The translations under genes and the position numbers were made by a program. Source: Candidatus Firestoneibacteriota bacterium (GTDB lineage Bacteria > Oederibacteriota > D2-FULL-39-29). From it: a DNA stretch of 64,000 bases. The notes under the pieces are model-generated. The model was not told the DNA's origin. It did not search any database and saw only the letters and a program-made list of their open reading frames with translations. Shown here piece by piece: positions 1-64,000 of this stretch (position 1 is its first letter; each line of letters begins with the position of its first letter). The stretch spans positions 3,727 through 67,726 of the forward strand of contig CAITEH010000052.1 of assembly GCA_903891415.1 (NCBI GenBank). Direction: 5' to 3'.

Positions 1-1
1 A

Positions 2-868
2 GCTCTGGTAATAACAGGGATAGCACTGGCGGTATTTGGCGGCATATTTATATTCTATTATTTAGAGAACAGCGAGGAGCCGGAGGCAGTGCCTGCCAGC
101 GGCCCCGCACAGGAACGGGCGTATTATGATCGCGCGGAAAAAGCTCTTTTTTTGTGGGAAAAAGCCGGGAAAAAAAATGAAATTGAAAGAGCGCTGGCGG
201 AGCTCAGGGAAAAAAATATAGGAAAGCTCAAAGCCGAAAACCCCTACGTGGCCAACATGCTCGAAGGGGCGGGAACCGCCAAACCCGGACTGCCGGCAGA
301 AATAGAAACGGGTGCTGAAAAGAAGAAACTGATCAGAGCGGATCTTTTTACCTGTGCCGGCAGGCAGTTCTACGCGGCCCATTACAGGGGCGTTAAAGAA
401 AAAGAGCTCCGGTATTACGAGGATACGGATAAAGGCCTTGTTGAAATAAAACTTGAGGGCATGCTTCCCGCGGCGCTTTACGGCTTTAAAACGATAATGT
501 TCTCAAAAAATGATATCCCGGTCCTTGTCGCGATGATGTTCGCAAGCGATGATTCCTGGAGCACGCGTAATTTTTACATGATCGGCGCGGAAGGCAGGTT
601 CGAAAAAATATATTCTTTTGAAGGGTCCTGGGTGGAGGAACGCTACGCGGATCTTGACGATGACGGGATCCTGGAAATAATATTGCAAAGGCGGCTCAAC
701 ACGGCGCCGGAAGGCGCGGCCGAAATAATAAAAGAACTGAAAGCCAAGAACCTGAGCGGGTATAATGCGATCTTTTATGAGCATGAAATAATAAAATGGG
801 ACCCGAAGAATAAGAAAATGGTTAAGGCAGGCGCGATAATTAAGGCCGACTTTTCCCATAAGGAGTAA
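2..868 (+). CDS. Membrane-anchored hypothetical protein, 5'-partial
   Basis: Frame of ORF 89..868 is open back to base 2 and reads ALVITGIALAVFGGIFIFYY (TM helix). It contains an FG-GAP/VCBS-like DLDDDGILEI motif. Confidence 0.7.
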   Translation, partial: ALVITGIALAVFGGIFIFYYLENSEEPEAVPASGPAQERAYYDRAEKALFLWEKAGKKNEIERALAELREKNIGKLKAENPYVANMLEGAGTAKPGLPAEIETGAEKKKLIRADLFTCAGRQFYAAHYRGVKEKELRYYEDTDKGLVEIKLEGMLPAALYGFKTIMFSKNDIPVLVAMMFASDDSWSTRNFYMIGAEGRFEKIYSFEGSWVEERYADLDDDGILEIILQRRLNTAPEGAAEIIKELKAKNLSGYNAIFYEHEIIKWDPKNKKMVKAGAIIKADFSHKE

Positions 869-870
869 TT

Positions 871-1653
871 ATGCCTGAACTACCGGATCTTGAAGTGCTG
901 GCCGAGAATCTCGATAAGCTTACGGGCGGTAAAAAGATAAAAAAAGTTGTTGTCCTGAAAGATAAGCCGGTACAGCCCTTGCCGCCTGCTGAGTTCATCT
1001 CCTTTGTTGAAGGAAAGATAATCAAGTCGGTAAAACGGACAGGCAAACAGCAGTTATTCACCTTTGATGACGGCAATACCCTGCTTGTGCACCTGATGCT
1101 GCACGGAGAACTACATTACCTGCAAGCAGCCGAGCCATTACCTGCCTATGCGGTAGCGGCTTTTTATTTTGCCGAAAATAAAGTCCTTGTCTTTAAGGAT
1201 CATACCCAGTGGCTGAAACTCCGCCTTAATACCCAGGGAGAGTCCGTGATGGACCCGGTAACCAAAAAATTTACCCTGCAGTTTTTCAGAAAATTGATAC
1301 AGGATAAGCCGAAAAACGCGGTTAAGGAGATACTTCTGAACCAGGAAAATATTACCGGTATCGGCAGTGCTTATGCCGATGAGATCTGCTATAATGCTAA
1401 AATAAGGCCGCAGGCCTGTGCCGGGGACCTTGAAGAAAAAGACATTAAGCTCCTTTTCCATGCTGTTGTGGACACGCTGAAGGACGCTGTTAGAAAGATA
1501 AAAAAAGGTATGGCCGGGAATATTACAGGGGAGTTTACGGAGCATTTTGCGGTTCACGGAAAAAAGAAAGGCAAGTGCCCTTTGGGCCACAAGCTGGAGA
1601 CGGTAAAAGTGGGCGGCAGGGGCAGCGAATATTGCCCCATTTGTCAAAAATGA
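871..1653 (+). CDS. mutM: Fpg/Nei family DNA glycosylase/AP lyase
   Basis: N-terminal PELPD, RTGK lysine, H2TH LLNQENITGIGSAYADE, C-terminal zinc finger with GGR. Confidence 0.88.
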   Translation: MPELPDLEVLAENLDKLTGGKKIKKVVVLKDKPVQPLPPAEFISFVEGKIIKSVKRTGKQQLFTFDDGNTLLVHLMLHGELHYLQAAEPLPAYAVAAFYFAENKVLVFKDHTQWLKLRLNTQGESVMDPVTKKFTLQFFRKLIQDKPKNAVKEILLNQENITGIGSAYADEICYNAKIRPQACAGDLEEKDIKLLFHAVVDTLKDAVRKIKKGMAGNITGEFTEHFAVHGKKKGKCPLGHKLETVKVGGRGSEYCPICQK

Positions 1654-1771
1654 CGAAGTACGAATGACAAATGACGATATAATGAAAGCGGGTCAAAGAG
1701 GCCCGCTAATTTTGGAATAAATAATGCTTAGGAAGAATATATTGTACTTCGTAATTCGTGCTTTGTACTTA
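1648..1771. repeat. Inverted heptamer-array cassette
   Basis: Left arm AAATGAC GAAGTAC GAATGAC AAATGAC (1648-1675). Right arm GTACTTC GTAATTC GTGCTTT GTACTTA (1744-1771). Central hairpin AGCGGG..CCCGCT at 1687-1707. Confidence 0.75.
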
Positions 1772-1802
1772 CATTGTCAGCAATGGGGAGCTATTAACTA
1801 AG

Positions 1803-2771
1803 ATGAAAGTTAGCCGCAAACCAAGTATTATTATCACCATGGGGGATCCTGCCGGGATAGGCCCTGAAGTCGTATTAAAATCCCTCAAGGAAATTGTTGA
1901 ATTTGCCGACCCAATTGTTATCTGCGACTATGAGTTCCTCCGGAAAACGGCTAAACGCCTGCGGCTAAAAGTCCCTGATGTTTTTTATATAGATATGGAA
2001 AATATCGGGAAGAAAAAAATAATTCCTGGGAAAATAAGCGCGGTTTGCGGAAGAGCGTCTTATGAATATATAGAACTGGCCGTCCGGCTTGCCCGGGAGA
2101 AATTGGCGGAGGCAATTGTGACGGCTCCCATCACCAAAGGATCTTTTCACGCGGCAGGCATAAAATACCCCGGACATACCGAGATGCTGGCCGGTCTTAC
2201 AGGCACAAAAGATTACGCGATGATGCTCACCGGTGACCGTCTCAGGGTCGTGCTGGTCACTATCCATACTTCTCTTGCAAGCGTTCCCGGGCTTATTAAA
2301 AAAGAAAAGATCCTGAAAAAAATAACTCTTACCGCAAAATGGCTGAAAAAATACCTGAAAATAAAGCGGCCCGTAATAGCCGTTGCCGCCTTGAATCCCC
2401 ACGCGGGAGAGGGCGGTATATTCGGCAAAGAAGAAGCAAAAGAAATAATTCCCGCGCTAAAAGCCGCGCAAAAACTCAAGGGAGTTAAGGTCCTCGGCCC
2501 GGTCGTTCCCGATATTCTTTTTTATAAAGCCATGAAAGGCGCCTATGACGCGGTGGTCTGCATGTATCATGACCAGGGCCTGATACCGCTTAAAATGGTC
2601 GGCTTTGAAACCGGCGTAAATATTACCCTGGGCCTCCCTATCATACGTACCTCTCCTGATCACGGAACCGCTTATGATATAGCAGGGAAAGGCCTTGCTG
2701 ACCCGGGAAGTTTTATAGAAGCCGCAAGAATGGCTGCCCGGCTGGCCCAAAGTGAAGAGCACCTCAAATAA
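1803..2771 (+). CDS. pdxA: 4-hydroxythreonine-4-phosphate dehydrogenase PdxA
   Basis: ITMGDPAGIGPE, TAPITK, GHTE, LNPHAGE, MYHDQG and RTSPDHGTA motifs. ATG 1803 after GGGGAG chosen over GTG 1758. Confidence 0.95.
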   Translation: MKVSRKPSIIITMGDPAGIGPEVVLKSLKEIVEFADPIVICDYEFLRKTAKRLRLKVPDVFYIDMENIGKKKIIPGKISAVCGRASYEYIELAVRLAREKLAEAIVTAPITKGSFHAAGIKYPGHTEMLAGLTGTKDYAMMLTGDRLRVVLVTIHTSLASVPGLIKKEKILKKITLTAKWLKKYLKIKRPVIAVAALNPHAGEGGIFGKEEAKEIIPALKAAQKLKGVKVLGPVVPDILFYKAMKGAYDAVVCMYHDQGLIPLKMVGFETGVNITLGLPIIRTSPDHGTAYDIAGKGLADPGSFIEAARMAARLAQSEEHLK

Positions 2772-2790
2772 TTTCCGAATTAATTCTCTC

Positions 2791-2900
2791 ATCTGTGCGA
2801 TTCCACCACAAAGCGCTGGTGGATTTCGCTTCACTCAACTCTCTACCCATCCCTGCCCGCCGGTCTTTTTGGAGGGTGTGTCATCAGGCCACAAAGGCCT
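2791..2900. repeat. Truncated copy of the CACAGAT/ATCTGTG element with one CCACCA..TGGTGG palindrome
   Basis: 2791-2838 matches 51478-51525 at about 43 of 48 nt. TGTGTCATCAGGCC (2877-2890) is the exact reverse complement of 51338-51351. Confidence 0.8.
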
Positions 2901-2911
2901 CATTTTGGGCA

Positions 2912-2940
2912 TTGTTTTTTAAGCCAATCTAATATATAAT
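2912..2940 (+). promoter_or_regulatory. Sigma70-type promoter of nrdR operon
   Basis: TTGTTT (2912-17), 17 nt, TATAAT (2935-40). ATG lies 8 nt downstream with no SD. Confidence 0.5.
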
Positions 2941-2948
2941 AATCCTAT

Positions 2949-3398
2949 ATGAAATGTCCCTTTTGTAATTTTAAAAATGATAAAGTACTTGATTCGCGTG
3001 AAAGTAAAGACGGTAATTCCGTAAGACGGCGCAGGGAATGCCTTAAATGCTCCAAGCGTTTTACAACTTATGAGCAGGTGGAAAATATAATGCCTGTGGT
3101 CGTGAAAAAAGACGGCAGGCGTGAGACCTTTGACAGGTTCAAGATACTTAATGGAATAAAAAAAGCGTGTGAAAAACGGCCGGTTTCCATGGCGGCTATG
3201 GAAACAGTTGTACAGGATATAGAAAAAGCCGTGCATAACCGCATGGATAAAGAGATAAATGCCAAAGATCTTGGCGACCTGGTCATGGTGCAATTAAAAA
3301 AACTGGACCATGTTGCGTATGTGCGCTTTGCTTCCGTTTACCGTCAATTCAAAGATATAGGAGAATTTGTAGACGAAATAAAGAAGCTGCTTGGATGA
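2949..3398 (+). CDS. nrdR: Transcriptional repressor NrdR
   Basis: MKCPFC, RRRREC..C..RFTTYE, ATP cone, YVRFASVY. Confidence 0.97.
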   Translation: MKCPFCNFKNDKVLDSRESKDGNSVRRRRECLKCSKRFTTYEQVENIMPVVVKKDGRRETFDRFKILNGIKKACEKRPVSMAAMETVVQDIEKAVHNRMDKEINAKDLGDLVMVQLKKLDHVAYVRFASVYRQFKDIGEFVDEIKKLLG

Positions 3399-3414
3399 AG
3401 GGGGTTCTTGAACT

Positions 3415-5127
3415 ATGACAGTCTCAATGAAAAAGAAACTGGCGCAGATGCTTGTAGATGAAGGTATCATTTCCGACAACCAGCTGCAGGAAGCTCTGAA
3501 AGAATCAAAAGTCCAGAATGTCCGTCTCGAACAGGCCATTGTCAAGCTGGGTTATATCACCGACGAAGTTCTTATGGCTTTTATGGGCACCCAGATGGGT
3601 ATTCCTACCGTTAATCTCAGCGATCACGGGGAGATCGACCCCAATGTCGTTAAACTCCTTCCGGAAAATGTCTGCCAGCGGCAGATCCTTGTGGCGATCT
3701 CTAAAAAAGGGAATAACCTTACGGTCGCGATGTCGGACCCTTTAAATGTTTCCGCAATTGATGACATCAGGTTGATGACCGGTTTTGAAGTGACTCCTGT
3801 CTTATCAAGTGAAAGTGAAATTAAAGCGATGATCCAGAAGATCTTCAGCAATACCACGGCTGAGATGGAAGAAGTGATGAAGGACCTTGAGAATGTTGAA
3901 GATGTGGAACTTATGGCGGCCGAAGAGGAGATCGACGCGGCCAAGCTGGCGGCCGCTTCCGAGGACGCGCCCATTGTTAAACTTGTAAACGCGATGCTTA
4001 CCCGCGCTATCGAGGAAAAAGCTTCCGATATTCACCTTGAAATTTATGAAAAGATAACCCGGCTGCGCTACCGCATAGACGGCGTGCTCCATGAAAAAAC
4101 TGCGCCCCCGCGAAAAGTTTACGCGGCTCTGGTTTCCCGTTTAAAGATCATCTCCGAACTTGATATAGCGGAGAGAAGGCGTCCTCAGGACGGCCGCTGC
4201 AAAGTAAAAGTTTCCGGAAAAGAAGTTGACATGCGTGTTTCCGTGCTGCCTACCGGTTTCGGTGAAAAGGTGGTTATCCGCGTGCTTGATACTTCAAATT
4301 TACAGCTGGACCTTAACCAGCTGGGTTTTGAACCGGATATCCTGCAGCTTTATAAAAAAAATGTTGACGCGCCTTACGGCATGATCCTGGTAACCGGCCC
4401 TACCGGTTCCGGTAAATCTGTTACTCTCTTTTCCACGCTTGCGCTGCTTAATTATCCAGACGTTAATATCGTGACCATTGAAGATCCCATCGAATTCGTG
4501 ACCCAGGGAGTAAATCAGGTCATGGCAAACCCGAAAGCAGGGCTTACCTTCGCGAGCGGTCTAAAATCATTTCTGCGGCAGGACCCGGACATTATTCTTG
4601 TCGGGGAGATCCGCGACTCCGAAACCGCGCTTATTGCCATTAACGCCGCCCTCACCGGCCATCTTGTCCTCTCAACTTTGCATACTAACGACGCTCCTCA
4701 GGCCATGACGCGTCTTGATAATATGGGGGTGGAGCCCTTCCTTATCACCTCTTCTGTTATCATGGTCATTGCCCAGCGGCTTCTCAGAAAGATCTGTCCC
4801 AAGTGCAAAGAGGCCTACGAGGTTTCAGCTGAAGTGCTTGAAGATCTTAATATCAAACCGGCCGCAGGGGAAAAAGTTGTCTTCTACAGAGGCCTTGGTT
4901 GTTCCAACTGCGCTAATACGGGCTATAAGGGCCGGGCCGCTATTTACGAAGTTATGGTCATGAATGATGAGATAAGAAAACTTGTTTTAAAACACGCTTC
5001 CGGCACGGATATTAAAAAAATGGCCATAGAAACCGGGCTTGTTACCCTGCGTGAGGCCGGAATAAGGAAAGTCAAAGCCGGGACGACCAGTATTGAGGAA
5101 CTATTAAGGACCACGTCGGTAGATTAG
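3415..5127 (+). CDS. pilB: Type IV pilus assembly ATPase PilB (GspE/PulE family)
   Basis: MshEN-like N-terminus, ASDIH, PQDGR, GPTGSGKS, LRQDPD, CPKC..CSNC zinc motif. Confidence 0.93.
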   Translation: MTVSMKKKLAQMLVDEGIISDNQLQEALKESKVQNVRLEQAIVKLGYITDEVLMAFMGTQMGIPTVNLSDHGEIDPNVVKLLPENVCQRQILVAISKKGNNLTVAMSDPLNVSAIDDIRLMTGFEVTPVLSSESEIKAMIQKIFSNTTAEMEEVMKDLENVEDVELMAAEEEIDAAKLAAASEDAPIVKLVNAMLTRAIEEKASDIHLEIYEKITRLRYRIDGVLHEKTAPPRKVYAALVSRLKIISELDIAERRRPQDGRCKVKVSGKEVDMRVSVLPTGFGEKVVIRVLDTSNLQLDLNQLGFEPDILQLYKKNVDAPYGMILVTGPTGSGKSVTLFSTLALLNYPDVNIVTIEDPIEFVTQGVNQVMANPKAGLTFASGLKSFLRQDPDIILVGEIRDSETALIAINAALTGHLVLSTLHTNDAPQAMTRLDNMGVEPFLITSSVIMVIAQRLLRKICPKCKEAYEVSAEVLEDLNIKPAAGEKVVFYRGLGCSNCANTGYKGRAAIYEVMVMNDEIRKLVLKHASGTDIKKMAIETGLVTLREAGIRKVKAGTTSIEELLRTTSVD

Positions 5128-5140
5128 GAGGTAACGGGGA

Positions 5141-6205
5141 ATGTTTACGATAAATGATCTGCTCAGGGTTTTGTTTGAAAAGAATGCCTCGGACCTTCAT
5201 CTGACTTCGGGAACTTCGCCGGCTTTACGCATTGACGGGGATATTATTACCACGGAACTTGAAAAGCTTACCCCGGAAACCTGTCAGGAACTTGTTTACG
5301 GCGTATTAACGGATGAACAAAAAGAAAAATTTGAAAGAGAGAATGAACTGGATCTGGCTTTCGGCGTGAAAGGCCTGGGCCGGGTCAGAATGAATGTCTT
5401 CCGGCAGCGGGGCGCGGTGGCTGCGGTAATGCGTAACATTCCTTCCAAAATTGCGACTTTCGAAGAACTCGGTTTGCCTGAAGTTGTAAGCACCACCATT
5501 GTAAAGCTCCCCAAAGGCCTTGTGCTGGTAACCGGCCCTACCGGTTCCGGTAAATCCACTACTATTGCCTCAATAATAGATTATATTAACAGTGATAGAA
5601 AAGGGCACATTATTACCGTTGAAGATCCCATAGAATATGTTTATCATCACAAGAACTGCATAGTTAACCAGCGGGAGATAGGTGTTGATACGCCGAACTT
5701 TACCTCGGCTCTACGGCATATACTCCGGCAGGACCCCGATGTCATAGTCATAGGTGAAATGCGCGACCTGGAAACTATACAGGCGGCGCTGACCATAGGT
5801 GAAACAGGGCATCTTGTTTTTGGCACGCTCCATACTACCGATGCCGTGCAGTCCATAAACCGTGTAATAGATGTTTTTCCGCCGCACCAGCAGCAGCAGG
5901 TAAGGACGCAGCTTTCCTTCACTTTACAGGCGGTTCTTTCCCAGACCCTGCTTCCCAAGGCCTATTCCGGCGGGAGGGTCGCGGCAATTGAAGTTATGAT
6001 GCCTAATTCCGCCATCCGCAACCTGATCCGCGAAGATAAAGTCCACCAGGTCTATTCGACCATGCAGACTTCCGGGGAATCCGGCATGATCACGTTAAAC
6101 CAGTCGCTTTTTAATTTATACCAGAAACAGCTGGTTACTTATAATGATATTATGTTTGCTTCTCTTGACCAGAAAGACCTGCAAAGAATGGTCAAAGGTG
6201 TTTAG
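5141..6205 (+). CDS. pilT: Type IV pilus retraction ATPase PilT
   Basis: ASDLHL, GPTGSGKST, LRQDPD, AIRNLIRE signature. Confidence 0.96.
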   Translation: MFTINDLLRVLFEKNASDLHLTSGTSPALRIDGDIITTELEKLTPETCQELVYGVLTDEQKEKFERENELDLAFGVKGLGRVRMNVFRQRGAVAAVMRNIPSKIATFEELGLPEVVSTTIVKLPKGLVLVTGPTGSGKSTTIASIIDYINSDRKGHIITVEDPIEYVYHHKNCIVNQREIGVDTPNFTSALRHILRQDPDVIVIGEMRDLETIQAALTIGETGHLVFGTLHTTDAVQSINRVIDVFPPHQQQQVRTQLSFTLQAVLSQTLLPKAYSGGRVAAIEVMMPNSAIRNLIREDKVHQVYSTMQTSGESGMITLNQSLFNLYQKQLVTYNDIMFASLDQKDLQRMVKGV

Positions 6206-6216
6206 GAGGAAAACTA

Positions 6217-7431
6217 ATGGCTGTATTTAATTATAAAGCGAAAACCGCGGAAGGGGCCGTTATTTCCGGAGTAATGGAAGCCGAGAACGAAAGAGTACTG
6301 ACGGCCAAACTTAAAGGCCAGAAACTGACCCTGGTGTCCTCGGTGCTGGAAAAAAAGAAAAGACTCGCGGGCAGGGGCGGTAAGGTCACAGTTAAAGATC
6401 TCTCGGTCTTCGCCCGGCAGTTCGCGACCATGATCTCGGCGGGCGTGCCTGTCTTGCAGTCACTTAACATTATCTATGAACAGGTCGAAAGCCGTAAATT
6501 AAAAGAATGCCTCGGAAAGATCAGGGAGGATATCGGGCAGGGGCAGACCCTCTCGGACGCCATGGGTAAACATCCTGAAATATTTTCAAATCTCTTCGTG
6601 AATATGGTGAAAGCCGGGGAAACCGGCGGTATTCTTGACGGCATACTGCAGCGTCTTTCCACTTATCTGGAAAAAGCGGACGCGCTCCGTAGAAAGGTTA
6701 AATCGGCGTTAACTTACCCCGTGATGGTGCTTGGCGTGGCTTTGGGCGTTACCGTCTTTCTTATGGTGGCGGTTTTACCGACTTTTAAGACTGTTTTTGA
6801 AAGTTTCGGCTCAAAACTTCCGGCTCCCACGCAGTTTGTTCTGTCTATTTCTGATTTTATGCAGTCCTTTTTTAAACCGCCGCAGGTCTTTATTGAAGCG
6901 GGAGTGGTAGCGGGTGTCTGGTTTCTGCTGAACCGTTATATGAAGACCAGAAAAGGACAGCTCCAGTGGGATGGTATTCTGCTAAAAATGCCTATGTTCG
7001 GTATTTTAATAAAAAAAGTAGCCGTTGCTAAATTTGCCCGTACTTTAGGCACCCTTATTAAATCCGGTGTGGCCATACTTGAAGCCCTTGAAATTACCGC
7101 GAAAACCTCCGGTAACCTGGTTGTAGAAGAGGCCATTATGAAAGCCCGCGCGGCTATCCGTGAAGGTGAAAATATTACCGGGCCGCTTAAGGACGCCGGT
7201 ATATTCCCCGTGATGATAATTCAAATGGTCTCGGTGGGTGAAGAAACGGGTACTATTGATGATATGCTTATCAGATGTGCGGATTTCTATGACGATGAAG
7301 TTGATACTGCTGTCGGCGGTTTGACCTCAATGCTGGAACCTCTTATTATGGCCTTCCTCGGCGTGGTTATCGGCGGTATCGTTATCGCCATGTTCTTACC
7401 TATGTTCTCCATGAGTGAAGTTGTAGGTTAA
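6217..7431 (+). CDS. pilC: Type IV pilus platform protein PilC (GspF family)
   Basis: RQFATMISAGVP, AGETGG, KSALTYP, GEETG, EP..MAFLG. Follows pilB-pilT. Confidence 0.94.
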   Translation: MAVFNYKAKTAEGAVISGVMEAENERVLTAKLKGQKLTLVSSVLEKKKRLAGRGGKVTVKDLSVFARQFATMISAGVPVLQSLNIIYEQVESRKLKECLGKIREDIGQGQTLSDAMGKHPEIFSNLFVNMVKAGETGGILDGILQRLSTYLEKADALRRKVKSALTYPVMVLGVALGVTVFLMVAVLPTFKTVFESFGSKLPAPTQFVLSISDFMQSFFKPPQVFIEAGVVAGVWFLLNRYMKTRKGQLQWDGILLKMPMFGILIKKVAVAKFARTLGTLIKSGVAILEALEITAKTSGNLVVEEAIMKARAAIREGENITGPLKDAGIFPVMIIQMVSVGEETGTIDDMLIRCADFYDDEVDTAVGGLTSMLEPLIMAFLGVVIGGIVIAMFLPMFSMSEVVG

Positions 7432-7446
7432 GAAAAGGACTTTAAA

Positions 7447-8448
7447 ATGTATGCCGGTTCCAAAATTATAGGCAAAGATCTTCGTTTGATCAACAGCAAG
7501 CTTATGTCTATTGCTTCCCGGGCAGACAAGTTAGTGCCTGGAATTAAAAGCCATTTGTTAAGCGGGGGTAAAAAACTACGCCCGTCGCTTTTAATGCTTG
7601 CTTACCGGGTCTTTCGTTCCGGAAATAAAGACCGCTATTTGAAACAGGCTCTTGATTTTGGAGCCGTAATAGAGACCCTGCACAATGCTTCCTTATTGCA
7701 CGACGATGTAATAGAAGATTCCGGTATTAGAAGGGGCCGGCGGACCATAAATTCTCTTTATGGCAATAAAAAAGCAGTTCTTGCCGGGGATCTTTTGACC
7801 GCTTTTTCCATGTCTCTCCTTTACAACCTTAAGAGTTCAAAAACAATAGAAAAAACCCTGCGGCTCTTTGGCCGCGCTGCGCGGGAGCTTGTAAAAGGCG
7901 AAATAGAGGAAGTAACCGGCCTTTTTAAGTTAACTATCTCCGAAAAAGAATATTTTGACGTTATTACCGGTAAAACTGCGGGGCTTTTTATGGCAGCTTC
8001 TGAAGCGGGCGCGGTCCTGGCGCGCGCCGGTAAAAAGCAGACAAAAGCTTTAAAAGAATACGGCCGGCATCTCGGTCTGGCTTTTCAGATCATAGATGAT
8101 ATCCTTGACCTTACGGGAACGGAAGCGGTGCTGGGTAAACCGGCGGCCTCAGACCTGCTCGAAGGCAAATTCACTTTACCGGTTATTTACGCGCTGCAAA
8201 AAGCGGATAAAATAGAGAAAAATAGAATTAAGAATATTATGTTGAATATCCGCAAAGGAAAAAAAGAAGCCGGCGGGGTGGAATATATAGTTGAAGTAAT
8301 TAAAAAATACGGCTGCCTGGATGCGGCTTATGTCAAAGCGAAGGAACAGGTGAATAAAGCTATTTTCGCGTTAGAAAAACTTCCGAAAAATGAATTCAGG
8401 CGCGCGCTCGAAAAAGCCGCTTCTTTTGTTTTGGAACGCGAGCGCTAG
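7447..8448 (+). CDS. Polyprenyl diphosphate synthase
   Basis: GGKKLRP, LHDDVIED..RRG, KTA, FQIIDD..D, GK...SDL.EGK.TLP. Confidence 0.92.
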   Translation: MYAGSKIIGKDLRLINSKLMSIASRADKLVPGIKSHLLSGGKKLRPSLLMLAYRVFRSGNKDRYLKQALDFGAVIETLHNASLLHDDVIEDSGIRRGRRTINSLYGNKKAVLAGDLLTAFSMSLLYNLKSSKTIEKTLRLFGRAARELVKGEIEEVTGLFKLTISEKEYFDVITGKTAGLFMAASEAGAVLARAGKKQTKALKEYGRHLGLAFQIIDDILDLTGTEAVLGKPAASDLLEGKFTLPVIYALQKADKIEKNRIKNIMLNIRKGKKEAGGVEYIVEVIKKYGCLDAAYVKAKEQVNKAIFALEKLPKNEFRRALEKAASFVLERER

Positions 8449-8479
8449 TTAAAATAAAAATTATGAAGGAGAAAAAGAA

Positions 8480-9649
8480 ATGGATATCAAGTCAAAACTG
8501 AATATGAACGTAATTAACGCCCCCATGTCGGGAATAAGAAAGATCTCGGATATGGTCATGCAGATGAAGGATGTTATCAGGATGGACCTGGGAGAACCTG
8601 ATTTTGATGTTCCTGAACACATTAAAGAAGCGGCTATTTATGCCATAAAAAGCGGTTTTTCCCATTACACTCCCGGTCCCGGAATTTTGGAACTTAGAAA
8701 GGCCGCGGCTTCCAGGTTTAAAAATGATAACGGCCTGGACTATGACCCGGAAACGGAGATCACGGTCACGCAGGGCGGTGTCGGCGCCATATATTCCGCG
8801 CTTCAGACCCTGGTCAATCCCGGGGATGAGGTGATCGTTTCTGACCCGGTTTGGCCTGTCTACCTCGGGATACTTGGAATTCTGGAAGCAAAGCCGGTAC
8901 TTGTCACGCTTAAAGAAAAAGACGGCTTTAATATGCTGCCGGAAGAAGTTAGCAGGAAGATCACCTCTAAAACCAAGTGCATTGTAATAAACAGCCCCAA
9001 CAATCCGACGGGCGGGGTTATGACCGAAGAGAATATAAAAGCCGTTGCAAAAATAGCCCGGGAAAAAGGAATATTTGTTCTTTCCGATGAGTCCTATGAA
9101 AAACTTATTCTCGGCGGAAGAAAACATCTCTCGATAGGGTCGCTTCCCGGCATGCGCGACCTGACGGTTACGCAGTTTACTCTTTCAAAAACCTACGCGA
9201 TGACAGGGTGGAGAATAGGTTTTGCGGTGGCGAACAAGGAGCTTTCCGCGGGTATAAGAAAGGTTTCGCTCTATACAATTACCCATGCAAACTCTGTCGC
9301 GCAAAAAGCGGCGGTCGCGGCGATAAACGGCCCGCAGGATTGTGTCGCAAAAATGGTACAGGCCTTTAAGGAGAGGTCCAAGATCCTTGTGGACGGTTTA
9401 AATGCCACCGGCAAGATCACGTGCATACAGCCGGAAGGGGCTTTTTATGCTTTTGCAAATATTTCCGGGCTGAAAATGAAGTCAGAAGAATTCGTGCTTA
9501 GAATGATAAAAGAGGCCGGGGTCTCGGCCGTAAATGGTTCTGCTTTTGGCGAAAGCGGAGAAGGTTTTGTCAGATTCTGTTTTGCTAACTCGCATGAAAA
9601 TATCCGGGAAGCGGTCAAGAGGATAAGCGCGTTTACCGCTAAACTCTGA
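8480..9649 (+). CDS. PLP-dependent class I/II aminotransferase
   Basis: GEPDF, NSPNNPTG, SDESY, SKTYAMTGWRIG, GAFY. Confidence 0.93.
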   Translation: MDIKSKLNMNVINAPMSGIRKISDMVMQMKDVIRMDLGEPDFDVPEHIKEAAIYAIKSGFSHYTPGPGILELRKAAASRFKNDNGLDYDPETEITVTQGGVGAIYSALQTLVNPGDEVIVSDPVWPVYLGILGILEAKPVLVTLKEKDGFNMLPEEVSRKITSKTKCIVINSPNNPTGGVMTEENIKAVAKIAREKGIFVLSDESYEKLILGGRKHLSIGSLPGMRDLTVTQFTLSKTYAMTGWRIGFAVANKELSAGIRKVSLYTITHANSVAQKAAVAAINGPQDCVAKMVQAFKERSKILVDGLNATGKITCIQPEGAFYAFANISGLKMKSEEFVLRMIKEAGVSAVNGSAFGESGEGFVRFCFANSHENIREAVKRISAFTAKL

Positions 9650-9697
9650 TCTTAAAATTTGCAGCATAGGCCCTGTTACAGGGCCTGGGGGGAATAT

Positions 9698-9877
9698 ATG
9701 GGCAATATAGGGTTACCTGAACTGGTAGTTATCCTGGTTCTCGCTCTCTTGATCTTCGGCGCCGGAAAACTTCCGGAGGTCGGAAGATCCCTGGGCAATT
9801 CTATCAAAGAATTTAAAAAAGCAATGAAGGATGACGCTCCGGATACCGGCAAAGCTTCAAAAAAAGCCAAGAAGTAA
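9698..9877 (+). CDS. tatA: Twin-arginine translocase TatA/TatE
   Basis: [32 protein letters not shown] 9698 after GGGGGAA. Confidence 0.93.
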
Positions 9878-9891
9878 GTGAAAGTGTGGAA

Positions 9892-10009
9892 GGTGCCGGG
9901 AGAGGATAAGTAAGGGCTTTTCCTAATACCTATCACCCCGAACCCAGAACCTGCGCTTTAATAGGTATAACCATGAACCATTCATGCTTCAGGTTCATGG
10001 CCCTGCACC
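9892..10009 (+). ncRNA. Candidate structured leader RNA (four-way junction)
   Basis: Manually paired P1 9892-9900/10001-10009, P2 9903-9924, P3 9926-9968, P4 9971-10000. No match to a riboswitch class I recognise. Confidence 0.35.
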
Positions 10010-10035
10010 CGGAAACGCGTGGTGCGGGGTTTTTT
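10001..10035 (+). terminator. Intrinsic terminator immediately upstream of the kinase RBS
   Basis: CCCTGCACC / GGTGCGGGG stem with inner CG-GAAA-CG, then TTTTTT. AAGGAG follows at 10038. Confidence 0.7.
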
Positions 10036-10051
10036 ACAAGGAGAAGTGTTT

Positions 10052-11539
10052 ATGTCCAAACAAAAAGGTTATGTGGCTTTTGATCTCGGAGCTGAGAGCG
10101 GCCGCGGGATCTACGGGTACATAAAAAACGGGAAAATAAAACTCGAAGTCCTGCGCCGGTTCCTGAATGAACCGGTTGAGCTTAACGGCACGCTTTACTG
10201 GGATCTGCCTTTCTTTTTTAATGAGCTTAAAAAATCTATTATGCTCTGTGACCCGTCGCTCAAGAAAAAAATAAGCAGTATCGGGATAGATACCTGGGGC
10301 TGTGACTATGGCCTGCTTGATAAAAAAGGAAATCTTCTTTCTAATCCGGTACATTACCGGGATAACCGTACCAAGGGTATGATAGAAAAATTCATGAAAG
10401 CGGCCGGCCGGGAAAAGATCTACGGGATCACAGGCATTCAATATAATTTTTTCAATACCTCCGTGCAGCTTTTCGCGCAGCACCGGAAAGATCCGTCCAT
10501 ACTCAAGAGCGCGGCCACGCTGCTTCAGATGCCTGATCTTCTGGGTTACTTTTTTACGGGGAAAAAGGCCTCCGAACAGACCATTGTCAGCACTTCCCAG
10601 CTTTATGACCCCGGGAAAAAGGATTGGTCGCCGTATCTATTAAAGAAGGCCGGGGTACCTGCGAAAATAATGCTTAAACCCAAACCGGCGGGAACAACCC
10701 TCGGGCCGGTCAAGAAAGATATACTGGAGGAAATGGGGGCTGCGAAGATCAAGGTTGTCAGTGTGGGCGGCCATGATACGGCAAGCGCCGTGGCGGCAAC
10801 ACCGGCAAAAAGGGGTACCAACTGGGCCTATTTAAGTTCCGGTACCTGGTCGCTTATCGGTATAGAGACCGAAAAGCCGGTCATAAATGAAACCACGCTT
10901 GCTAATAACTTTACGAACGAAGCCGGAGTTTACAACACCAACAGGCTTATTAAGAATGTCATGGGGCTCTGGCTGATACAACGCTGCAGAAAAAAATGGA
11001 TGGATGACGACCGTAAGGAACTAGCCTACCCGGTCCTGGTGAAAGAAGCAGAAAAAGCAAAAGGCTTCAGGGCTTTCGTAGACCCCAATGACCAGAGTTT
11101 CTATTCTACTCCCGATATGCCCGGGGCAATTAACGCTTTTCTTAAAAAGACCGGGCAAAAACCGCTGAAAACGCGCGGAGAGATCATCAGATGCATCATG
11201 GAAAGCCTGGCTTTTGAATACAGGGCCAGTATAGAGGTGCTGGGAAAACTAAAAGGCAATAAAATAGAAGTATTGCATATACTTGGCGGAGGATCGCAGA
11301 ACGGCCCTCTTTGCCGGTATACTGCCGATGCCTGCGGAATAAAGGTGATCGCGGGTCCGGTTGAAGCCACGGCTCTGGGCAACATTGTGGTCCAGGCAAT
11401 AGTTTCAAGAGAGCTAAAGGACCTGGAACATGCCAGGGCGCTTATTAAGAACTCTTTCCCGCTCAAAGTCTATCAACCCGCGAATAACTCCGGATGGGAT
11501 GAGAACTATTCAAAATTTCTTGGTTTGAAAAAGGTATAG
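10052..11539 (+). CDS. rhaB: Rhamnulokinase/fuculokinase family (FGGY) sugar kinase
   Basis: FDLGAESGR, IDTWGCDY, HYRD.RT, GHDTASAV, LSSGTWSL, FTNE.G, GGGSQN, GPVEATA.GN. ATG 10052 after AAGGAG. Substrate uncertain. Confidence 0.85.
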   Translation: MSKQKGYVAFDLGAESGRGIYGYIKNGKIKLEVLRRFLNEPVELNGTLYWDLPFFFNELKKSIMLCDPSLKKKISSIGIDTWGCDYGLLDKKGNLLSNPVHYRDNRTKGMIEKFMKAAGREKIYGITGIQYNFFNTSVQLFAQHRKDPSILKSAATLLQMPDLLGYFFTGKKASEQTIVSTSQLYDPGKKDWSPYLLKKAGVPAKIMLKPKPAGTTLGPVKKDILEEMGAAKIKVVSVGGHDTASAVAATPAKRGTNWAYLSSGTWSLIGIETEKPVINETTLANNFTNEAGVYNTNRLIKNVMGLWLIQRCRKKWMDDDRKELAYPVLVKEAEKAKGFRAFVDPNDQSFYSTPDMPGAINAFLKKTGQKPLKTRGEIIRCIMESLAFEYRASIEVLGKLKGNKIEVLHILGGGSQNGPLCRYTADACGIKVIAGPVEATALGNIVVQAIVSRELKDLEHARALIKNSFPLKVYQPANNSGWDENYSKFLGLKKV

Positions 11540-11542
11540 CAT

Positions 11543-12211
11543 ATGAAAGCAGGAGAAAAAAAGATGTTAAAAGACCTTATCGCCGCGGGAAAAAAACTGG
11601 CGGCAAAGGGGATCGTAGTCGGGCCCGGGGGAAACTTAAGCATCCGGACCGGCAAGACCATAATTATCAAGAAATCCGGAGCCTGTATGGAAGACGGGAC
11701 CGGGGCCTCATATATGGAAGTGGAGCTTAACTCAAGAAAAGCGGTTTGCGGCGCAGGTAAACCTTCCTGTGAAACCCCCATGCACACCGCTTGCTACAAA
11801 ACCAGGCCCGAGATAAAATGTGTCATGCATACACACGGGCCCTACGCCCTGGGTTATAGCATGCAAAATAAACCTTTGAAGTCATTTTTCCCGGACCATA
11901 CGACCGTTATCGGTTCGGATGTTCCCGTCCTGAGTTTTGAATATCCTTCCAGCGAAGAACTGGCGGCTAAGGTCGCTAAGGCCCTCAAAAAATACAACGC
12001 GGTCATACTGCAAAACCACGGCCTGCTTACGATCGGGGAAAATGTTGATGAGGCGTACTACCGGACCCTGCTAATAGAATCTATTATAAAGGCCGCCTTT
12101 ATAGCAAAGGCCTTCGGCGGGGTGAAACTTTTGAGTCCAAAGCGTATTGCCGTGATGGATGGCTCGGATGAAGGCGCCTACAGAAAAGAGATGGTAAAAA
12201 AAAGAAGGTAA
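11543..12211 (+). CDS. Class II aldolase/adducin family protein
   Basis: GGNLS, KPSCE.PMH, HTH, LQNHG zinc ligands. Confidence 0.9.
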   Translation: MKAGEKKMLKDLIAAGKKLAAKGIVVGPGGNLSIRTGKTIIIKKSGACMEDGTGASYMEVELNSRKAVCGAGKPSCETPMHTACYKTRPEIKCVMHTHGPYALGYSMQNKPLKSFFPDHTTVIGSDVPVLSFEYPSSEELAAKVAKALKKYNAVILQNHGLLTIGENVDEAYYRTLLIESIIKAAFIAKAFGGVKLLSPKRIAVMDGSDEGAYRKEMVKKRR

Positions 12212-12212
12212 A

Positions 12213-13469
12213 ATGAAGGTAAAACTCGATTACGGAAAAAAAGGGCTGGTAATTGACCTGAAAGGCAGAAAACCTGTAAAATTATTTGCGATGAAAAACT
12301 CAAAACCCCTGTCCGGCCCGAAGAAAAAGATAAAAAAAACATTATTAAATCCCCTCGGGAAGAAACCGCTTTCCTCCCTGGTCAAAAAAACCGACAGGAT
12401 CTGCATAGTTATTTCTGATAACACCCGTCCGGTACCCAATAAAATTATCCTTCCGGAGATATTGAAAGTCCTTAGAGCCGCGGGAGTTCCTGAAAAAAAC
12501 ATTTTTATTTTAATAGGGAACGGCACTCATTCTGCTTTGAATGACAAGGCAATAAAAGAGCTCGTGGGAACGGGAATAGCAGGCAAATACAGGGTCTTTA
12601 ATCACAACTGTTTTAACAAGAAAAGTCAGAAGTATCTGGGCAGGGCGGGGAGAGCTGAACTTTGGATAAATAAAAAATATTATGAAGCGGACTTTAAGAT
12701 CGTTACCGGTTTTATCGAACCGCACTTTATGGCGGGATTTTCCGGTGGCAGAAAAGGTGTTTGCCCGGGGATTGCCGGTTATGAGACTATTAAGACCTTC
12801 CACTCGGCAAAATACCTGGCTTCGAGATACGCCGTCTCCGGAAATATCAAGAACAATCCCTGTGATAAACTCGCGGAAGCCGTCTCAAAAAAAGCAGGCG
12901 TGGACTTTCTTGTTAATGTTACCTTGAACAGCGAAAAAAAGATAACCGGAGTTTTTGCCGGCGATTGGAAAAAAGCGCATAAAAAAGGCATGAACTTCTG
13001 CCTCCGGCATGTCAGAGATACCGTAAAAAAACCTCTTGATGTCATAATAACCAGCGCGGGCGGGTACCCCCTGGATCGCAATTTTTATCAGACAGTCAAA
13101 GGCATCGTCGGCGCTTCCGAAGTGGTAAAAAAAGGCGGGGAGATAATAATAGTCTCCGGCTGTTCCGACGGCGTCGGCGGCAAAGATTTCAGAGAACTGC
13201 TCGAGGGTCTTACCTCACCGCTGGCTTTTCTGAAAAAGATATTCGGCAAAAATTATTTCCGCGCCGAACAATGGCAGGTACAGGAACTGGTCAAGGGGCT
13301 GTTAAAAGCAAAAGTAAAACTTTTCACAGAAGGCCTCTGCCTCGAAGATAAACACCTCTGCAAAGTAAATATTGTAGACGACATAAACCGTGAAATAGCA
13401 TTAATACCAAAAGGTAAGACCATAGGTGTGATCCCGAACGGGCCGTATATCTTAACGAAGTTAAGATAA
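12213..13469 (+). CDS. larA: Nickel pincer (NPN)-dependent lactate racemase LarA family
   Basis: SDNTRP, GTH, EPHFMAGFSGGRK, HS, GGYPLD.NFYQTVK. Confidence 0.9.
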   Translation: MKVKLDYGKKGLVIDLKGRKPVKLFAMKNSKPLSGPKKKIKKTLLNPLGKKPLSSLVKKTDRICIVISDNTRPVPNKIILPEILKVLRAAGVPEKNIFILIGNGTHSALNDKAIKELVGTGIAGKYRVFNHNCFNKKSQKYLGRAGRAELWINKKYYEADFKIVTGFIEPHFMAGFSGGRKGVCPGIAGYETIKTFHSAKYLASRYAVSGNIKNNPCDKLAEAVSKKAGVDFLVNVTLNSEKKITGVFAGDWKKAHKKGMNFCLRHVRDTVKKPLDVIITSAGGYPLDRNFYQTVKGIVGASEVVKKGGEIIIVSGCSDGVGGKDFRELLEGLTSPLAFLKKIFGKNYFRAEQWQVQELVKGLLKAKVKLFTEGLCLEDKHLCKVNIVDDINREIALIPKGKTIGVIPNGPYILTKLR

Positions 13470-13483
13470 ATTAAATATAGTTT

Positions 13484-13680
13484 ATAAGGTTTTTAAGGTT
13501 CATAAAGTTTGTAAAGTCTTACATTAGGGTAGTATTGAAAGAATGTTTTGTAGTTGCTCGATTCATCGAGCCGCTCAATGAATTGAGCAACTACAAAATA
13601 ATTTACTGCATAATATACTTCAACGATTGTGGAACGTTACAAACTTTACAAACCTTATGAACGCACGTTATGAACTTATT
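13484..13680. repeat. Inverted nonamer-array cassette containing a REP doublet
   Basis: Left ATAAGGTTT TTAAGGTTC ATAAAGTTT GTAAAGTCT. Right GAACGTTAC AAACTTTAC AAACCTTAT. Homologous to 15693-15832 and 42911-43218. Confidence 0.8.
13546..13598. repeat. GTAG-type REP doublet (REPIN-like)
   Basis: GTAGTTGCTCGATTCATCGAGC and inverted GTAGTTGCTCAATTCATTGAGC separated by 1 nt. Perfect 14-bp outer inverted repeat. Confidence 0.8.
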
Positions 13681-13697
13681 TTCCGGAGGAAAATGCT

Positions 13698-14642
13698 ATG
13701 AAACCACAGAACTTTGAAGTTAAAAACGCGAAGATCAAGGCCGCTTTTCAGGAACTCAAACAGAAAGCGCCCGGTAGATTAAAAAAAAGGTTAAATCTTT
13801 CCTGGAGTAACTGGGGGTTTGGGCTTGAAGCTCTGGCTGCTTCGGCAAGAAGGCTCAGCAGGTATAGGGTGCCGTTCATTGAACTTCACGGGAACCATTA
13901 CGGGCCTGACCTTGGTTACAGACCGGCCGAGACCTTGAGGATCCTCAAGGATAATAATGTAAAGGTCGGAGGGATCTGCGGGATGTTTTCGGCTGATAAT
14001 GATCTCTCCAGCAACCGTCCCCTGCAGAGGCAGAATGCCCTTGACTATTTGAAAAGAGAGCTGGATTTTGCATATAAAGTCGAAGCTAAATATATACTTG
14101 TTGTACCGGGAGCGGTGGGAAGGCCGGTACCTTATGACAGCACTGAGTTTGACAGAAGCGTGGAAACCTTAAGGATGGTGGCCGGCCTTTTCCAGAAAAG
14201 CAAAATAAGGGCGGCAATAGAACCGATCCGCGCGGCGGAAGTTAGCTTCATACATACCATCGGGGAAGCAAAAAGATATATAGAAGCTGTTGACCATCCG
14301 GGGATCAGATTTATAAACGGGGATGTTTATCATATGCAGGTCGGGGAAGCTCATATAGGCGAAGCTCTTCTCGAAGCCGGAAAAATGCTGACCAACCTCC
14401 ACATGGCGGACAGTAACAGGTGCGCCCTCGGTGACGGAGCCCTCGATCTGGATACAATAATAATGGCACTTTATCTTATCGGTTTTAATAATGACAGCTG
14501 CTTTTTTACCCCGGAACCTTTGGGGCCCGGAGGCGATCCCTACCCCGCGATGAACGGCAAACCTGATCAGATAATATTGGATACGCTGGTCAAACAGACG
14601 GCGGAGTATTTCAGGGAACGGGAAACGGAATTACTAGGGTAA
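13698..14642 (+). CDS. Ketose 3-epimerase-like TIM barrel (D-psicose/D-tagatose 3-epimerase family)
   Basis: EPIRAAE, GDVYHM, HMADSNR and final EP match the family metal-binding motifs. Confidence 0.8.
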   Translation: MKPQNFEVKNAKIKAAFQELKQKAPGRLKKRLNLSWSNWGFGLEALAASARRLSRYRVPFIELHGNHYGPDLGYRPAETLRILKDNNVKVGGICGMFSADNDLSSNRPLQRQNALDYLKRELDFAYKVEAKYILVVPGAVGRPVPYDSTEFDRSVETLRMVAGLFQKSKIRAAIEPIRAAEVSFIHTIGEAKRYIEAVDHPGIRFINGDVYHMQVGEAHIGEALLEAGKMLTNLHMADSNRCALGDGALDLDTIIMALYLIGFNNDSCFFTPEPLGPGGDPYPAMNGKPDQIILDTLVKQTAEYFRERETELLG

Positions 14643-14765
14643 AAAAAGCCCGTAGATCCTAAGCAGATAGAAATAATCAAATATCTTCATATCGTCGAAA
14701 CTCTGTGCGTAAGAGGAGAATTTCATTAAAAGCAATGAGCAGTATGCTTTTTTTTATGAAATATC

Positions 14766-14820
14766 CATCAACGCTTGTAAGACTTTATGAACTTTTGACC
14801 TTATAGACTTTAGACAATAT
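14766..14820. repeat. Right-arm remnant of nonamer cassette
   Basis: CATCAACGCTTGT followed by AGACTTTAT GAACTTTT GACCTTAT AGACTTT AGACAAT. Confidence 0.65.
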
Positions 14821-14840
14821 TTTTTTATTGGAGGAGAACA

Positions 14841-15692
14841 ATGAGGCTCCGTATTACCGTTGTACTTGCAGTGCTTTTGCTCAACTCTCCTTTTTTTTGC
14901 GCGGACAAGTTCCCGCCGGAAACTCAGGATATCCGGGTAAGATCTTCCCTGGACGGGGATATGCAGCCCTGCGCTTTATTTGTCCCCGGGGATTATAGCG
15001 CGGCTAAGCTCATCCCGCTGGTGGTGATACTTCATTCCTGGGGGTCTGATTATACTCCGAGTAAACCGGTCCTGCTTGAAGCCAAAAGAAAAGGCTGGAT
15101 AGGTATTTGCGCCAATTACAGGGGCGGTAACCAGGGCAAGAATGCCTGTGCTTCGCCGCAGGCGGTCCAGGATATAGTTGATGTTGTAGATTATGCCTGC
15201 AAGCAGTATAACATAGACAAAAACCGCATTTATTTATTCGGGGCTTCCGGCGGCGGGCATATGGCAATGATGATGGCGGGCCGGCACCCGGAGCTCTGGG
15301 CCGGGGTTTCAGAATGGTGCGGCATATCCGATCTGGCAAAATGGTCTTCCGAGCACCGGAGGGGCAAATCACTGTGTACCGATAAAAAGTTTTCTGAAAC
15401 GGTATTTGAAAATTTGAAGGCCATTTGCGGTGGCGTCCCGGGAAAAAATGAAAAAGTTGACAAAGAATATTTTGAAAGGTCTCCGATAAATTTTATCGAG
15501 AACGCAAAAGACCTGAATATTTCTTTTAACCACGGAAAGAACGACGAACTGGTGCCGTATCACCACAGCGAAGATGCGTATAATAAATTGCTGGCCGCGG
15601 GCAGCAAAAAAGCCGTTTTATATTTGCATGATAACCAGCATGCCGCGGACACGAAAAAAGCTTTCGATTGGCTGGAAAAACAGACGAAATAA
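14841..15692 (+). CDS. Secreted alpha/beta hydrolase (S9-like)
   Basis: Signal-like N-terminus, LHSWG, GASGGG nucleophile elbow, HG..DELVP, terminal His. Confidence 0.82.
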   Translation: MRLRITVVLAVLLLNSPFFCADKFPPETQDIRVRSSLDGDMQPCALFVPGDYSAAKLIPLVVILHSWGSDYTPSKPVLLEAKRKGWIGICANYRGGNQGKNACASPQAVQDIVDVVDYACKQYNIDKNRIYLFGASGGGHMAMMMAGRHPELWAGVSEWCGISDLAKWSSEHRRGKSLCTDKKFSETVFENLKAICGGVPGKNEKVDKEYFERSPINFIENAKDLNISFNHGKNDELVPYHHSEDAYNKLLAAGSKKAVLYLHDNQHAADTKKAFDWLEKQTK

Positions 15693-15832
15693 AAAATGTC
15701 TATAATGTCCATAAAGTCTTGTGCTAAGGCAGTAATAGTTATTTTGTAGTTTAAATATTAGTATTCTTCAGCGATTTTTAGACTTTACGGACCTTATAGG
15801 CCTTAGGGACTTTAGACGTTTTATTGGACTAT
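15693..15832. repeat. Inverted nonamer-array cassette with deleted centre
   Basis: Left AAAATGTCT ATAATGTCC ATAAAGTCT starts right after TAA. Right AGACTTTAC GGACCTTAT AGGCCTTAG GGACTTT. Confidence 0.75.
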
Positions 15833-15912
15833 TCCCTGGCATTCCAAAATTCGTACTTTTATTTTATGGAATTTTCTGGTACAATACTTGAGCAGCTTTT
15901 AGGAGGTTTTTC

Positions 15913-16560
15913 ATGCAAATTTACCTTGATACAGCGAATATTAGCGAAATAAAGGAATATGTCGATCTTGGCCTTTGCGATGGTGTCACTACAAATCCGT
16001 CCATACTGGCAAAGGAAGGCAAGGATATTCCATCTGCCATAAGCGCTATTGTGAAGATAGTTTCCGGGCCCGTAAATGTGGAGCCGATAGCTACCGATCT
16101 TGAGGGTATTATTAAGGAAGCCGGGGAATATGCTAAACTCGGGAAGAATATTGTTATCAAACTTCCCATGATCAAGGCAGGGCTGAAAGCCGCCGGAATA
16201 TTAAAGAAGAAAAAAATAATGACAAGTATCACCCTGGTATTTTCTCCATCGCAGGCGCTTATTGCCGCCAAGGCGGGTGCGGATTTTGTTATTCCTTTTG
16301 TGGGCAGAGTGGATGATGGCGGGGCCTATGGCACCGAGATGGTCGGGCAGATAGCGGAGATCTACAGAAATTATGCTATAGCGACAAAGATCCTTGCCGC
16401 GAGTATCCGCACGCCGATACATGTGGTTGAACTTGCGCTGGCAGGGGTGGATATTGTAAGCGTGCCCAAGAAAGTGATAGACGCGATGATACAGCATCCT
16501 TTCACCGATGCCGGGATTAAAAAATTTCTCGAAGATTGGAATAAAAAGACGCAAAAGTAG
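15913..16560 (+). CDS. Transaldolase / fructose-6-phosphate aldolase family
   Basis: LDTA, GVTTNPS, IKLP lysine, PFVGR.DD, AASIR. Confidence 0.93.
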   Translation: MQIYLDTANISEIKEYVDLGLCDGVTTNPSILAKEGKDIPSAISAIVKIVSGPVNVEPIATDLEGIIKEAGEYAKLGKNIVIKLPMIKAGLKAAGILKKKKIMTSITLVFSPSQALIAAKAGADFVIPFVGRVDDGGAYGTEMVGQIAEIYRNYAIATKILAASIRTPIHVVELALAGVDIVSVPKKVIDAMIQHPFTDAGIKKFLEDWNKKTQK

Positions 16561-16573
16561 GAATGGGGGTTGA

Positions 16574-17287
16574 ATGCTCAAGGCAGATCTGGAAATACTA
16601 CTTAAGGTGCAGGAGCTTGATAGCAAGATAGACACAATAAGTGACAGCAAAGCGGAGATTCCAAAACAGCTGAACGGGCAGAAGAGCGCTTTGCAGGCGG
16701 CTCAGGCCGCGCTTGCAGCTTTGAAAAAAGACAGTGACAATCTGCTCAAGGGAAAAAAACTCCAGGAACTTGAGCTGGCGGCCAAGACGGCCGAGATAAA
16801 AAAACTTCAGGAGCAGCAATATGCTGTGAAAGATAATAATTCCTATGCCGCGATAAGACATGAGATCCAAACCCGGCAGGCAGAAGCCGATAAACTGGAA
16901 GAGGTCATAATTACTGCCATGGTAGAAGAGGACACAAGCAAAAAGACCTTTCTTGAAACGCAAAATAAAGTAAAGGAAGAGGAAGGGAAATTAAAGCAGC
17001 TGGAAGCAAAATGCATTGAAGACGAAAAGAAACTTGACGCGGAAATTGATATTATTAAAAAACAAAGAGATGAAGAAATAGCGAAAGTCGGCAATACCGG
17101 CCTGGTAAGAAAGTATGAAGAGGTAAGGGGCAATGTCGGCGGGCAGGGTATTGCTAAAATGCAGAACAACAGCTGCCAGGGCTGCTTTATGAACCTCCGC
17201 CCCCAGGAAACAATAGAAATAATGAAATACGAAAAAGTGATCTTCTGTGAAACTTGCGGAAGGATCCTGTACGCGGAAAAGCAATAA
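16574..17287 (+). CDS. Coiled-coil C4-type zinc-ribbon protein (CT398-like)
   Basis: LQELD..I, long coiled coil, CQGC..L.PQ..CETCGRIL. Sits upstream of rnpB. Confidence 0.88.
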   Translation: MLKADLEILLKVQELDSKIDTISDSKAEIPKQLNGQKSALQAAQAALAALKKDSDNLLKGKKLQELELAAKTAEIKKLQEQQYAVKDNNSYAAIRHEIQTRQAEADKLEEVIITAMVEEDTSKKTFLETQNKVKEEEGKLKQLEAKCIEDEKKLDAEIDIIKKQRDEEIAKVGNTGLVRKYEEVRGNVGGQGIAKMQNNSCQGCFMNLRPQETIEIMKYEKVIFCETCGRILYAEKQ

Positions 17288-17315
17288 AGATCACGGGAAT
17301 TTATGTTAATGAAAT

Positions 17316-17693
17316 TTGGGGACGTGGCGAATAGCCGCTTTCGCCGTTGGCGGAGGAGGAAAGTCCGAACTCCAGAAGGCCGGGATGCCGCGTAACACGC
17401 GGTCGCTTGAAGTTAAAGCTTCAAGTGAAGGAAAGTGCCACAGAAAATATACAGCCCCGTACCACTCACTACGTTCGGGTACAGGGTGATGGTGAAAAGG
17501 TGGTGTAAGAGACCACCGGCTGCCGGGTAACCGGCAGCGCAGGGTAAACCCCATCCGGAGCAAGACCAAATAGGGGGAAGTCAATAAGGTGGTGCCGCCT
17601 GGTTCCCCGGGTAGGTCGCAAGAGGCGCATGGCAACATGCGTCCTTAGAGAAATGGCTATTAGAACAGAATTCGGCTTACGGCCCGGTCCCAA
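17316..17693 (+). ncRNA. rnpB: RNase P RNA (type A)
   Basis: GAGGAAAGTCC (17356-66), GGAAAGTGCCACAGAAA (17430-46), GAGCAAGACCAAATAG, ACAGAATTCGGCTTAC (17665-80). P1 formed by TTGGGGAC / GTCCCAA. Confidence 0.95.
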
Positions 17694-17700
17694 AAAAATA

Positions 17701-17741
17701 CGGACCTTCAGGGGGAAACCCCCGGAGGTCCGCATTTTTTT
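17701..17741 (+). terminator. Intrinsic terminator of rnpB
   Basis: CGGACCT..GGGGG AAA CCCCC..AGGTCCG followed by T7. Confidence 0.85.
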
Positions 17742-17774
17742 AATAACTAATAGCTGATTTCTGATAGCTAATTG
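17740..17774. repeat. Heptamer array (YTRATWR)
   Basis: TTAATAA CTAATAG CTGATTT CTGATAG CTAATTG. Same units occur at 54612-54639. Confidence 0.65.
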
Positions 17775-17806
17775 TTGAGATCTTGATAATTATATGATAT
17801 AATTAT
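17775..17806 (+). promoter_or_regulatory. TA operon promoter with palindromic operator
   Basis: TTGAGA, 17 nt, TGaTATAAT (17798-803). Palindrome ATAATTATAT-G-ATATAATTAT (17786-17806) overlaps the -10. Confidence 0.7.
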
Positions 17807-17833
17807 ATAATAATATAGTGTCAGGGAGGCAAA

Positions 17834-18076
17834 ATGAAAACTGTTCAAGCTATAACTGTTACCATCCCTAATGAACTTGCCGCGGAATTGAACCGTTTGC
17901 AGAAAACGGAAATGAAAAATTGCAGCAGCATAGTGGCGGAAGCTCTAAAGGAATATATCGAATGGCGCCAATTCAAAGGACTGCAGAAGGAAGCTGCTGC
18001 TGTGGCAAGAGCAATAAATGTTTATGATGAAACCGACGTTGAAAGACTTGTGCATGAATATAGAGCAGGGAAATGA
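17834..18076 (+). CDS. Ribbon-helix-helix (CopG-like) antitoxin
   Basis: 80 aa, ITVTIP beta strand plus two helices. 4-nt overlap with the PIN gene. Confidence 0.82.
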   Translation: MKTVQAITVTIPNELAAELNRLQKTEMKNCSSIVAEALKEYIEWRQFKGLQKEAAAVARAINVYDETDVERLVHEYRAGK

Positions 18077-18567
18077 AGAAATTTAAGGTTGTTTTTGATA
18101 CGAACGTCTATATTTCAGCAACAGTCTTTCCCGGGGGCATACCAGAAGAACTCTTAAAACTGGCTTTTTCCGGCGAACTTTTACTCGGTGTCTCAAAAGA
18201 TATATTGGAAGAGCTTTCAAATGTCTATCTTAGAAAATTTCATTTAAACAGCCGGGCTGTCAATGACCAGGTCAAAAGGATCTTGAACAATGCTGAATTG
18301 ATTGAACCGGGTGAGAAGATAACTGCAATAAGATCCGACAAGAGCGACAATATGATATTGGAATGCGCCGTTGCATACGACGCCGATGTAATAGTCTCAG
18401 GTGATTCGCATCTTTTAGAACTGAAAAAGTACAGGAGTATTTCCATACGGAAACCTGCAGATTTCTTGCGCGTGTATGGTTCCCTCGATGAAAAGAAAGG
18501 AAATATTACAGGAGAAAAACGGTCAAAATACCTGGTAAAAACGCGGGGAAGCCGAATCCGCGTTTAG
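18073..18567 (+). CDS. PIN-domain putative toxin
   Basis: VVFDTNV, ILEEL, SDNMILECA, IVSGDSHLL. Confidence 0.9.
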   Translation: MKKFKVVFDTNVYISATVFPGGIPEELLKLAFSGELLLGVSKDILEELSNVYLRKFHLNSRAVNDQVKRILNNAELIEPGEKITAIRSDKSDNMILECAVAYDADVIVSGDSHLLELKKYRSISIRKPADFLRVYGSLDEKKGNITGEKRSKYLVKTRGSRIRV

Positions 18568-18746
18568 AACAATAGACAATAGAAAATTGAAAATAAGCTG
18601 CATTTGAAAACCCGGTATTGCCGGTATGAAAAATAGGTTGCGGAAATTATATTAAACTAAATTAAAAAGAGGTACGGCTTTTGAGTTCGTCCCTCTTTTA
18701 ATTTCTCTATTTTCTATTCTCGGTTGTTCTATTGCTCTGTTCTAAA
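18563..18746. repeat. Inverted heptamer-array cassette with central bidirectional terminator
   Basis: TTTAGAAC / GTTCTAAA outer IR. AATAGAC AATAGAA AATTGAA versus TCTCTATT TTCTATT GTTCTATT. Hairpin AATTAAAAAGAGG..CCTCTTTTAATT at 18660-18703. Confidence 0.75.
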
Positions 18747-20220
18747 AGGGATTTTCCCCTTTGTAAAGAGTGCCCGCGGGCAGGGGATGCGATATTTCTT
18801 TTACCCCGAGCATCTTTACTGCTTCAAATAATGTTTTTCCGCAGTGTTTAAAAGCAAGTGCTGTGTGATGCGGGTACCGGCGGCCGATAAGAATATGCCG
18901 GTAAAATCTATCCATCTCTTTAACGGCAAGGACTCCGATGCTGCCGAAAGACTTCGGATCAATATCAAGGGATTCTCCTTCTGCTATATAGCTTCTAAGA
19001 TCCCCCTCTATAGCGCCCTGTAATCTGAAAATAGTTACAGGCCCGCTCTTAAGTTTTCCTTCCATAGAACCTCTTGTGATATTTGGTTCTGCATCCGGTT
19101 CCAGGAGCCGTTTCATTATTAATTGATATTTAAGGTTCCACCCGTCGAGCAGGCAGGAAGCGGTATTGCCGCAGTGAAAGCCCATGAAAAGGTCTTTAGG
19201 CGCGTAACCGGAAACTTTTTTACCCGCGGCCTTGTACATATCGTGCGGTACCGTGTTATTAATATCCAGAAGTGTTACCGGATAGTCAGTCGCGGTACTG
19301 GCCATATATTCCGAAAGGGCGCCGTAGATATCTACTTCACAGGAAACCGGTATGCCCTGTGCGGCCAGGCGGGAATTATTATAACAGGGGACAAAACCAA
19401 AATACTCCTCAAAAGCCGGCCAGCATTTATTGGCGAAGACGCCGAACTCCGAAGCGCCCAGATTTTCCCGCATGAATTTCTTCAGCGCAACCTCAAATTG
19501 CGCCTGTTTCGCCACCAGGTCAGGATAAATATTTTTCTTTCCGAGTTCCAGGGCTATAGCTTTTGCCGTTTCTTTTACTTCGGGGTTTTTTTCCGCTTTT
19601 AAAAATATATCATACAGGTCGAGTTCGGAATTTTCCATGACCTCGACGCCGATATCGTAAAGTTGTTTGATCGGGGCGTTACAGGCAAGAAAATCCTGCG
19701 GGCGCGGCCCAAAAGAGAATATTTTTAATTTTTTGATTCCGAGCAAAACGCGGGCAACGGGGATAAAATCCGCGATCATCTCCGCTACCTCGCCCGGAGT
19801 TCCTACGGGAGATTCCGGGATATACGGCCGCAGGTGCCTGAGATTTAAATTGTAGGAAAGGTTGAGCATGCCGCAGTAAGCATCGCCCCGGCCGTTGATG
19901 AGATCCTTGCCTGTATCTTCAGCCGCGCCCGCGACCATTACGGGACCGTCAAATTTTTGAATAAGCAGGGTTTCCGGAGTTTCCGGCCCGAAGTTCCCGA
20001 GATAAACGACAAGCGCGTTACAGCCTTTGGACTTGAGCTCTTCCAGGGCTTTTGCAAGATCTTTTTCACTCTCAACAATAGTTCCTATATTGGCAATGCT
20101 GAGCTTTTTCTTTTTGCATTCCTCTGCAACTTTATCCCTTCTTTTTCTGGAGAGCTCAATGGGGAAACACCCGCGGGAAACCGCTATGATCCCGAGCTTT
20201 ACTTCAGGTACGTTGTTCAT
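18742..20220 (-). CDS. L-fucose/L-arabinose isomerase family protein
   Basis: SRGCFP, GNFGPE, SCEVD metal ligands, GFHCGN, YPHH. ATG 20220 after GGAGGA. Confidence 0.85.
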   Translation of the reverse strand: MNNVPEVKLGIIAVSRGCFPIELSRKRRDKVAEECKKKKLSIANIGTIVESEKDLAKALEELKSKGCNALVVYLGNFGPETPETLLIQKFDGPVMVAGAAEDTGKDLINGRGDAYCGMLNLSYNLNLRHLRPYIPESPVGTPGEVAEMIADFIPVARVLLGIKKLKIFSFGPRPQDFLACNAPIKQLYDIGVEVMENSELDLYDIFLKAEKNPEVKETAKAIALELGKKNIYPDLVAKQAQFEVALKKFMRENLGASEFGVFANKCWPAFEEYFGFVPCYNNSRLAAQGIPVSCEVDIYGALSEYMASTATDYPVTLLDINNTVPHDMYKAAGKKVSGYAPKDLFMGFHCGNTASCLLDGWNLKYQLIMKRLLEPDAEPNITRGSMEGKLKSGPVTIFRLQGAIEGDLRSYIAEGESLDIDPKSFGSIGVLAVKEMDRFYRHILIGRRYPHHTALAFKHCGKTLFEAVKMLGVKEISHPLPAGTLYKGENPF

Positions 20221-20317
20221 CAGATCCTCCAATTGACCCGCAAGGCAGGGTCCGGTACTGCAGGTACAAGTTTAATGGAGCCGCTCAATAATTGCAAGGG
20301 AAAAACCGGTTTTTAGG

Positions 20318-20797
20318 TTACTCTAAAGCCAGGGTCAGAAGCAGAGCGGCTATTGTCTTTCCGTCGGTTATTTTTCCGGTTTTTATCATTTTTAAGAGTT
20401 TTTTCCGGGTAAACACCTTAACAGTTATTTTTTCGTCATCATCAAGGTTCATTTTTCCGGGTTTCAGATCTGTAGCCTTGTAAAGATGCATCTTTTCGTG
20501 CAAAAAGCCCGGAGAGGAGTAAAAAGCGGCTATTTTTTTCAGGCGGCCCGGCCTGTAGCCGGTTTCTTCTTCAAGTTCCCTTTTTGCGCAAAAAAGGGGG
20601 TCTTCACCTTTTTTTAGTGTTCCCGCCGGCACTTCCCAGGTATTTTGGCCTATGGCAAATCTTGGCTGATTTACCATAATAACCCTGTTTTTATCAAGAA
20701 AAGGAACAATAACCGCGGCGCCGGGATGCTGGACAAAATCTTTATTCTGCCAGGTGTAAACTTTTATCAATTTCCCAGAAAAACGTAATTTCTTCAT
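20318..20797 (-). CDS. NUDIX hydrolase (ADP-ribose pyrophosphatase-like)
   Basis: HPGAA, EVPAG..K.E.P..CAKRELEEETG Nudix box, SSPG. Confidence 0.92.
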   Translation of the reverse strand: MKKLRFSGKLIKVYTWQNKDFVQHPGAAVIVPFLDKNRVIMVNQPRFAIGQNTWEVPAGTLKKGEDPLFCAKRELEEETGYRPGRLKKIAAFYSSPGFLHEKMHLYKATDLKPGKMNLDDDEKITVKVFTRKKLLKMIKTGKITDGKTIAALLLTLALE

Positions 20798-20804
20798 AAG
20801 AGAA

Positions 20805-20833
20805 ATTTTAGCAAAAAAGTCATATAAAATCAA
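20805..20833 (-). promoter_or_regulatory. Promoter of NUDIX gene (leaderless geometry)
   Basis: TTGATT, 17 nt, TGcTAAAAT, then 7 nt to ATG with no SD. Confidence 0.65.
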
Positions 20834-20841
20834 CTAAATAC

Positions 20842-20899
20842 TTGACAATACGTAGTGGAATGCTATATACTTACAGTGGTTGGAAGTGGAGTAAAGTGG
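20842..20899 (+). promoter_or_regulatory. dcw promoter with MraZ boxes
   Basis: TTGACA (20842-47), 18 nt, TATACT (20866-71). AGTGG repeats at 20875, 20885 and 20895 (10-nt period), plus one at 20854. Confidence 0.85.
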
Positions 20900-20911
20900 A
20901 GGTAAAAGCAC

Positions 20912-21364
20912 ATGTTCATGGGAGAATATAAGCACTCGATAGACAAAAAGGGCAGAATAATATTACCCGCAAAATTTAGAGCTGACCTTGCCGAAAAATA
21001 TATTGAAAAATTTGTGATCACAAGAGGCCTTGATGATTGTCTTAGTGTCTATCCTCTTAATGAATGGAAAGTTTATGAAAAGAAATTAAACGAGCTCTCT
21101 TTTAACAATAGAGATACAAGAGATCTCCTCCGCGACCTTTATTCGAACGCTACGGAAACCATTCTGGACAAGCAGGGACGCATGTTTATTCCCGGTGAGC
21201 TCCGGGCAAAAGTCGGAATTGAAAAAGAAGTTTCCATTATCGGTTTACGAAACATTATTGAAATATGGGCGAAAGAAAAGCGTAATGAATATCTTCTTAG
21301 AGCTAAAGATAAGCCGGTTGAAAGTATTGCCCAGAAACTTTTTGATCTCGGGATCATGAAATAA
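20912..21364 (+). CDS. mraZ: Division/cell wall cluster repressor MraZ
   Basis: MFMGEY.HSID.KGR..P.KFR and second D.QGR repeat. Confidence 0.96.
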   Translation: MFMGEYKHSIDKKGRIILPAKFRADLAEKYIEKFVITRGLDDCLSVYPLNEWKVYEKKLNELSFNNRDTRDLLRDLYSNATETILDKQGRMFIPGELRAKVGIEKEVSIIGLRNIIEIWAKEKRNEYLLRAKDKPVESIAQKLFDLGIMK

Positions 21365-22242
21365 TGGACCATGTTTCAGTGCTCCTTGCTGAAACGGTTG
21401 CCTTTGTAAATGCAAGACCGGACGGGCTGTATGTTGACGCGACACTCGGGGGCGGCGGCCATACCAGAAAGCTCCTTGAAAGCTCTCCCCAAAGCAAGGT
21501 AATAGCCCTTGACCGTGATGAGAAGATCCTGGAACTTACCAGAGAAAAATTGAAAGCTCTTAAGGCTCGTGCGGTCTTTGTGAAAGCGAATTTCAGGGAC
21601 CTGGATAAAGTGCTTGCCGGCCTGCAGGTGTTACCGCGTTCTGTGAACGGGTTTATTTTTGATCTCGGGGTTTCTTCTTTTCAACTCGATGATGGGGCGC
21701 GCGGATTTTCTTTCAGAACGGAGGCACCTCTGGATATGCGGATGGGCGGTGACGCGAAGTATGATGCGGCGGCGCTGGTCAATGAACTGCCGCAGGAAGA
21801 ACTGGAACGCCTGATAAGGGCCTTCGGCGGGGAAAATTTCGCCGGGAGAATAGCCAGGGTGATAGTTGAAGAAAGAAAGCTTAAAAGGGTGGCAACAACC
21901 CTGGAACTGGCCAATATAGTGAGTAAAGCGGTGCCTTCCTTCTACCGCCATGGAAAGCTCCACCCGGCAACCAGGACTTTTCAGGCGCTCAGGATAGCCG
22001 TTAATGATGAACTGGGCGCGCTAAAAGAAGGGCTTGTAAAGGCGGCGGCTTATCTGGCCCGGGGCGGGAGAATAGCTGTTATCTCCTTCCATTCTCTGGA
22101 GGACAGGATCGTTAAAGATTATTTCAAGAGTGACGAAACTCTGAAGGTTATTACAAAAAAACCGGTGGTTCCGGACGATGCTGAGACGGCGGAAAACAGA
22201 AGAAGCCGCAGCGCGAAACTAAGGGTGGCCGAGAAGTTATGA
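21364..22242 (+). CDS. rsmH: 16S rRNA m4C1402 methyltransferase RsmH
   Basis: HVSVLL, DATLGGGGH, DLGVSS, PLDMRM, HPATRTFQALRI, SFHSLEDR. Confidence 0.97.
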   Translation: MDHVSVLLAETVAFVNARPDGLYVDATLGGGGHTRKLLESSPQSKVIALDRDEKILELTREKLKALKARAVFVKANFRDLDKVLAGLQVLPRSVNGFIFDLGVSSFQLDDGARGFSFRTEAPLDMRMGGDAKYDAAALVNELPQEELERLIRAFGGENFAGRIARVIVEERKLKRVATTLELANIVSKAVPSFYRHGKLHPATRTFQALRIAVNDELGALKEGLVKAAAYLARGGRIAVISFHSLEDRIVKDYFKSDETLKVITKKPVVPDDAETAENRRSRSAKLRVAEKL

Positions 22243-22544
22243 AAATAATAGTATCTCTGCTTCTCGCAGTGCTCTTTCTGGTTTTCCTTAATCTGGAAAA
22301 TGTCCGTACCGGCTATGAAATAAACAAGCTCGAAAAAAAGAAGGCGGAACTCGCCAATTATAACAGGGTCCTAAATATCGAAATTTCCAGGCTTAGATCG
22401 CTGGAAAGAATAGAAAATGTCGCCCGGAAGGAACTTAACCTGACCACCCCGGATAAATTTGAAACACTTATTCTGGCGCAGAAAGAAGAAACACCCAAGG
22501 GCTTTTTTAATAAAGCCCTTTCGTTTATTTTGAGCATTTTTTAA
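22239..22544 (+). CDS. ftsL: Cell division protein FtsL
   Basis: TM helix plus leucine zipper ending SLERIE..AR..L. Located between rsmH and the PBP. Confidence 0.8.
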   Translation: MKIIVSLLLAVLFLVFLNLENVRTGYEINKLEKKKAELANYNRVLNIEISRLRSLERIENVARKELNLTTPDKFETLILAQKEETPKGFFNKALSFILSIF

Positions 22545-22559
22545 AAGGGGAGGCCTGAG

Positions 22560-24260
22560 TTGGCAGACAGGATGAAGCTACGCATAGTTTTGGTGTCCTG
22601 GGCCTTTATTATTTTTGGCGCCTGCCTGTTTGTGCGGTTTTTATATCTTCAGATCTATACCGGCGGCAAGCTGGGGGATCTTTCAGACCGGCAGTCAGCC
22701 AATGTGCAGGAGATAAACGCCGAGCGCGGTTTCATCTATGACAGTAAAGGCCGCGAGCTGGCCGTGAGCGTTGAAGTTCCCTCGATCTACGCAATAACTT
22801 ATCAGGTAAAAGATCCTCAGGGTACGGCGGAAAAACTTGCCGGAATTCTAAATATTGACAGGATGGAGATCTTAAAGAAGTTCGCTTCCGGAAAGAATTT
22901 TGTCTGGATAGAGCGCAAAGCGGAATACAGCCTGGGAAAACGGATAAAAACTCTGAAACTTCCGGGGATCGGCGTCGTGCTTGAAACAAAAAGATTTTAT
23001 CCGAAAGGCGCGCTATGTGCCCACGCTCTGGGTTTTGTGAATATAGATGATAAGGGCTGTGAGGGCCTGGAACTTTTTTTTAATGAGTACCTGGCGGGCA
23101 AGAACGGCCGGCTGGTTTCGGTCAAAGACGCAAAAGGCCGCGAGGTGGTTTCCGGTGAAGTTACCTATGAGGCGCCGGTGAACGGGGATAATCTGGTCCT
23201 GACCATTGATGAAGGGGTCCAGTCGATAGCGGAAGAAGAACTTAATACCATCTACGAACAGTATCATGCAAAAGAAGCGACGGCGATAGTTATGAACCCG
23301 GCAACCGGTGAAATACTGGCCCTTACTAACAGGCCGAATTATGATCCGAATAATTTTAAAGATTACCCGCTGGCTGCCCTAAAGAACAGGGCGGTTTCGG
23401 TACAGTATGAGCCGGGCTCCACCTTTAAATCCGTGACCATGGCCGCAGCTTTTTCAGAAAAAGTCATAAACGAAAATGACTATATTGACTGCGAAAACGG
23501 CAAGTGGGAAGTTTACGCTCATATAATCAAAGACCACCTTAAATACGGGGTCATGAATTTCCGGGATGTAATAGCCAACTCGAGCAATATAGGTACCGCC
23601 AAGGTCGGCGTACTGCTCGGAAAAGACAGGCTTTTCAAATATGCCCGTAATTTCGGGTTTGGAGATAAGACCGGGATCACTTTGGGCGGTGAATTAAAAG
23701 GCCTGCTCCGCGCTCCGGAAAAATGGTCGGGACTTTCGGTCTATACGATAGCTTTCGGCCAGGAGGTTTCCGCTACCCCTCTTCAGGTGGCTTCACTTTA
23801 CGCGACGATAGCGAACAAAGGCAAGTTAATGCAGCCCATGATAGTTAAAGCCGTAAAGAGCAAAGACGGCAAGCTGGTAAAAGAATTTTTACCCAGAGAG
23901 GTCAGGCAGGCCGTCTCTCCGCAGGTAGCCGAGAGAATGGTCAAGGTATTAAGAAGCGTTGTTGAAACCGGAACGGGAAAAGAAGCCGGGCTGCCCGGCC
24001 TTTCGATCGCGGGCAAGACCGGAACTTCTCAGAAAATAGACCCTCTGACAAAAAAATATTCCGCGAGTAAATATGTGGCTTCCTTCGCCGGATTTGCGCC
24101 GGTGAATAATCCGAAACTTGTTATCCTTGTGGTCGTGGATGAACCGGATAAGGTGTATTACGGCGGAAGCGTCGCGGCGCCTGCCGTGGGAAAAATAGCA
24201 AAAAGAGCGTTAAGATACCTGGAAAAAAAGGATAATTATGATCTTGTCAAAGCTGATTAA
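22560..24260 (+). CDS. ftsI: Class B penicillin-binding protein FtsI
   Basis: RG.IYD, EPGSTFK (SxxK), SSN, GKTGT. TTG start after GGAGG. Confidence 0.93.
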   Translation: MADRMKLRIVLVSWAFIIFGACLFVRFLYLQIYTGGKLGDLSDRQSANVQEINAERGFIYDSKGRELAVSVEVPSIYAITYQVKDPQGTAEKLAGILNIDRMEILKKFASGKNFVWIERKAEYSLGKRIKTLKLPGIGVVLETKRFYPKGALCAHALGFVNIDDKGCEGLELFFNEYLAGKNGRLVSVKDAKGREVVSGEVTYEAPVNGDNLVLTIDEGVQSIAEEELNTIYEQYHAKEATAIVMNPATGEILALTNRPNYDPNNFKDYPLAALKNRAVSVQYEPGSTFKSVTMAAAFSEKVINENDYIDCENGKWEVYAHIIKDHLKYGVMNFRDVIANSSNIGTAKVGVLLGKDRLFKYARNFGFGDKTGITLGGELKGLLRAPEKWSGLSVYTIAFGQEVSATPLQVASLYATIANKGKLMQPMIVKAVKSKDGKLVKEFLPREVRQAVSPQVAERMVKVLRSVVETGTGKEAGLPGLSIAGKTGTSQKIDPLTKKYSASKYVASFAGFAPVNNPKLVILVVVDEPDKVYYGGSVAAPAVGKIAKRALRYLEKKDNYDLVKAD

Positions 24261-25734
24261 GAATATTAAGGCCCTGAAGATCAACGGCAGAGTGGATATA
24301 ACCATTGACGGGATTTATTATGATTCAAAAAAGACCGGACAAAACGGCCTCTTTGTCTGCGTGCCGGGTTTTAAGGTTGACGGGCATGTTTACGCGGCAG
24401 AAGCCGTAGCCCGCGGCGCGGCGGCTTTGATAATAGAAAAAGACGTGCAGCTTTCCGGGGACAGGGCGGTGACCCTTATTTATGTGAAGGATGCGAGAGA
24501 AGCTCTGGCTCTGGCCGCGGCGGAATATTTTGACCACCCTTCGGATAAACTTAAAATGGTCGGAGTAACCGGCACCAAAGGTAAAACAACGACGGCCTAC
24601 CTGCTCAGGTCCATATTTGAAACAAACGGGGAAAAAGCCGGCTTACTCGGGACCATCAAATATGAATTTGGCGGTGAAACGGTTGAATCCAAAAATACCA
24701 CTCCCGAGTCACTGGATCTGCAGGAACTTTTACTTAAAATGGTCGTGAAAAAAATAGAAACCTGCGTGATGGAAGTTTCCTCCCATTCTCTGGAGCTCAA
24801 AAGAGTCTTTGGAATAGAATTTGATGTCGCGGTCTTTACCAACTTTACGCAGGACCACCTGGACTTTCATAAGACCTTTGAAGCTTATCTTGCCGCAAAA
24901 CTCCGGCTCTTTACCGGCCTGGGAAAAAACAACTTGAAATCTTTTCCGAAAGCAGCGGTGGTAAATCTGGATGACCCGAAAGCCCCCGCTTTTATAGCGG
25001 CCTCCGGAGTCCGGGTCCTGACCTACGGGCTAAACGGCGGTTCAAAAGCCGACGTGCAGGCAAAAGATATAAGAGCCGGGGCGGAGGAACTTTCTTTCAC
25101 TATTTCCTATAAAGGAAAAGAATTCCGCGTGGATCTGCAGATGCGCGGCAGGCACAATGTCAGCAATGCCCTTGCGGCAGCCGCGGCCGGGTTTGCTCTA
25201 AATATTCATCCTGAAAATATTAAGGCAGGCCTTGAAAATCTTAAAGGGGTTCCCGGCCGGTTCGAAGTCTATAACACTCTTTCCGGAGCTTCTATCCTTA
25301 TAGATTATGCTCACTCGCCGGATTCACTGGAAAAACTGCTTCTTTCGGTCAAGGACCTGAAGCCGGCACGTATCATAACGGTTTTTGGCTGCGGCGGGGA
25401 CAGGGACAGGGGCAAACGGCCGCTCATGGGCAGGATCGCGGCGGAAAATTCGGATTTTGCGGTAGTCACCTCCGATAATCCGAGAACGGAAGATCCGTCT
25501 GCTATTATAGCCGAGATCAAGGCCGGAATGAACGGCGGAAATTATATAGATATTCCCGACAGAAAAGAAGCTATAAGAACTGCCCTCGATATGGCAAAGA
25601 AAGGAGACATTGTGGTGATAGCCGGAAAAGGGCACGAAGATTATCAGATAATCGGAAAAGAAAAAATTCATTTTTCCGATAAAGAAGTAGCCGAAGAACT
25701 GCTTGCGGCCAGGGGCTTATGGAAAAGATCCTAG
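24238..25734 (+). CDS. murE: UDP-MurNAc-L-Ala-D-Glu:meso-DAP ligase
   Basis: GTKGKTT, MEVSSH, DYAHSPD, SDNPR (DAP specificity), AGKGHE. Confidence 0.96.
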   Translation: MILSKLIKNIKALKINGRVDITIDGIYYDSKKTGQNGLFVCVPGFKVDGHVYAAEAVARGAAALIIEKDVQLSGDRAVTLIYVKDAREALALAAAEYFDHPSDKLKMVGVTGTKGKTTTAYLLRSIFETNGEKAGLLGTIKYEFGGETVESKNTTPESLDLQELLLKMVVKKIETCVMEVSSHSLELKRVFGIEFDVAVFTNFTQDHLDFHKTFEAYLAAKLRLFTGLGKNNLKSFPKAAVVNLDDPKAPAFIAASGVRVLTYGLNGGSKADVQAKDIRAGAEELSFTISYKGKEFRVDLQMRGRHNVSNALAAAAAGFALNIHPENIKAGLENLKGVPGRFEVYNTLSGASILIDYAHSPDSLEKLLLSVKDLKPARIITVFGCGGDRDRGKRPLMGRIAAENSDFAVVTSDNPRTEDPSAIIAEIKAGMNGGNYIDIPDRKEAIRTALDMAKKGDIVVIAGKGHEDYQIIGKEKIHFSDKEVAEELLAARGLWKRS

Positions 25735-27104
25735 TCAAAGAGCTTGCCGGGTGGACCGGCGGGAAACTCCTTAAGGGAGAAGCTTCCGCCCCGGTAACTT
25801 CTATTTCGATAGACAGCAGGTCTTTGAAAGCGGGCGCTCTTTTTGTGGCCATAAAAGGCGCAAAGTTTGACGGCCATAATTTTGTGGAAAAGCTCGCAAC
25901 GGCAGGCGCTTTAGGCGCGGTTGTTAGCCGGAAAACCCCGGGAATAGAAAAATTGGAAATTACGGTCCTTGTTTCCGATACTACGGAGGCCCTGAAAAAG
26001 ATAGCAGCCGGGTACCTAAAAAAACTTGGCAAAATGAAGGTGGCAGGAATAAGCGGGAGTAACGGCAAGACGACGACCAAAGATATACTCGCAGGTATCC
26101 TCGCGCGCTCGAGAAAGACCCACAAAGCAAGAGGAAGCTTTAATAACAATATCGGGCTGCCTTTGACCATACTGGAAACGGACTCCTCTTTTGGAGCGCT
26201 TGTACTGGAATATGGAACGAACCATCCGGGAGAGCTGGCGGAACTTGTAAAAGTAGCCAGGCCTGACGCGGCCGGTATAACCAATATCGGAACAGCGCAC
26301 ATAGGTAATTTTAAGACCCGGGAAAATATACTTAAAGAAAAGTGGGTGCTTTTGGAAAATTTAAAGGAGCACGGGGTAATAGCGCTGAATGCGGATGATG
26401 AACTGCTGGCGGCAAAAAAAGACGGGTTAAGAAATAAGAAATGCCTTACCTTCGGTACAAAAGGCCGGGCGGATCTTCGAGCGGAAAATATCACGGAACT
26501 TCCCGCCGGCGGGACGGTTTTTAAGGTGGCCTGGGATGGCGCCGCGGAGGAAGTAAAATTTGGCCTGCTGGGGCTTCATAATGTAAGCAACGCGCTTTGC
26601 GCGGCTGCGCTTGCGGCGGGCCTGGGCACCGGCCTTAAAGATATAGCCGCGGGCCTTACAGAATTTAAACCTGCCTCGCTGCACCGGCTGGCGGTAAAAG
26701 AAGTGAACGGCATAAAAATAATTGATGACGCGTATAACGCCAATCCTGATTCCGTTAAAGGGGCGCTCGAAACCCTTAAGGTTTTGCGCGCCGCAAGAAA
26801 ATTTATTGTACTGGGCGAGATGGCTGAACTGGGGGAATATTCCCGGGAATTTCATGAATTAATCGGCAGTGAGGCCGCGGCGGTCAGGCCTGACGGCCTG
26901 GTAGCGGTCGGCAGGACCGGCGCATGGTACAGGTCCGGAGCACTTAAAACCGGGCTGGAGGCGTGTAAAGTACATCTTTTTTCCGATAATGAAACTGCAG
27001 GCGTATTTTTGAAAAAATCCCTTAAGAACGGGGATCTAGTTTTAATAAAAGGCTCAAGAACGGCCGGAATGGAAAAGCTGGCGGAAAAACTGACAGGAGA
27101 GTAA
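25719..27104 (+). CDS. murF: UDP-MurNAc-tripeptide:D-Ala-D-Ala ligase
   Basis: SGSNGKTTTK, FNNNIGLP, DDAYNANP, GEMAELG, KGSR. Confidence 0.96.
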   Translation: MEKILVKELAGWTGGKLLKGEASAPVTSISIDSRSLKAGALFVAIKGAKFDGHNFVEKLATAGALGAVVSRKTPGIEKLEITVLVSDTTEALKKIAAGYLKKLGKMKVAGISGSNGKTTTKDILAGILARSRKTHKARGSFNNNIGLPLTILETDSSFGALVLEYGTNHPGELAELVKVARPDAAGITNIGTAHIGNFKTRENILKEKWVLLENLKEHGVIALNADDELLAAKKDGLRNKKCLTFGTKGRADLRAENITELPAGGTVFKVAWDGAAEEVKFGLLGLHNVSNALCAAALAAGLGTGLKDIAAGLTEFKPASLHRLAVKEVNGIKIIDDAYNANPDSVKGALETLKVLRAARKFIVLGEMAELGEYSREFHELIGSEAAAVRPDGLVAVGRTGAWYRSGALKTGLEACKVHLFSDNETAGVFLKKSLKNGDLVLIKGSRTAGMEKLAEKLTGE

Positions 27105-27107
27105 AGC

Positions 27108-28190
27108 GTGCTTTATCATTTATTGTTCCCTCTTTACAAGTACTGGAGCGCATTTTATGTTTTTAAATATTCAACCTTTCGCGCACTCTACGCGGCCCTG
27201 ACCGCGGCTCTGGTGACTTTTCTAATAGGACAATTTGTCATAAATAAACTGAAACAGCTCAAAGTTGCCCAGCCTATACGCGAAGACGGGCCCCGGACCC
27301 ATCAAATTAAATCCGGCACACCGACCATGGGCGGTATTATAATAATTATTTCAGTGCTGTTCTCGGTCTTGATGTGGGCGAATCTTGATAATGGTTTTAT
27401 CCGGCTTACCCTTTTTACCTTTGTCTTTTTTGCTTTGCTTGGAGGCGCGGACGATTATCTGAAACTGGTACGCATGAATTCAAAAGGTATCTCTATAAAG
27501 ATGAAACTTCTGGGCCAGCTTGCCGGTGCCGGTGTGGTGGTGGCTTTCCTTTACTTCGATCCGGCCAGTGCGGAATTTGCAAGGCATATAAAGGTCCCTC
27601 TGGTCAAGTTTCCGGTAAATCTCGGTATTTTTTATTTTGCGTTTGTGGCTGTTGTTATTATCGGCTGGTCTAATGCGGTTAATTTTACGGACGGCCTTGA
27701 CGGGCTGGCTACGGGATCCCTGCTTTTTACCACTCTGGCGCTTACCGTAGTTGCTTATGTGGCCGGGCACGCCAAATTTTCGGAATATCTCAGGATAATC
27801 TATGTGCCTGACGCTTCAGAATTGGTAATTTTCTGTGCCGCCATAGTCGGCTCCTGCCTGGGGTTCCTCTGGTTCAACAGCCATCCGGCGCAGGTCTTTA
27901 TGGGTGATACAGGTTCACTGCCCCTGGGTGCGGTACTCGGCCTTATTTCCGTGCTGGTAAAGTTGGAACTTCTTCTGGTCTTGATAGGCGGAATTTTTGT
28001 AGTGGAAGCTTTCTCTGTTCTTATTCAGATAGTTTCCTTCCGTCTTTTTAAGAAAAGGGTGTTTAAAATGGCTCCTCTGCATCATCATTTTGAACTGATG
28101 GGCATGCCTGAATCAAAAATAGTAATAAGGTTCTGGATAATCGCTATTTTGATCGCTGTAGCCAGCTTGTCTTTGCTCAAACTTAGATAG
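27108..28190 (+). CDS. mraY: Phospho-N-acetylmuramoyl-pentapeptide transferase
   Basis: K.GTPTMGG, DD, NAVNFTDGLDG, FMGD.GS, MAPLHHHFE. Confidence 0.97.
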   Translation: MLYHLLFPLYKYWSAFYVFKYSTFRALYAALTAALVTFLIGQFVINKLKQLKVAQPIREDGPRTHQIKSGTPTMGGIIIIISVLFSVLMWANLDNGFIRLTLFTFVFFALLGGADDYLKLVRMNSKGISIKMKLLGQLAGAGVVVAFLYFDPASAEFARHIKVPLVKFPVNLGIFYFAFVAVVIIGWSNAVNFTDGLDGLATGSLLFTTLALTVVAYVAGHAKFSEYLRIIYVPDASELVIFCAAIVGSCLGFLWFNSHPAQVFMGDTGSLPLGAVLGLISVLVKLELLLVLIGGIFVVEAFSVLIQIVSFRLFKKRVFKMAPLHHHFELMGMPESKIVIRFWIIAILIAVASLSLLKLR

Positions 28191-28205
28191 GAAACAGGAG
28201 AGAAC

Positions 28206-29588
28206 TTGGATTTTATGGGTAAAAAAATAACGGTGGTCGGAATGGCCAGAAGCGGTATCGCGAGCGCGGCTTTCTTGAAAGAAAAAGGCGCCGTTGTTAC
28301 GGTAACCGATTCCAAAGCGGAAAGCGAGCTCCTGGAGCAAAAGGCGGCTCTTACCGCGCTCGGCGGAATAGAAATGGAATTTTCCGGGCATTCGGAAAAG
28401 GCGCTTTACGGGGCGGAACTCCTGGTGGTTTCTCCGGGAGTCAATACAAAAGAGACGGCTTTTATTTTGGCCGCGGAAAAAGGTGTTGAGATAATTGGTG
28501 AGCTTGAACTGGCGGCGCACTCTATCCGGGCTTCTATTATTGCCGTTACCGGCACAAAAGGCAAGACAACGACTACTACGCTTATCGGCGAGATATTAAA
28601 AAAAGCGGGAAAAAAGACTATTGTCGGCGGGAATATAGGAAAACCTTTAACGGATTTTCTTCTATCGGGAGAGCTGCTTGACGAGAAAGCGTATTGCGTT
28701 GCCGAGGTCAGCAGTTTTCAACTGGAGACCATAAAGTCCTTTAAGCCGGTGCTTGCGGTGATACTCAATATAGGCAGCGACCATATGGACAGATATAAGA
28801 GCCTCCAGCAATATGTTGAAGCTAAAGGAAATATTTTTAAGAACCAGTCCGGTTCTGAGGCGCTGATACTTAATGCCAACGATAAATTTACCCCGCTTTA
28901 TGAGACTCTGGCAAAAAGTAAAATTTATTACTTCGATTCCCAGAACCGTCTTGCGCCCGGGAAGGAAGGGGTGTTTCTTGCGGGAGAGAAGATCCTGCTC
29001 AGGGTGCACGGGGAAGAAACAGAGGTCATGGAGCATAAAGAACTTCTTATAAAAGGAATGCACAATGTGGAGAATGCCATGGTTGCGTGCCTGGCGGCTA
29101 AAATTATGGGAGTTACAGGGCCGGAAAGTTCTTCGGTACTCAGGAATTTCAAAGGCGTGGAACACAGGCAGGAGTTTGCCGGGGAAATTAACGGGGTAAA
29201 GTTCATTAATAACTCGCAGGGCACCAACATGCTGGCGGTGGAAAAATCCATACTCAGTTATACTTCCCCCATAATACTTATAGCGGGCGGGAGAAATAAG
29301 AACAGTGATTTTACGGAGTTAAAGAAAACAGTAGCCGGCCGGGTCAAATACATTGTGGCTATCGGAGAGTCCAGGGAAGAAATTAAAAAAGCTTTAACGG
29401 AAAGTGCTCCGGTTGAAGAGGCGGGTACTATGGCTGAGGCCGTGAACAAGGCGTTCGGTTTTGCGGTTTCCGGAGATATTGTGCTTTTGTCCCCCGGCTG
29501 TGCAAGTTTTGACATGTTCAAAAATTACGAAGAAAGAGGCAGGGTATTTAAAAAAGCCGTTCTGGACCTGAAAACGGCGGTAAAATAA
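28206..29588 (+). CDS. murD: UDP-MurNAc-L-Ala:D-Glu ligase
   Basis: GMARSG, SPGV, GTKGKTTT, GNIG, EVSSFQL, LSPGCASFDMF. Confidence 0.96.
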   Translation: MDFMGKKITVVGMARSGIASAAFLKEKGAVVTVTDSKAESELLEQKAALTALGGIEMEFSGHSEKALYGAELLVVSPGVNTKETAFILAAEKGVEIIGELELAAHSIRASIIAVTGTKGKTTTTTLIGEILKKAGKKTIVGGNIGKPLTDFLLSGELLDEKAYCVAEVSSFQLETIKSFKPVLAVILNIGSDHMDRYKSLQQYVEAKGNIFKNQSGSEALILNANDKFTPLYETLAKSKIYYFDSQNRLAPGKEGVFLAGEKILLRVHGEETEVMEHKELLIKGMHNVENAMVACLAAKIMGVTGPESSSVLRNFKGVEHRQEFAGEINGVKFINNSQGTNMLAVEKSILSYTSPIILIAGGRNKNSDFTELKKTVAGRVKYIVAIGESREEIKKALTESAPVEEAGTMAEAVNKAFGFAVSGDIVLLSPGCASFDMFKNYEERGRVFKKAVLDLKTAVK

Positions 29589-29605
29589 ATTAAAGGGGAA
29601 AACGC

Positions 29606-30718
29606 TTGCAGGACCTGATGCCGCAGAGAAAAAGATATGACGGAGGAGTGCTGCTTACCGCTCTTGTTATACTTTTGGCTTTTGGCACGGTTATGGTCTT
29701 CTCTTCTTCCGGGATCTACGCGAGCGATAAATATAAGAGTATCCACTATTTTCTTATGAAACAGGTCTTCTGGATAGGCGCGGGCAGCCTCGGCCTGATA
29801 TTTTTTAAGAATATTAAATATGAAAAGTTGAAAACGCTCGCAAAGCCATTTTTTATAATATCAGTGCTTTCGCTCTTCCTGGTTTTTGTGCCGCATCTGG
29901 GAAAAGCCGCCGGCGGGGCTAAAAGATGGGTCTCTTTATTTGGTTTTACTTTTGAACCGAGTGAAATTCTTAAACTTGCTTTTATAATCTATATAGCCGA
30001 GGCGATAGAACGCAAGCAGGAATTGATCAGGTATTTTATGCGCGGATTTTTACCCTATGTATTGATACTCGGGTGCGTGGCCGGAGTCCTTATTTTACAG
30101 CCGGATGTCGGGTCAATACTGATGCTGACCTTTGTTCTGGCGCTCATGCTTTTTGTCGGCGGGGTTCGGCTTTCCCATGTACTTGCGGTCGCTCTGCCCC
30201 TGGTACCGCTGGCCTGCATCGTAATAATGAAGGCCTCGTATAGAAGCAGAAGAATTAAGGCATTTTTGGATCCCTGGGCGGACCCGCAAGGCACGGGATT
30301 TCAGATGGTACAGTCCTTCATTGCTTTTGGTTCCGGCGGTATTTTCGGCAAGGGTTTGGGGAACGGCACACAGAAACTCTTCTATCTGCCGGAAGCGCAC
30401 ACGGACTTTATTTTTGCCATCGTCGGCGAGGAAATGGGACTGGCCGGCGCGACCGCTGTCTTACTTGTCTACAGCTTTATTATCTGGAAAGGAATAGAAA
30501 TAGCGCTAAAACTGGATGATACGTTTGGAAAAGTGCTGGCTGTAGGAATTACCAGCTGGATAGGCCTTCAGGCTTTCATAAATATGTCGGTTGTTACGGG
30601 GCTGCTCCCCACCAAGGGGCTTACTCTTCCTTTTATAAGTTACGGGGGTTCGTCGCTTCTGGTCAACATGATGGCCGTCGGGCTGCTGCTCAATCTTTCA
30701 AAACAGGTGAGAAGATGA
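29606..30718 (+). CDS. ftsW: SEDS peptidoglycan polymerase FtsW
   Basis: GAKRW, EPSE..K, QPD.G, LPEAHTDF, GLTLPFISYGGSS. Confidence 0.95.
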   Translation: MQDLMPQRKRYDGGVLLTALVILLAFGTVMVFSSSGIYASDKYKSIHYFLMKQVFWIGAGSLGLIFFKNIKYEKLKTLAKPFFIISVLSLFLVFVPHLGKAAGGAKRWVSLFGFTFEPSEILKLAFIIYIAEAIERKQELIRYFMRGFLPYVLILGCVAGVLILQPDVGSILMLTFVLALMLFVGGVRLSHVLAVALPLVPLACIVIMKASYRSRRIKAFLDPWADPQGTGFQMVQSFIAFGSGGIFGKGLGNGTQKLFYLPEAHTDFIFAIVGEEMGLAGATAVLLVYSFIIWKGIEIALKLDDTFGKVLAVGITSWIGLQAFINMSVVTGLLPTKGLTLPFISYGGSSLLVNMMAVGLLLNLSKQVRR

Positions 30719-31785
30719 AGATATTGATAACTTGCGGCGGGACCGGAGGGCATATATACCCGGGTATCGCTTTCGGGCGGCTGGCCGCAAAAGAAAATGA
30801 AACAGTCTTTGTCGGCGGGATAAATGGCATGGAAGAAAAAATAATTAAGGCCGAAGGTTTCAGGTTCATCCCGATACCGGTAGGGAAGCTTTTAAGGAGC
30901 TTTGCCTTTAAAAATATTGTTAATATGGCAGGGTTTCTCCGCGGAATTTTTGCAGCGCTAAACGTGCTTAAAAGAGAAAGACCCGATGTAATAATAGGTT
31001 TTGGAGGTTATGTTTCGGCACCCATGGTGCTTGCAGGAAAGTTAAGACGGATACCGGTGGCTCTGCATGAACAAAACGCGGTCCCCGGGCTTACCAACAG
31101 GCTGCTTTCAAAACTGGCCCGCCGCGTCTTTGCCGGTTTTCCGGGCGCGGAAAAAGAATTCGGCGCGAAAGGTATTTACACGGGAAATCCGGTCAGAGAA
31201 GAGATCGGAGGTACCGCCAGGGAGGCTGCCCGCAGGGCTTTGAATATAGCGGCAGGAAACAAAGTTGTTTCCGTGATCGGCGGCAGCCAGGGTGCCCGCA
31301 CTATGAATGTGCTTGTCTTTGAAGCTTTGAAAAAACTGAAAACCGGAAGTATCAACGTGCTCTGGATGACCGGTGAAAAAGATTACGCGTTCTATAAGGA
31401 AAAAGTGAAGGAACTTGACGGGGTAAAACCCGAGTTGAAACAATATTTTAACAATATGAACGAGATCTATGCGGCAACCGATGTCTTGATCGCCCGGGCC
31501 GGAGCTTCGACTATCTCGGAAGCCGTCAAGTGCGGCATCCCGGCGATCTATATCCCTTTTCCGGCCGCGGCAAATAATCATCAGGTCTATAACGCGAGGG
31601 CGGTTGCCGTAAAAGGCGCGGCCCTGATGTATGAAGAAGCGGGCCTGACCGGAGAAAAACTCGCGAAAGAAATAGAGCGGCTGCTCTCAAATTCCCTGAC
31701 GCTCAAAGAAAATATTAAAAAACTGAAGTCCGCTGACAGCGCGAAATTGATGCTTGCGGAGCTGAAAAGGATGGCCGGTGCTTAA
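30715..31785 (+). CDS. murG: Lipid II GlcNAc transferase
   Basis: GGTGGHIYP, HEQN, GNPVR, GGSQGA, RAGAST, HQ..NA. Confidence 0.97.
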   Translation: MKILITCGGTGGHIYPGIAFGRLAAKENETVFVGGINGMEEKIIKAEGFRFIPIPVGKLLRSFAFKNIVNMAGFLRGIFAALNVLKRERPDVIIGFGGYVSAPMVLAGKLRRIPVALHEQNAVPGLTNRLLSKLARRVFAGFPGAEKEFGAKGIYTGNPVREEIGGTAREAARRALNIAAGNKVVSVIGGSQGARTMNVLVFEALKKLKTGSINVLWMTGEKDYAFYKEKVKELDGVKPELKQYFNNMNEIYAATDVLIARAGASTISEAVKCGIPAIYIPFPAAANNHQVYNARAVAVKGAALMYEEAGLTGEKLAKEIERLLSNSLTLKENIKKLKSADSAKLMLAELKRMAGA

Positions 31786-33157
31786 AAAAACGTATAAAGT
31801 ACATTTCGTGGGGATCGGGGGTATCGGCATGAGCGGTATCGCCGAAGTCCTGCTTAATTTAGGTTACTCTGTTTCTGGTTCCGACTCAAAAGGTTCAGAA
31901 ATAGTTGAGAACTTAAAAGCCCGGGGCGCGGTTATCGGCCTCGGCCATTTCGCGGAAAATGTCCAAAGGGCCGCGCCTGATGTGGTAGTCGTCTCCAGCG
32001 CGGTGCTGGCGGATAATCCGGAAGTGGTTGCCGCTAAAAAACTGAACATTCCGGTCATACCGCGGGCGGAGATACTTGCCGAGTTGATGCGCCTGAAGAC
32101 CGGCGTGGCCGTTGCCGGAACCCACGGCAAAACCACCACCACATCCATGGCTGCGGTGGTTTTTAATGAAGCCGGCTTGGATCCGACCATGGTAATAGGC
32201 GGCAGGCTTAATGTTATCGGGAGCAATGCGAAACTGGGCAAAGGTGAATACCTGGTGGCGGAAGCCGATGAATCTGACGGTTCTTTCATGCATTTAAGCC
32301 CGGTTATTACTATCGTAACAAATATAGACGACGATCATCTTGACTTTCATCATAACATGGAGAACTTGAAGAACCTTTTTATAAGTTTTATTAATAAGGT
32401 CCCGTTTTACGGCGTGGCGGTCCTTTGCGTCGATGACGGGAATATACGTAGCATACTCGGTTCTCTTGAAAAAAAATATATCACATACGGCATAAAACAT
32501 AAAGCAGATATCAGGGTTGAAAATCTCAAAGAGAAAAAATATGGCAGCGAATTTGAAGTGCTCTACCGGGGCAAGAAGCTCGGGAAATTCACTTTAAATA
32601 TCCCGGGTATCCATAACGTGCTTAACTCTCTTGCTGTTATAGGAGCGGCCATAGAGACCGGGATCAGGCCGGCGGATGTAAAACGGGGCCTCGCGAAATT
32701 TAACGGGGTCATGAGGCGGTTTGAAAAACTCGGAGAGAAGAATGGTATCACGGTCATAGATGATTACGGCCATCATCCCACGGAGATCATGGCCACCCTA
32801 AAAGCGGCCCGGTCCTTAAAACCCCGGAGACTGATAGCGGTTTTTCAGCCGCACAGGTATTCAAGGACCAAGATCCTGTTTGAAAAATTCGGCCGGGCTT
32901 TTAAAGAGGCTTCCCTGGTGGTACTTACGGATATTTACGCCGCTTCGGAAAAGCCCATACCTAATGTTACGGCTGAACTGGTAGCCAATAGTATAAGAAA
33001 TAACGGAAAAAAAGTGATCTACAAGAAGAATAAAGAGGATATTCCCGGCTATCTTCAGGAGATCTGCAAGAAAGGAGATCTGGTCTTGATACTGGGCGCC
33101 GGGGACATACGCAAGACCGGTGAGGAATTTGCCAGGAGGCTTAAAGACAAGCAATGA
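31778..33157 (+). CDS. murC: UDP-MurNAc:L-Ala ligase
   Basis: GIGGIGMSG, GTHGKTTT, EADESD, DDYGHHPTE, FQPHRYSR. Confidence 0.97.
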   Translation: MLKKTYKVHFVGIGGIGMSGIAEVLLNLGYSVSGSDSKGSEIVENLKARGAVIGLGHFAENVQRAAPDVVVVSSAVLADNPEVVAAKKLNIPVIPRAEILAELMRLKTGVAVAGTHGKTTTTSMAAVVFNEAGLDPTMVIGGRLNVIGSNAKLGKGEYLVAEADESDGSFMHLSPVITIVTNIDDDHLDFHHNMENLKNLFISFINKVPFYGVAVLCVDDGNIRSILGSLEKKYITYGIKHKADIRVENLKEKKYGSEFEVLYRGKKLGKFTLNIPGIHNVLNSLAVIGAAIETGIRPADVKRGLAKFNGVMRRFEKLGEKNGITVIDDYGHHPTEIMATLKAARSLKPRRLIAVFQPHRYSRTKILFEKFGRAFKEASLVVLTDIYAASEKPIPNVTAELVANSIRNNGKKVIYKKNKEDIPGYLQEICKKGDLVLILGAGDIRKTGEEFARRLKDKQ

Positions 33158-34014
33158 AGATACAGGAACCTTTAAATAAATATACGACCCTGGGACTGGG
33201 CGGGCCTGCCGATTGCCTGCTTAATATCGGGGATATTTCCGGATTGAAAAGGGTGCTGGAATTCGTAAAAAAGCAAAAATTACCGCTTACCCTGCTGGGC
33301 GGGGGCAGCAATGTATTAATAAAAGACGGCGGGATAAGGGGCCTGGTCGTAAGGTTGAAAGAGGATTTTGCCGGGATAAAAATAAAAGGAACGAAAGTTA
33401 TTTGCGGCGGCGGGGCTATCCTGTCCGGCGCGGTAATTGCTTCCGCGGCAAAAGGCCTGTCCGGCCTGGAGTTTGCGGCAGGGATACCGGGAACAGCCGG
33501 AGGTGCCGTAATCATGAATGCGGGAGCAAACGGCTGCGAGCTTAAGGATGTTGTTAGGCAGGTAAAGGTTATGGATGTAAACGGAAAAATAATAAAATTA
33601 ACACCGGCAAAATGCGGCTTTGTATATAGAAGCTCAAAATTAAAAAGCGGCAGGAATATTGTAATAGAGGTCACATTCGGCCTGAAAAAAAGCACACTAA
33701 CCGGAGTAAAAGCAAAGATCCGGGAATATTTAACAAAGAGGCAGGCGCAGCAGCCTTGTTCCCTGGGTACCGCGGGCTGTATTTTTAAGAATCCCAAAGG
33801 GTTCTCGGCAGGGCAGTTGATAGATTCTTGCGGTTTGAAGGGTAAAAAGTACGGAAAAACGGAAGTTTCCAAAAAACACGCGAATTATCTGTTGAACCGG
33901 GGGAGTTCCTCCCGTGATTTTCTTAAACTTATGGAGACCGTAAAAAAGACGGTTCTAGAGAAAAAAGGTGTTAAGCTGGAAGAGGAAATTATCATTCTGG
34001 GAGAAGACAGGTGA
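33154..34014 (+). CDS. murB: UDP-N-acetylenolpyruvoylglucosamine reductase
   Basis: GG.A, GGGSN, GIPG..GG...MNAG, QP..AG..FKNP, LEEE. Confidence 0.95.
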   Translation: MKIQEPLNKYTTLGLGGPADCLLNIGDISGLKRVLEFVKKQKLPLTLLGGGSNVLIKDGGIRGLVVRLKEDFAGIKIKGTKVICGGGAILSGAVIASAAKGLSGLEFAAGIPGTAGGAVIMNAGANGCELKDVVRQVKVMDVNGKIIKLTPAKCGFVYRSSKLKSGRNIVIEVTFGLKKSTLTGVKAKIREYLTKRQAQQPCSLGTAGCIFKNPKGFSAGQLIDSCGLKGKKYGKTEVSKKHANYLLNRGSSSRDFLKLMETVKKTVLEKKGVKLEEEIIILGEDR

Positions 34015-34952
34015 ATAACGTATTTGCCGGAGACTACGGGCTTTTAAGAAATAAAAAAATAGTCCTGCTTGCCGGAGGTATCTCTTCAGAGAGAAAGATC
34101 GCCTTAAAAAGCAGCGCTGCCGTTGAAAAGGCGCTCCGGAATATGGGCCTTAAGTTTGTGCGTATTGATTTTAACAGCAAGAACAGAAAAGAAATATTTA
34201 CTCTCATAGGCCGGGCCCGTCCGGACGTCGTTTTCCTCGGGCTTCACGGCAGTTATGGCGAAGACGGCTGTATTCAAGGCGGCCTGGATATTATGGGGAT
34301 CAAATATACCGGTTCGGGAGTGCTGGCAAGCTCCATTTCCATGGACAAGCTTATTGCAAAAAAACTTCTGCTCGAGGCCGGCCTGCCGACCCCCGGATAT
34401 TATGAGCATACCGGCGGGGAGCTTAAAATGAAGCTGCCGGTAGTAGTAAAGCCCGTGGACGGCGGTTCCACCATCGGAATAACTATTGTAAAGACGGAAA
34501 AAGAGTTTCAAAAAGCCGTGCGGCTTGCGAAAAAATACTGTTTTCGGGTAATGGTGGAAAAATATATCAAAGGACGGGAGGTTACGGTGCCGGTCCTGTT
34601 CGGCAAGGCGCTTCCGGTAATAGAGATAATACCGAAAACGGCCTTCTATGATTATGTGGCAAAGTATACCAAAGGTATGTCCGACCATATCTTACCGGCA
34701 AGGCTGGGGAAAAAGTTGTACTTGAGAATTTCCGGGCTGGCGGTCTTAACACACAAGCTCCTGCTCCTGAAGGATTATTCCAGGATAGATCTTATGATAG
34801 AAGAAAAAAGCGGGCAGCCCTTTATTTTAGAAGCGAATTCTTTACCGGGGCTGACCGGAACCTCTCTTCTTCCCGAAGCGGCAGAGCACGCCGGGATAGG
34901 TTTTGAGGAGTTGATCTTGAAAATGCTCGCGGGCGCGCTTAGAAATGGATAA
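34011..34952 (+). CDS. ddl: D-alanine--D-alanine ligase
   Basis: GG.SSER, LHG..GEDG, GS, FYDY.AKY, RID, EAN.LPG. Confidence 0.95.
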   Translation: MNNVFAGDYGLLRNKKIVLLAGGISSERKIALKSSAAVEKALRNMGLKFVRIDFNSKNRKEIFTLIGRARPDVVFLGLHGSYGEDGCIQGGLDIMGIKYTGSGVLASSISMDKLIAKKLLLEAGLPTPGYYEHTGGELKMKLPVVVKPVDGGSTIGITIVKTEKEFQKAVRLAKKYCFRVMVEKYIKGREVTVPVLFGKALPVIEIIPKTAFYDYVAKYTKGMSDHILPARLGKKLYLRISGLAVLTHKLLLLKDYSRIDLMIEEKSGQPFILEANSLPGLTGTSLLPEAAEHAGIGFEELILKMLAGALRNG

Positions 34953-35826
34953 CCGGATATTTTTTTCCAAATACCGGAAAAAAGCGGCTGCGGTAAATAT
35001 AAAGACTTACAGGGTAAACGCGGCCGCGAATGTGGACAGTGCCGTTCTAAAAGTAACACGTAAAAAACTTGAACCGGTCAGAAAAATATTTAAATACGCG
35101 GGCCTTATCCTGGCCGCCGCGGCGGGAATTTATGCGGTATATTATGGACTGAATAAGCTCCACACTTCCCCGGATTTTGAGGTGAAGGAAGTCAAGATAA
35201 CGGGTAATAACTATACGAGTAAGAATGAGATCCTGGCTCTGGCCAGGGTGGAGGCAAGAAAGAATATGTTCGCGATCCCGTTAAGCGACGTAAAGTCAAA
35301 ACTTAAGGCGAACCCGCAATTCAGGGAAGTTGCCATAAAAAGGGTCTTTCCCGGGATCGTAGAGATAAATATAACCGAACGGGAACCGGTGGCCTATATA
35401 GGCGCGGACAAGGCCTACCAGATAGACGCGGAAGGAGTTACCTTTCCGGCTATCAAATCGTTTTTCCACGGCAAGCGCCTTTATACTTTTACCGGCACTG
35501 CCGTAAATTTAAGTGATGTCGGCAAGAAAACGTCTTCTTTGGTCTTAAAACAGGCCCTGGCGATGGTGGAAAAACTGGAGGCACGGGCAACGCCGTACCT
35601 TAACGATGTTATGGTAATTGATGTTACCTGTCCGGAGGAACTGGCGCTTTTGATACCGAATACTAAACGGGTCTATAAACTCGGGGAAGGCAACTGGGAT
35701 GAAAAAATAGATAAACTTGTTTGTCTTCTGATAAATTTAAATGAAAGAAAAAAAGAAGTACAGAGCGTTGATCTAAGGTTCCGCGATGAAGCTATCGTGC
35801 AGTTTGGAGCGAATTCTAAAAACTAA
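34945..35826 (+). CDS. ftsQ: Cell division protein FtsQ/DivIB
   Basis: Basic cytoplasmic tail, TM helix, POTRA (ITGN..., R.FP..I.I.ER.P), C-terminal VDLRF. Confidence 0.9.
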   Translation: MDNRIFFSKYRKKAAAVNIKTYRVNAAANVDSAVLKVTRKKLEPVRKIFKYAGLILAAAAGIYAVYYGLNKLHTSPDFEVKEVKITGNNYTSKNEILALARVEARKNMFAIPLSDVKSKLKANPQFREVAIKRVFPGIVEINITEREPVAYIGADKAYQIDAEGVTFPAIKSFFHGKRLYTFTGTAVNLSDVGKKTSSLVLKQALAMVEKLEARATPYLNDVMVIDVTCPEELALLIPNTKRVYKLGEGNWDEKIDKLVCLLINLNERKKEVQSVDLRFRDEAIVQFGANSKN

Positions 35827-35850
35827 ACAACTTAAAGAGGCGGTGGGAAA

Positions 35851-37098
35851 ATGGCTAAAAATGAGAACGAGAAAATAGTGGTCGGGCTGGATATCGGGAC
35901 GACCAAGATCTGCTGTGTGATCGGTGAAGTGAACGATTCCGGCGGGATCAACCTGATAGGTATAGGCAATTCGATATCGCGCGGGCTAAAAAAAGGTATC
36001 GTGGTCAATATCGAATCCACCGTGGGAGCCATAAAGAAAGCGGTTGAAGAGGCCTCGCGGATGGCAGGCGTTGAAGTGGGTTCCGTTTATGCCGGCATTG
36101 TAGGAAATCACGTCAAGGGTATTAATACCGAAGCAGTCGTGGCTATTGCCGGAAAGAATAAAGAAGTTACCAATGCCGATGTGGAAAGGGTCATAGAGGC
36201 GGTCAAGACCCAGTCGGTGCCGCCTGAAAGGGAGGTTATCCATATTATCCCGCAGGAGTTCATCCTGGACGATCAGGACGAGATAAGGGCTCCCATAGGA
36301 ATGTACGGCCAGCGCCTGCGCGCCAAAGTGCATGTAGTAACGGCATCGGTGGCAAGAACGCTGGATATTGTGAGGTCAATAGAAAAAGCCGGCTACTTCG
36401 TTGAAGATATAGTCTTGCAGCCGTATGCTTCGAGCGAAGCGGTACTAACTTTTGATGAGAAAGAGCTCGGGGTCTGCCTGGTGGATATCGGCGGGGGTAC
36501 TACCGATATTATTGTTTTTATTGACGGCGGGGTCAGGCATACTGCCGTGGTCGCGGTCGGAGGTATTCAGGTCACGAATGATATTGCCATCGGCCTCCGG
36601 GCGCCTATTGAAACGGCCGAAGATATCAAGAAAAACTACGGCAGCGCTTTTGCGGGCTCCGTAAGCGAGGTGGAAGAAGTAAGAGTAAAACTGATCGGCG
36701 ACAGGCCGGAGAGAGTTGTCCCTAAAAGAATAATTGCGGAAATAATCCAGCCGAGGATGGAGGAAATATTTGAAATAGTAAATCAGGAGCTTAAAATGTC
36801 CGGTAACGACGGAAAAATTGCCTCGGGAGTGGTCGTAACCGGCGGCGCGGCGCTGATACCCGGAATTGAAGAAGTAGTGGAGAAGGTCCTAAAAGTTCCG
36901 GTCAGGGTAGGGTATCCCCAGGGGATAAGCGGCCTGGTCGAGACCGCGAATTCACCTATGTACGCGACTGCGGTCGGCCTGGCGCTTTATGGCGCAAAAG
37001 CCAAAGCCAGCGGCAAGATTGGCGTAAGGGACCCGCGCCACGGAGGTCTGGAAAACATCTTTTCTAAAGTAAAAAAATGGTTCGGAGAGTTCTTTTAA
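35851..37098 (+). CDS. ftsA: Cell division protein FtsA
   Basis: GLDIGTTK, DIGGGTT, VTGG, C-terminal amphipathic VKKWFGEFF. Confidence 0.97.
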   Translation: MAKNENEKIVVGLDIGTTKICCVIGEVNDSGGINLIGIGNSISRGLKKGIVVNIESTVGAIKKAVEEASRMAGVEVGSVYAGIVGNHVKGINTEAVVAIAGKNKEVTNADVERVIEAVKTQSVPPEREVIHIIPQEFILDDQDEIRAPIGMYGQRLRAKVHVVTASVARTLDIVRSIEKAGYFVEDIVLQPYASSEAVLTFDEKELGVCLVDIGGGTTDIIVFIDGGVRHTAVVAVGGIQVTNDIAIGLRAPIETAEDIKKNYGSAFAGSVSEVEEVRVKLIGDRPERVVPKRIIAEIIQPRMEEIFEIVNQELKMSGNDGKIASGVVVTGGAALIPGIEEVVEKVLKVPVRVGYPQGISGLVETANSPMYATAVGLALYGAKAKASGKIGVRDPRHGGLENIFSKVKKWFGEFF

Positions 37099-37192
37099 AA
37101 ACTCAGCGGGGCGGAAAGCCCGGGAACAATTAAAAAAGCAATTATAATTATCAAAAAGTCCGTCACGGCGGACAAAAAACGGAGGAAGTAAA

Positions 37193-38419
37193 ATGATAGA
37201 ATTCGCAAACGATGCAGGTTTCGCGGCCAACATCAAGGTGGTCGGAGTCGGGGGTGCGGGTAATAACGCTTTGAACCGGATGATAGCGGCGGCGATCTCC
37301 GGAGTTGAGTTCATCGCGCTTAATACCGACGCTCAGCAGCTGAAACGGAATAATGCTTCGGTAAAGATCCAGGTCGGCACCAAACTGACCAAGGGCCTGG
37401 GCGCGGGTGCAAATCCCGAGGTAGGCAGAAAAGCCGCAGAAGAAGACAGGGAAAAGATCCGGGAAGCCCTGGCCGGGGCGGATATGGTTTTCATTACCTG
37501 CGGGATGGGCGGCGGTACGGGGACAGGCGGCGCGCCGGTGGTAGCGAAGATAGCCAAGGAGAACGGAGCGCTGACGGTCGGGATAGTTACCAAACCCTTC
37601 CGGTTTGAAGGCTACAGGAGAAAGATACATTCTGATGCCGGTATTAAAGAACTGTCGGAAACTGTTGACACGCTGCTTACCATTCCGAATGAAAAACTGC
37701 TTTCTATCGTAGAAAGGACTACTCCCATGGTCGAGGCCTTCAATATGGCCGATGATGTGCTCCGGCAGGCGATACAGGGCATTTCGGATGTTATAACTAT
37801 TCCGGGCCTGGTTAATGTGGATTTTGCTGATGTAAGGACCATCATGGCGGAGATGGGCGGCGCGTTAATGGGCACGGGTATAGCTTCCGGTGAAAATAAA
37901 GCCACGAAGGCCGCCGAAATGGCGGTTACCAGCCCCCTGCTTGAGAATGTAAATATAGAAGGTGCCAGAGGCGTGCTGATAAATATTACCGGCGGTCCGG
38001 ATCTCAGCTTGTTTGAAGTTAACGAAGCAACTTCCGTTATTTACGAGAAAGCGGATAAGGAAGCCAATATAATTTTTGGCGCGGTAATAGATGAGAACAT
38101 GAAGAATGAGATAAGGATCACCGTTATTGCCACGGGTTTTACCCCTAAAGCGTCCGAGCCGGTGCAAAAAGTGGAAGAGAAGAACGAAGCTCCCTTAGCT
38201 TCCGAAACAGAGCCTGAGCCTGTGGTAAACGAAATGACTGTTCCGGAGAACATTCCGGAAGCTGTTCCGGTGGCGGTTGAAGCACTGCAGAAAAAACTTT
38301 CCCTGGCTGATATAAAAGTGGAAATAGGAAGCTTGTCCAACCTGGAGGCCAAGGTCAAAGGTTATATGGAAAGTGAAGATTGGGATGTTCCTACTTTTTT
38401 AAGGAAGAAAACTGAATAA
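37193..38419 (+). CDS. ftsZ: Cell division GTPase FtsZ
   Basis: [16 protein letters not shown]-terminal D.PTFLRK core peptide. Confidence 0.98.
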
Positions 38420-38428
38420 GCAGGATTT

Positions 38429-38468
38429 AAAGGCCCCTTCCCGCTAAAGCAGGAAGGGGCCTTTCTTC
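38429..38468 (+). terminator. Intrinsic terminator after ftsZ
   Basis: AAAGGCCCCTTCC-10 nt-GGAAGGGGCCTTT followed by CTT. Confidence 0.75.
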
Positions 38469-38523
38469 AATGCTAGCTGCCGGGACGGACAAGGTTTCCG
38501 CCAGGCAGGAAAAAGGAGTTTTT

Positions 38524-39300
38524 TTGCATAAAACTGTTATATTTTTGTTGATACTCGCCGTAACGGGCTTTTCAGGAGAGGCCTGGTCGATCATTCTTGG
38601 CTATCACCGCATTATAGAAAATCCCGTAAAAGCTCCTGATATAACGGTCAGGGCTTTTGAAGAGCAGATGCAGTTCATAAAAAATAATTATAACATCATA
38701 ACTCTGGAGCACCTGGTAAAATGTATCGTTGAGAAAATACCTTTGGACGCGAACTCGGTGGTGGTAACTCTGGATGACGGGGATAGGAGTTCCTATCAAA
38801 AAGCTTATCCGGTATTGAAAAAACTTAATATTCCAGCCACGCTTTTTCTTTATACTGATTTTTTGGGTAAAGGAGGTTTGACCTGGGAGGAAGCGGTAGA
38901 AATGTCAAAAAACGGTATTACCCTGGGTTCACATACCGTGGCTCATGTCAATCTGACGGAAAAAAAGCCCGGGGAAACTCAGGAAAAATATCTGGAACGC
39001 ATCAGGTTTGAACTTGTGGAATCAAAAAAAAGAATAGAGAATAAGATCGGACAACCGGTGTTATATCTTAACTATCCCTATGGCAGGCATGACGGGACCG
39101 TGGAAAAAGAAGCGGCAGCCGCCGGCTATGCGGCCGCAGTCGGAACATCCTGGGATAGAAATTATGTTTCCAGCGCGGGGCTTTTTAATCTGAAAAGGCG
39201 GCTGATCCCGGGAAAATATAAATTTACGGATTTTGTTGATATATTCAAGAACAGAAGCATTGATAAGTCACTGGAGATAGAAGATGAAGAGTATAGGTAA
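38524..39300 (+). CDS. Exported NodB/CE4 polysaccharide deacetylase
   Basis: YH, TLDDG, SHTVAH, YPYG. TTG 38524 after AAGGAG gives a signal-like N-terminus. Confidence 0.88.
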   Translation: MHKTVIFLLILAVTGFSGEAWSIILGYHRIIENPVKAPDITVRAFEEQMQFIKNNYNIITLEHLVKCIVEKIPLDANSVVVTLDDGDRSSYQKAYPVLKKLNIPATLFLYTDFLGKGGLTWEEAVEMSKNGITLGSHTVAHVNLTEKKPGETQEKYLERIRFELVESKKRIENKIGQPVLYLNYPYGRHDGTVEKEAAAAGYAAAVGTSWDRNYVSSAGLFNLKRRLIPGKYKFTDFVDIFKNRSIDKSLEIEDEEYR

Positions 39301-40303
39301 AGTGTTCGTGACGATTTTGCTGGTACTGCTGGCGGCCGGTGCGCTGTCATATTTCTTATTTTTCCGCGGGGAAAATAAGGAGGCCGGCGCGGCCGCTCCG
39401 CAAAAAATACTTAAACCCGCAGTTTTACCTCCGCAGGCGCCGGTTCCCGGGGAAAGTAGCCCCGTAAAGAAACCGGTACATAAGATCCGCGCAAAAGAAA
39501 ACCCGGCGGCGGCCGGCAGGGAAACCCTTACCGGTACCGGCCCCTGGGTAAAAATACTTAACTATCATGAGATTTTTCCTGAAGCGTATTTAAAAAGCGA
39601 GGATCCGAAAATTAACCGTTTTACCCGGCCTTCTGACCGCCTGCTTATTGTAACCGCGGAAAATTTCGAAGAACAAATGAAATTTCTTGCCGGGAACTAT
39701 AAGGTGGTGCGCTTTTCGGATTTCGCGGAACGAATCGAAAAAAAACAGGCGTATGAAGATAATGCCGTTATAATCACGTTTGACGGGGCGGATGAAACGA
39801 TCTATAAATTTGCCTATCCGGTGCTAAAAAAATACAACCTGCCGGCCACGCTTTTCTTGCATATAAATTCATTGAGGCTTGATAGAACGGCCATGAAGTG
39901 GGACACCATAAAATTATTGCACGAGGAAGGCCTTATGGAAATAGAGTCTCACTCCATTTCTCACCCGCACCTGAATAGAAAACTTAACGGCGAGACGGAA
40001 GAGGCCTATGAAGCCCGGATCAGAAAAGAACTGGTGGATTCAAAAAAAATAATAGAAGATAAACTTAATAAACAGATCCTGTATTTTGCCTACCCGTACG
40101 GCGGCTATAATGCTACTGTTATCAGGCTGCTGAAAGAAAGCGGCTATAAGGCCTCCGTAACGGTTCAATGGGATAAAAACACGGTCTTCTCTAATCCCTT
40201 CGCGTTAAAGCGCCGTGGTGTCTTTAATAATTATACCCTTACGAAGTTCAAGGAGATGTTCACCGCCAATATTAAAGATGACCCCAGAGAATATGCGGAT
40301 TAA
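39284..40303 (+). CDS. Membrane-anchored NodB/CE4 polysaccharide deacetylase-like protein
   Basis: TM helix, Pro-rich linker, NYH, TFDGAD (variant motif 1), SHSISH, YPYG. Confidence 0.85.
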   Translation: MKSIGKVFVTILLVLLAAGALSYFLFFRGENKEAGAAAPQKILKPAVLPPQAPVPGESSPVKKPVHKIRAKENPAAAGRETLTGTGPWVKILNYHEIFPEAYLKSEDPKINRFTRPSDRLLIVTAENFEEQMKFLAGNYKVVRFSDFAERIEKKQAYEDNAVIITFDGADETIYKFAYPVLKKYNLPATLFLHINSLRLDRTAMKWDTIKLLHEEGLMEIESHSISHPHLNRKLNGETEEAYEARIRKELVDSKKIIEDKLNKQILYFAYPYGGYNATVIRLLKESGYKASVTVQWDKNTVFSNPFALKRRGVFNNYTLTKFKEMFTANIKDDPREYAD

Positions 40304-41564
40304 AACATATTTACTTATACTGCTCTCCTTCTTCTGCATCGGCGCGCAGGGTTTAAAGGATAAAATTACTTTTTCTGAGGTCAAGGTGGTTGATAATGGT
40401 ACCCCCAGAAAACTAAAAATATACAGTATTTCCCGCGGTTTTGACACCTACTATCATCTCAAAGGTTTTTGCTCGGCGTATGATATTATTTTTTCCTATG
40501 TTCCCGTAAAGAAGCGGATACTTTTAAACCGCGGCACAAGCTCTCTCCGTCTTACGGTCGGCGCGGAACCCAAACTTAAAGACTGCTATATATTTTCCGA
40601 TAAAAAATATTTTCTTTCCGCGGAAGGCCTGAATTATATTTTAGCCGGGCTTATGAAAGGTTCGGTAAAGGCGGATAAGAAGAACAAGACCCTGGTTATT
40701 TCTTATGAAACAGCAAAAAAGCCGGTTGAAACCGTGAAAAATAAAGCAAACGGAACCGGCCAGGCGGCGGGGCCCTCCCGTATTTTCAGGGCTATCCCTG
40801 TTTTTAAGGGAGAAAAATTCAAAGTGGAACGTATCGTAATAGACGCGGGGCACGGCGGGAAAGACCCGGGCGCGGTAAGCAAAGACGGGCTGCAGGAAAA
40901 ACAATTAACGCTGGAAATAGCGCTCGAGACAGCGCGGATGATAAAAGAAAACCTGAAAAAAGAAGTGATACTCACCCGCAGCAAGGATGAATATATCAGT
41001 TTGCAGGAGCGTACGGCGATTGCCAATAAAAATAAAGGGGATATATTTGTTGCCATCCATATAAACGCGACAACGGACCGTGAGGCCAGGGGCACGGAAG
41101 TCTATATTTACAATACGGAACCGACGGACAGAAAATCCGGAGGAATTGCTTTAAGAGAGAATATGGAATATATAAAAGCCGGCGGTATACGGTCCATACT
41201 GGGCGAGCTGGGTTCAAAATCTAACGATTACCTGAGCATACTTCTGGCGGGAAATATACTTGATAATATGGCGGGCTATGCCAATGTCGAGATCCGCAAT
41301 AAAAATTCGATCTTGCGGGCGCCCTTTTATGTTATAGCGAACGCGAATATGCCGGCAGTGCTTCTGGAAGTGGCTTTTATCACCAACCCGGAAGAAGAAA
41401 GAAAGTTAAGGAACAGTGAGTTCAAAAGCAATGTGGCCCGAGCCATAACTCACGGCATAGAAGATTTTATTAACTCGACAAGTGCTCCTGAACAGGAAGT
41501 TGCGCCGGTTGCCGCGGCAAAAGCGCCTGAAGAGGAAAAGAAACAGGATAATAAAGACCAATGA
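40293..41564 (+). CDS. N-acetylmuramoyl-L-alanine amidase (Amidase_3)
   Basis: IDAGHGGKDPG, E, AIHINA, RAPFYV, PAVLLE..FITN. Confidence 0.92.
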   Translation: MRIKTYLLILLSFFCIGAQGLKDKITFSEVKVVDNGTPRKLKIYSISRGFDTYYHLKGFCSAYDIIFSYVPVKKRILLNRGTSSLRLTVGAEPKLKDCYIFSDKKYFLSAEGLNYILAGLMKGSVKADKKNKTLVISYETAKKPVETVKNKANGTGQAAGPSRIFRAIPVFKGEKFKVERIVIDAGHGGKDPGAVSKDGLQEKQLTLEIALETARMIKENLKKEVILTRSKDEYISLQERTAIANKNKGDIFVAIHINATTDREARGTEVYIYNTEPTDRKSGGIALRENMEYIKAGGIRSILGELGSKSNDYLSILLAGNILDNMAGYANVEIRNKNSILRAPFYVIANANMPAVLLEVAFITNPEEERKLRNSEFKSNVARAITHGIEDFINSTSAPEQEVAPVAAAKAPEEEKKQDNKDQ

Positions 41565-42313
41565 AAAAGGCCTTTATCTGGACGGATCGAGCCGGCGGGA
41601 TTCTGTGTTTTACCTCTCTAAAACCCCTGAGTTATAAAGAAAACAAATTTGAGAAAAACTATCCGGAACTGTTGAAATTTCTTAGGACAGTACCGCCGGA
41701 AAATTATTATGCCAGGCAGATACACGGAAAGAGAGTTCTCCTGGCAGGTCGCTCCGGAACAAAAATTCGCCGTCCTGCCGACGGATTCGCTGCCTTTAGT
41801 CCGGGCTGCATGCTTCTGATATTTACGGCTGACTGCCTTCCGGTCTTTATATACGACGGCGCAAAAGGCCATACCGCGATCACGCATTGCGGGTGGAAGG
41901 GTGCCTATAAAGAAATTGTTTCAAATGCCGTCAGGAAATTAAGAAAAAGAGGTTCGGCATCCCGTGATCTCAAGGTTATACTGGGGCCTTGTATCCGTGA
42001 ATGTTGTTATGAGGTAGATGCACCATTTATTAAGCGTTTTGCCGGAAAATACGGAAAAACCGGGCTTTACAGAAAAAAAGGAAAAAATTATTTTTCCCTG
42101 GCTGATATAGTAAAACTTCAATTGAAAAAACTTGGAATTCCTGCTAGAAATATCAAAGATACAAAAGAATGTACCTGCTGCCAACCCGAACGGTACTTTT
42201 CTTATAGAAGAGACGGCAAAGGCACAGGCAGAATGGTGTCAGGGATAATGATAGAGGCACGGAAGGACGGAGGGGCAGAAGTACGGAAGTACGGAAGGAC
42301 AGAGGAACGGTAA
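41561..42313 (+). CDS. pgeF: Peptidoglycan editing factor PgeF (YfiH/laccase-like)
   Basis: QIHG, ADG, TADC.P, H.GWKG, GPCI..CCYEV, CT.C, FSYRR. Confidence 0.9.
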   Translation: MKKAFIWTDRAGGILCFTSLKPLSYKENKFEKNYPELLKFLRTVPPENYYARQIHGKRVLLAGRSGTKIRRPADGFAAFSPGCMLLIFTADCLPVFIYDGAKGHTAITHCGWKGAYKEIVSNAVRKLRKRGSASRDLKVILGPCIRECCYEVDAPFIKRFAGKYGKTGLYRKKGKNYFSLADIVKLQLKKLGIPARNIKDTKECTCCQPERYFSYRRDGKGTGRMVSGIMIEARKDGGAEVRKYGRTEER

Positions 42314-42380
42314 GAGCAATAGGCTTTAGCTGTTTGCTGTAGGCTGTACATCTGTTCATCTGACCATCTGCTCATCTAGC
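42257..42380. repeat. Octamer-array cassette overlapping the pgeF 3' end
   Basis: Seven units GCACGGAA GGACGGAG GGGCAGAA GTACGGAA GTACGGAA GGACAGAG GAACGGTA. Opposite arm CATCTGTT CATCTGAC CATCTGCT CATCTAGC. Confidence 0.7.
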
Positions 42381-42908
42381 TTGGAGGTGAATATGGAATA
42401 TACTGAACTGATCAAGAAGAGAAGGAGTATCAGGAAATATGACCTTGCTAAGCCTGTATCGGAAGAGCTTGTAAATAAGGTACTGGAGGCGGCGCGGCTT
42501 GCTCCTTCGGCCTGCAATATCCAGCCCGTGCATCTTGTGGTCATCAGGGATAAAAAAATAAAAGAAGAACTAAAAGAAGCCTACGGCCGTGAATGGTTCT
42601 ATACAGCCCCGGTAATTATTGCGGGCTGTGTTGATGTTGACGCTTCCTGGAAAAGATCCTATGATAATTTTAATTCTGCTTTTGTGGACCTGGCTATTGC
42701 TTTTGATCACCTGCTGCTTGCCGCGGCAAATGAAGGCCTGGGAACCTGCTGGATCTGCGCTTTTAACCCTGTCGTGGCAGCAAAACTACTCCGGGTACCG
42801 TCGAATATTAAAGTAGTTGCCCTGACCCCGCTGGGTTTCCCGGCAGAAGAACCTGCAGGCAGGCCCAGAAAAGAATTGAAAGAAATAGTGCATAGGGAGA
42901 AGTACTAA
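42381..42908 (+). CDS. Nitroreductase family protein
   Basis: RRSIRKY, APSACN.QP, GLGTCWI, PLGFP. Confidence 0.93.
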   Translation: MEVNMEYTELIKKRRSIRKYDLAKPVSEELVNKVLEAARLAPSACNIQPVHLVVIRDKKIKEELKEAYGREWFYTAPVIIAGCVDVDASWKRSYDNFNSAFVDLAIAFDHLLLAAANEGLGTCWICAFNPVVAAKLLRVPSNIKVVALTPLGFPAEEPAGRPRKELKEIVHREKY

Positions 42909-42910
42909 AG

Positions 42911-43218
42911 AAGGTCTGTAAGGTCCGTAAAGTCTTAAAGTCCATAAGGTCTTACACTAAGGTGGTATTAAAAGGTGTTTTGTAGTTGCTCGATTTATCG
43001 AGCCGCCTAATCTAATTGAGTAATTACTTTGTTTTGTCATCTCCGGTCTGAGCCAGGGATGACAGGGTTATCAGTAGTATAGTGCAATACTTTCAAGGGT
43101 AAATAATATAATCCCAAAGATTTTAGACCTTACAGACCTTATGGACTTTTGGACCTTACGGACCTTAAGACCTTACAGACTTTAAGACCTTATGGACCTT
43201 AAGACCTTACGGACTAAT
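42911..43218. repeat. Inverted nonamer-array cassette with REP and GTCAT hairpin in centre
   Basis: Five left units (GTAAGGTCC type) and about eleven right units (RGACYTTAY, 43125-43218). REP at 42982-43003. TGTCATC..GATGACA hairpin at 43035-43064. Confidence 0.85.
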
Positions 43219-43251
43219 ATTTTAGATAAATCGTTGTAACAAGGAGAAAAT

Positions 43252-43992
43252 ATGCATGTACTGATCACGGGTGCAGGTGGATTTCTTGGAAAAGGGCTGA
43301 TAATTCCATTTGAGGAAAGAAGTGACAAGCTCCGCCTTATGGATGTAGCTTCGTTCTCCAGCCCGCATGAAACGGTTATCGGGGATGTAGCGGACCTTGA
43401 TACGGTCATGAAAGCTGCCGCCGGCGTTGAAGCCATTGTCATCGCGCACATGGCGCCGCGCACTAATAATGCTTATGATTTTCCTACCAAACCGTTCGAT
43501 ATAAATGTTAAAGGAACTGCGAATCTGTTTCACGCTGCCGTAAAAAATAACATAAAAGCGGTCGTGCTTATCTCGAGCACAAGTGTCATGGAGTACTGTA
43601 AAGGGGATATTCATCCGCACGATGCGCCTCCTCAATCAAAAGGTTATTACGGGCTCACTAAAGTTTGCCAGGAGCTCATCGCCGAATCTTTTGCTCTCGA
43701 ACATGGCATCCGCGTTGCCTGCCTGCGGGTAGGTTATATTGTTGACGGAGACAAGAATGTTGACAAATACGGCCGGAAGATCGAAGAACGTGCCGCGCTT
43801 GACACCGATAGAAGGGATATTGGTGAAGTAGCCAGGCTATTCCTTGAACGGAAGGACCTTGCCTTTGAACGTTTCACTGTAATGAGCGCTCCGGAGGCCA
43901 TGATATCCTGGGACCTGCGTTATACCTGCGAGCGTCTTAACTGGAAACCTAAATATGATTTTAGCTGGCTCCGTTTACCCCCTCAAAAATAG
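43252..43992 (+). CDS. NAD-dependent epimerase/dehydratase (extended SDR)
   Basis: ITGAGGFLG, DV, SS, YGLTK (YxxxK). Confidence 0.88.
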   Translation: MHVLITGAGGFLGKGLIIPFEERSDKLRLMDVASFSSPHETVIGDVADLDTVMKAAAGVEAIVIAHMAPRTNNAYDFPTKPFDINVKGTANLFHAAVKNNIKAVVLISSTSVMEYCKGDIHPHDAPPQSKGYYGLTKVCQELIAESFALEHGIRVACLRVGYIVDGDKNVDKYGRKIEERAALDTDRRDIGEVARLFLERKDLAFERFTVMSAPEAMISWDLRYTCERLNWKPKYDFSWLRLPPQK

Positions 43993-44165
43993 GAAAAGCT
44001 GAAAAAAGGCCGCCGCAGGCAGCCCCTGCCCTTCTGCGCAGTTGCATAGGATAAGTGACAGTCACTCTTATGCAGGGTTTCAGTATAATCTGATTGATTT
44101 CTCAGCTTCTATATTATACAATATTAATCTATTGTGTTTTTGTGTTAATACTGAACGGAGGCCGG

Positions 44166-44984
44166 ATGAAAAAGGCAGATTTAGTAAGCGCTTTACATAA
44201 TAACGGGATAATTAGAGGCACAAAACTCTTACTGCACAGTTCTTACAAATCCATAAATTTTGAAGGCGCGCCGGAAGAGGTTTGCCAGTCCTTTATGGAG
44301 GCCGTCGGTGATGAAGGCCTTCTGGTAATGCCGTCACATAGCCTTAATTTCAAAAATTACCCGGCAACAAAAGGGCCTTATAATCCCGGCAGGTCGCCTT
44401 CCACCACAGGAGCGATAACCGAAGCTTTCAGGAAAATGCCCAGAGTTGCCAGGTCCTTGCACCCTTCGCACAGTGTTGCTGCCTGGGGGAGGGGCGCCAG
44501 GGAATTTGTTAAAGGCCATGAAAAGCTGGAGCCGGAAGGCGCGGGTACACCGCTTGAAAAATTCAGCCGGACGGACGGTTTGATACTGATGATGGGATGC
44601 GGCATAGGGTCCGCGACCATACTGCATGTTGCCGAGTTTATGGCGGAAGTCCCTTACCTGAAAGTACATTATAATCCGGCCTGGGGGTATGAAGCAGAAT
44701 ATATAGATGAAGAGGACGGAAAAGTTAAAACTTATAAATATAACACCGTTCCCGGGTGTTCCGCGGGTTTTCAAAATGCTATTCCCTGGCTTAAGGAAGC
44801 CGGCTTTTACAGGGAACTCTCTTTAAATAAGGAAAGTTCCTGCCTTATGAACGCGGGCGGTTTGATGAAAGTGGCCGTGGAAAAATTAAAACAGGAACCC
44901 TACGCCCTGCTTACCACTGATGAAACGCATATTAGCGGCTGCAATTATTGCAAGCAGGTCCAAAGAATGTCCCGGGCAGTATAG
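44166..44984 (+). CDS. AAC(3)-family N-acetyltransferase
   Basis: LHSS, MPS, TGAITEAFR, RSLHPSHS.AAWG, TILHVAE, GC..GF. ATG 44166 after GGAGG. Confidence 0.88.
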   Translation: MKKADLVSALHNNGIIRGTKLLLHSSYKSINFEGAPEEVCQSFMEAVGDEGLLVMPSHSLNFKNYPATKGPYNPGRSPSTTGAITEAFRKMPRVARSLHPSHSVAAWGRGAREFVKGHEKLEPEGAGTPLEKFSRTDGLILMMGCGIGSATILHVAEFMAEVPYLKVHYNPAWGYEAEYIDEEDGKVKTYKYNTVPGCSAGFQNAIPWLKEAGFYRELSLNKESSCLMNAGGLMKVAVEKLKQEPYALLTTDETHISGCNYCKQVQRMSRAV

Positions 44985-45010
44985 AAATATAATATCACCA
45001 GGAGGAAGTA

Positions 45011-45886
45011 ATGTTTAAACTTGCCGTATTTTCCGATGAAGTATCTCAGGACCCGAAAGAACTGGCGGCTTTCTGCAAAAAATGGAAGATAGAAGCGGTG
45101 GAAATAAGGACCCTCTTAAATAAAGGCCCGCATAATTTTTCCCGGGAAGAGCGCAAGCTGATCAGAAGCGTTTTTAAGGACAACGGAATAAAGGTCTGCT
45201 CCATCGCGAGCCCTTTCTTTAAATGCAACATGGGAGACGCGAAGGAATATAACAGCCATATGGATATACTTAAGAACTGCATTGACCTGGCGGGAGAGAA
45301 CGGCTGTAAGATAATAAGAGGTTTTACTTTCTGGAGAACGGCCATTGCCGAAGAGAATCTTGACCGCGCCCTGGAATACTTTCCGGAACCGGTCAAGCTC
45401 ATAAAAAAAGCGAAAATGCTCCTCGGTATCGAGAATGAACCGGCGACTTTTGTCGGCTGTGCCAGGACCCTGAAGATATTTCTTGATAAGCTGAATTCAC
45501 CGGTGGTCAAAGCTATCTGGGACCCGGGAAATGAGGTCCATGACATTGACGGTATTGCGCCCTTTCCCAACGGCTACCGCCTGGTAAAGGAGCATATCTG
45601 CCACGTGCATCTCAAGGATTCGCTTTATATCGGTTACGAAGGCAAGGCGGAATGCGTCCCGATGGGAGAAGGCGAGGTTAATTACTGGGGCCAGTTCAAG
45701 GCGCTCAAAGAAAACGGCTATAACGGCTATTGCTCTCTTGAAACCCACTGGCGTATAAACAAAGCCGAAATAAAAAAAATGGCTATTGAGAAACCCGGAG
45801 GCGCCGGCTGGTCTTTTGGCGCCAAAGAATCAAGCGACTATTGCATGCGGAATATTACCCGGATGCTTAAATCTCTTAACAAGTAA
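45011..45886 (+). CDS. Sugar phosphate isomerase/epimerase (AP endonuclease 2 TIM barrel)
   Basis: FSDE, IENE, WDPGN, HVHLKD, GEGEV, SLETH. Confidence 0.88.
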   Translation: MFKLAVFSDEVSQDPKELAAFCKKWKIEAVEIRTLLNKGPHNFSREERKLIRSVFKDNGIKVCSIASPFFKCNMGDAKEYNSHMDILKNCIDLAGENGCKIIRGFTFWRTAIAEENLDRALEYFPEPVKLIKKAKMLLGIENEPATFVGCARTLKIFLDKLNSPVVKAIWDPGNEVHDIDGIAPFPNGYRLVKEHICHVHLKDSLYIGYEGKAECVPMGEGEVNYWGQFKALKENGYNGYCSLETHWRINKAEIKKMAIEKPGGAGWSFGAKESSDYCMRNITRMLKSLNK

Positions 45887-45936
45887 AGGTTGACGGTTAT
45901 ATTTTACTGCTTTTCAGGATATTAACAGGGGATCTT

Positions 45937-46893
45937 ATGCCGGAAAAATTAAAAATATTTGTACTGAGCCTTCTATTTGCCGCGGGTACGGCAGCTTCTC
46001 CGTTTCTTTCCGGAGGCGGTTTTCTTGCGCCGCAGGGGAAAAATGATCTGACGGTAAACCTGTCTTACAATCAATACACGGGTTCCACCGACGGTAACGG
46101 CATTTTCAGCAGTTTTGCTCCGGGAGTGTCGCGCCTGGATTATTCAGTCCTTTTTGATCTTAAATACGGCACGGGCAGGGAGAGCGATATGGAGATAATC
46201 CTCCCGTACCACAACCTCCTTTATACGGCGGCCAACGGTTCAACTCTCTCGGCCAACGGCCTCGGGGATCTGGTCGTTATCGGCCGTTCAAAAACCAATG
46301 TTAATAAAGGCCAGCAGGGAGCGCTGGTTCTGGGCCTCGGGGTTAAAGCTCCTACCGGAAAGAGCGTTTTTCAGCTTGATCCGGGAGGGCTGGCTACCGG
46401 GACAGGTACCTGGGATGTCGGCGCTGTTATCAATATGCATGAGCTCAACAGCGGCTTTCTTCTCTATACCGACCTTTCCTGGTGGTATAGGTTTGGTTTT
46501 AATGCCGGAAAATTTAACGGCCTGGATATTTCTTCAATAAAAGCCGGCGAGACCGTGGTAAAATATTCCCCGGGTACACTGCTTAAATATGATGTCGGCG
46601 CGGAATTTGTAATGGCGAAATTTTTATCGCTTATAGGCGAATTGAACGGTGAAGTTTACTATGATAACAAAGCTGAATACCTGAATAGCGGGAGCGACGC
46701 TCTTGCGGACCTTGTCGCGCGGGGTTTGCCGGATTACACGCTTCAAAAAAGTGTAAAGGTAAAAATAATTACGGGGGCTAAAATATATCTTAATGAAAGG
46801 ATCGCGCTTGGAGCAGGAGTGTCAATACCGGTTAACCTGGTAAATGCTTACGGTAATATTACCTGGCTGGCGCATCTCAGATTTATATTTTAA
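45937..46893 (+). CDS. Outer-membrane beta-barrel 'transporter' (MetA/phenol-degradation-like)
   Basis: Signal peptide, GLGD, K.PTG, GTG.WD, alternating beta strands, terminal Phe. Confidence 0.7.
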   Translation: MPEKLKIFVLSLLFAAGTAASPFLSGGGFLAPQGKNDLTVNLSYNQYTGSTDGNGIFSSFAPGVSRLDYSVLFDLKYGTGRESDMEIILPYHNLLYTAANGSTLSANGLGDLVVIGRSKTNVNKGQQGALVLGLGVKAPTGKSVFQLDPGGLATGTGTWDVGAVINMHELNSGFLLYTDLSWWYRFGFNAGKFNGLDISSIKAGETVVKYSPGTLLKYDVGAEFVMAKFLSLIGELNGEVYYDNKAEYLNSGSDALADLVARGLPDYTLQKSVKVKIITGAKIYLNERIALGAGVSIPVNLVNAYGNITWLAHLRFIF

Positions 46894-46905
46894 CGGGAGC
46901 TGTAT

Positions 46906-49593
46906 ATGTTGAATTTACTAAGAAAAATATTTGGTACTAAAAACGAGCGGGAGATCAAGCGCATCAGCCTGGTTGTGGAAAAAGTAAACGCGCTGGAACC
47001 CGCGGTCAAAAAACTCTCCGGGGAAGAACTCAAAGCCAAAACAACTGAGTTCAGAGAACGCCTGGCCGGGGGGGCAACACTTGAGGACCTTCTTCCCGAG
47101 GCCTTTGCTGTTGTCCGGGAAACTGCTGTTAGAACGATAGGCCAGAGGCATTACGATACCCAGCTTATCGGCGGCATAGTGCTGCATGAAGGTAAAATAG
47201 CCGAAATGAAGACCGGCGAAGGTAAGACCCTGGTTGCCTCCCTTCCTATCTACCTGAACGCGCTTTCAGGCAAAGGGGTGCATGTTGTTACGGTCAATGA
47301 TTACCTGGCTGAAAGAGACAGTTTTGGCAAGGGTAATTTTAAAGGCATGGGAAATATTTATTCATTTTTGGGCCTTACTTTTGGCTGTATTAAAAATGAT
47401 TCCTCTAATGAAGAAAGAAGGGCGGCTTATGACGCTGACATAACTTACGGGACTAACAATGAGTTCGGCTTTGATTACCTCCGCGATAATATGGCCACCG
47501 CGCTGGAGGACCTGGTGCAGCAGCGCCCGAAGAACTTTGCCATTGTGGATGAAGTGGACAGTATTCTTATAGATGAAGCCCGTACCCCGCTCATTATTTC
47601 CGGCCCGGCCGAGGAATCGACTGACAAGTATTACCGGGCGAACAAGATAGTTCCGGAATTCATAAAAGAGGCCGACTATAAAGTTGATGAAAAAAGCCGC
47701 ACGGTCGTGCTTACCGAAACGGGTGTCGCCAAGGCCGAAAAGCTGCTTGGTGTGGAAAATATGTTCGAAGGCATAAATATGGACTGGGCGCATTATGTGA
47801 ACAATGCGCTTAAAGCCCATGTGCTTTTTAAAAGGGAAGACCATTATATTGTTAAGGGCGAAGAAGTCCTGATCGTGGATGAGTTCACCGGCCGGCTGAT
47901 GCCGGGAAGGCGCTGGAGCGATGGTTTGCACCAGGCCGTGGAAGCCAAAGAAGGTGTTAAGATAAGGAGGGAGAATCAGACCCTGGCGACCATTACCCTG
48001 CAAAACTATTTTAAGATGTATGCTAAACTCGCGGGTATGACCGGTACCGCGGACACGGAAGCAGAAGAGTTCGCGCATACCTATAATTTGGATGTACTGG
48101 TCATTCCGACCAACAAGCCGATGGTCCGGGAGGACTTTCCTGATGAGATCTACAAGACCAGAAAAGAAAAAATAAAAGCAGTTGTTAAGGAGATAGCCGA
48201 ACTTAATAAACAGGGCCGGCCTGTTCTGGTGGGTACCATCTCCATTGAAAAGAACGAAGAACTCTCCGGCCAGCTTAATAAACGGGGCATTAAACACCAG
48301 TTATTAAACGCGAAATTTCATGAAAAAGAAGCGGAAATAATAGCGGCCGCCGGCGCCTACGCCGGGGTGACCGTAGCCACAAATATGGCGGGCCGCGGTA
48401 CCGATATTGTGCTGGGTGAAGGTGTGGCCGCGCTCGGCGGGCTGCATGTAATAGGGACCGAAAGGCACGAGGCCCGGCGTATAGACAATCAGCTCCGCGG
48501 GCGCTGCGGGCGGCAGGGCGACAAAGGTTCGACTAAATTTTATATTTCACTTGAAGATGACCTTATGAGAATATTCGGCGGGGACAAGATATTTAACCTT
48601 ATGGACCGCATGGGTATGGAAGAAGATCAGCCGATAGTCCATCCCTGGATCTCAAAGGCCATAGAAGGCGCGCAAAAGAAAGTGGAAGGGTACAACTTTG
48701 AAGCCAGAAAGCACCTGCTGGAATATGATGATGTAATGAATAAACAGCGCGAGGTGGTTTACGGGCAAAGAAGGAAGATCCTTGAAGGCGATGACCTTAG
48801 AGATAATATTGAACAATGGATCAATGATGTTCTGGACGGGATGCTGGACGGCTACGCGGCGGAACAGTTATCATCTTTCGAATGGGATCTTGAAAATCTT
48901 AATTTAAGAATGCTGGACATTTTTGGAGTTGATTACCGGCCGGAAAAAGCCGCGCTGGGCGCCATGCGGAGGGAAACCTTAAGGGCCGAGTTCGCGGAGC
49001 GGATAGCCGGTTTTTATAATAAAAAGGCGGAGCACTACGGCAAGTTATTTAAATTCGTTGAACGCATGATCATGCTGCAGACCATAGACGGCAAATGGAA
49101 AGATCACCTGTACGCGATGGATCAGCTCCGGGACGGGATCGGGCTCCGTGCTTATGGCGGCAAAGACCCTTTATTAGAATATAAGAAAGAAGGCTTTATG
49201 ATGTTTACGGAGATGATAGAGCGGATCAAGGAAGACACTCTTCGCATGGTCTTTAAGGTACAGCTCAGGCAAAGTGAAGAAGAAGAAAAGAAAGAGCTGG
49301 AAAGCGCGGTAAGAACAGCCCGGCCGGCCGCGGCAAAAATAAATTACTCGCACCGGGAAGTCAACCAGTTCGGCGCTGCTGAAGAAGCCGCCCGGAGAAA
49401 ACAACTTGAAGCCGGAGCCGGGCAGGGCCAGATGGACGCCATGGGCGGGCGGCTGGGAGAGCGTCCCGAGATGAACCAGGCCCCGCGCACGACACCTATA
49501 AAACGTGATGCTCCGAAAGTGGGAAGGAACGACCCCTGCCCGTGCGGCAGCGGGAAGAAGTACAAAAAATGTTGTGGAATAAATGAAGACTAA
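46906..49593 (+). CDS. secA: Preprotein translocase ATPase SecA
   Basis: [49 protein letters not shown]. Confidence 0.98.
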
Positions 49594-49682
49594 ATTGTTA
49601 TTTTTTGTGATCCGAGAGGAAAAAGAATATATATTCTGCTCCGCTAATTAATTAGGGTCAAATAGAATATTTTATTACAATA

Positions 49683-49718
49683 AAAAACGCCGCAAGAGTG
49701 AATTCTTGCGGCGTTTTT
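49683..49718. terminator. Bidirectional intrinsic terminator
   Basis: AAAAACGCCGCAAGA-gtgaat-TCTTGCGGCGTTTTT between convergent genes. Confidence 0.9.
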
Positions 49719-49723
49719 ACTAT

Positions 49724-51214
49724 TTAAAGTGCGGGTTTAATGGCTGCCCAGTCATTGGGAGTTGTCATTACCCATTCTATGCCGAATACCTCCGCGATCT
49801 TCGCTATGGTCCGCGCGTGGTGGCCTATTCCCAGAGCGAAATGATGCGTCGGGCCTTCCGCAACCCAGCGTTTAAGGAAGGTTCTTACGTCAGGCATAAA
49901 TCTGCCATGCGTGTTTGTATTTCCGGTCGGGGGTATGGGGCGCCTTTCTGAAAGGCCTTCAGCTATTATGAATTTAAACTGTCCGTCAGGTTTTACGCCG
50001 ATAGAAAGCATGGTGATAGGGCCTGTTTTCAGGCTGAATTCCACCCCGGCGCCGGAACCCGGCTTGCCGTGATAGACTTTCAAGCTTCTTAAAGAAGGTT
50101 TTGCGTCGGCTATATTCAAATGATGCGGGCCGTCATGTCCGACCAGTATGGTGTCATTATCAAAGTCTATCGGGTGGAATTCCGCGAAACTCCCGCCTAT
50201 ATCCAGGCGGTCCATGATCATCATGGCTATGCAGTTCTTAATATCATACTCTCCGCACATGGGAAAGCCGGCAGCCGTGAGCAGAGAATTGCCCACTATG
50301 AAGTTGGTGACGAGTTCCCGCATTTTGGAACCGGCTTCTGCTTCGTAGTAATAGGCCAGGCCGTCAAGTTTCTTTTCGTCGATAAAACTTTCCAGGGCCA
50401 AAGCTGCAGCAGCGGCTATTTCAAGATGTTCCGGCCTGAGCTTTTCGGTTATAGGGTCTGACTTGGGAGTGGGTGTATTGAAGAAACTCAGAATACGCTC
50501 CTTCATTTTTTCTATTTTTTTCCGGTCGGGTTCTTTGTAGTATTTCATGACATCATCCGGCTCGCATTGCACGGCGTGCAAACCGAAAGTCCGGGTAAGA
50601 GCCGCCGCATCCGTATGCATATCATACATGGATTCCAGCACATGCCCCAGGTGCCCTATACGGGCTTTTTTTACGTCATGCAGCACTTTTGCGATCTGGC
50701 ACCACTCGGCGACTTCAAGATCGGCTTTTTTATCGCCTTCCAGTATTCCTATAATAACCGGCGGTATTTTTGCGCCCATACGCAGGGCGACATCATTAAA
50801 TTCCGGCACGGAGCAGACATCGTCGTTGCAGAGCTGCATAAAAGTCGAAGCTTTGGTATAATCCATGGCACTGAGCGGCTGCAGTGCTGTCAGAACCATG
50901 GGAACCTGCAGGTGATGTAAAAGAGGCGCGAAGGTGGAAGAGGTGGCATAAGTGACCATATCCACGAACAGAAGGTCAAGGTCTCCGGCTTTTATTTTGG
51001 GGATAACTTCGTACGCGGAAGTTGAATTATCTATCAGCCCGTAATCTGTTACCGTAACACCGTTCTTTTCAAGTTTCTTGACCAAAACCTTTGTTTTTCT
51101 GTTCATTTCCTCAAGGAGCCCCGCGAACTGCGGCCAGTAGGTATAATGTCCCATGCTTATTACTCCCACCCGGGCGGTAAGCGGTTTTCTTCTTGGTATT
51201 CTCAGGTCAGCCAT
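49724..51214 (-). CDS. L-fucose/L-arabinose isomerase family protein (second paralogue)
   Basis: YWPQF, TYATS, CEYD metal ligands, GHDGP, GPTHH. SD AAGGAG. Confidence 0.85.
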   Translation of the reverse strand: MADLRIPRRKPLTARVGVISMGHYTYWPQFAGLLEEMNRKTKVLVKKLEKNGVTVTDYGLIDNSTSAYEVIPKIKAGDLDLLFVDMVTYATSSTFAPLLHHLQVPMVLTALQPLSAMDYTKASTFMQLCNDDVCSVPEFNDVALRMGAKIPPVIIGILEGDKKADLEVAEWCQIAKVLHDVKKARIGHLGHVLESMYDMHTDAAALTRTFGLHAVQCEPDDVMKYYKEPDRKKIEKMKERILSFFNTPTPKSDPITEKLRPEHLEIAAAAALALESFIDEKKLDGLAYYYEAEAGSKMRELVTNFIVGNSLLTAAGFPMCGEYDIKNCIAMMIMDRLDIGGSFAEFHPIDFDNDTILVGHDGPHHLNIADAKPSLRSLKVYHGKPGSGAGVEFSLKTGPITMLSIGVKPDGQFKFIIAEGLSERRPIPPTGNTNTHGRFMPDVRTFLKRWVAEGPTHHFALGIGHHARTIAKIAEVFGIEWVMTTPNDWAAIKPAL

Positions 51215-51265
51215 GTACTTCTCCTTTTGGTCAATAACAGTTTGTTAAATTTAGTTTGAATTTAG

Positions 51266-51295
51266 ATTATACCTTTTTTTTCTTTTCATAATCAA
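51266..51295 (-). promoter_or_regulatory. Promoter of isomerase gene
   Basis: TTGATT, 18 nt, TATAAT on the minus strand. Confidence 0.5.
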
Positions 51296-51342
51296 GGCCC
51301 AAATCCGGCCAAAATTGCAGGATTTTGGCTGGATTTGGGCCT
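51295..51342. repeat. 21-bp hairpin/cruciform
   Basis: AGGCCCAAATCCGGCCAAAAT-TGCAGG-ATTTTGGCTGGATTTGGGCCT, one G-T pair, no U tract. Confidence 0.85.
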
Positions 51343-51667
51343 GATGACACAGATGGGAAGCGAGATGTCACAGATAGGGGCAAAAAGCACAGATTTGCAT
51401 TTCGGGACAAATGAATTATATTTATAGGCCGGCAATTTGTAATTGAAAGGAAAGGAACATAAATTGCGGAAAAAAACATCTGTGCCATTCCACCACAAAA
51501 CGTTGGTGGATTTCGTTCCACTCAATCCACCACAAAGCATTGGTGGATTTCGTGCCACTCAACTCTCTGCCTGTCCGGAGGCCTTCTGAACTATACCTCG
51601 CCAAAGCATTTGGGGCGTTATCTCCCATTTTTATCTGTGCCATCTCCCTACCCATCTGTGTCATCAG
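51341..51667. mobile_element. MITE-like element with 17-bp perfect terminal inverted repeats
   Basis: CTGATGACACAGATGGG (51341-57) / CCCATCTGTGTCATCAG (51651-67), extending imperfectly to about 36 bp. Two tandem 37-bp palindromic units at 51489 and 51526. No transposase. Confidence 0.65.
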
Positions 51668-51678
51668 CCCCGCTGGGC

Positions 51679-51707
51679 TTGTGTTTGTCTGCTATATATG
51701 GTAAAAT
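51679..51707 (+). promoter_or_regulatory. Promoter of thyA-like gene
   Basis: TTGTGT, 17 nt, TGgTAAAAT. Confidence 0.5.
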
Positions 51708-51792
51708 CCTTTGAATTCAAAAAATTGTCTTCAATATCAGTGGAATCTGATAGTTTTGTAATCAGTGGAATCGTTTTAGTAGGGGGGAACAA

Positions 51793-52617
51793 ATGGACGG
51801 AAATATTCCCGTGTTAAGGGTTGAAGGCGAAACTCTTCCGGAAGCGTGGGAGAAAGCGGTAATTACGGCCTGGGAACAGGGTGTAGATATCAAAACGGAA
51901 TATGATAAACCGGGCGATCCTGCGAGCAAAGACTGCACTATGATGCTGGTCGTGAATGACCCGTTCAAAGAACCCCGTATCCATAGGGCTTTTCCGGGCG
52001 GGCTGGAAGATCTTGAAACCTATAGACAGGAAGTAGTTGACGGCATTCATGATCACTGGATCAAACCCGAAGAAGGAAAATGGACCTATACCTACCATGA
52101 AAGGTTCTTTGATTATAAAATTGAAGGCCGCTCCGTGGATCAGATAAATTACATAATAGAAAAACTTTCGCAAAGTTTCTATTCAAGGAGAGCCCAGGCC
52201 ATGACCTGGAATCCTCTGAAAGACCCGCCTTCCTACGATCCCCCCTGCCTGCAGATGCTTTGGGCCAGGGTACAGGAAGGTAAGGACGGAAAGAACTATC
52301 TTAATGTCAACACCATCTGGCGCAGTAACGATGCTTATAAAGCCGCTTTTATGAATATTTTCGCGCTTACCGAGCTTCAAAGGGTGATCGCGGCAAAGAT
52401 AAGCGAAAAAACCGGGAAAATAATAATACCCGGGCGCTATGTCCACTTCGCGAACAGCTTCCATATATACGGCTCTTACTTTAAAGATTTTAAAAATTTC
52501 CTTGAGACAGTTAAGAACAGAAAATGGGAAGAGCGTGTCTGGAATACTGAGTTTGCTGAGCCGTTTTTTGAGATAGGCAGGGAAAAGATAAGGGAAGAAA
52601 AAAGGAAAGGAATTTAA
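51793..52617 (+). CDS. thyA: Thymidylate synthase family protein (archaeal-like)
   Basis: YTY..R, RRA...W, PPCL catalytic Cys, RSND, MN, HIY. Confidence 0.82.
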   Translation: MDGNIPVLRVEGETLPEAWEKAVITAWEQGVDIKTEYDKPGDPASKDCTMMLVVNDPFKEPRIHRAFPGGLEDLETYRQEVVDGIHDHWIKPEEGKWTYTYHERFFDYKIEGRSVDQINYIIEKLSQSFYSRRAQAMTWNPLKDPPSYDPPCLQMLWARVQEGKDGKNYLNVNTIWRSNDAYKAAFMNIFALTELQRVIAAKISEKTGKIIIPGRYVHFANSFHIYGSYFKDFKNFLETVKNRKWEERVWNTEFAEPFFEIGREKIREEKRKGI

Positions 52618-52665
52618 AACCCCGAAGGTCCGGAAGATGAAGTTAAGCCAAAGGAGAGTAGAGAA

Positions 52666-52965
52666 ATGTTTGATAAAGCCAAACAAGCCTATGATATGAT
52701 GAAAAAACAGAGGGAGTTGAAGAAGCATTTGGAAGCGACTATAGTAAATGTCGAAGAAGCGGGCGGAAAATTAAAGCTTTCAATGAATGGAGAGTTTAAG
52801 GCCGTCAGTATCTCGATAGACCCCTATTTCCTGGCCCCGGAAAGAAAAACTGATCTGGAAAATGCCTTAAAAAGAGCTATTTCTAACGGAGTAGGACAAT
52901 CCCAGGCGGCAAGCGCGGGAAAAATGAAGGAAATGTTTAAAGATATGAATATTCCCGGCCTCTAG
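52666..52965 (+). CDS. YbaB/EbfC nucleoid-associated protein
   Basis: K..Q..L....V...GG...L.MNG....SI.IDP..L......LE..L..A. Confidence 0.85.
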   Translation: MFDKAKQAYDMMKKQRELKKHLEATIVNVEEAGGKLKLSMNGEFKAVSISIDPYFLAPERKTDLENALKRAISNGVGQSQAASAGKMKEMFKDMNIPGL

Positions 52966-52987
52966 GCCGGAAAAAAGAGCCGGCCTG

Positions 52988-53308
52988 GTGAATAAATATA
53001 TTGTGGTTTTTGTGACGGTAAAGAGTAAAAAAGAAGCAAAAAAGATAACGGATATATTGTTAAAAAATAAACTTGCGGCCTGTGTCAATGCGGTCCCGGG
53101 GCTAGCTTCGGCCTATTGGTGGAAGGGCAAAATTGAAAGGGCAAAAGAACTTTTGCTGATCATAAAGACCAAAAAAGCCCTTTTTGAAAAATTGACCCTG
53201 GAAGTTAAAAAAGTTCACTCGTATGAAGTTCCGGAGATCATTTCGCTCCCGCTAACCGGCGGTAACAGTAAATATTTGAAGTGGATAGAGCAAAGCGTAA
53301 TTAAATGA
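52988..53308 (+). CDS. cutA: Divalent-cation tolerance protein CutA
   Basis: LAACVN, S.YWWKG.IE, HSYEVPEI, YLKW. Confidence 0.95.
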   Translation: MNKYIVVFVTVKSKKEAKKITDILLKNKLAACVNAVPGLASAYWWKGKIERAKELLLIIKTKKALFEKLTLEVKKVHSYEVPEIISLPLTGGNSKYLKWIEQSVIK

Positions 53309-53330
53309 CAAATATAGCGATAGCAACGCT

Positions 53331-53411
53331 GTCATTGCGCCAGCCTCGCCTAAGCTCATCCAGGCGGGAGGAATCCTTGACCCACCAACGCTTTGTGGTG
53401 GGGCTAATGAC
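53331..53411. repeat. GTCATT..AATGAC palindromic element enclosing a CCCACCA..TGGTGGG unit
   Basis: GTCATTGC (53331) / GCTAATGAC (53403-11). 53381-53402 reads CCCACCACAAAGCGTTGGTGGG on the minus strand. Confidence 0.6.
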
Positions 53412-53508
53412 GAAGCAAACCCGATTTTGTGGGCTCCCTCAGGATAGATTCAGGATTGAGGGGAAAGTAAAACTTAGCTTTTAAGAGATCTTTAAAAAAG
53501 GAGCTATC

Positions 53509-54615
53509 ATGAACGGAAGAGAAAGATTTAATGCCATAACACACTTTAAACCTTTTGACAGGGTGCAGAACAGGGAATTCGGCTATTGGGCTGAGACTCT
53601 TCCGAAATGGGCCGGGGAAGGCCTGCCGGCTGCTATTACAAATGAGGCCGCTGCCAATAAATATTTTGGTTTCGACAAATTTATTGAAGCAAAGATACCT
53701 TTGGGCCTCTTTCCGCTTTTTGAACCAAAGCTGCTTGAAACGGGAAAGGAATACAATCTTGAAATCGACAGCGAAGGTGTTACTAAAAAAGTATTTACAA
53801 GCGGTGCCTCAATGATCCCCCACAATATTGATTACTCGCTGAAAGACCGGATATCCTGGAAGGAATTTAAAAAACGGCTGGTCCCGGGGGCCCATAGATA
53901 CCCGGAAAACTGGAAAAAAACGGTTGCGAAGTTAAATGACCCGAAACGTGATTATCCTGCCGGCTTAAGCGTGGGCTCGCTGCTCGGGGTTCCGCGTAAC
54001 TGGATGGGTTTTGAGAACTGCGCGATGATGTTTTACGATGATCCGGAACTGATGCGCGAAATAGTGGAGACCATGGGGGATGTTATTGTAGGGACTATTG
54101 AACCCGCGCTTAAGGAAGTAAAATTTGACTATGCTGATATGTGGGAAGATATCGCTTTCAAGAACGGGCCTATGATCTCGCCTGAAATGTTCAAGGAATT
54201 TATTATTCCGCAATATAAAAGGATCTCTGCCCTGCTGCGAAAATACGGCGTGGATGTTTGCTGGGTGGACTGCGACGGGGATATTAATTCCCTGGTCCCG
54301 CTCTGGCTGGAGGCGGGCATAAACGGCATGTTCCCTCTGGAAGTAGGCTGTTTTACCGACCCTGTTGCGCTCCGGAAAAAATATGGAAAAGATGTGTTGT
54401 TGTTCGGCGGTGTAAACAAGCGGGAGCTGGCAAAGAGCAAAAAAGAAATTGATGCGGAGGTTAACCGGCTGCGCCCTCTGGTGGAAGGCGGCGGGTTCGT
54501 TCCTCATGTGGACCACAGATGCCCGCCTGACGTTTCCTATGAGAATTACAAGTATTATCTGAAGAAAAAGAAGGAAGTTTTTGGTATTTCGGATTGGATC
54601 CAAACTTTCAAATAA
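53509..54615 (+). CDS. Uroporphyrinogen decarboxylase-family (MtaA/CmuA-like) protein
   Basis: ER..A...F...DR, R.WMG.E, WED.A...GP.ISP, DCDG, GG..K, GG...DH..PPD. Confidence 0.82.
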   Translation: MNGRERFNAITHFKPFDRVQNREFGYWAETLPKWAGEGLPAAITNEAAANKYFGFDKFIEAKIPLGLFPLFEPKLLETGKEYNLEIDSEGVTKKVFTSGASMIPHNIDYSLKDRISWKEFKKRLVPGAHRYPENWKKTVAKLNDPKRDYPAGLSVGSLLGVPRNWMGFENCAMMFYDDPELMREIVETMGDVIVGTIEPALKEVKFDYADMWEDIAFKNGPMISPEMFKEFIIPQYKRISALLRKYGVDVCWVDCDGDINSLVPLWLEAGINGMFPLEVGCFTDPVALRKKYGKDVLLFGGVNKRELAKSKKEIDAEVNRLRPLVEGGGFVPHVDHRCPPDVSYENYKYYLKKKKEVFGISDWIQTFK

Positions 54616-54639
54616 TAACTGATAGTTAATAACTAATTG
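54612..54639. repeat. Heptamer array (YTRATWR) overlapping stop codon
   Basis: ATAATAA CTGATAG TTAATAA CTAATTG. Shares units with 17740-17774. Confidence 0.55.
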
Positions 54640-54694
54640 AATAAAAAATAGTGACGCAAAGGAAGCACTCAGCCGACAGGCCCGGGAGGATAAT

Positions 54695-55213
54695 ATGGTG
54701 GAAAGAAAAGGTGTTGTAACTGCGAAGGGAAATCCTCTTACCTTGCTCGGAGGGGAAATAAAAGCGGGAGACAAAGCGCCTGATTTTACCGTGGTGGATA
54801 ACGAGCAGAAACCGGTTACCCTGAAGGACCTTAAAACAAAAATAAAACTTTTTAGTGTGGTGCCTTCTCTGGATACCCCGGTTTGCGACCTTCAGACCCA
54901 AAGATTCGAAGCAGAAGCCGCGGGCGTGCCCGGAGACGTGGGTATTTTTACTTTTAGTATGGACCTGCCGTTTGCCCAGTCCCGGTATTGCGGAGCGCAC
55001 GCGATCACGAAGTTGAAAACACTTTCAGACCACCGGGAGGCCTCTTTTGGCCGGGCTTACGGAGTGCTGATAAAAGAGAACCGCCTGCTGTCCCGTTCGA
55101 TCTTTATTCTTGACGGTAATAATATAGTCAGGTATGTTGAATACGTCAAAGATATTTCCACGCATCCGGATTATGTGAAAGCGGTCGCAGCTTTAAAACA
55201 AATACCGGTATGA
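54695..55213 (+). CDS. tpx: Thiol peroxidase Tpx
   Basis: KGNP.TL.G, PSLDTPVC, SMDLPFAQ.R.C, L.R. Confidence 0.95.
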   Translation: MVERKGVVTAKGNPLTLLGGEIKAGDKAPDFTVVDNEQKPVTLKDLKTKIKLFSVVPSLDTPVCDLQTQRFEAEAAGVPGDVGIFTFSMDLPFAQSRYCGAHAITKLKTLSDHREASFGRAYGVLIKENRLLSRSIFILDGNNIVRYVEYVKDISTHPDYVKAVAALKQIPV

Positions 55214-55232
55214 AATATTTCAAAGGGGTTTT

Positions 55233-55637
55233 ATGAAAAAGCAATACACTGACCTGCACGCAATTTCGGGAATAAAAGAAAAGATGCCTGCCCTGGAGGT
55301 TTTCCCCAACCAGTATAAGGACTATGTAATAACCATAGAAATTCCCGAGTACTCTTCCATTTGTCCCAGGTCCGGCCTGCCGGACTGCGGCAAGCTGACG
55401 CTGAAATATATTCCCGGAAAATACTGCCTGGAACTCAAATCCCTCAAGTTTTACATCCTTGCTTATAGAAATCTGGGGATATTTTATGAGAACGCGGTCA
55501 ATAAGATACTGGGCGATCTTGTAACTGCCGTGAAACCAAAATGGGCGTATATCAAAGGCGAGTTCACGCCCCGCGGCGGTATCTCAACCTGCGTGGAGAA
55601 AACTTTCGGGAAGCCCGGCCGTCCGGGCAAGGCGTAA
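55233..55637 (+). CDS. queF: NADPH-dependent preQ0 reductase QueF
   Basis: E...CP.SG.PD, ELKSLK.Y, F.PRGG. Confidence 0.93.
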   Translation: MKKQYTDLHAISGIKEKMPALEVFPNQYKDYVITIEIPEYSSICPRSGLPDCGKLTLKYIPGKYCLELKSLKFYILAYRNLGIFYENAVNKILGDLVTAVKPKWAYIKGEFTPRGGISTCVEKTFGKPGRPGKA

Positions 55638-55721
55638 GAGTCAGGCTCGTAAACTGAAAAAACCTGCAATGGGCGGTAATTTCCTGTACGGAAGTATCAA
55701 GATACCCGCGGGATGAAATAT

Positions 55722-56255
55722 TTAGTTTGCGGGTGTAAGAGTGATATTAAGGTTCTGCTTTTTTTCCACCTCAAAGAGCTCATCTTTTAGTTTGCTTACA
55801 GGAACGGCGGCGGGAACGGCTATTTTTATGCGCATGTGAAAGACCGGGGTACCGGAGACCGGAGCGTTGCTTACGCCCGTCTCAAGGTCTTCAACGTTAA
55901 TTTTATTCTTATGAAGAACACCTGTTACTTCATTTACTATTCCAGGGTGGTCCATCCCGAAGGTTTCAATTATGTAAGGAAGCGAGGCTTCTTTAGGCCT
56001 GTCTGCGGGTGCTTTCGTGTCTTTTAGCAGGACCGTAAGCCCGGCAGCGCTCTCAAGATCTTTTATTTCCGCTTTAACTTTTTCAATAGACGAAAACGGC
56101 CCGGAAAAAAGCAGGACCAGGGCAAAATCTTCCCCCATTACCGACATTTTACTGTCCTCAATATTACAGCCGCGCCCGGTAATAAAAGAAGATACCAGGT
56201 TCACTATGCCCGGTTTATCCAAACCTATGGCTAAAAGCACCTTGTAAAATATCAT
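55722..56255 (-). CDS. Tandem ACT-domain protein (GcvR-like)
   Basis: G.DKPGIV..NI.DS.M and second ACT G.DHPGIV..V...L....IN. ATG 56255. Confidence 0.85.
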   Translation of the reverse strand: MIFYKVLLAIGLDKPGIVNLVSSFITGRGCNIEDSKMSVMGEDFALVLLFSGPFSSIEKVKAEIKDLESAAGLTVLLKDTKAPADRPKEASLPYIIETFGMDHPGIVNEVTGVLHKNKINVEDLETGVSNAPVSGTPVFHMRIKIAVPAAVPVSKLKDELFEVEKKQNLNITLTPAN

Positions 56256-56262
56256 TAAATGG

Positions 56263-56291
56263 ATTATATTATATAGTAGTTCCTTTGTCAA
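56263..56291 (-). promoter_or_regulatory. Consensus sigma70 promoter, leaderless geometry
   Basis: TTGACA, 17 nt, TATAAT, then 7 nt to ATG 56255 with no SD. Confidence 0.8.
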
Positions 56292-56320
56292 ATCAAAACA
56301 CGGAAAACGGAAGGGAAACA

Positions 56321-57241
56321 ATGAAAGCGGTAGTTGTAATAGGCAGTTCAAACACGGACATGGTGCTGCGGGCTAAAAAAGCTCCTTTGGGCGGCGAGAC
56401 CGTTATCGGCAGCGATTTTTGCATGATACCCGGGGGAAAAGGCGCTAATCAAGCGGTGGCCGCGGCCAAAGCGGGAGCCGGAGTCATTTTTATTTCAAAA
56501 CTTGGCAGGGATATCTTCGGCGATAACCTGCTGGCTAATTTCAAGAAAGAGGGGCTTGATACGCGTTTTGTTTTCAGGGATAAAACTGAACCTACGGGAG
56601 CTGCGCTTATTACGGTTGATGACAGGGCGCAAAATTCCATAGTCGTCGCTGCGGGCGCGAATTTCAGTCTGCTGCCTTCAGATATCAAGAAAGCAGCAGA
56701 GGAAATAAAGCATGCGGCCTGTATTGTCCTGCAGCAGGAAATACCGGAAAACTCGGTGGCGTTTGCCATAGCCCTGGGAAACAGGTATAAAGTGCCGGTA
56801 ATTCTTAATCCTGCCCCCGCCAGAAAGCTTCCGGTTTCTTTACTCAAAAAGCTCTATATGCTGGATCCGAATGAGAGCGAAACAGAATTCTTAACCGGCA
56901 TAAAGGTCATAAATATCTCCACGGCCAGAAAGGCCGCGGCCCGGCTTTTGGCTTGCGGAGTAAAGCATGTAATAATTACGCTGGGAAAGAAAGGTGTTTT
57001 TGCCTGCGGAAAAGGTTTTGAAATGCTGGTTCCGGCCTTTAAGGTTAAAGCCGTTGATACCACCGCGGCGGGCGACGCTTTTACCGGCGGTTTTGCCTGC
57101 GCTCTGGCGGAGAAAAAAGATTTCTATGAATGCGTTAAATTTGGAAGCGCGGCGGCGGCTCTGGCCGTAACAAAACTCGGTGCCCAGTCCTCGCTTCCGG
57201 CAAGAACGGAGATAAGACAATTCCTGAGCCGTCAGAAGTGA
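56321..57241 (+). CDS. rbsK: Ribokinase
   Basis: GS.N.D, GGKGANQA, GAN, LQQE, NP.PA, PNESE, DTT.AGDAF.G. Confidence 0.92.
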   Translation: MKAVVVIGSSNTDMVLRAKKAPLGGETVIGSDFCMIPGGKGANQAVAAAKAGAGVIFISKLGRDIFGDNLLANFKKEGLDTRFVFRDKTEPTGAALITVDDRAQNSIVVAAGANFSLLPSDIKKAAEEIKHAACIVLQQEIPENSVAFAIALGNRYKVPVILNPAPARKLPVSLLKKLYMLDPNESETEFLTGIKVINISTARKAAARLLACGVKHVIITLGKKGVFACGKGFEMLVPAFKVKAVDTTAAGDAFTGGFACALAEKKDFYECVKFGSAAAALAVTKLGAQSSLPARTEIRQFLSRQK

Positions 57242-57993
57242 AAATATATTCGTATTCCAAACTCTCGACTTTTGAAAACTGCGCTTTTCAATACAAGCTG
57301 CGTTATATTGACAATATTAAAGTTGATAAGGACACCATCGAACGTTTTCTGGGGAACACCGTGCATTCCACGCTTGAATACACTTACCAGAACCGGGAAA
57401 ACCTGCTGAAAAAAGATAAGCCGAAAGAAGCCATGACGGAACTCTTTAATTATTTTTGGCGGAAGGATTATAAAGATTCTATCACCATAGTGAAAAGAGG
57501 TAAAGGCGCCGGGGACTATAAAAGCGCGGGGGCCAGGTGCATCGAAAGATATTTCGACAAGTACTACCCTTTTGATCAGAATAAGGTACTGGGTATGGAA
57601 GAACGCATACAAATAAAGCTGGATGCCGAAGGCAAATATCTGCTGAACGGTATTATTGACCGGCTTGACGAGACCCCGGGCGGCGGGCTTGAGATCCACG
57701 ATTACAAGACCGGCATGAATCCTCCGAGCCAGGAAAAAATTGAAAAAGAAAGACAGCTCGCGCTGTATCATATAGGCGTGGCGGAAAAATACGGCGGCAG
57801 GAAGATCTCCCTGATCTGGCATTATCTGATGTCCGGTATAGAGTTCCGCCTGGAGAAGACCGAAAGCCAGCTGCAGGGTGTAAAAGAAGAAACCATGGGC
57901 GTAATTAATGAGATCGAGGCCACGGAAGAATTCAAGACGCATAAAGGGCCGCTTTGTAACTATTGCGAATATTTTGGCAGCTACTGCCGGTAG
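57238..57993 (+). CDS. PD-(D/E)XK nuclease (RecB/AddB/Cas4-like) with Fe-S cysteines
   Basis: SYS.L..F..C, G...H..LE, E, G.IDR.D, DYKTG, QL.LY, C..C......C. Confidence 0.85.
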   Translation: MKIYSYSKLSTFENCAFQYKLRYIDNIKVDKDTIERFLGNTVHSTLEYTYQNRENLLKKDKPKEAMTELFNYFWRKDYKDSITIVKRGKGAGDYKSAGARCIERYFDKYYPFDQNKVLGMEERIQIKLDAEGKYLLNGIIDRLDETPGGGLEIHDYKTGMNPPSQEKIEKERQLALYHIGVAEKYGGRKISLIWHYLMSGIEFRLEKTESQLQGVKEETMGVINEIEATEEFKTHKGPLCNYCEYFGSYCR

Positions 57994-58090
57994 GCAGGAG
58001 CCTTAAATTCAGGGGTAGTGTCAAACAGTAAATGAAAGATATGGAGAAAAAGGCAGACTTGTGATAGCAGAAGTAGTTATCTGCATGGCT

Positions 58091-58185
58091 TTGTCATCCT
58101 GAGTCGCTTTTTACGAAGGATCTCTGTATTTTAGGTCTAAAAAGCAGGGATGTTTCGCCAAGAGGAAAATGGCTCAACATGACAA
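58091..58185. repeat. GTCAT..ATGAC composite palindromic element
   Basis: TTGTCATCCTGAG / CTCAACATGACAA outer arms. CGAAGGATCTC / GGGATGTTTCG inner arms. Confidence 0.7.
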
Positions 58186-58292
58186 GAAAAAGATGGTGTA
58201 GGCAATTTGAATCCAAAGAAGTGCTTGTAGAAGTGTATGTAAACAGAGATTTACTAAAAGAAGCTTTACAATACCGGCGTTCGGGAGGAGAA

Positions 58293-59690
58293 ATGAGACC
58301 ATTGAAATTGCTGCTGCTAGTATGTGTTCTTGTGTCGTTTATTTACCCCGGGGAGCCAAAAAAAGAGGCTCCGTTATACGGCCTTTATACCTGGGGCAAT
58401 GAATTAAATAAGAACCTTGAGCTTATCAAGGATACGGGTTTCAGGATAATCTGTATGCCGCTGGATGAAAGTGATACCGAAAAAGGGTATAAATGTGCCG
58501 TTAAAAATAACATAGAAGTTGCCGGCATGCTGGTCTGTAACGGATTTGTAAATAAAAATATGGATCTGAAGGGCTGGCGCGAGCTGGTCAATAAAAGCTT
58601 GAGAAGGTTCGGCCCGAACGGCAGTTTTTGGGCTGAAAATAAGGATCTTCCCCCGCGGCCGGTAAGGTTCTATATCATAGGGGGAGAGCCGGGAACGGAA
58701 CTAAAACCACCCGGGGAGATGATGCCTGATGAAGCTTATTATCTGATGCTTAAAGCCGCGAGTGAAGAGATAAGAGGCTATGATAAAGCGGCGAAGATCG
58801 TCGCGATGTCCCCTATAGGCGCTTTCTCGGGGGCACTTTCCCGGGATACCGTAAATACTAAACAAAAAATAATGGGCCCCTACGCTTTTATCAGGGGAGT
58901 GCATAAGTACGGCGGTGCTGCTCTCTACGACTGCATAGATGTCCATCCGTTTACACACCCCATGCCTCCGGATGTGGGCGGGGTCCAGGAAATATTCAAA
59001 TGGCTCAAAGAAGAAACCAAAAAAAACGGCGGGGAAAAACCTATCTGGTGCACGGAGATGGGCTTTCCGCTGTCTTATGGAATGGCCAACCCTTTCTTTT
59101 TTACAAAAGACCAGGCAGCGGATAATTTTGTCAGATTTCTGGCTCTTTGTGCGAGGCACGGCGTGCAAACAGTCACCCTGACCTATCCCGAGGATCAATA
59201 CTCTGTTTCCGGCAGGTATAAGGGTTACGGTATTTACAGCCTGAACGGGAAAATGAGAGTTGCCGCGAAAGCGATAAAATTGATGACGGATCTTTTACCG
59301 GATCCGGAATTGCTAAGTGTAATAAGCGACGGCCAGACTCCCAACCCCGAGCCGGTAAAGTGTTCTTATGAACCGTATAAGGACAGCCCGTATTTCTGCT
59401 ACAAATTCAAGGGCCGGAATAACAGTGAAGTGATAATTGCCTGGACCTCCGGGAAGCCTTTTAGCTATGAGATCGAAGGCCTGAAGGAAAAAAATGTAGT
59501 GTTGTATAACAGAGAACTGCTGGGCGGTGTGGTGTGCGCGGTCAAGGATAACAAGATCAAGATCCCGATCTCCAATGTCCCTATATTTATCTCGAATGAA
59601 GTAACGGACCAGCTTATTAAAAACACCGAGAATTATTTAAAAGTCGGCAAAGATATTAAATGGGCGCCTATTTACGGAGCCGAAGATTGA
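58293..59690 (+). CDS. Exported glycoside hydrolase-like protein (clan GH-A fold)
   Basis: Signal peptide after GGAGGAG, GEP, D.HPF, PIWCTEMG. The ORF-track start at 58179 lies inside a repeat. Confidence 0.65.
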   Translation: MRPLKLLLLVCVLVSFIYPGEPKKEAPLYGLYTWGNELNKNLELIKDTGFRIICMPLDESDTEKGYKCAVKNNIEVAGMLVCNGFVNKNMDLKGWRELVNKSLRRFGPNGSFWAENKDLPPRPVRFYIIGGEPGTELKPPGEMMPDEAYYLMLKAASEEIRGYDKAAKIVAMSPIGAFSGALSRDTVNTKQKIMGPYAFIRGVHKYGGAALYDCIDVHPFTHPMPPDVGGVQEIFKWLKEETKKNGGEKPIWCTEMGFPLSYGMANPFFFTKDQAADNFVRFLALCARHGVQTVTLTYPEDQYSVSGRYKGYGIYSLNGKMRVAAKAIKLMTDLLPDPELLSVISDGQTPNPEPVKCSYEPYKDSPYFCYKFKGRNNSEVIIAWTSGKPFSYEIEGLKEKNVVLYNRELLGGVVCAVKDNKIKIPISNVPIFISNEVTDQLIKNTENYLKVGKDIKWAPIYGAED

Positions 59691-59745
59691 TTTGCCTTAA
59701 CCGGTACTGTCAAACTTCTTGAAAATTATCTTAAAGGAATAATAA

Positions 59746-61080
59746 ATGCCTTTAGTTTCCGTTGTCAGCCTGGGCTGCGCGAAAAATCTTGTGGATTCTG
59801 AAATAATTCTGGGTTCTTTCAGGAAAAGCGGGTTTGAAATAACAGGAGAACAAAGCACGGCCGATTGTATCCTTGTTAACACCTGTTCTTTTCTTTCCGC
59901 TTCGAGGCAGGAAGCGGCGCGGGAAATAAAAAAAGCGCTTAAAAACAAAAAAAAAGGCTCGCTCCTTGCCGTTGCCGGTTGTTTTGTCGCAAGCCATGGG
60001 GAAGAACTCCGGAAACTTTTTCCGGAAGTTAAAATTTTTATCCCTTTTTCCTCAATACCGGAGGCCGGCAAGCTCTGTTTGGAAGCCCTGAAAAATACCG
60101 GAGCGGCGGTCCCTCTCTCCCCGGAAAACAAATTTCTTTATGACAGCGGCATGCCCCGCGTGCTGGCCACGCTTCCGCATTATGCTTATGTCAAAATAGC
60201 CGAGGGCTGTGATAATTGCTGTTCCTACTGCCTTATTCCTTCTATCAGGGGGCATTTCCGAAGCCGCCCGCTGGAAGATATAATTCTTGAAGCAAAGAAA
60301 CTTGCCGCGCTCGGGGTCCGGGAAATAAATCTTATTTCACAGGATACCACCCGTTACGGTGAAGACCTTTACCGCAAGCCGGCTCTTTCAAAACTTCTAA
60401 AAGCGCTTGTAAGGATCAAAGGCGTTGCCTGGATACGTGTCTTATATATGTATCCTTCCCGGGTTACGGACGAATTGATAGAAGCCGTGGGCAAGCTGGA
60501 CAAGGTCGCTCCCTATTTTGATATTCCCCTCCAGCATACTGAAAACAGGATCTTAAGGTCCATGGGAAGAACCTATTTAAAGGAAGATATTGAAAAACTT
60601 TTACAAAAGATAAGAGGCAGGATAAAAAATGCGGTTATTAGAACGACCCTCATTACCGGTTTTCCGGGGGAAACAAAGCAGGAATTTAAGGCGCTGCTTG
60701 AATTTATAGGGCGGGTAAAATTTGATAAGCTCGGGGTGTTTGTTTTCTCAAAGGAAAAAGGTACGCCTGCTGCTTTAATGCCCGGCCTGGTGAGCGGACC
60801 GGAAAAGCTAAGAAGGTTCAAAGCTCTCATGAAAGCGCAGCAGAAGATATCTTTACGATTGAACAAAGAAAAGATTGGGAGTAAAATAGAAGTGCTTGTG
60901 GATACTGTCGTAAACGGCCTGGCAGAGGGGCGGAGGCCTGTTGACGCTCCTGATGTGGACGGCCGGGTGTATTTTCAAGAACGCAAAACGGGCGGCGGTA
61001 TTTTTCCGGGAAAGCTGGTGGCCGTAAAAGTCGTTAAAGCGCTTCCCTATGACTTGCTTGGAGAGGTTTTTGAAGATTAA
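59746..61080 (+). CDS. rimO: Ribosomal protein S12 methylthiotransferase RimO
   Basis: SLGCAKNLVDSE, VNTC.F, CDNCCSYC, QDTT.YG, DAP.VDG. Confidence 0.95.
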   Translation: MPLVSVVSLGCAKNLVDSEIILGSFRKSGFEITGEQSTADCILVNTCSFLSASRQEAAREIKKALKNKKKGSLLAVAGCFVASHGEELRKLFPEVKIFIPFSSIPEAGKLCLEALKNTGAAVPLSPENKFLYDSGMPRVLATLPHYAYVKIAEGCDNCCSYCLIPSIRGHFRSRPLEDIILEAKKLAALGVREINLISQDTTRYGEDLYRKPALSKLLKALVRIKGVAWIRVLYMYPSRVTDELIEAVGKLDKVAPYFDIPLQHTENRILRSMGRTYLKEDIEKLLQKIRGRIKNAVIRTTLITGFPGETKQEFKALLEFIGRVKFDKLGVFVFSKEKGTPAALMPGLVSGPEKLRRFKALMKAQQKISLRLNKEKIGSKIEVLVDTVVNGLAEGRRPVDAPDVDGRVYFQERKTGGGIFPGKLVAVKVVKALPYDLLGEVFED

Positions 61081-61690
61081 ACTGAATTATTCCAATTCAC
61101 TGACTCTTGTAAGAATAATATTTATTCCTTTTTTTCTTGTTTTCCTTTTTGCACAATTTAAATACGGCGCGGCAATAGCCCTTTTTATTTTTATCGTTGC
61201 CTCGCTTACTGATCTCTATGACGGGATACTGGCCCGGGAAAGGAATGAAGTTACCGAATTTGGCAAATTCATGGACCCTATTGCGGATAAATTGCTTGTC
61301 TTTTCGGCCTTTGTTTCTTTTATACAGCTGGACCTGGTCCCCACCTGGATGATTATTGTCATGATGGCCCGCGAGTTCCTGATCACTTCCCTGAGGATGC
61401 TGGCGATCTCCAACGGCAACAAAGTCCTGCCGGCAGAGCAGTCCGGCAAGCACAAAACGGCCTGGCATATTGCCACCATAATAACTATTCTGGTCATAAT
61501 CGCGGCCCAAAGCATTTATAAGGTGAATTTATGGCTTGAATCCAAAGGGCCTGTCGGCGAACATATCTCAGCTTTTATCGGAGCCCTGCCTTATACCTTG
61601 AGTTTCATCTGTGTGGTTTATTCCATTTATTCCGCCTGGGATTTTATCAACAAGAACAGGGGCCATTTTATTGAAAAACATAATAATTAA
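61070..61690 (+). CDS. pgsA: CDP-diacylglycerol--glycerol-3-phosphate 3-phosphatidyltransferase
   Basis: N.LTL.R, TD.YDG.LAR, G.FMDPIADK, ARE, GK.KT. TTG 61070 after GGAGAGG. Confidence 0.93.
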   Translation: MKIKLNYSNSLTLVRIIFIPFFLVFLFAQFKYGAAIALFIFIVASLTDLYDGILARERNEVTEFGKFMDPIADKLLVFSAFVSFIQLDLVPTWMIIVMMAREFLITSLRMLAISNGNKVLPAEQSGKHKTAWHIATIITILVIIAAQSIYKVNLWLESKGPVGEHISAFIGALPYTLSFICVVYSIYSAWDFINKNRGHFIEKHNN

Positions 61691-62141
61691 ACTCCTTGCT
61701 TCAGGTTTTGGAACGGGGTATTCTCCCGTAGCCAGCGGTACCGCGGGAACTCTGGTCGGCGTGGCCCTTTTTTTCCTTTTGCCCCAAAAATATATTTTGC
61801 CTGCGGCCGTGGTCATATTTATGGCCGGGGTTTATATTTCTACTGAAGCCGAAAAACTTTACGGTAAAAAAGATTCGGGAAAGATAGTTATAGATGAGAT
61901 CGCGGGCTATCTGTTCTCCCTGGCTTTTATGCCTCCCGCGGGTTTTGGCTCCCAAAAATGGCTTTTTGCCTCTGCCGGTTTTGTGCTCTTCCGTATTTTT
62001 GACGTATGGAAACCTTTTCCCGCGCGCGGAGCCCAGGAATTAAGAGGCGGGTGGGGTGTCATGCTGGATGATTTGATCGCCGGCATCTATACCAACGCGG
62101 TGCTGTGGCTGCTGGTACTTGCCTTAAAAATGGTTTCTTAA
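61671..62141 (+). CDS. pgpA: Phosphatidylglycerophosphatase A
   Basis: G.G.SP.A.GT.G, D.G.IVIDE..G, FR.FD..KP, GVMLDDL.AG. Confidence 0.95.
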   Translation: MKNIIIKLLASGFGTGYSPVASGTAGTLVGVALFFLLPQKYILPAAVVIFMAGVYISTEAEKLYGKKDSGKIVIDEIAGYLFSLAFMPPAGFGSQKWLFASAGFVLFRIFDVWKPFPARGAQELRGGWGVMLDDLIAGIYTNAVLWLLVLALKMVS

Positions 62142-62692
62142 AGTTTGAAAAGCACCGCCTCCTGCAGGATCTTGCCGTCAAGCGCGTAAACTCTTCCGGT
62201 GGCTTTTTTTCCCTCCAGTTCCAGCATGCCGAACGAGAGCGTATTATTCCGGTGATCGCCTTTTTTTAGATGTCCCGGATTTAAGAAAAGCGTATCGCCT
62301 TTTATCATGGCTTCGTAGAGATGCGAGTGCCCGTAGAGGTAAATGTCCGTCTCGTTTTCTATGGCGATCTTTTTCGGGTCCAAACTGCCCGGCAGGTCTT
62401 CGGGTTCCGGCCTGTCTGAATGCGTTAGAAAGAGCTTAAAGCCGGAGAGCTCCGTGAAAAAACGGTTTTGGATCTTCGGCTCGGTGTATTGTTTTTCATA
62501 AAGCCCCGGCACGCGGAAAACCGTGTCAGAATGTTCAAAAAGAAGGTCCGCGTCCTTATAGGTGTCTCCGAGATGAATAAAACCGGCCGCGCCCAAAGTT
62601 TTTGCTTTTTCAACGGCTCTCCTAAAAAGGCCAAGCTCATTATGGGTATCGGAAAAAACACCTATTATTGTTTTGAGCATTTCATCCTGCAT
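62138..62692 (-). CDS. Metallophosphoesterase (YfcE-like)
   Basis: SDTH, HLGD, TH, YGHSH, NPG. Confidence 0.85.
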   Translation of the reverse strand: MQDEMLKTIIGVFSDTHNELGLFRRAVEKAKTLGAAGFIHLGDTYKDADLLFEHSDTVFRVPGLYEKQYTEPKIQNRFFTELSGFKLFLTHSDRPEPEDLPGSLDPKKIAIENETDIYLYGHSHLYEAMIKGDTLFLNPGHLKKGDHRNNTLSFGMLELEGKKATGRVYALDGKILQEAVLFKL

Positions 62693-63603
62693 TTCCGGCA
62701 GGCCGCGTTACAGGGTTCCAGATGGAACATGACCTCCGTGTTCCTGAGCGATTTTTTAATATCTTTTTCTATATGATGCGTGAGTTCATGCGCTTCCTCT
62801 ACATGCAGGTCCCGCGAGACCGTCAGGTGCAGGTCCAGATACCTGAAAGGCCCTGATTTCCGGCTTCTTAGTTTATGAAAATCCACGAAAGACCCGGAGT
62901 TCTCCTGGATCGCTCTTCTGACTGTCTTTTCCTCTTCCGGCGAGATCTTTGTATCCACCAGGTTCAATATGGAATCTTTAGTTATCTGAAAAGCGGCAAA
63001 AGATATCCAGGCCGCAGTACCTGCCGCTATGAGCGGGTCCAGGTATTCAATGTGCGGGACAATGTCTTTTAAAAGGCTGATCAAAAGCAGGGCCGTAAAT
63101 ACCCCCAGAGAGGTGTAAACATCAGTCCGGAGATGCCAGGCATCGGCATCCAGCGCATCAGATTCCGTTTCTTTGGATATTTTAAACAGGTATCCTGAAA
63201 TAAAATAATTTACTACAGTTGAAACCAGCATTACACCGATGCCGATCCCTATATTGTTTATCTTCACGCCGTGCACAAACTTATCGTAGGCCTCGTGAAT
63301 TATCAGGTAAGCCGCGAAGAAAATAAGCAGGCCTTCAAGAAGAGCGGAAACGTTTTCGACCTTGCCGTGCCCGAAATGATGTTTTTTATCGGCAGGTTCC
63401 GAGGATTTAACTACCGAGTATTTGGCAATAATAGCTGCCGCCAGGTCCAGCCCGGAGTGAATAGCTTCCGCGATTATACTTACGGCGCCGGACATAATAC
63501 CCACCAGGAGCTTTAAAAGCACCAGTGCCAGGTTTGAAATGACCGAAAAATTGGCAGCGAATCTTTTTTTTATAGTTAATGCCGCGAGAGTCTTCTTTGA
63601 CAT
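62665..63603 (-). CDS. Cation diffusion facilitator (FieF-like)
   Basis: AEAIHS..D, HHFGHGK.E, DA.H.R.D, R.R..G, H....H. ATG 63603. Confidence 0.93.
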   Translation of the reverse strand: MSKKTLAALTIKKRFAANFSVISNLALVLLKLLVGIMSGAVSIIAEAIHSGLDLAAAIIAKYSVVKSSEPADKKHHFGHGKVENVSALLEGLLIFFAAYLIIHEAYDKFVHGVKINNIGIGIGVMLVSTVVNYFISGYLFKISKETESDALDADAWHLRTDVYTSLGVFTALLLISLLKDIVPHIEYLDPLIAAGTAAWISFAAFQITKDSILNLVDTKISPEEEKTVRRAIQENSGSFVDFHKLRSRKSGPFRYLDLHLTVSRDLHVEEAHELTHHIEKDIKKSLRNTEVMFHLEPCNAACRKCRMKCSKQ

Positions 63604-63700
63604 AGTAATATATATCACAAAATAATCCGGAAAGCAAAGATAAACCAAACCTGCTCCAATATTCCATCTTTTGTTATTAATTTATTATAGATCCTGCACT

Positions 63701-63741
63701 ATCTGTGTCATCTCATTTGTCATCTGTGCCATCTGCCTTCC
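63701..63741. repeat. ATCTGTG right-arm remnant
   Basis: ATCTGTGTCATC..GTCATCTGTGCCATCTG, same units as 51632-51667. Confidence 0.65.
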
Positions 63742-63750
63742 ATACTCTAA

Positions 63751-63978
63751 TTATCGTTCAGCATCCGCCGTGGCGGAAGTCCCGGATCCAGCTTCATATT
63801 CCGGGACAAATAATACTGTTTCAAAAACCCCTTGATCTATGATAAAATCAACCATCTTAACGGGAGTATGAGGGAGCAAAATGGATACCGGGGAAAAAAA
63901 GGACTCGCGGCCGGAGGGCGTTTTTACCGCCAGAAATATCTTTATATTTTTACTTGTCTGTCTTGCGGCCTTCTTCAT
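63751..63978 (-). CDS. Small hypothetical protein
   Basis: 75-aa ORF in the gap. No recognisable family. Confidence 0.4.
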   Translation of the reverse strand: MKKAARQTSKNIKIFLAVKTPSGRESFFSPVSILLPHTPVKMVDFIIDQGVFETVLFVPEYEAGSGTSATADAER

Positions 63979-64000
63979 CTATCAGCTTCCGGTATTTTGG
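63950..64000 (-). CDS. 3' end of a gene continuing beyond the window
   Basis: Open frame ..PKYRKLIDEEGRKTDK* running from the window edge. Confidence 0.3.
   Translation of the reverse strand, partial: PKYRKLIDEEGRKTDK

What the first reader, a model, noticed from the sequence alone, without database searches (positions are those of the whole stretch)
51295..51679. MITE-like element whose ends are each capped by a hairpin
A 327-bp element has 17-bp perfect TIRs built from GATGNCACAGAT sub-repeats. The left terminus is part of a 21-bp hairpin (51295-51342), the right terminus part of AGCCC-cgct-GGGCT (51666-79), and the 2.9-kb copy ends in AGGCC-acaaa-GGCCT. Inside are two tandem 37-bp palindromic units and a third decayed one (51599-51617). 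It separates the divergent isomerase and thyA promoters. The CACAGAT/ATCTGTG arms recall GxxExxY gene flanks (recollection, unverified).
Basis: partly seen in the sequence, partly recalled or inferred. Interest (0 to 1): 0.62.

Follow-up and report, generated by a model that had tools for sequence, protein, structure and literature searches.

The report
Gene-less arms of GxxExxY nuclease cassette
The 327-bp "MITE" is an old, gene-less pair of hairpin-capped repeat arms belonging to a small, uncharacterised nuclease gene (GxxExxY/PDDEXK_3) elsewhere in this Firestonebacteria genome. This nuclease-plus-dispersed-repeat arrangement resembles REP/RAYT and NTS/Ssn, is not described in the papers I could search, and has been noted many times by this scan on other DNA.

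Summary
The element has 40-nt inverted arms (51337-51376 / 51632-51671). Each arm is a doublet of GATGNCACAGAT spaced 21 nt, and each is capped by a hairpin.

It is not a classical MITE:
- There is no target duplication and no transposase partner.
- Most of the ~36 genomic copies are solo arms.
- The same element sits in the same spacer of a sister species with ~78% gene identity.

The arms match those bracketing a single-copy GxxExxY (PF13366) nuclease gene in the paaK|ACT spacer of three species. A paralogous nuclease gene is bracketed by a different 12-mer, GATTYCACTGAT, which is also dispersed and has a doublet at 51736-51772. 12-mer abundance follows gene presence across six related genomes, with one exception.

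Between species:
- 12-mers differ at 4/110 positions, spacers at ≥16/45, and genes at about 22%.
- Cap hairpins keep pairing through four compensatory changes.
- One cap exists in the sister species without the doublet, so some caps are pre-existing host hairpins.

Best reading: these are recognition modules of a Cas4-like nuclease, analogous to REPIN/RAYT or NTS/Ssn. The activity itself is inferred. The scan found this class before on other DNA. The hairpin caps and the two matched nuclease/12-mer pairs are the local additions.

The parts
51295..51342 (.). Left cap hairpin (21-22 bp stem, loop TGCAGG), abutting the outer 12-mer with no gap
   Evidence: (I2), and the fold. Orthologous in G001 with two compensatory pair changes.
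51341..51375 (+). Left arm: CT + GATGACACAGAT - GGGAAGCGA - GATGTCACAGAT (family-1 doublet, 21-nt phase)
   Evidence: One difference in 22 non-N 12-mer positions against G001, versus 3/9 in the spacer.
51478..51489 (-). Internal single family-1 12-mer (AATGGCACAGAT) fused to the first REP-like unit. The same junction recurs at C18, C50 (twice) and window 2791-2823.
51486..51559 (+). Two tandem 37-nt units, each holding a TCCACCACAAARCRTTGGTGGA hairpin. They belong to a separate 'B' repeat family and are absent from the G001 orthologue.
   Evidence: D1; 58 pattern matches, about 45 of them clear copies, including tandem arrays on C12, C14, C38.
51599..51617 (+). Decayed B-like unit (GCCAAAGCATTTGGGGC)
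   Evidence: D2 third copy, 86%.
51633..51667 (-). Right arm: CT + GATGACACAGAT - GGGTAGGGA - GATGGCACAGAT, read on the - strand
   Evidence: Orthologous in G001.
51666..51679 (.). Right cap hairpin AGCCC-cgct-GGGCT. Its last T is the first base of the putative thyA -35 hexamer.
   Evidence: G001 has GTCT-tgct-GGAC, with one C-G to T-A compensatory change.
51736..51772 (-). Doublet of the second 12-mer family (GATTCCACTGAT twice, 25-nt phase) in the thyA leader, ending 10 nt before the run of G that serves as ribosome-binding site. Absent in G001.
   Evidence: (D6).
51266..51295 (-). Predicted promoter of the isomerase-like gene (TTGATT-18-TATAAT), starting at the foot of the left cap
51679..51707 (+). 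Predicted thyA promoter (TTGTGT-17-TAAAAT, TGG extended -10)
   Evidence: Read. The -10 region is conserved in G001. It did not pass the scan threshold.
63698..63733 (-). Solo family-1 doublet between the CDF transporter gene and the next gene. No abutting cap and no partner arm.
2791..2900 (+).
56291..56311 (.). Spacer with no unit in this genome.

Best explanation
The 327-bp element is a gene-less pair of arms of a GxxExxY (PF13366, PD-(D/E)XK) nuclease cassette.

Shown:
- One nuclease gene per 12-mer type sits in a housekeeping spacer between inverted arrays of its own 12-mer. Family 1 (GATGNCACAGAT, 21-nt phase) is at paaK|ACT. Family 2 (GATTYCACTGAT, 25-nt phase) is at frr|uppS or atpD|atpC.
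- The same arm modules are scattered through intergenic DNA as solo arms or inverted pairs.
- They usually sit tight against a stop codon, a ribosome-binding site or a -35 box.
- In family 1 the outer 12-mer is capped by a hairpin of locus-specific sequence closed by AG...CT.

Inferred:
- The 12-mers are binding sites of the cognate nuclease.
- The hairpin foot (CT|GATG) next to them is where the nuclease acts, on folded single-stranded or cruciform DNA. This would parallel RAYT on REP/REPIN or Ssn on NTS.
- Arms settle at, or are kept next to, DNA hairpins.
- The system is largely vertically inherited, with occasional bursts and losses.

Whether it is purely selfish or does something for the host is not known.
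For: Gene-arm link:
- Both PF13366 genes of this genome lie between inverted arrays, each with its own 12-mer.
- The same holds in G001, G002 and G004.
- Among distant PF13366 loci from many phyla, 25/49 have an exact inverted match of at least 12 nt around the gene, against 3/48 displaced controls. Their arm units are CRCARAG-like.

Phyletic match:
- Family-1 12-mers number 46, 93 and 42 in the three genomes that carry the family-1 gene.
- They number 4, 9 and 2 in the three same-family genomes without it, and 0-5 in 35 others.
- Family-2 12-mers number 54 and 94 where that gene is intact, 20 where it is a 34-aa remnant (G001), and 4 and 17 where none was found.

Constraint:
- At five orthologous arms, G000 versus G001, 12-mers differ at 4/110 non-N positions and spacers at ≥16/45. 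Flanking genes are about 78% identical.
- Orthologous caps carry four compensatory pair changes.
- 12-mers and cap decay together at C12 and C18 in G001.

Caps:
- 22/36 on the outer side, 3/36 on the inner side, 8.8% at random positions.
- The cap AGCGCCCGC..GGGCGCT at C5:62895 is present in G001 without any doublet.

Folding and fold:
- As single-stranded DNA the element folds as cap | arm stem | cap with no unpaired base between helices, z = -7.35.
- The nuclease keeps E, D and E-x-K invariant.
- Its model (pLDDT 80.6) is closest to Cas4 SSO0001 (4ic1, E 2.8e-3, TM 0.53). Lambda exonuclease and MGME1 come next with far weaker scores (E 0.03-0.08).

Turnover:
- G001 has at least 19 near-identical composite copies at sites that are empty or differently filled in G000.
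- The family-2 gene cassette occupies different spacers in G000 and G004.
Against: - No binding or cutting was observed. The protein-12-mer link is correlative and rests on six related genomes that are not independent.
- G002 has 93 family-2 12-mers but no family-2 gene was found.
- The family-1 gene of this MAG carries a 1-nt frameshift inside the GxxExxY motif. Another assembly of the same species reads intact.
- No movement was caught between near-identical strains.
- The gene-bearing family-1 cassette is at one locus in every assembly seen.
- Cap origin is mixed. One is pre-existing in the sister species, but two are absent together with the doublet.
- Caps are not found at arms of distant PF13366 cassettes (2/54 outer, 4/54 inner), so they cannot be essential to the family.
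- The fold match to Cas4 is weak.
- Repeat periods of 8-10 nt in other lineages do not fit one simple binding geometry.
Confidence: 0.6

Rival explanations
1. It is a classical MITE: a non-autonomous derivative of a DDE (or other) transposon. Its transposase binds the sub-terminal 12-mers and moves it by cut-and-paste.
For: - The TIRs begin 5'-TG (CT|GATG can be read C|TGATG), with multiple phased sub-terminal sites as in Mu, Tn7 or IS21 ends.
- There are insertion/absence differences between G000 and G001, and a burst of near-identical copies in G001.
Against: - There is no direct target duplication at 51341/51667. The flanks continue the inverted repeat.
- The only gene found between such arms is the 124-aa PF13366 nuclease.
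- Most copies are single arms.
- The window's element and several others are orthologous across species at 78% gene identity.
- The G001 burst copies a larger composite in which the doublet is internal.
Confidence: 0.07
2. The doublets are operator or activator sites of an ordinary transcription factor regulon. They lie just upstream of promoters, the hairpins are insulating terminators, and the link to GxxExxY genes is incidental or autoregulatory.
For: - All units are intergenic.
- About 20 caps face a gene start and several caps abut a -35 hexamer.
- The 21-nt phase equals two helical turns.
- 12-mers are conserved between species.
Against: - Orientation to transcription is mixed. About 10 units follow stop codons and 3 lie between promoter and ribosome-binding site.
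- The flanking genes have no common theme.
- 12-mers are near-perfect copies rather than a degenerate regulon motif.
- Units are gained, lost or decayed between sister species without any change in the genes.
- Two independent 12-mer types each bracket their own PF13366 paralogue.
- Tight placement next to -35, ribosome-binding site or stop is what survivorship of insertions in a 91%-coding genome would give.
Confidence: 0.12
3. They are inert relics. An ancient burst of a now-dead repeat left copies that persist by chance, and the hairpins are unrelated host terminators.
For: - The family-1 gene is frameshifted in this MAG.
- Some units are decayed in G001.
- One cap is a host hairpin present without the doublet.
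Against: - 12-mers diverge about 10 times less than their own 9-nt spacers and about 6 times less than genes.
- Caps show four compensatory changes.
- An intact gene copy exists in the same species.
- 12-mer counts fall where the gene is lost.
Confidence: 0.08
4. It is an RNA element, either a leader or a small RNA. The hairpin and repeated AUCUGUGNCAUC motifs would act in the transcript.
For: - Three family-1 caps overlap or abut a ribosome-binding site.
- Family-2 doublets sit 8-14 nt before ribosome-binding sites.
- The hairpin covaries between species.
Against: - Units occur in both orientations relative to flanking genes.
- In the window both caps lie upstream of the predicted -35 boxes, outside the predicted mRNAs.
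- No Rfam family comes near its gathering score.
Confidence: 0.08

Closest known systems
REP/REPIN repeats with their RAYT (Y1/HUH) transposase
   Same: - A single-copy, vertically inherited small nuclease-type gene is bracketed by the same short repeats that are dispersed in tens of copies in intergenic DNA.
- The repeats occur as hairpins, inverted doublets and tandem mosaics.
- Different paralogues go with different repeat sequences.
   Different: - The gene is a PD-(D/E)XK (PF13366) protein, not an HUH/Y1 enzyme.
- The conserved part is a phased direct repeat of a 12-mer, not the hairpin itself. The hairpin here has a locus-specific sequence.
- The three RAYT-like genes of this genome have their own, unrelated inverted flanks.
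NTS/SRM repeats with Ssn (GIY-YIG single-strand nucleases), PMC11893778
   Same: - A small nuclease gene is flanked on both sides by its cognate dispersed hairpin-containing repeat.
- Repeat abundance tracks gene presence across genomes.
- In Ssn the repeat is bound and cut in single-stranded DNA. That is the mechanism I infer here.
   Different: - The nuclease fold is different (PD-(D/E)XK against GIY-YIG).
- In NTS the hairpin sequence is conserved.
- Nothing is known here about transformation or any activity.
GxxExxY cassettes noted earlier by this scan in other genomes (e1-2366687, e1-360840, e1-978592, e1-2502029)
   Same: - A PF13366 gene lies between inverted arrays of a short unit with a CRCARAK-like core.
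- Gene-less or orphan arms are dispersed.
- The elements are wedged tightly between housekeeping genes.
- I reproduced the framing on 49 distant loci.
   Different: - Here the unit is a 12-mer at 21- or 25-nt phase rather than 7-10 nt units at 8-11 nt.
- Family-1 arms carry a hairpin cap, which I did not find at distant cassettes.
- Two paralogue/12-mer pairs coexist in one genome.
MITEs and transposons with multi-site ends (Mu, Tn7, IS21)
   Same: - Terminal inverted repeats are built from repeated sub-terminal sites.
- The elements are short and gene-less.
   Different: - There is no target duplication and no transposase.
- Copies are mostly single-ended.
- Copies are conserved at orthologous sites.

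Membership tests
GxxExxY (PF13366) repeat-armed cassette (class noted by this scan, not in print) | A PF13366 gene is bracketed by inverted arrays of the same short unit as the element in question. | tested here: met
   - C36 8893/8944(+) ... 9491(-) lie around the PF13366 gene at 9139-9396.
- The orthologues in G001 and G002 have the same arms.
GxxExxY (PF13366) repeat-armed cassette (class noted by this scan, not in print) | The abundance of the unit follows presence of the cognate gene across related genomes. | tested here: met
   - Family 1: 46, 93 and 42 with the gene, against 4, 9 and 2 without it.
- Family 2: 54 and 94 with the gene intact, 20 with a remnant, 4 and 17 with none.
- One exception: G002 has 93 family-2 12-mers and no gene was found.
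- Only six genomes, and they are related.
GxxExxY (PF13366) repeat-armed cassette (class noted by this scan, not in print) | The nuclease binds or cuts the arm units. | not testable with these tools
   - Catalytic E, D and E-x-K are invariant.
- The fold is closest to Cas4.
- No biochemical data exist.
MITE of a DNA transposon | Terminal inverted repeats | tested here: met
   40 nt at 90%, with a 17-bp perfect core.
MITE of a DNA transposon | Direct target-site duplication at both ends | tested here: not met
   The flanks GGGCC|T... and ...A|GCCCC are inverted, not direct, and the caps differ from each other.
MITE of a DNA transposon | An autonomous partner with the same ends around a transposase gene | tested here: not met
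   - The only gene between such ends is the 124-aa PF13366 protein.
- Most spacers hold a single arm.
- I did not search systematically for transposase genes; only RAYT-type (PF01797) genes were looked up, and those have other flanks.
MITE of a DNA transposon | Presence/absence at orthologous sites in close relatives | tested here: inconclusive
   - The window's element is present in both species.
- Other units are present in only one species, but the species are about 22% diverged and the sites are often refilled by other repeats.
REP/REPIN-RAYT | A RAYT (PF01797) gene is flanked by the repeat. | tested here: not met
   Three PF01797 genes (C46, C75, C50) are flanked by their own inverted sequences. 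No family-1, family-2 or B units lie next to them.
Ssn/NTS | A GIY-YIG Ssn nuclease gene is flanked by SRM hairpin repeats. | tested here: not met
   The flanked gene is PF13366, a PD-(D/E)XK protein. The repeat has a different form.
Any described RNA family (Rfam 15) | A match reaching the family's gathering score | tested here: not met
   The best match scores 22.9 bits against a gathering score of 230. All matches are hairpin look-alikes of plant or animal miRNA models.

The most novel reading that the evidence does not exclude
The hairpin-capped, phased 12-mer arm is the substrate of a Cas4-like PD-(D/E)XK nuclease that copies or relocates arms through a folded single-stranded three-helix intermediate, landing at the CT foot of DNA hairpins. 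That would be a new class of nuclease-driven mobile element. This lineage would hold two orthogonal nuclease/12-mer pairs whose specificity differs at two base positions (G4/A9 against T4/T9). They could be swapped experimentally, and might serve as programmable sequence- and structure-specific ssDNA nucleases, as Ssn does.
Probability: 0.15. Interest if true: 0.8.

Novelty: new variant of a known kind. Interest (0 to 1): 0.5.

Why it matters
PF13366/GxxExxY is a very widespread small nuclease family with no known function (PMC3424549; only three papers in the library mention the name). This locus offers a compact natural experiment:
- Two paralogues sit in one genome, each with its own 12-mer.
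- One gene decayed in a sister species, which has fewer of its 12-mers (20 against 54).
- Binding-site-like conservation is measurable against unconstrained 9-nt spacers.
- A structurally conserved hairpin sits exactly at the arm boundary.

This gives concrete oligonucleotide substrates and a specificity-swap design for a first biochemical test of the family. It also suggests that part of the dense intergenic repeat load of Firestonebacteria is nuclease-associated. For genome annotation, these units explain many 'orphan' hairpins and repeats next to promoters, ribosome-binding sites and stop codons.

Tried and rejected
- **RNA family:** the Rfam scan of 51150-51850 gave nothing near gathering scores.
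- **Solved homologue by sequence:** none. The best was the BpuSI nuclease domain at E 0.21.
- **REP/RAYT:** three RAYT genes exist but have unrelated flanks.
- **Sigma-54 promoter:** TGGCAC occurs in GATGGCACAGAT, but the N position varies and no TTGC follows at the right distance (read).
- **DnaA boxes and KOPS (GGGNAGGG in the spacer):** the motifs do not fit, or lie only in the variable spacer.
- **Cap as an inverted copy of the flank made at insertion:** not supported as a rule.
  - In the G001/G000 comparison at window 56291-56311 the distal arm is not in the unit-free site.
  - At G004 atpD the distal arm differs from relatives by a three-base codon change.
  - One cap pre-exists without the doublet.
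- **Caps as a general trait of PF13366 cassettes:** rejected (2/54).
- **A 2.9-kb-long copy ending at 63733:** there is no left end. rimO-like, phosphatidyltransferase-like and other ORFs lie in between.
- **Replication-strand bias:** not attempted, because the contigs are too short to orient.

Full report
**1. The observation**

The sequence is as described. One search finds inverted arms 51337-51376 / 51632-51671 (40 nt, 90%). Each arm is made of two GATGNCACAGAT 12-mers 21 nt apart. There are six exact 12-mers in the window against 0.00 expected.

The left arm abuts a 21-bp-stem hairpin (51295-51342). The right arm abuts AGCCC-cgct-GGGCT (51666-51679). Inside are two tandem 37-nt palindromic units (51486-51559) and a decayed third.

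It ends in AGGCC-acaaa-GGCCT. It is not a 2.9-kb-long element.

As single-stranded DNA, 51290-51685 folds as left cap | arm-arm stem | right cap with no unpaired base between the helices. The energy is -85.7 kcal/mol against -50.2 for shuffles, z = -7.35.

**2. Genome-wide picture**

The window is C52:3727-67726 of a 2.50-Mb, 86-contig assembly. Its sister genome is named Candidatus Firestonebacteria.

- There are 46 exact 12-mers and about 36 doublets.
- All doublets are intergenic by my crude ORF calls, which put 91% of the genome in ORFs.
- A position-weight scan shows that most spacers hold a single arm. Only C36, C52 (this element), C19 and C58:68706 hold inverted partners.
- A perfect hairpin of at least 5 bp abuts the outer 12-mer in 22/36 units. 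The figure is 3/36 on the inner side and 8.8% at random intergenic positions.
- CT precedes the outer 12-mer in 29/36 units.
- The stems differ completely between copies, even copies that share almost the same doublet and spacer (GGGTAGNGA).
- The capped end faces the nearest gene boundary. About 20 face a gene start, often with the cap's last T beginning a -35-like hexamer. About 10 face a stop codon. Three overlap or abut a ribosome-binding site.

**3. What the arms belong to**

Aligning the C36 pair with its G001 orthologue showed a small conserved gene between the arms. It carries the motif G-H-V-E-K-V-Y.

- It is PF13366 (PDDEXK_3, 'GxxExxY'), E 1e-29.
- The genome has exactly two PF13366 genes.
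- The second, C75:274-651, is bracketed by inverted arrays of a different but related 12-mer, GATTCCACTGAT. There are at least four copies at 52-nt period (plus a degenerate fifth) on the left, where the array runs off the contig start, and three reverse copies on the right.
- That second 12-mer is also dispersed: 54 exact copies, usually as doublets at 25-nt phase.
- One such doublet lies at window 51736-51772 in the thyA leader.
- In G004 the family-2 gene sits in another spacer (atpD|atpC), again between GATTCCACTGAT doublets. In G001 the frr|uppS copy is reduced to a 34-aa remnant.
- The family-1 gene is at paaK|ACT in G000, G001, G002 and four metagenome contigs. That spacer lacks it in G003, G004, G006 and G009-G011.

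**4. Phyletic test**

Exact 12-mer counts, with gene status:

| 12-mer family | Gene status | Counts |
|---|---|---|
| Family 1 | gene present (G000, G001, G002) | 46, 93, 42 |
| Family 1 | same family, no gene (G003, G004, G005) | 4, 9, 2 |
| Family 1 | 35 other relatives | 0-5 |
| Family 2 | gene intact (G000, G004) | 54, 94 |
| Family 2 | remnant only (G001) | 20 |
| Family 2 | no gene found (G003, G005) | 4, 17 |
| Family 2 | no gene found (G002, the exception) | 93 |
| Family 2 | 35 other relatives | 0-2 |

The genomes are few and related, so this is suggestive and not a statistical proof.

Independently, 25 of 49 distant PF13366 loci from many phyla have an exact inverted match of at least 12 nt around the gene, against 3 of 48 displaced controls. 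Their arm units share a CRCARAG-type core, to which CACAGAT belongs. This agrees with earlier notes of this scan.

**5. Age and constraint**

The isomerase|thyA spacer of G001 carries the orthologous element: long left cap, doublet, a 57-nt core, right doublet and a weak right cap. Genes of the two species are about 78% identical. The 255-nt core in this genome is longer because B-type units sit in it.

- Over five orthologous arms (window left and right, C36 left and right, C41), the 12-mers differ at 4 of 110 non-N positions. Their 9-nt spacers differ at 16 or more of 45.
- Orthologous caps show four compensatory double changes: window left G-C to C-G and C-G to G-C; window right C-G to T-A; C49 G-C to T-A.
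- At C12 and C18 the G001 copies have decayed, 12-mers and cap together.

So both parts are under selection, or are homogenised, where the unit is kept.

**6. Turnover**

- G001 has units where G000 has none. One is at window 56291-56311, where the G001 unit ends exactly at the T of a shared TTGACA. Another is a 358-nt composite in a spacer that is 7 nt in G000.
- At least 19 G001 copies share the same cap (GCYGCT-aaaag-..GCRGCT) and spacer (AAAAACA). They lie inside a larger nonamer-array composite. This is a species-specific burst in which the doublet and cap are internal passengers.
- Conversely, three G000 units are missing in G001. At C6 and C58 the cap is missing too. At C5:62895 G001 has the same hairpin AGCGCCCGC..GGGCGCT right after the stop codon, with no doublet beside it.
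- Therefore at least some caps are host hairpins that pre-exist, and the arm sits at their foot. Others appear and disappear with the arm. I could not settle which is the rule.
- Caps are not seen at distant PF13366 cassettes (2/54 outer against 4/54 inner).

**7. The protein**

- E30, D69, E79 and K81 (numbering of the G001 protein) are invariant in 29 sequences at 31-42% identity.
- The AlphaFold model has pLDDT 80.6 and pTM 0.75.
- Its best PDB match is Cas4 SSO0001 (4ic1, E 2.8e-3, TM 0.53). Lambda exonuclease, MGME1, the R2 endonuclease domain and Hjc follow with far weaker scores (E 0.03-0.17). The top-ranked ones are single-strand or end-processing PD-(D/E)XK enzymes.
- No sequence-level PDB relative exists.
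- In this MAG the family-1 gene has a 1-nt deletion in an A-run inside the motif. Another assembly of the same species (L118) is intact and a third (L119) is not.

**8. How it most likely works**

Shown: the gene-arm architecture, two cognate pairs, dispersal, constraint on 12-mers and on cap pairing, and tight placement against gene boundaries.

Inferred: the nuclease recognises its phased 12-mers and acts at the adjacent hairpin foot on folded single-stranded or cruciform DNA. This would parallel RAYT on REP and Ssn on NTS (PMC11893778). Arms persist or spread from there.

In the window both caps lie upstream of the predicted -35 boxes, so a role in the flanking mRNAs is unlikely here. This favours a DNA-level role.

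The placement right at -35, ribosome-binding site or stop is most simply explained by survivorship in a compact genome.

**9. Rivals**

- A DDE-type MITE is disfavoured. There is no target duplication, no transposase found between such arms, copies are mostly solo arms, and copies are orthologous across species.
- A transcription-factor regulon is disfavoured by mixed orientation, unrelated genes, copy-like perfection and species-specific gain and loss.
- Inert relics are disfavoured by the conservation contrast.
- An RNA element is disfavoured by mixed strandedness and position.
- REP/RAYT membership fails. The three RAYT genes have their own flanks.

**10. Novelty**

I found no paper describing repeat-armed GxxExxY genes. 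Searches show only incidental mentions, and Pfam lists the function as unknown.

The scan itself has noted the class in many other genomes, and later checks there found no movement. This report should therefore be read as another instance with three local additions:
- Two orthogonal nuclease/12-mer pairs with matched gain and loss.
- A quantified constraint on the 12-mers.
- Structurally conserved hairpin caps, some of which are pre-existing host hairpins.

Noticed in passing
window 51736-51772; genome-wide (e.g. C19:31176, C40:4898, C44:3406, C51:4460, C73:18260): Family-2 doublets (GATTYCACTGAT, 25-nt phase) almost always end 8-14 nt before a ribosome-binding site, as ATCAGTGGAATC-GTTYT..-GGAGG-N-ATG. 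They therefore sit in 5' leaders in one fixed orientation. The thyA leader of G001 lacks the doublet.
   Followed up: partly
window 51486-51559, 2802-2823; C38:23601-23862 (7 units, 40-nt period), C12:33968-34141, C14:23086-23181: The pattern for a separate repeat family (hairpin TCCRCCACAAAGCGTTGGYGGA with tail TTTCGCT.CACTCAAC) matched 58 places, about 45 of them clear copies, and the family forms tandem arrays. Five copies are fused to a family-1 12-mer. It flanks no RAYT or PF13366 gene in this genome, although its CACAAAG core resembles PF13366 arm units of Bacteroidota.
   Followed up: partly
G000 C46:856-1188(-), C75:11491-11817(+), C50:2497-2784(-): There are three RAYT/IS200-like (PF01797) genes. 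Each lies between its own short inverted flanks (GGGACAGCCACC.., GGGACAGCGACCAATTA.., GTAGGTCAGACATTCCTGTCTGAC).
   Followed up: partly
paaK|ACT spacer in G004 (L040), G006 and G009-G011 (L043-L046); G000 C18:56261-56335 versus G001 L029: The same orthologous spacer is filled by different short-period array elements in different species (GGATGYTTGGA arrays, GMTTGGAAG arrays, CTAGNACC inverted arrays, RGACYTTAY nonamer arrays). Spacers appear to be reused as landing sites with fast turnover.
   Followed up: no
G001 loci L011-L029 (e.g. L014:2789-3147, L027:2735-3167): G001 shows a species-specific burst of at least 19 near-identical composites. In each, a family-1 doublet plus cap lies between two direct copies of GGTCTARAATCGTTGAAGGATAT inside nonamer arrays. 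G000 has 2 such copies (C85:17212, 17547).
   Followed up: partly
G000 C36:~9135 (L119) versus metagenome contig L118: A one-base difference in an A-run inside the GxxExxY motif makes the family-1 nuclease frameshifted in the MAG and in one metagenome contig, but intact in another contig of the same species. Both versions end 5 codons early relative to G001 and G002.
   Followed up: partly
G002 L031:~1320-1350: A small palindromic element (ATCCGCC..GGCGGAT) is inserted inside the first 12-mer of the left arm of the G002 cassette. The same small palindrome sits at the foot of the C5:62895 hairpin in G001, in place of the doublet.
   Followed up: no
3' end of the paaK-like gene: G000 C36:~8855-8882, G001, G002 versus G003, G004: The last codons (V-F-D-M-R-N-I-K-stop) form a perfect 10-bp hairpin (TATTTGATAT/ATATCAAATA) only in the three genomes that carry the cassette. 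Genomes without it encode a near-identical peptide with no hairpin. Likewise, the atpD end in G004 reads GCGCAT..ATGCGC where relatives have AAG (Lys).
   Followed up: partly
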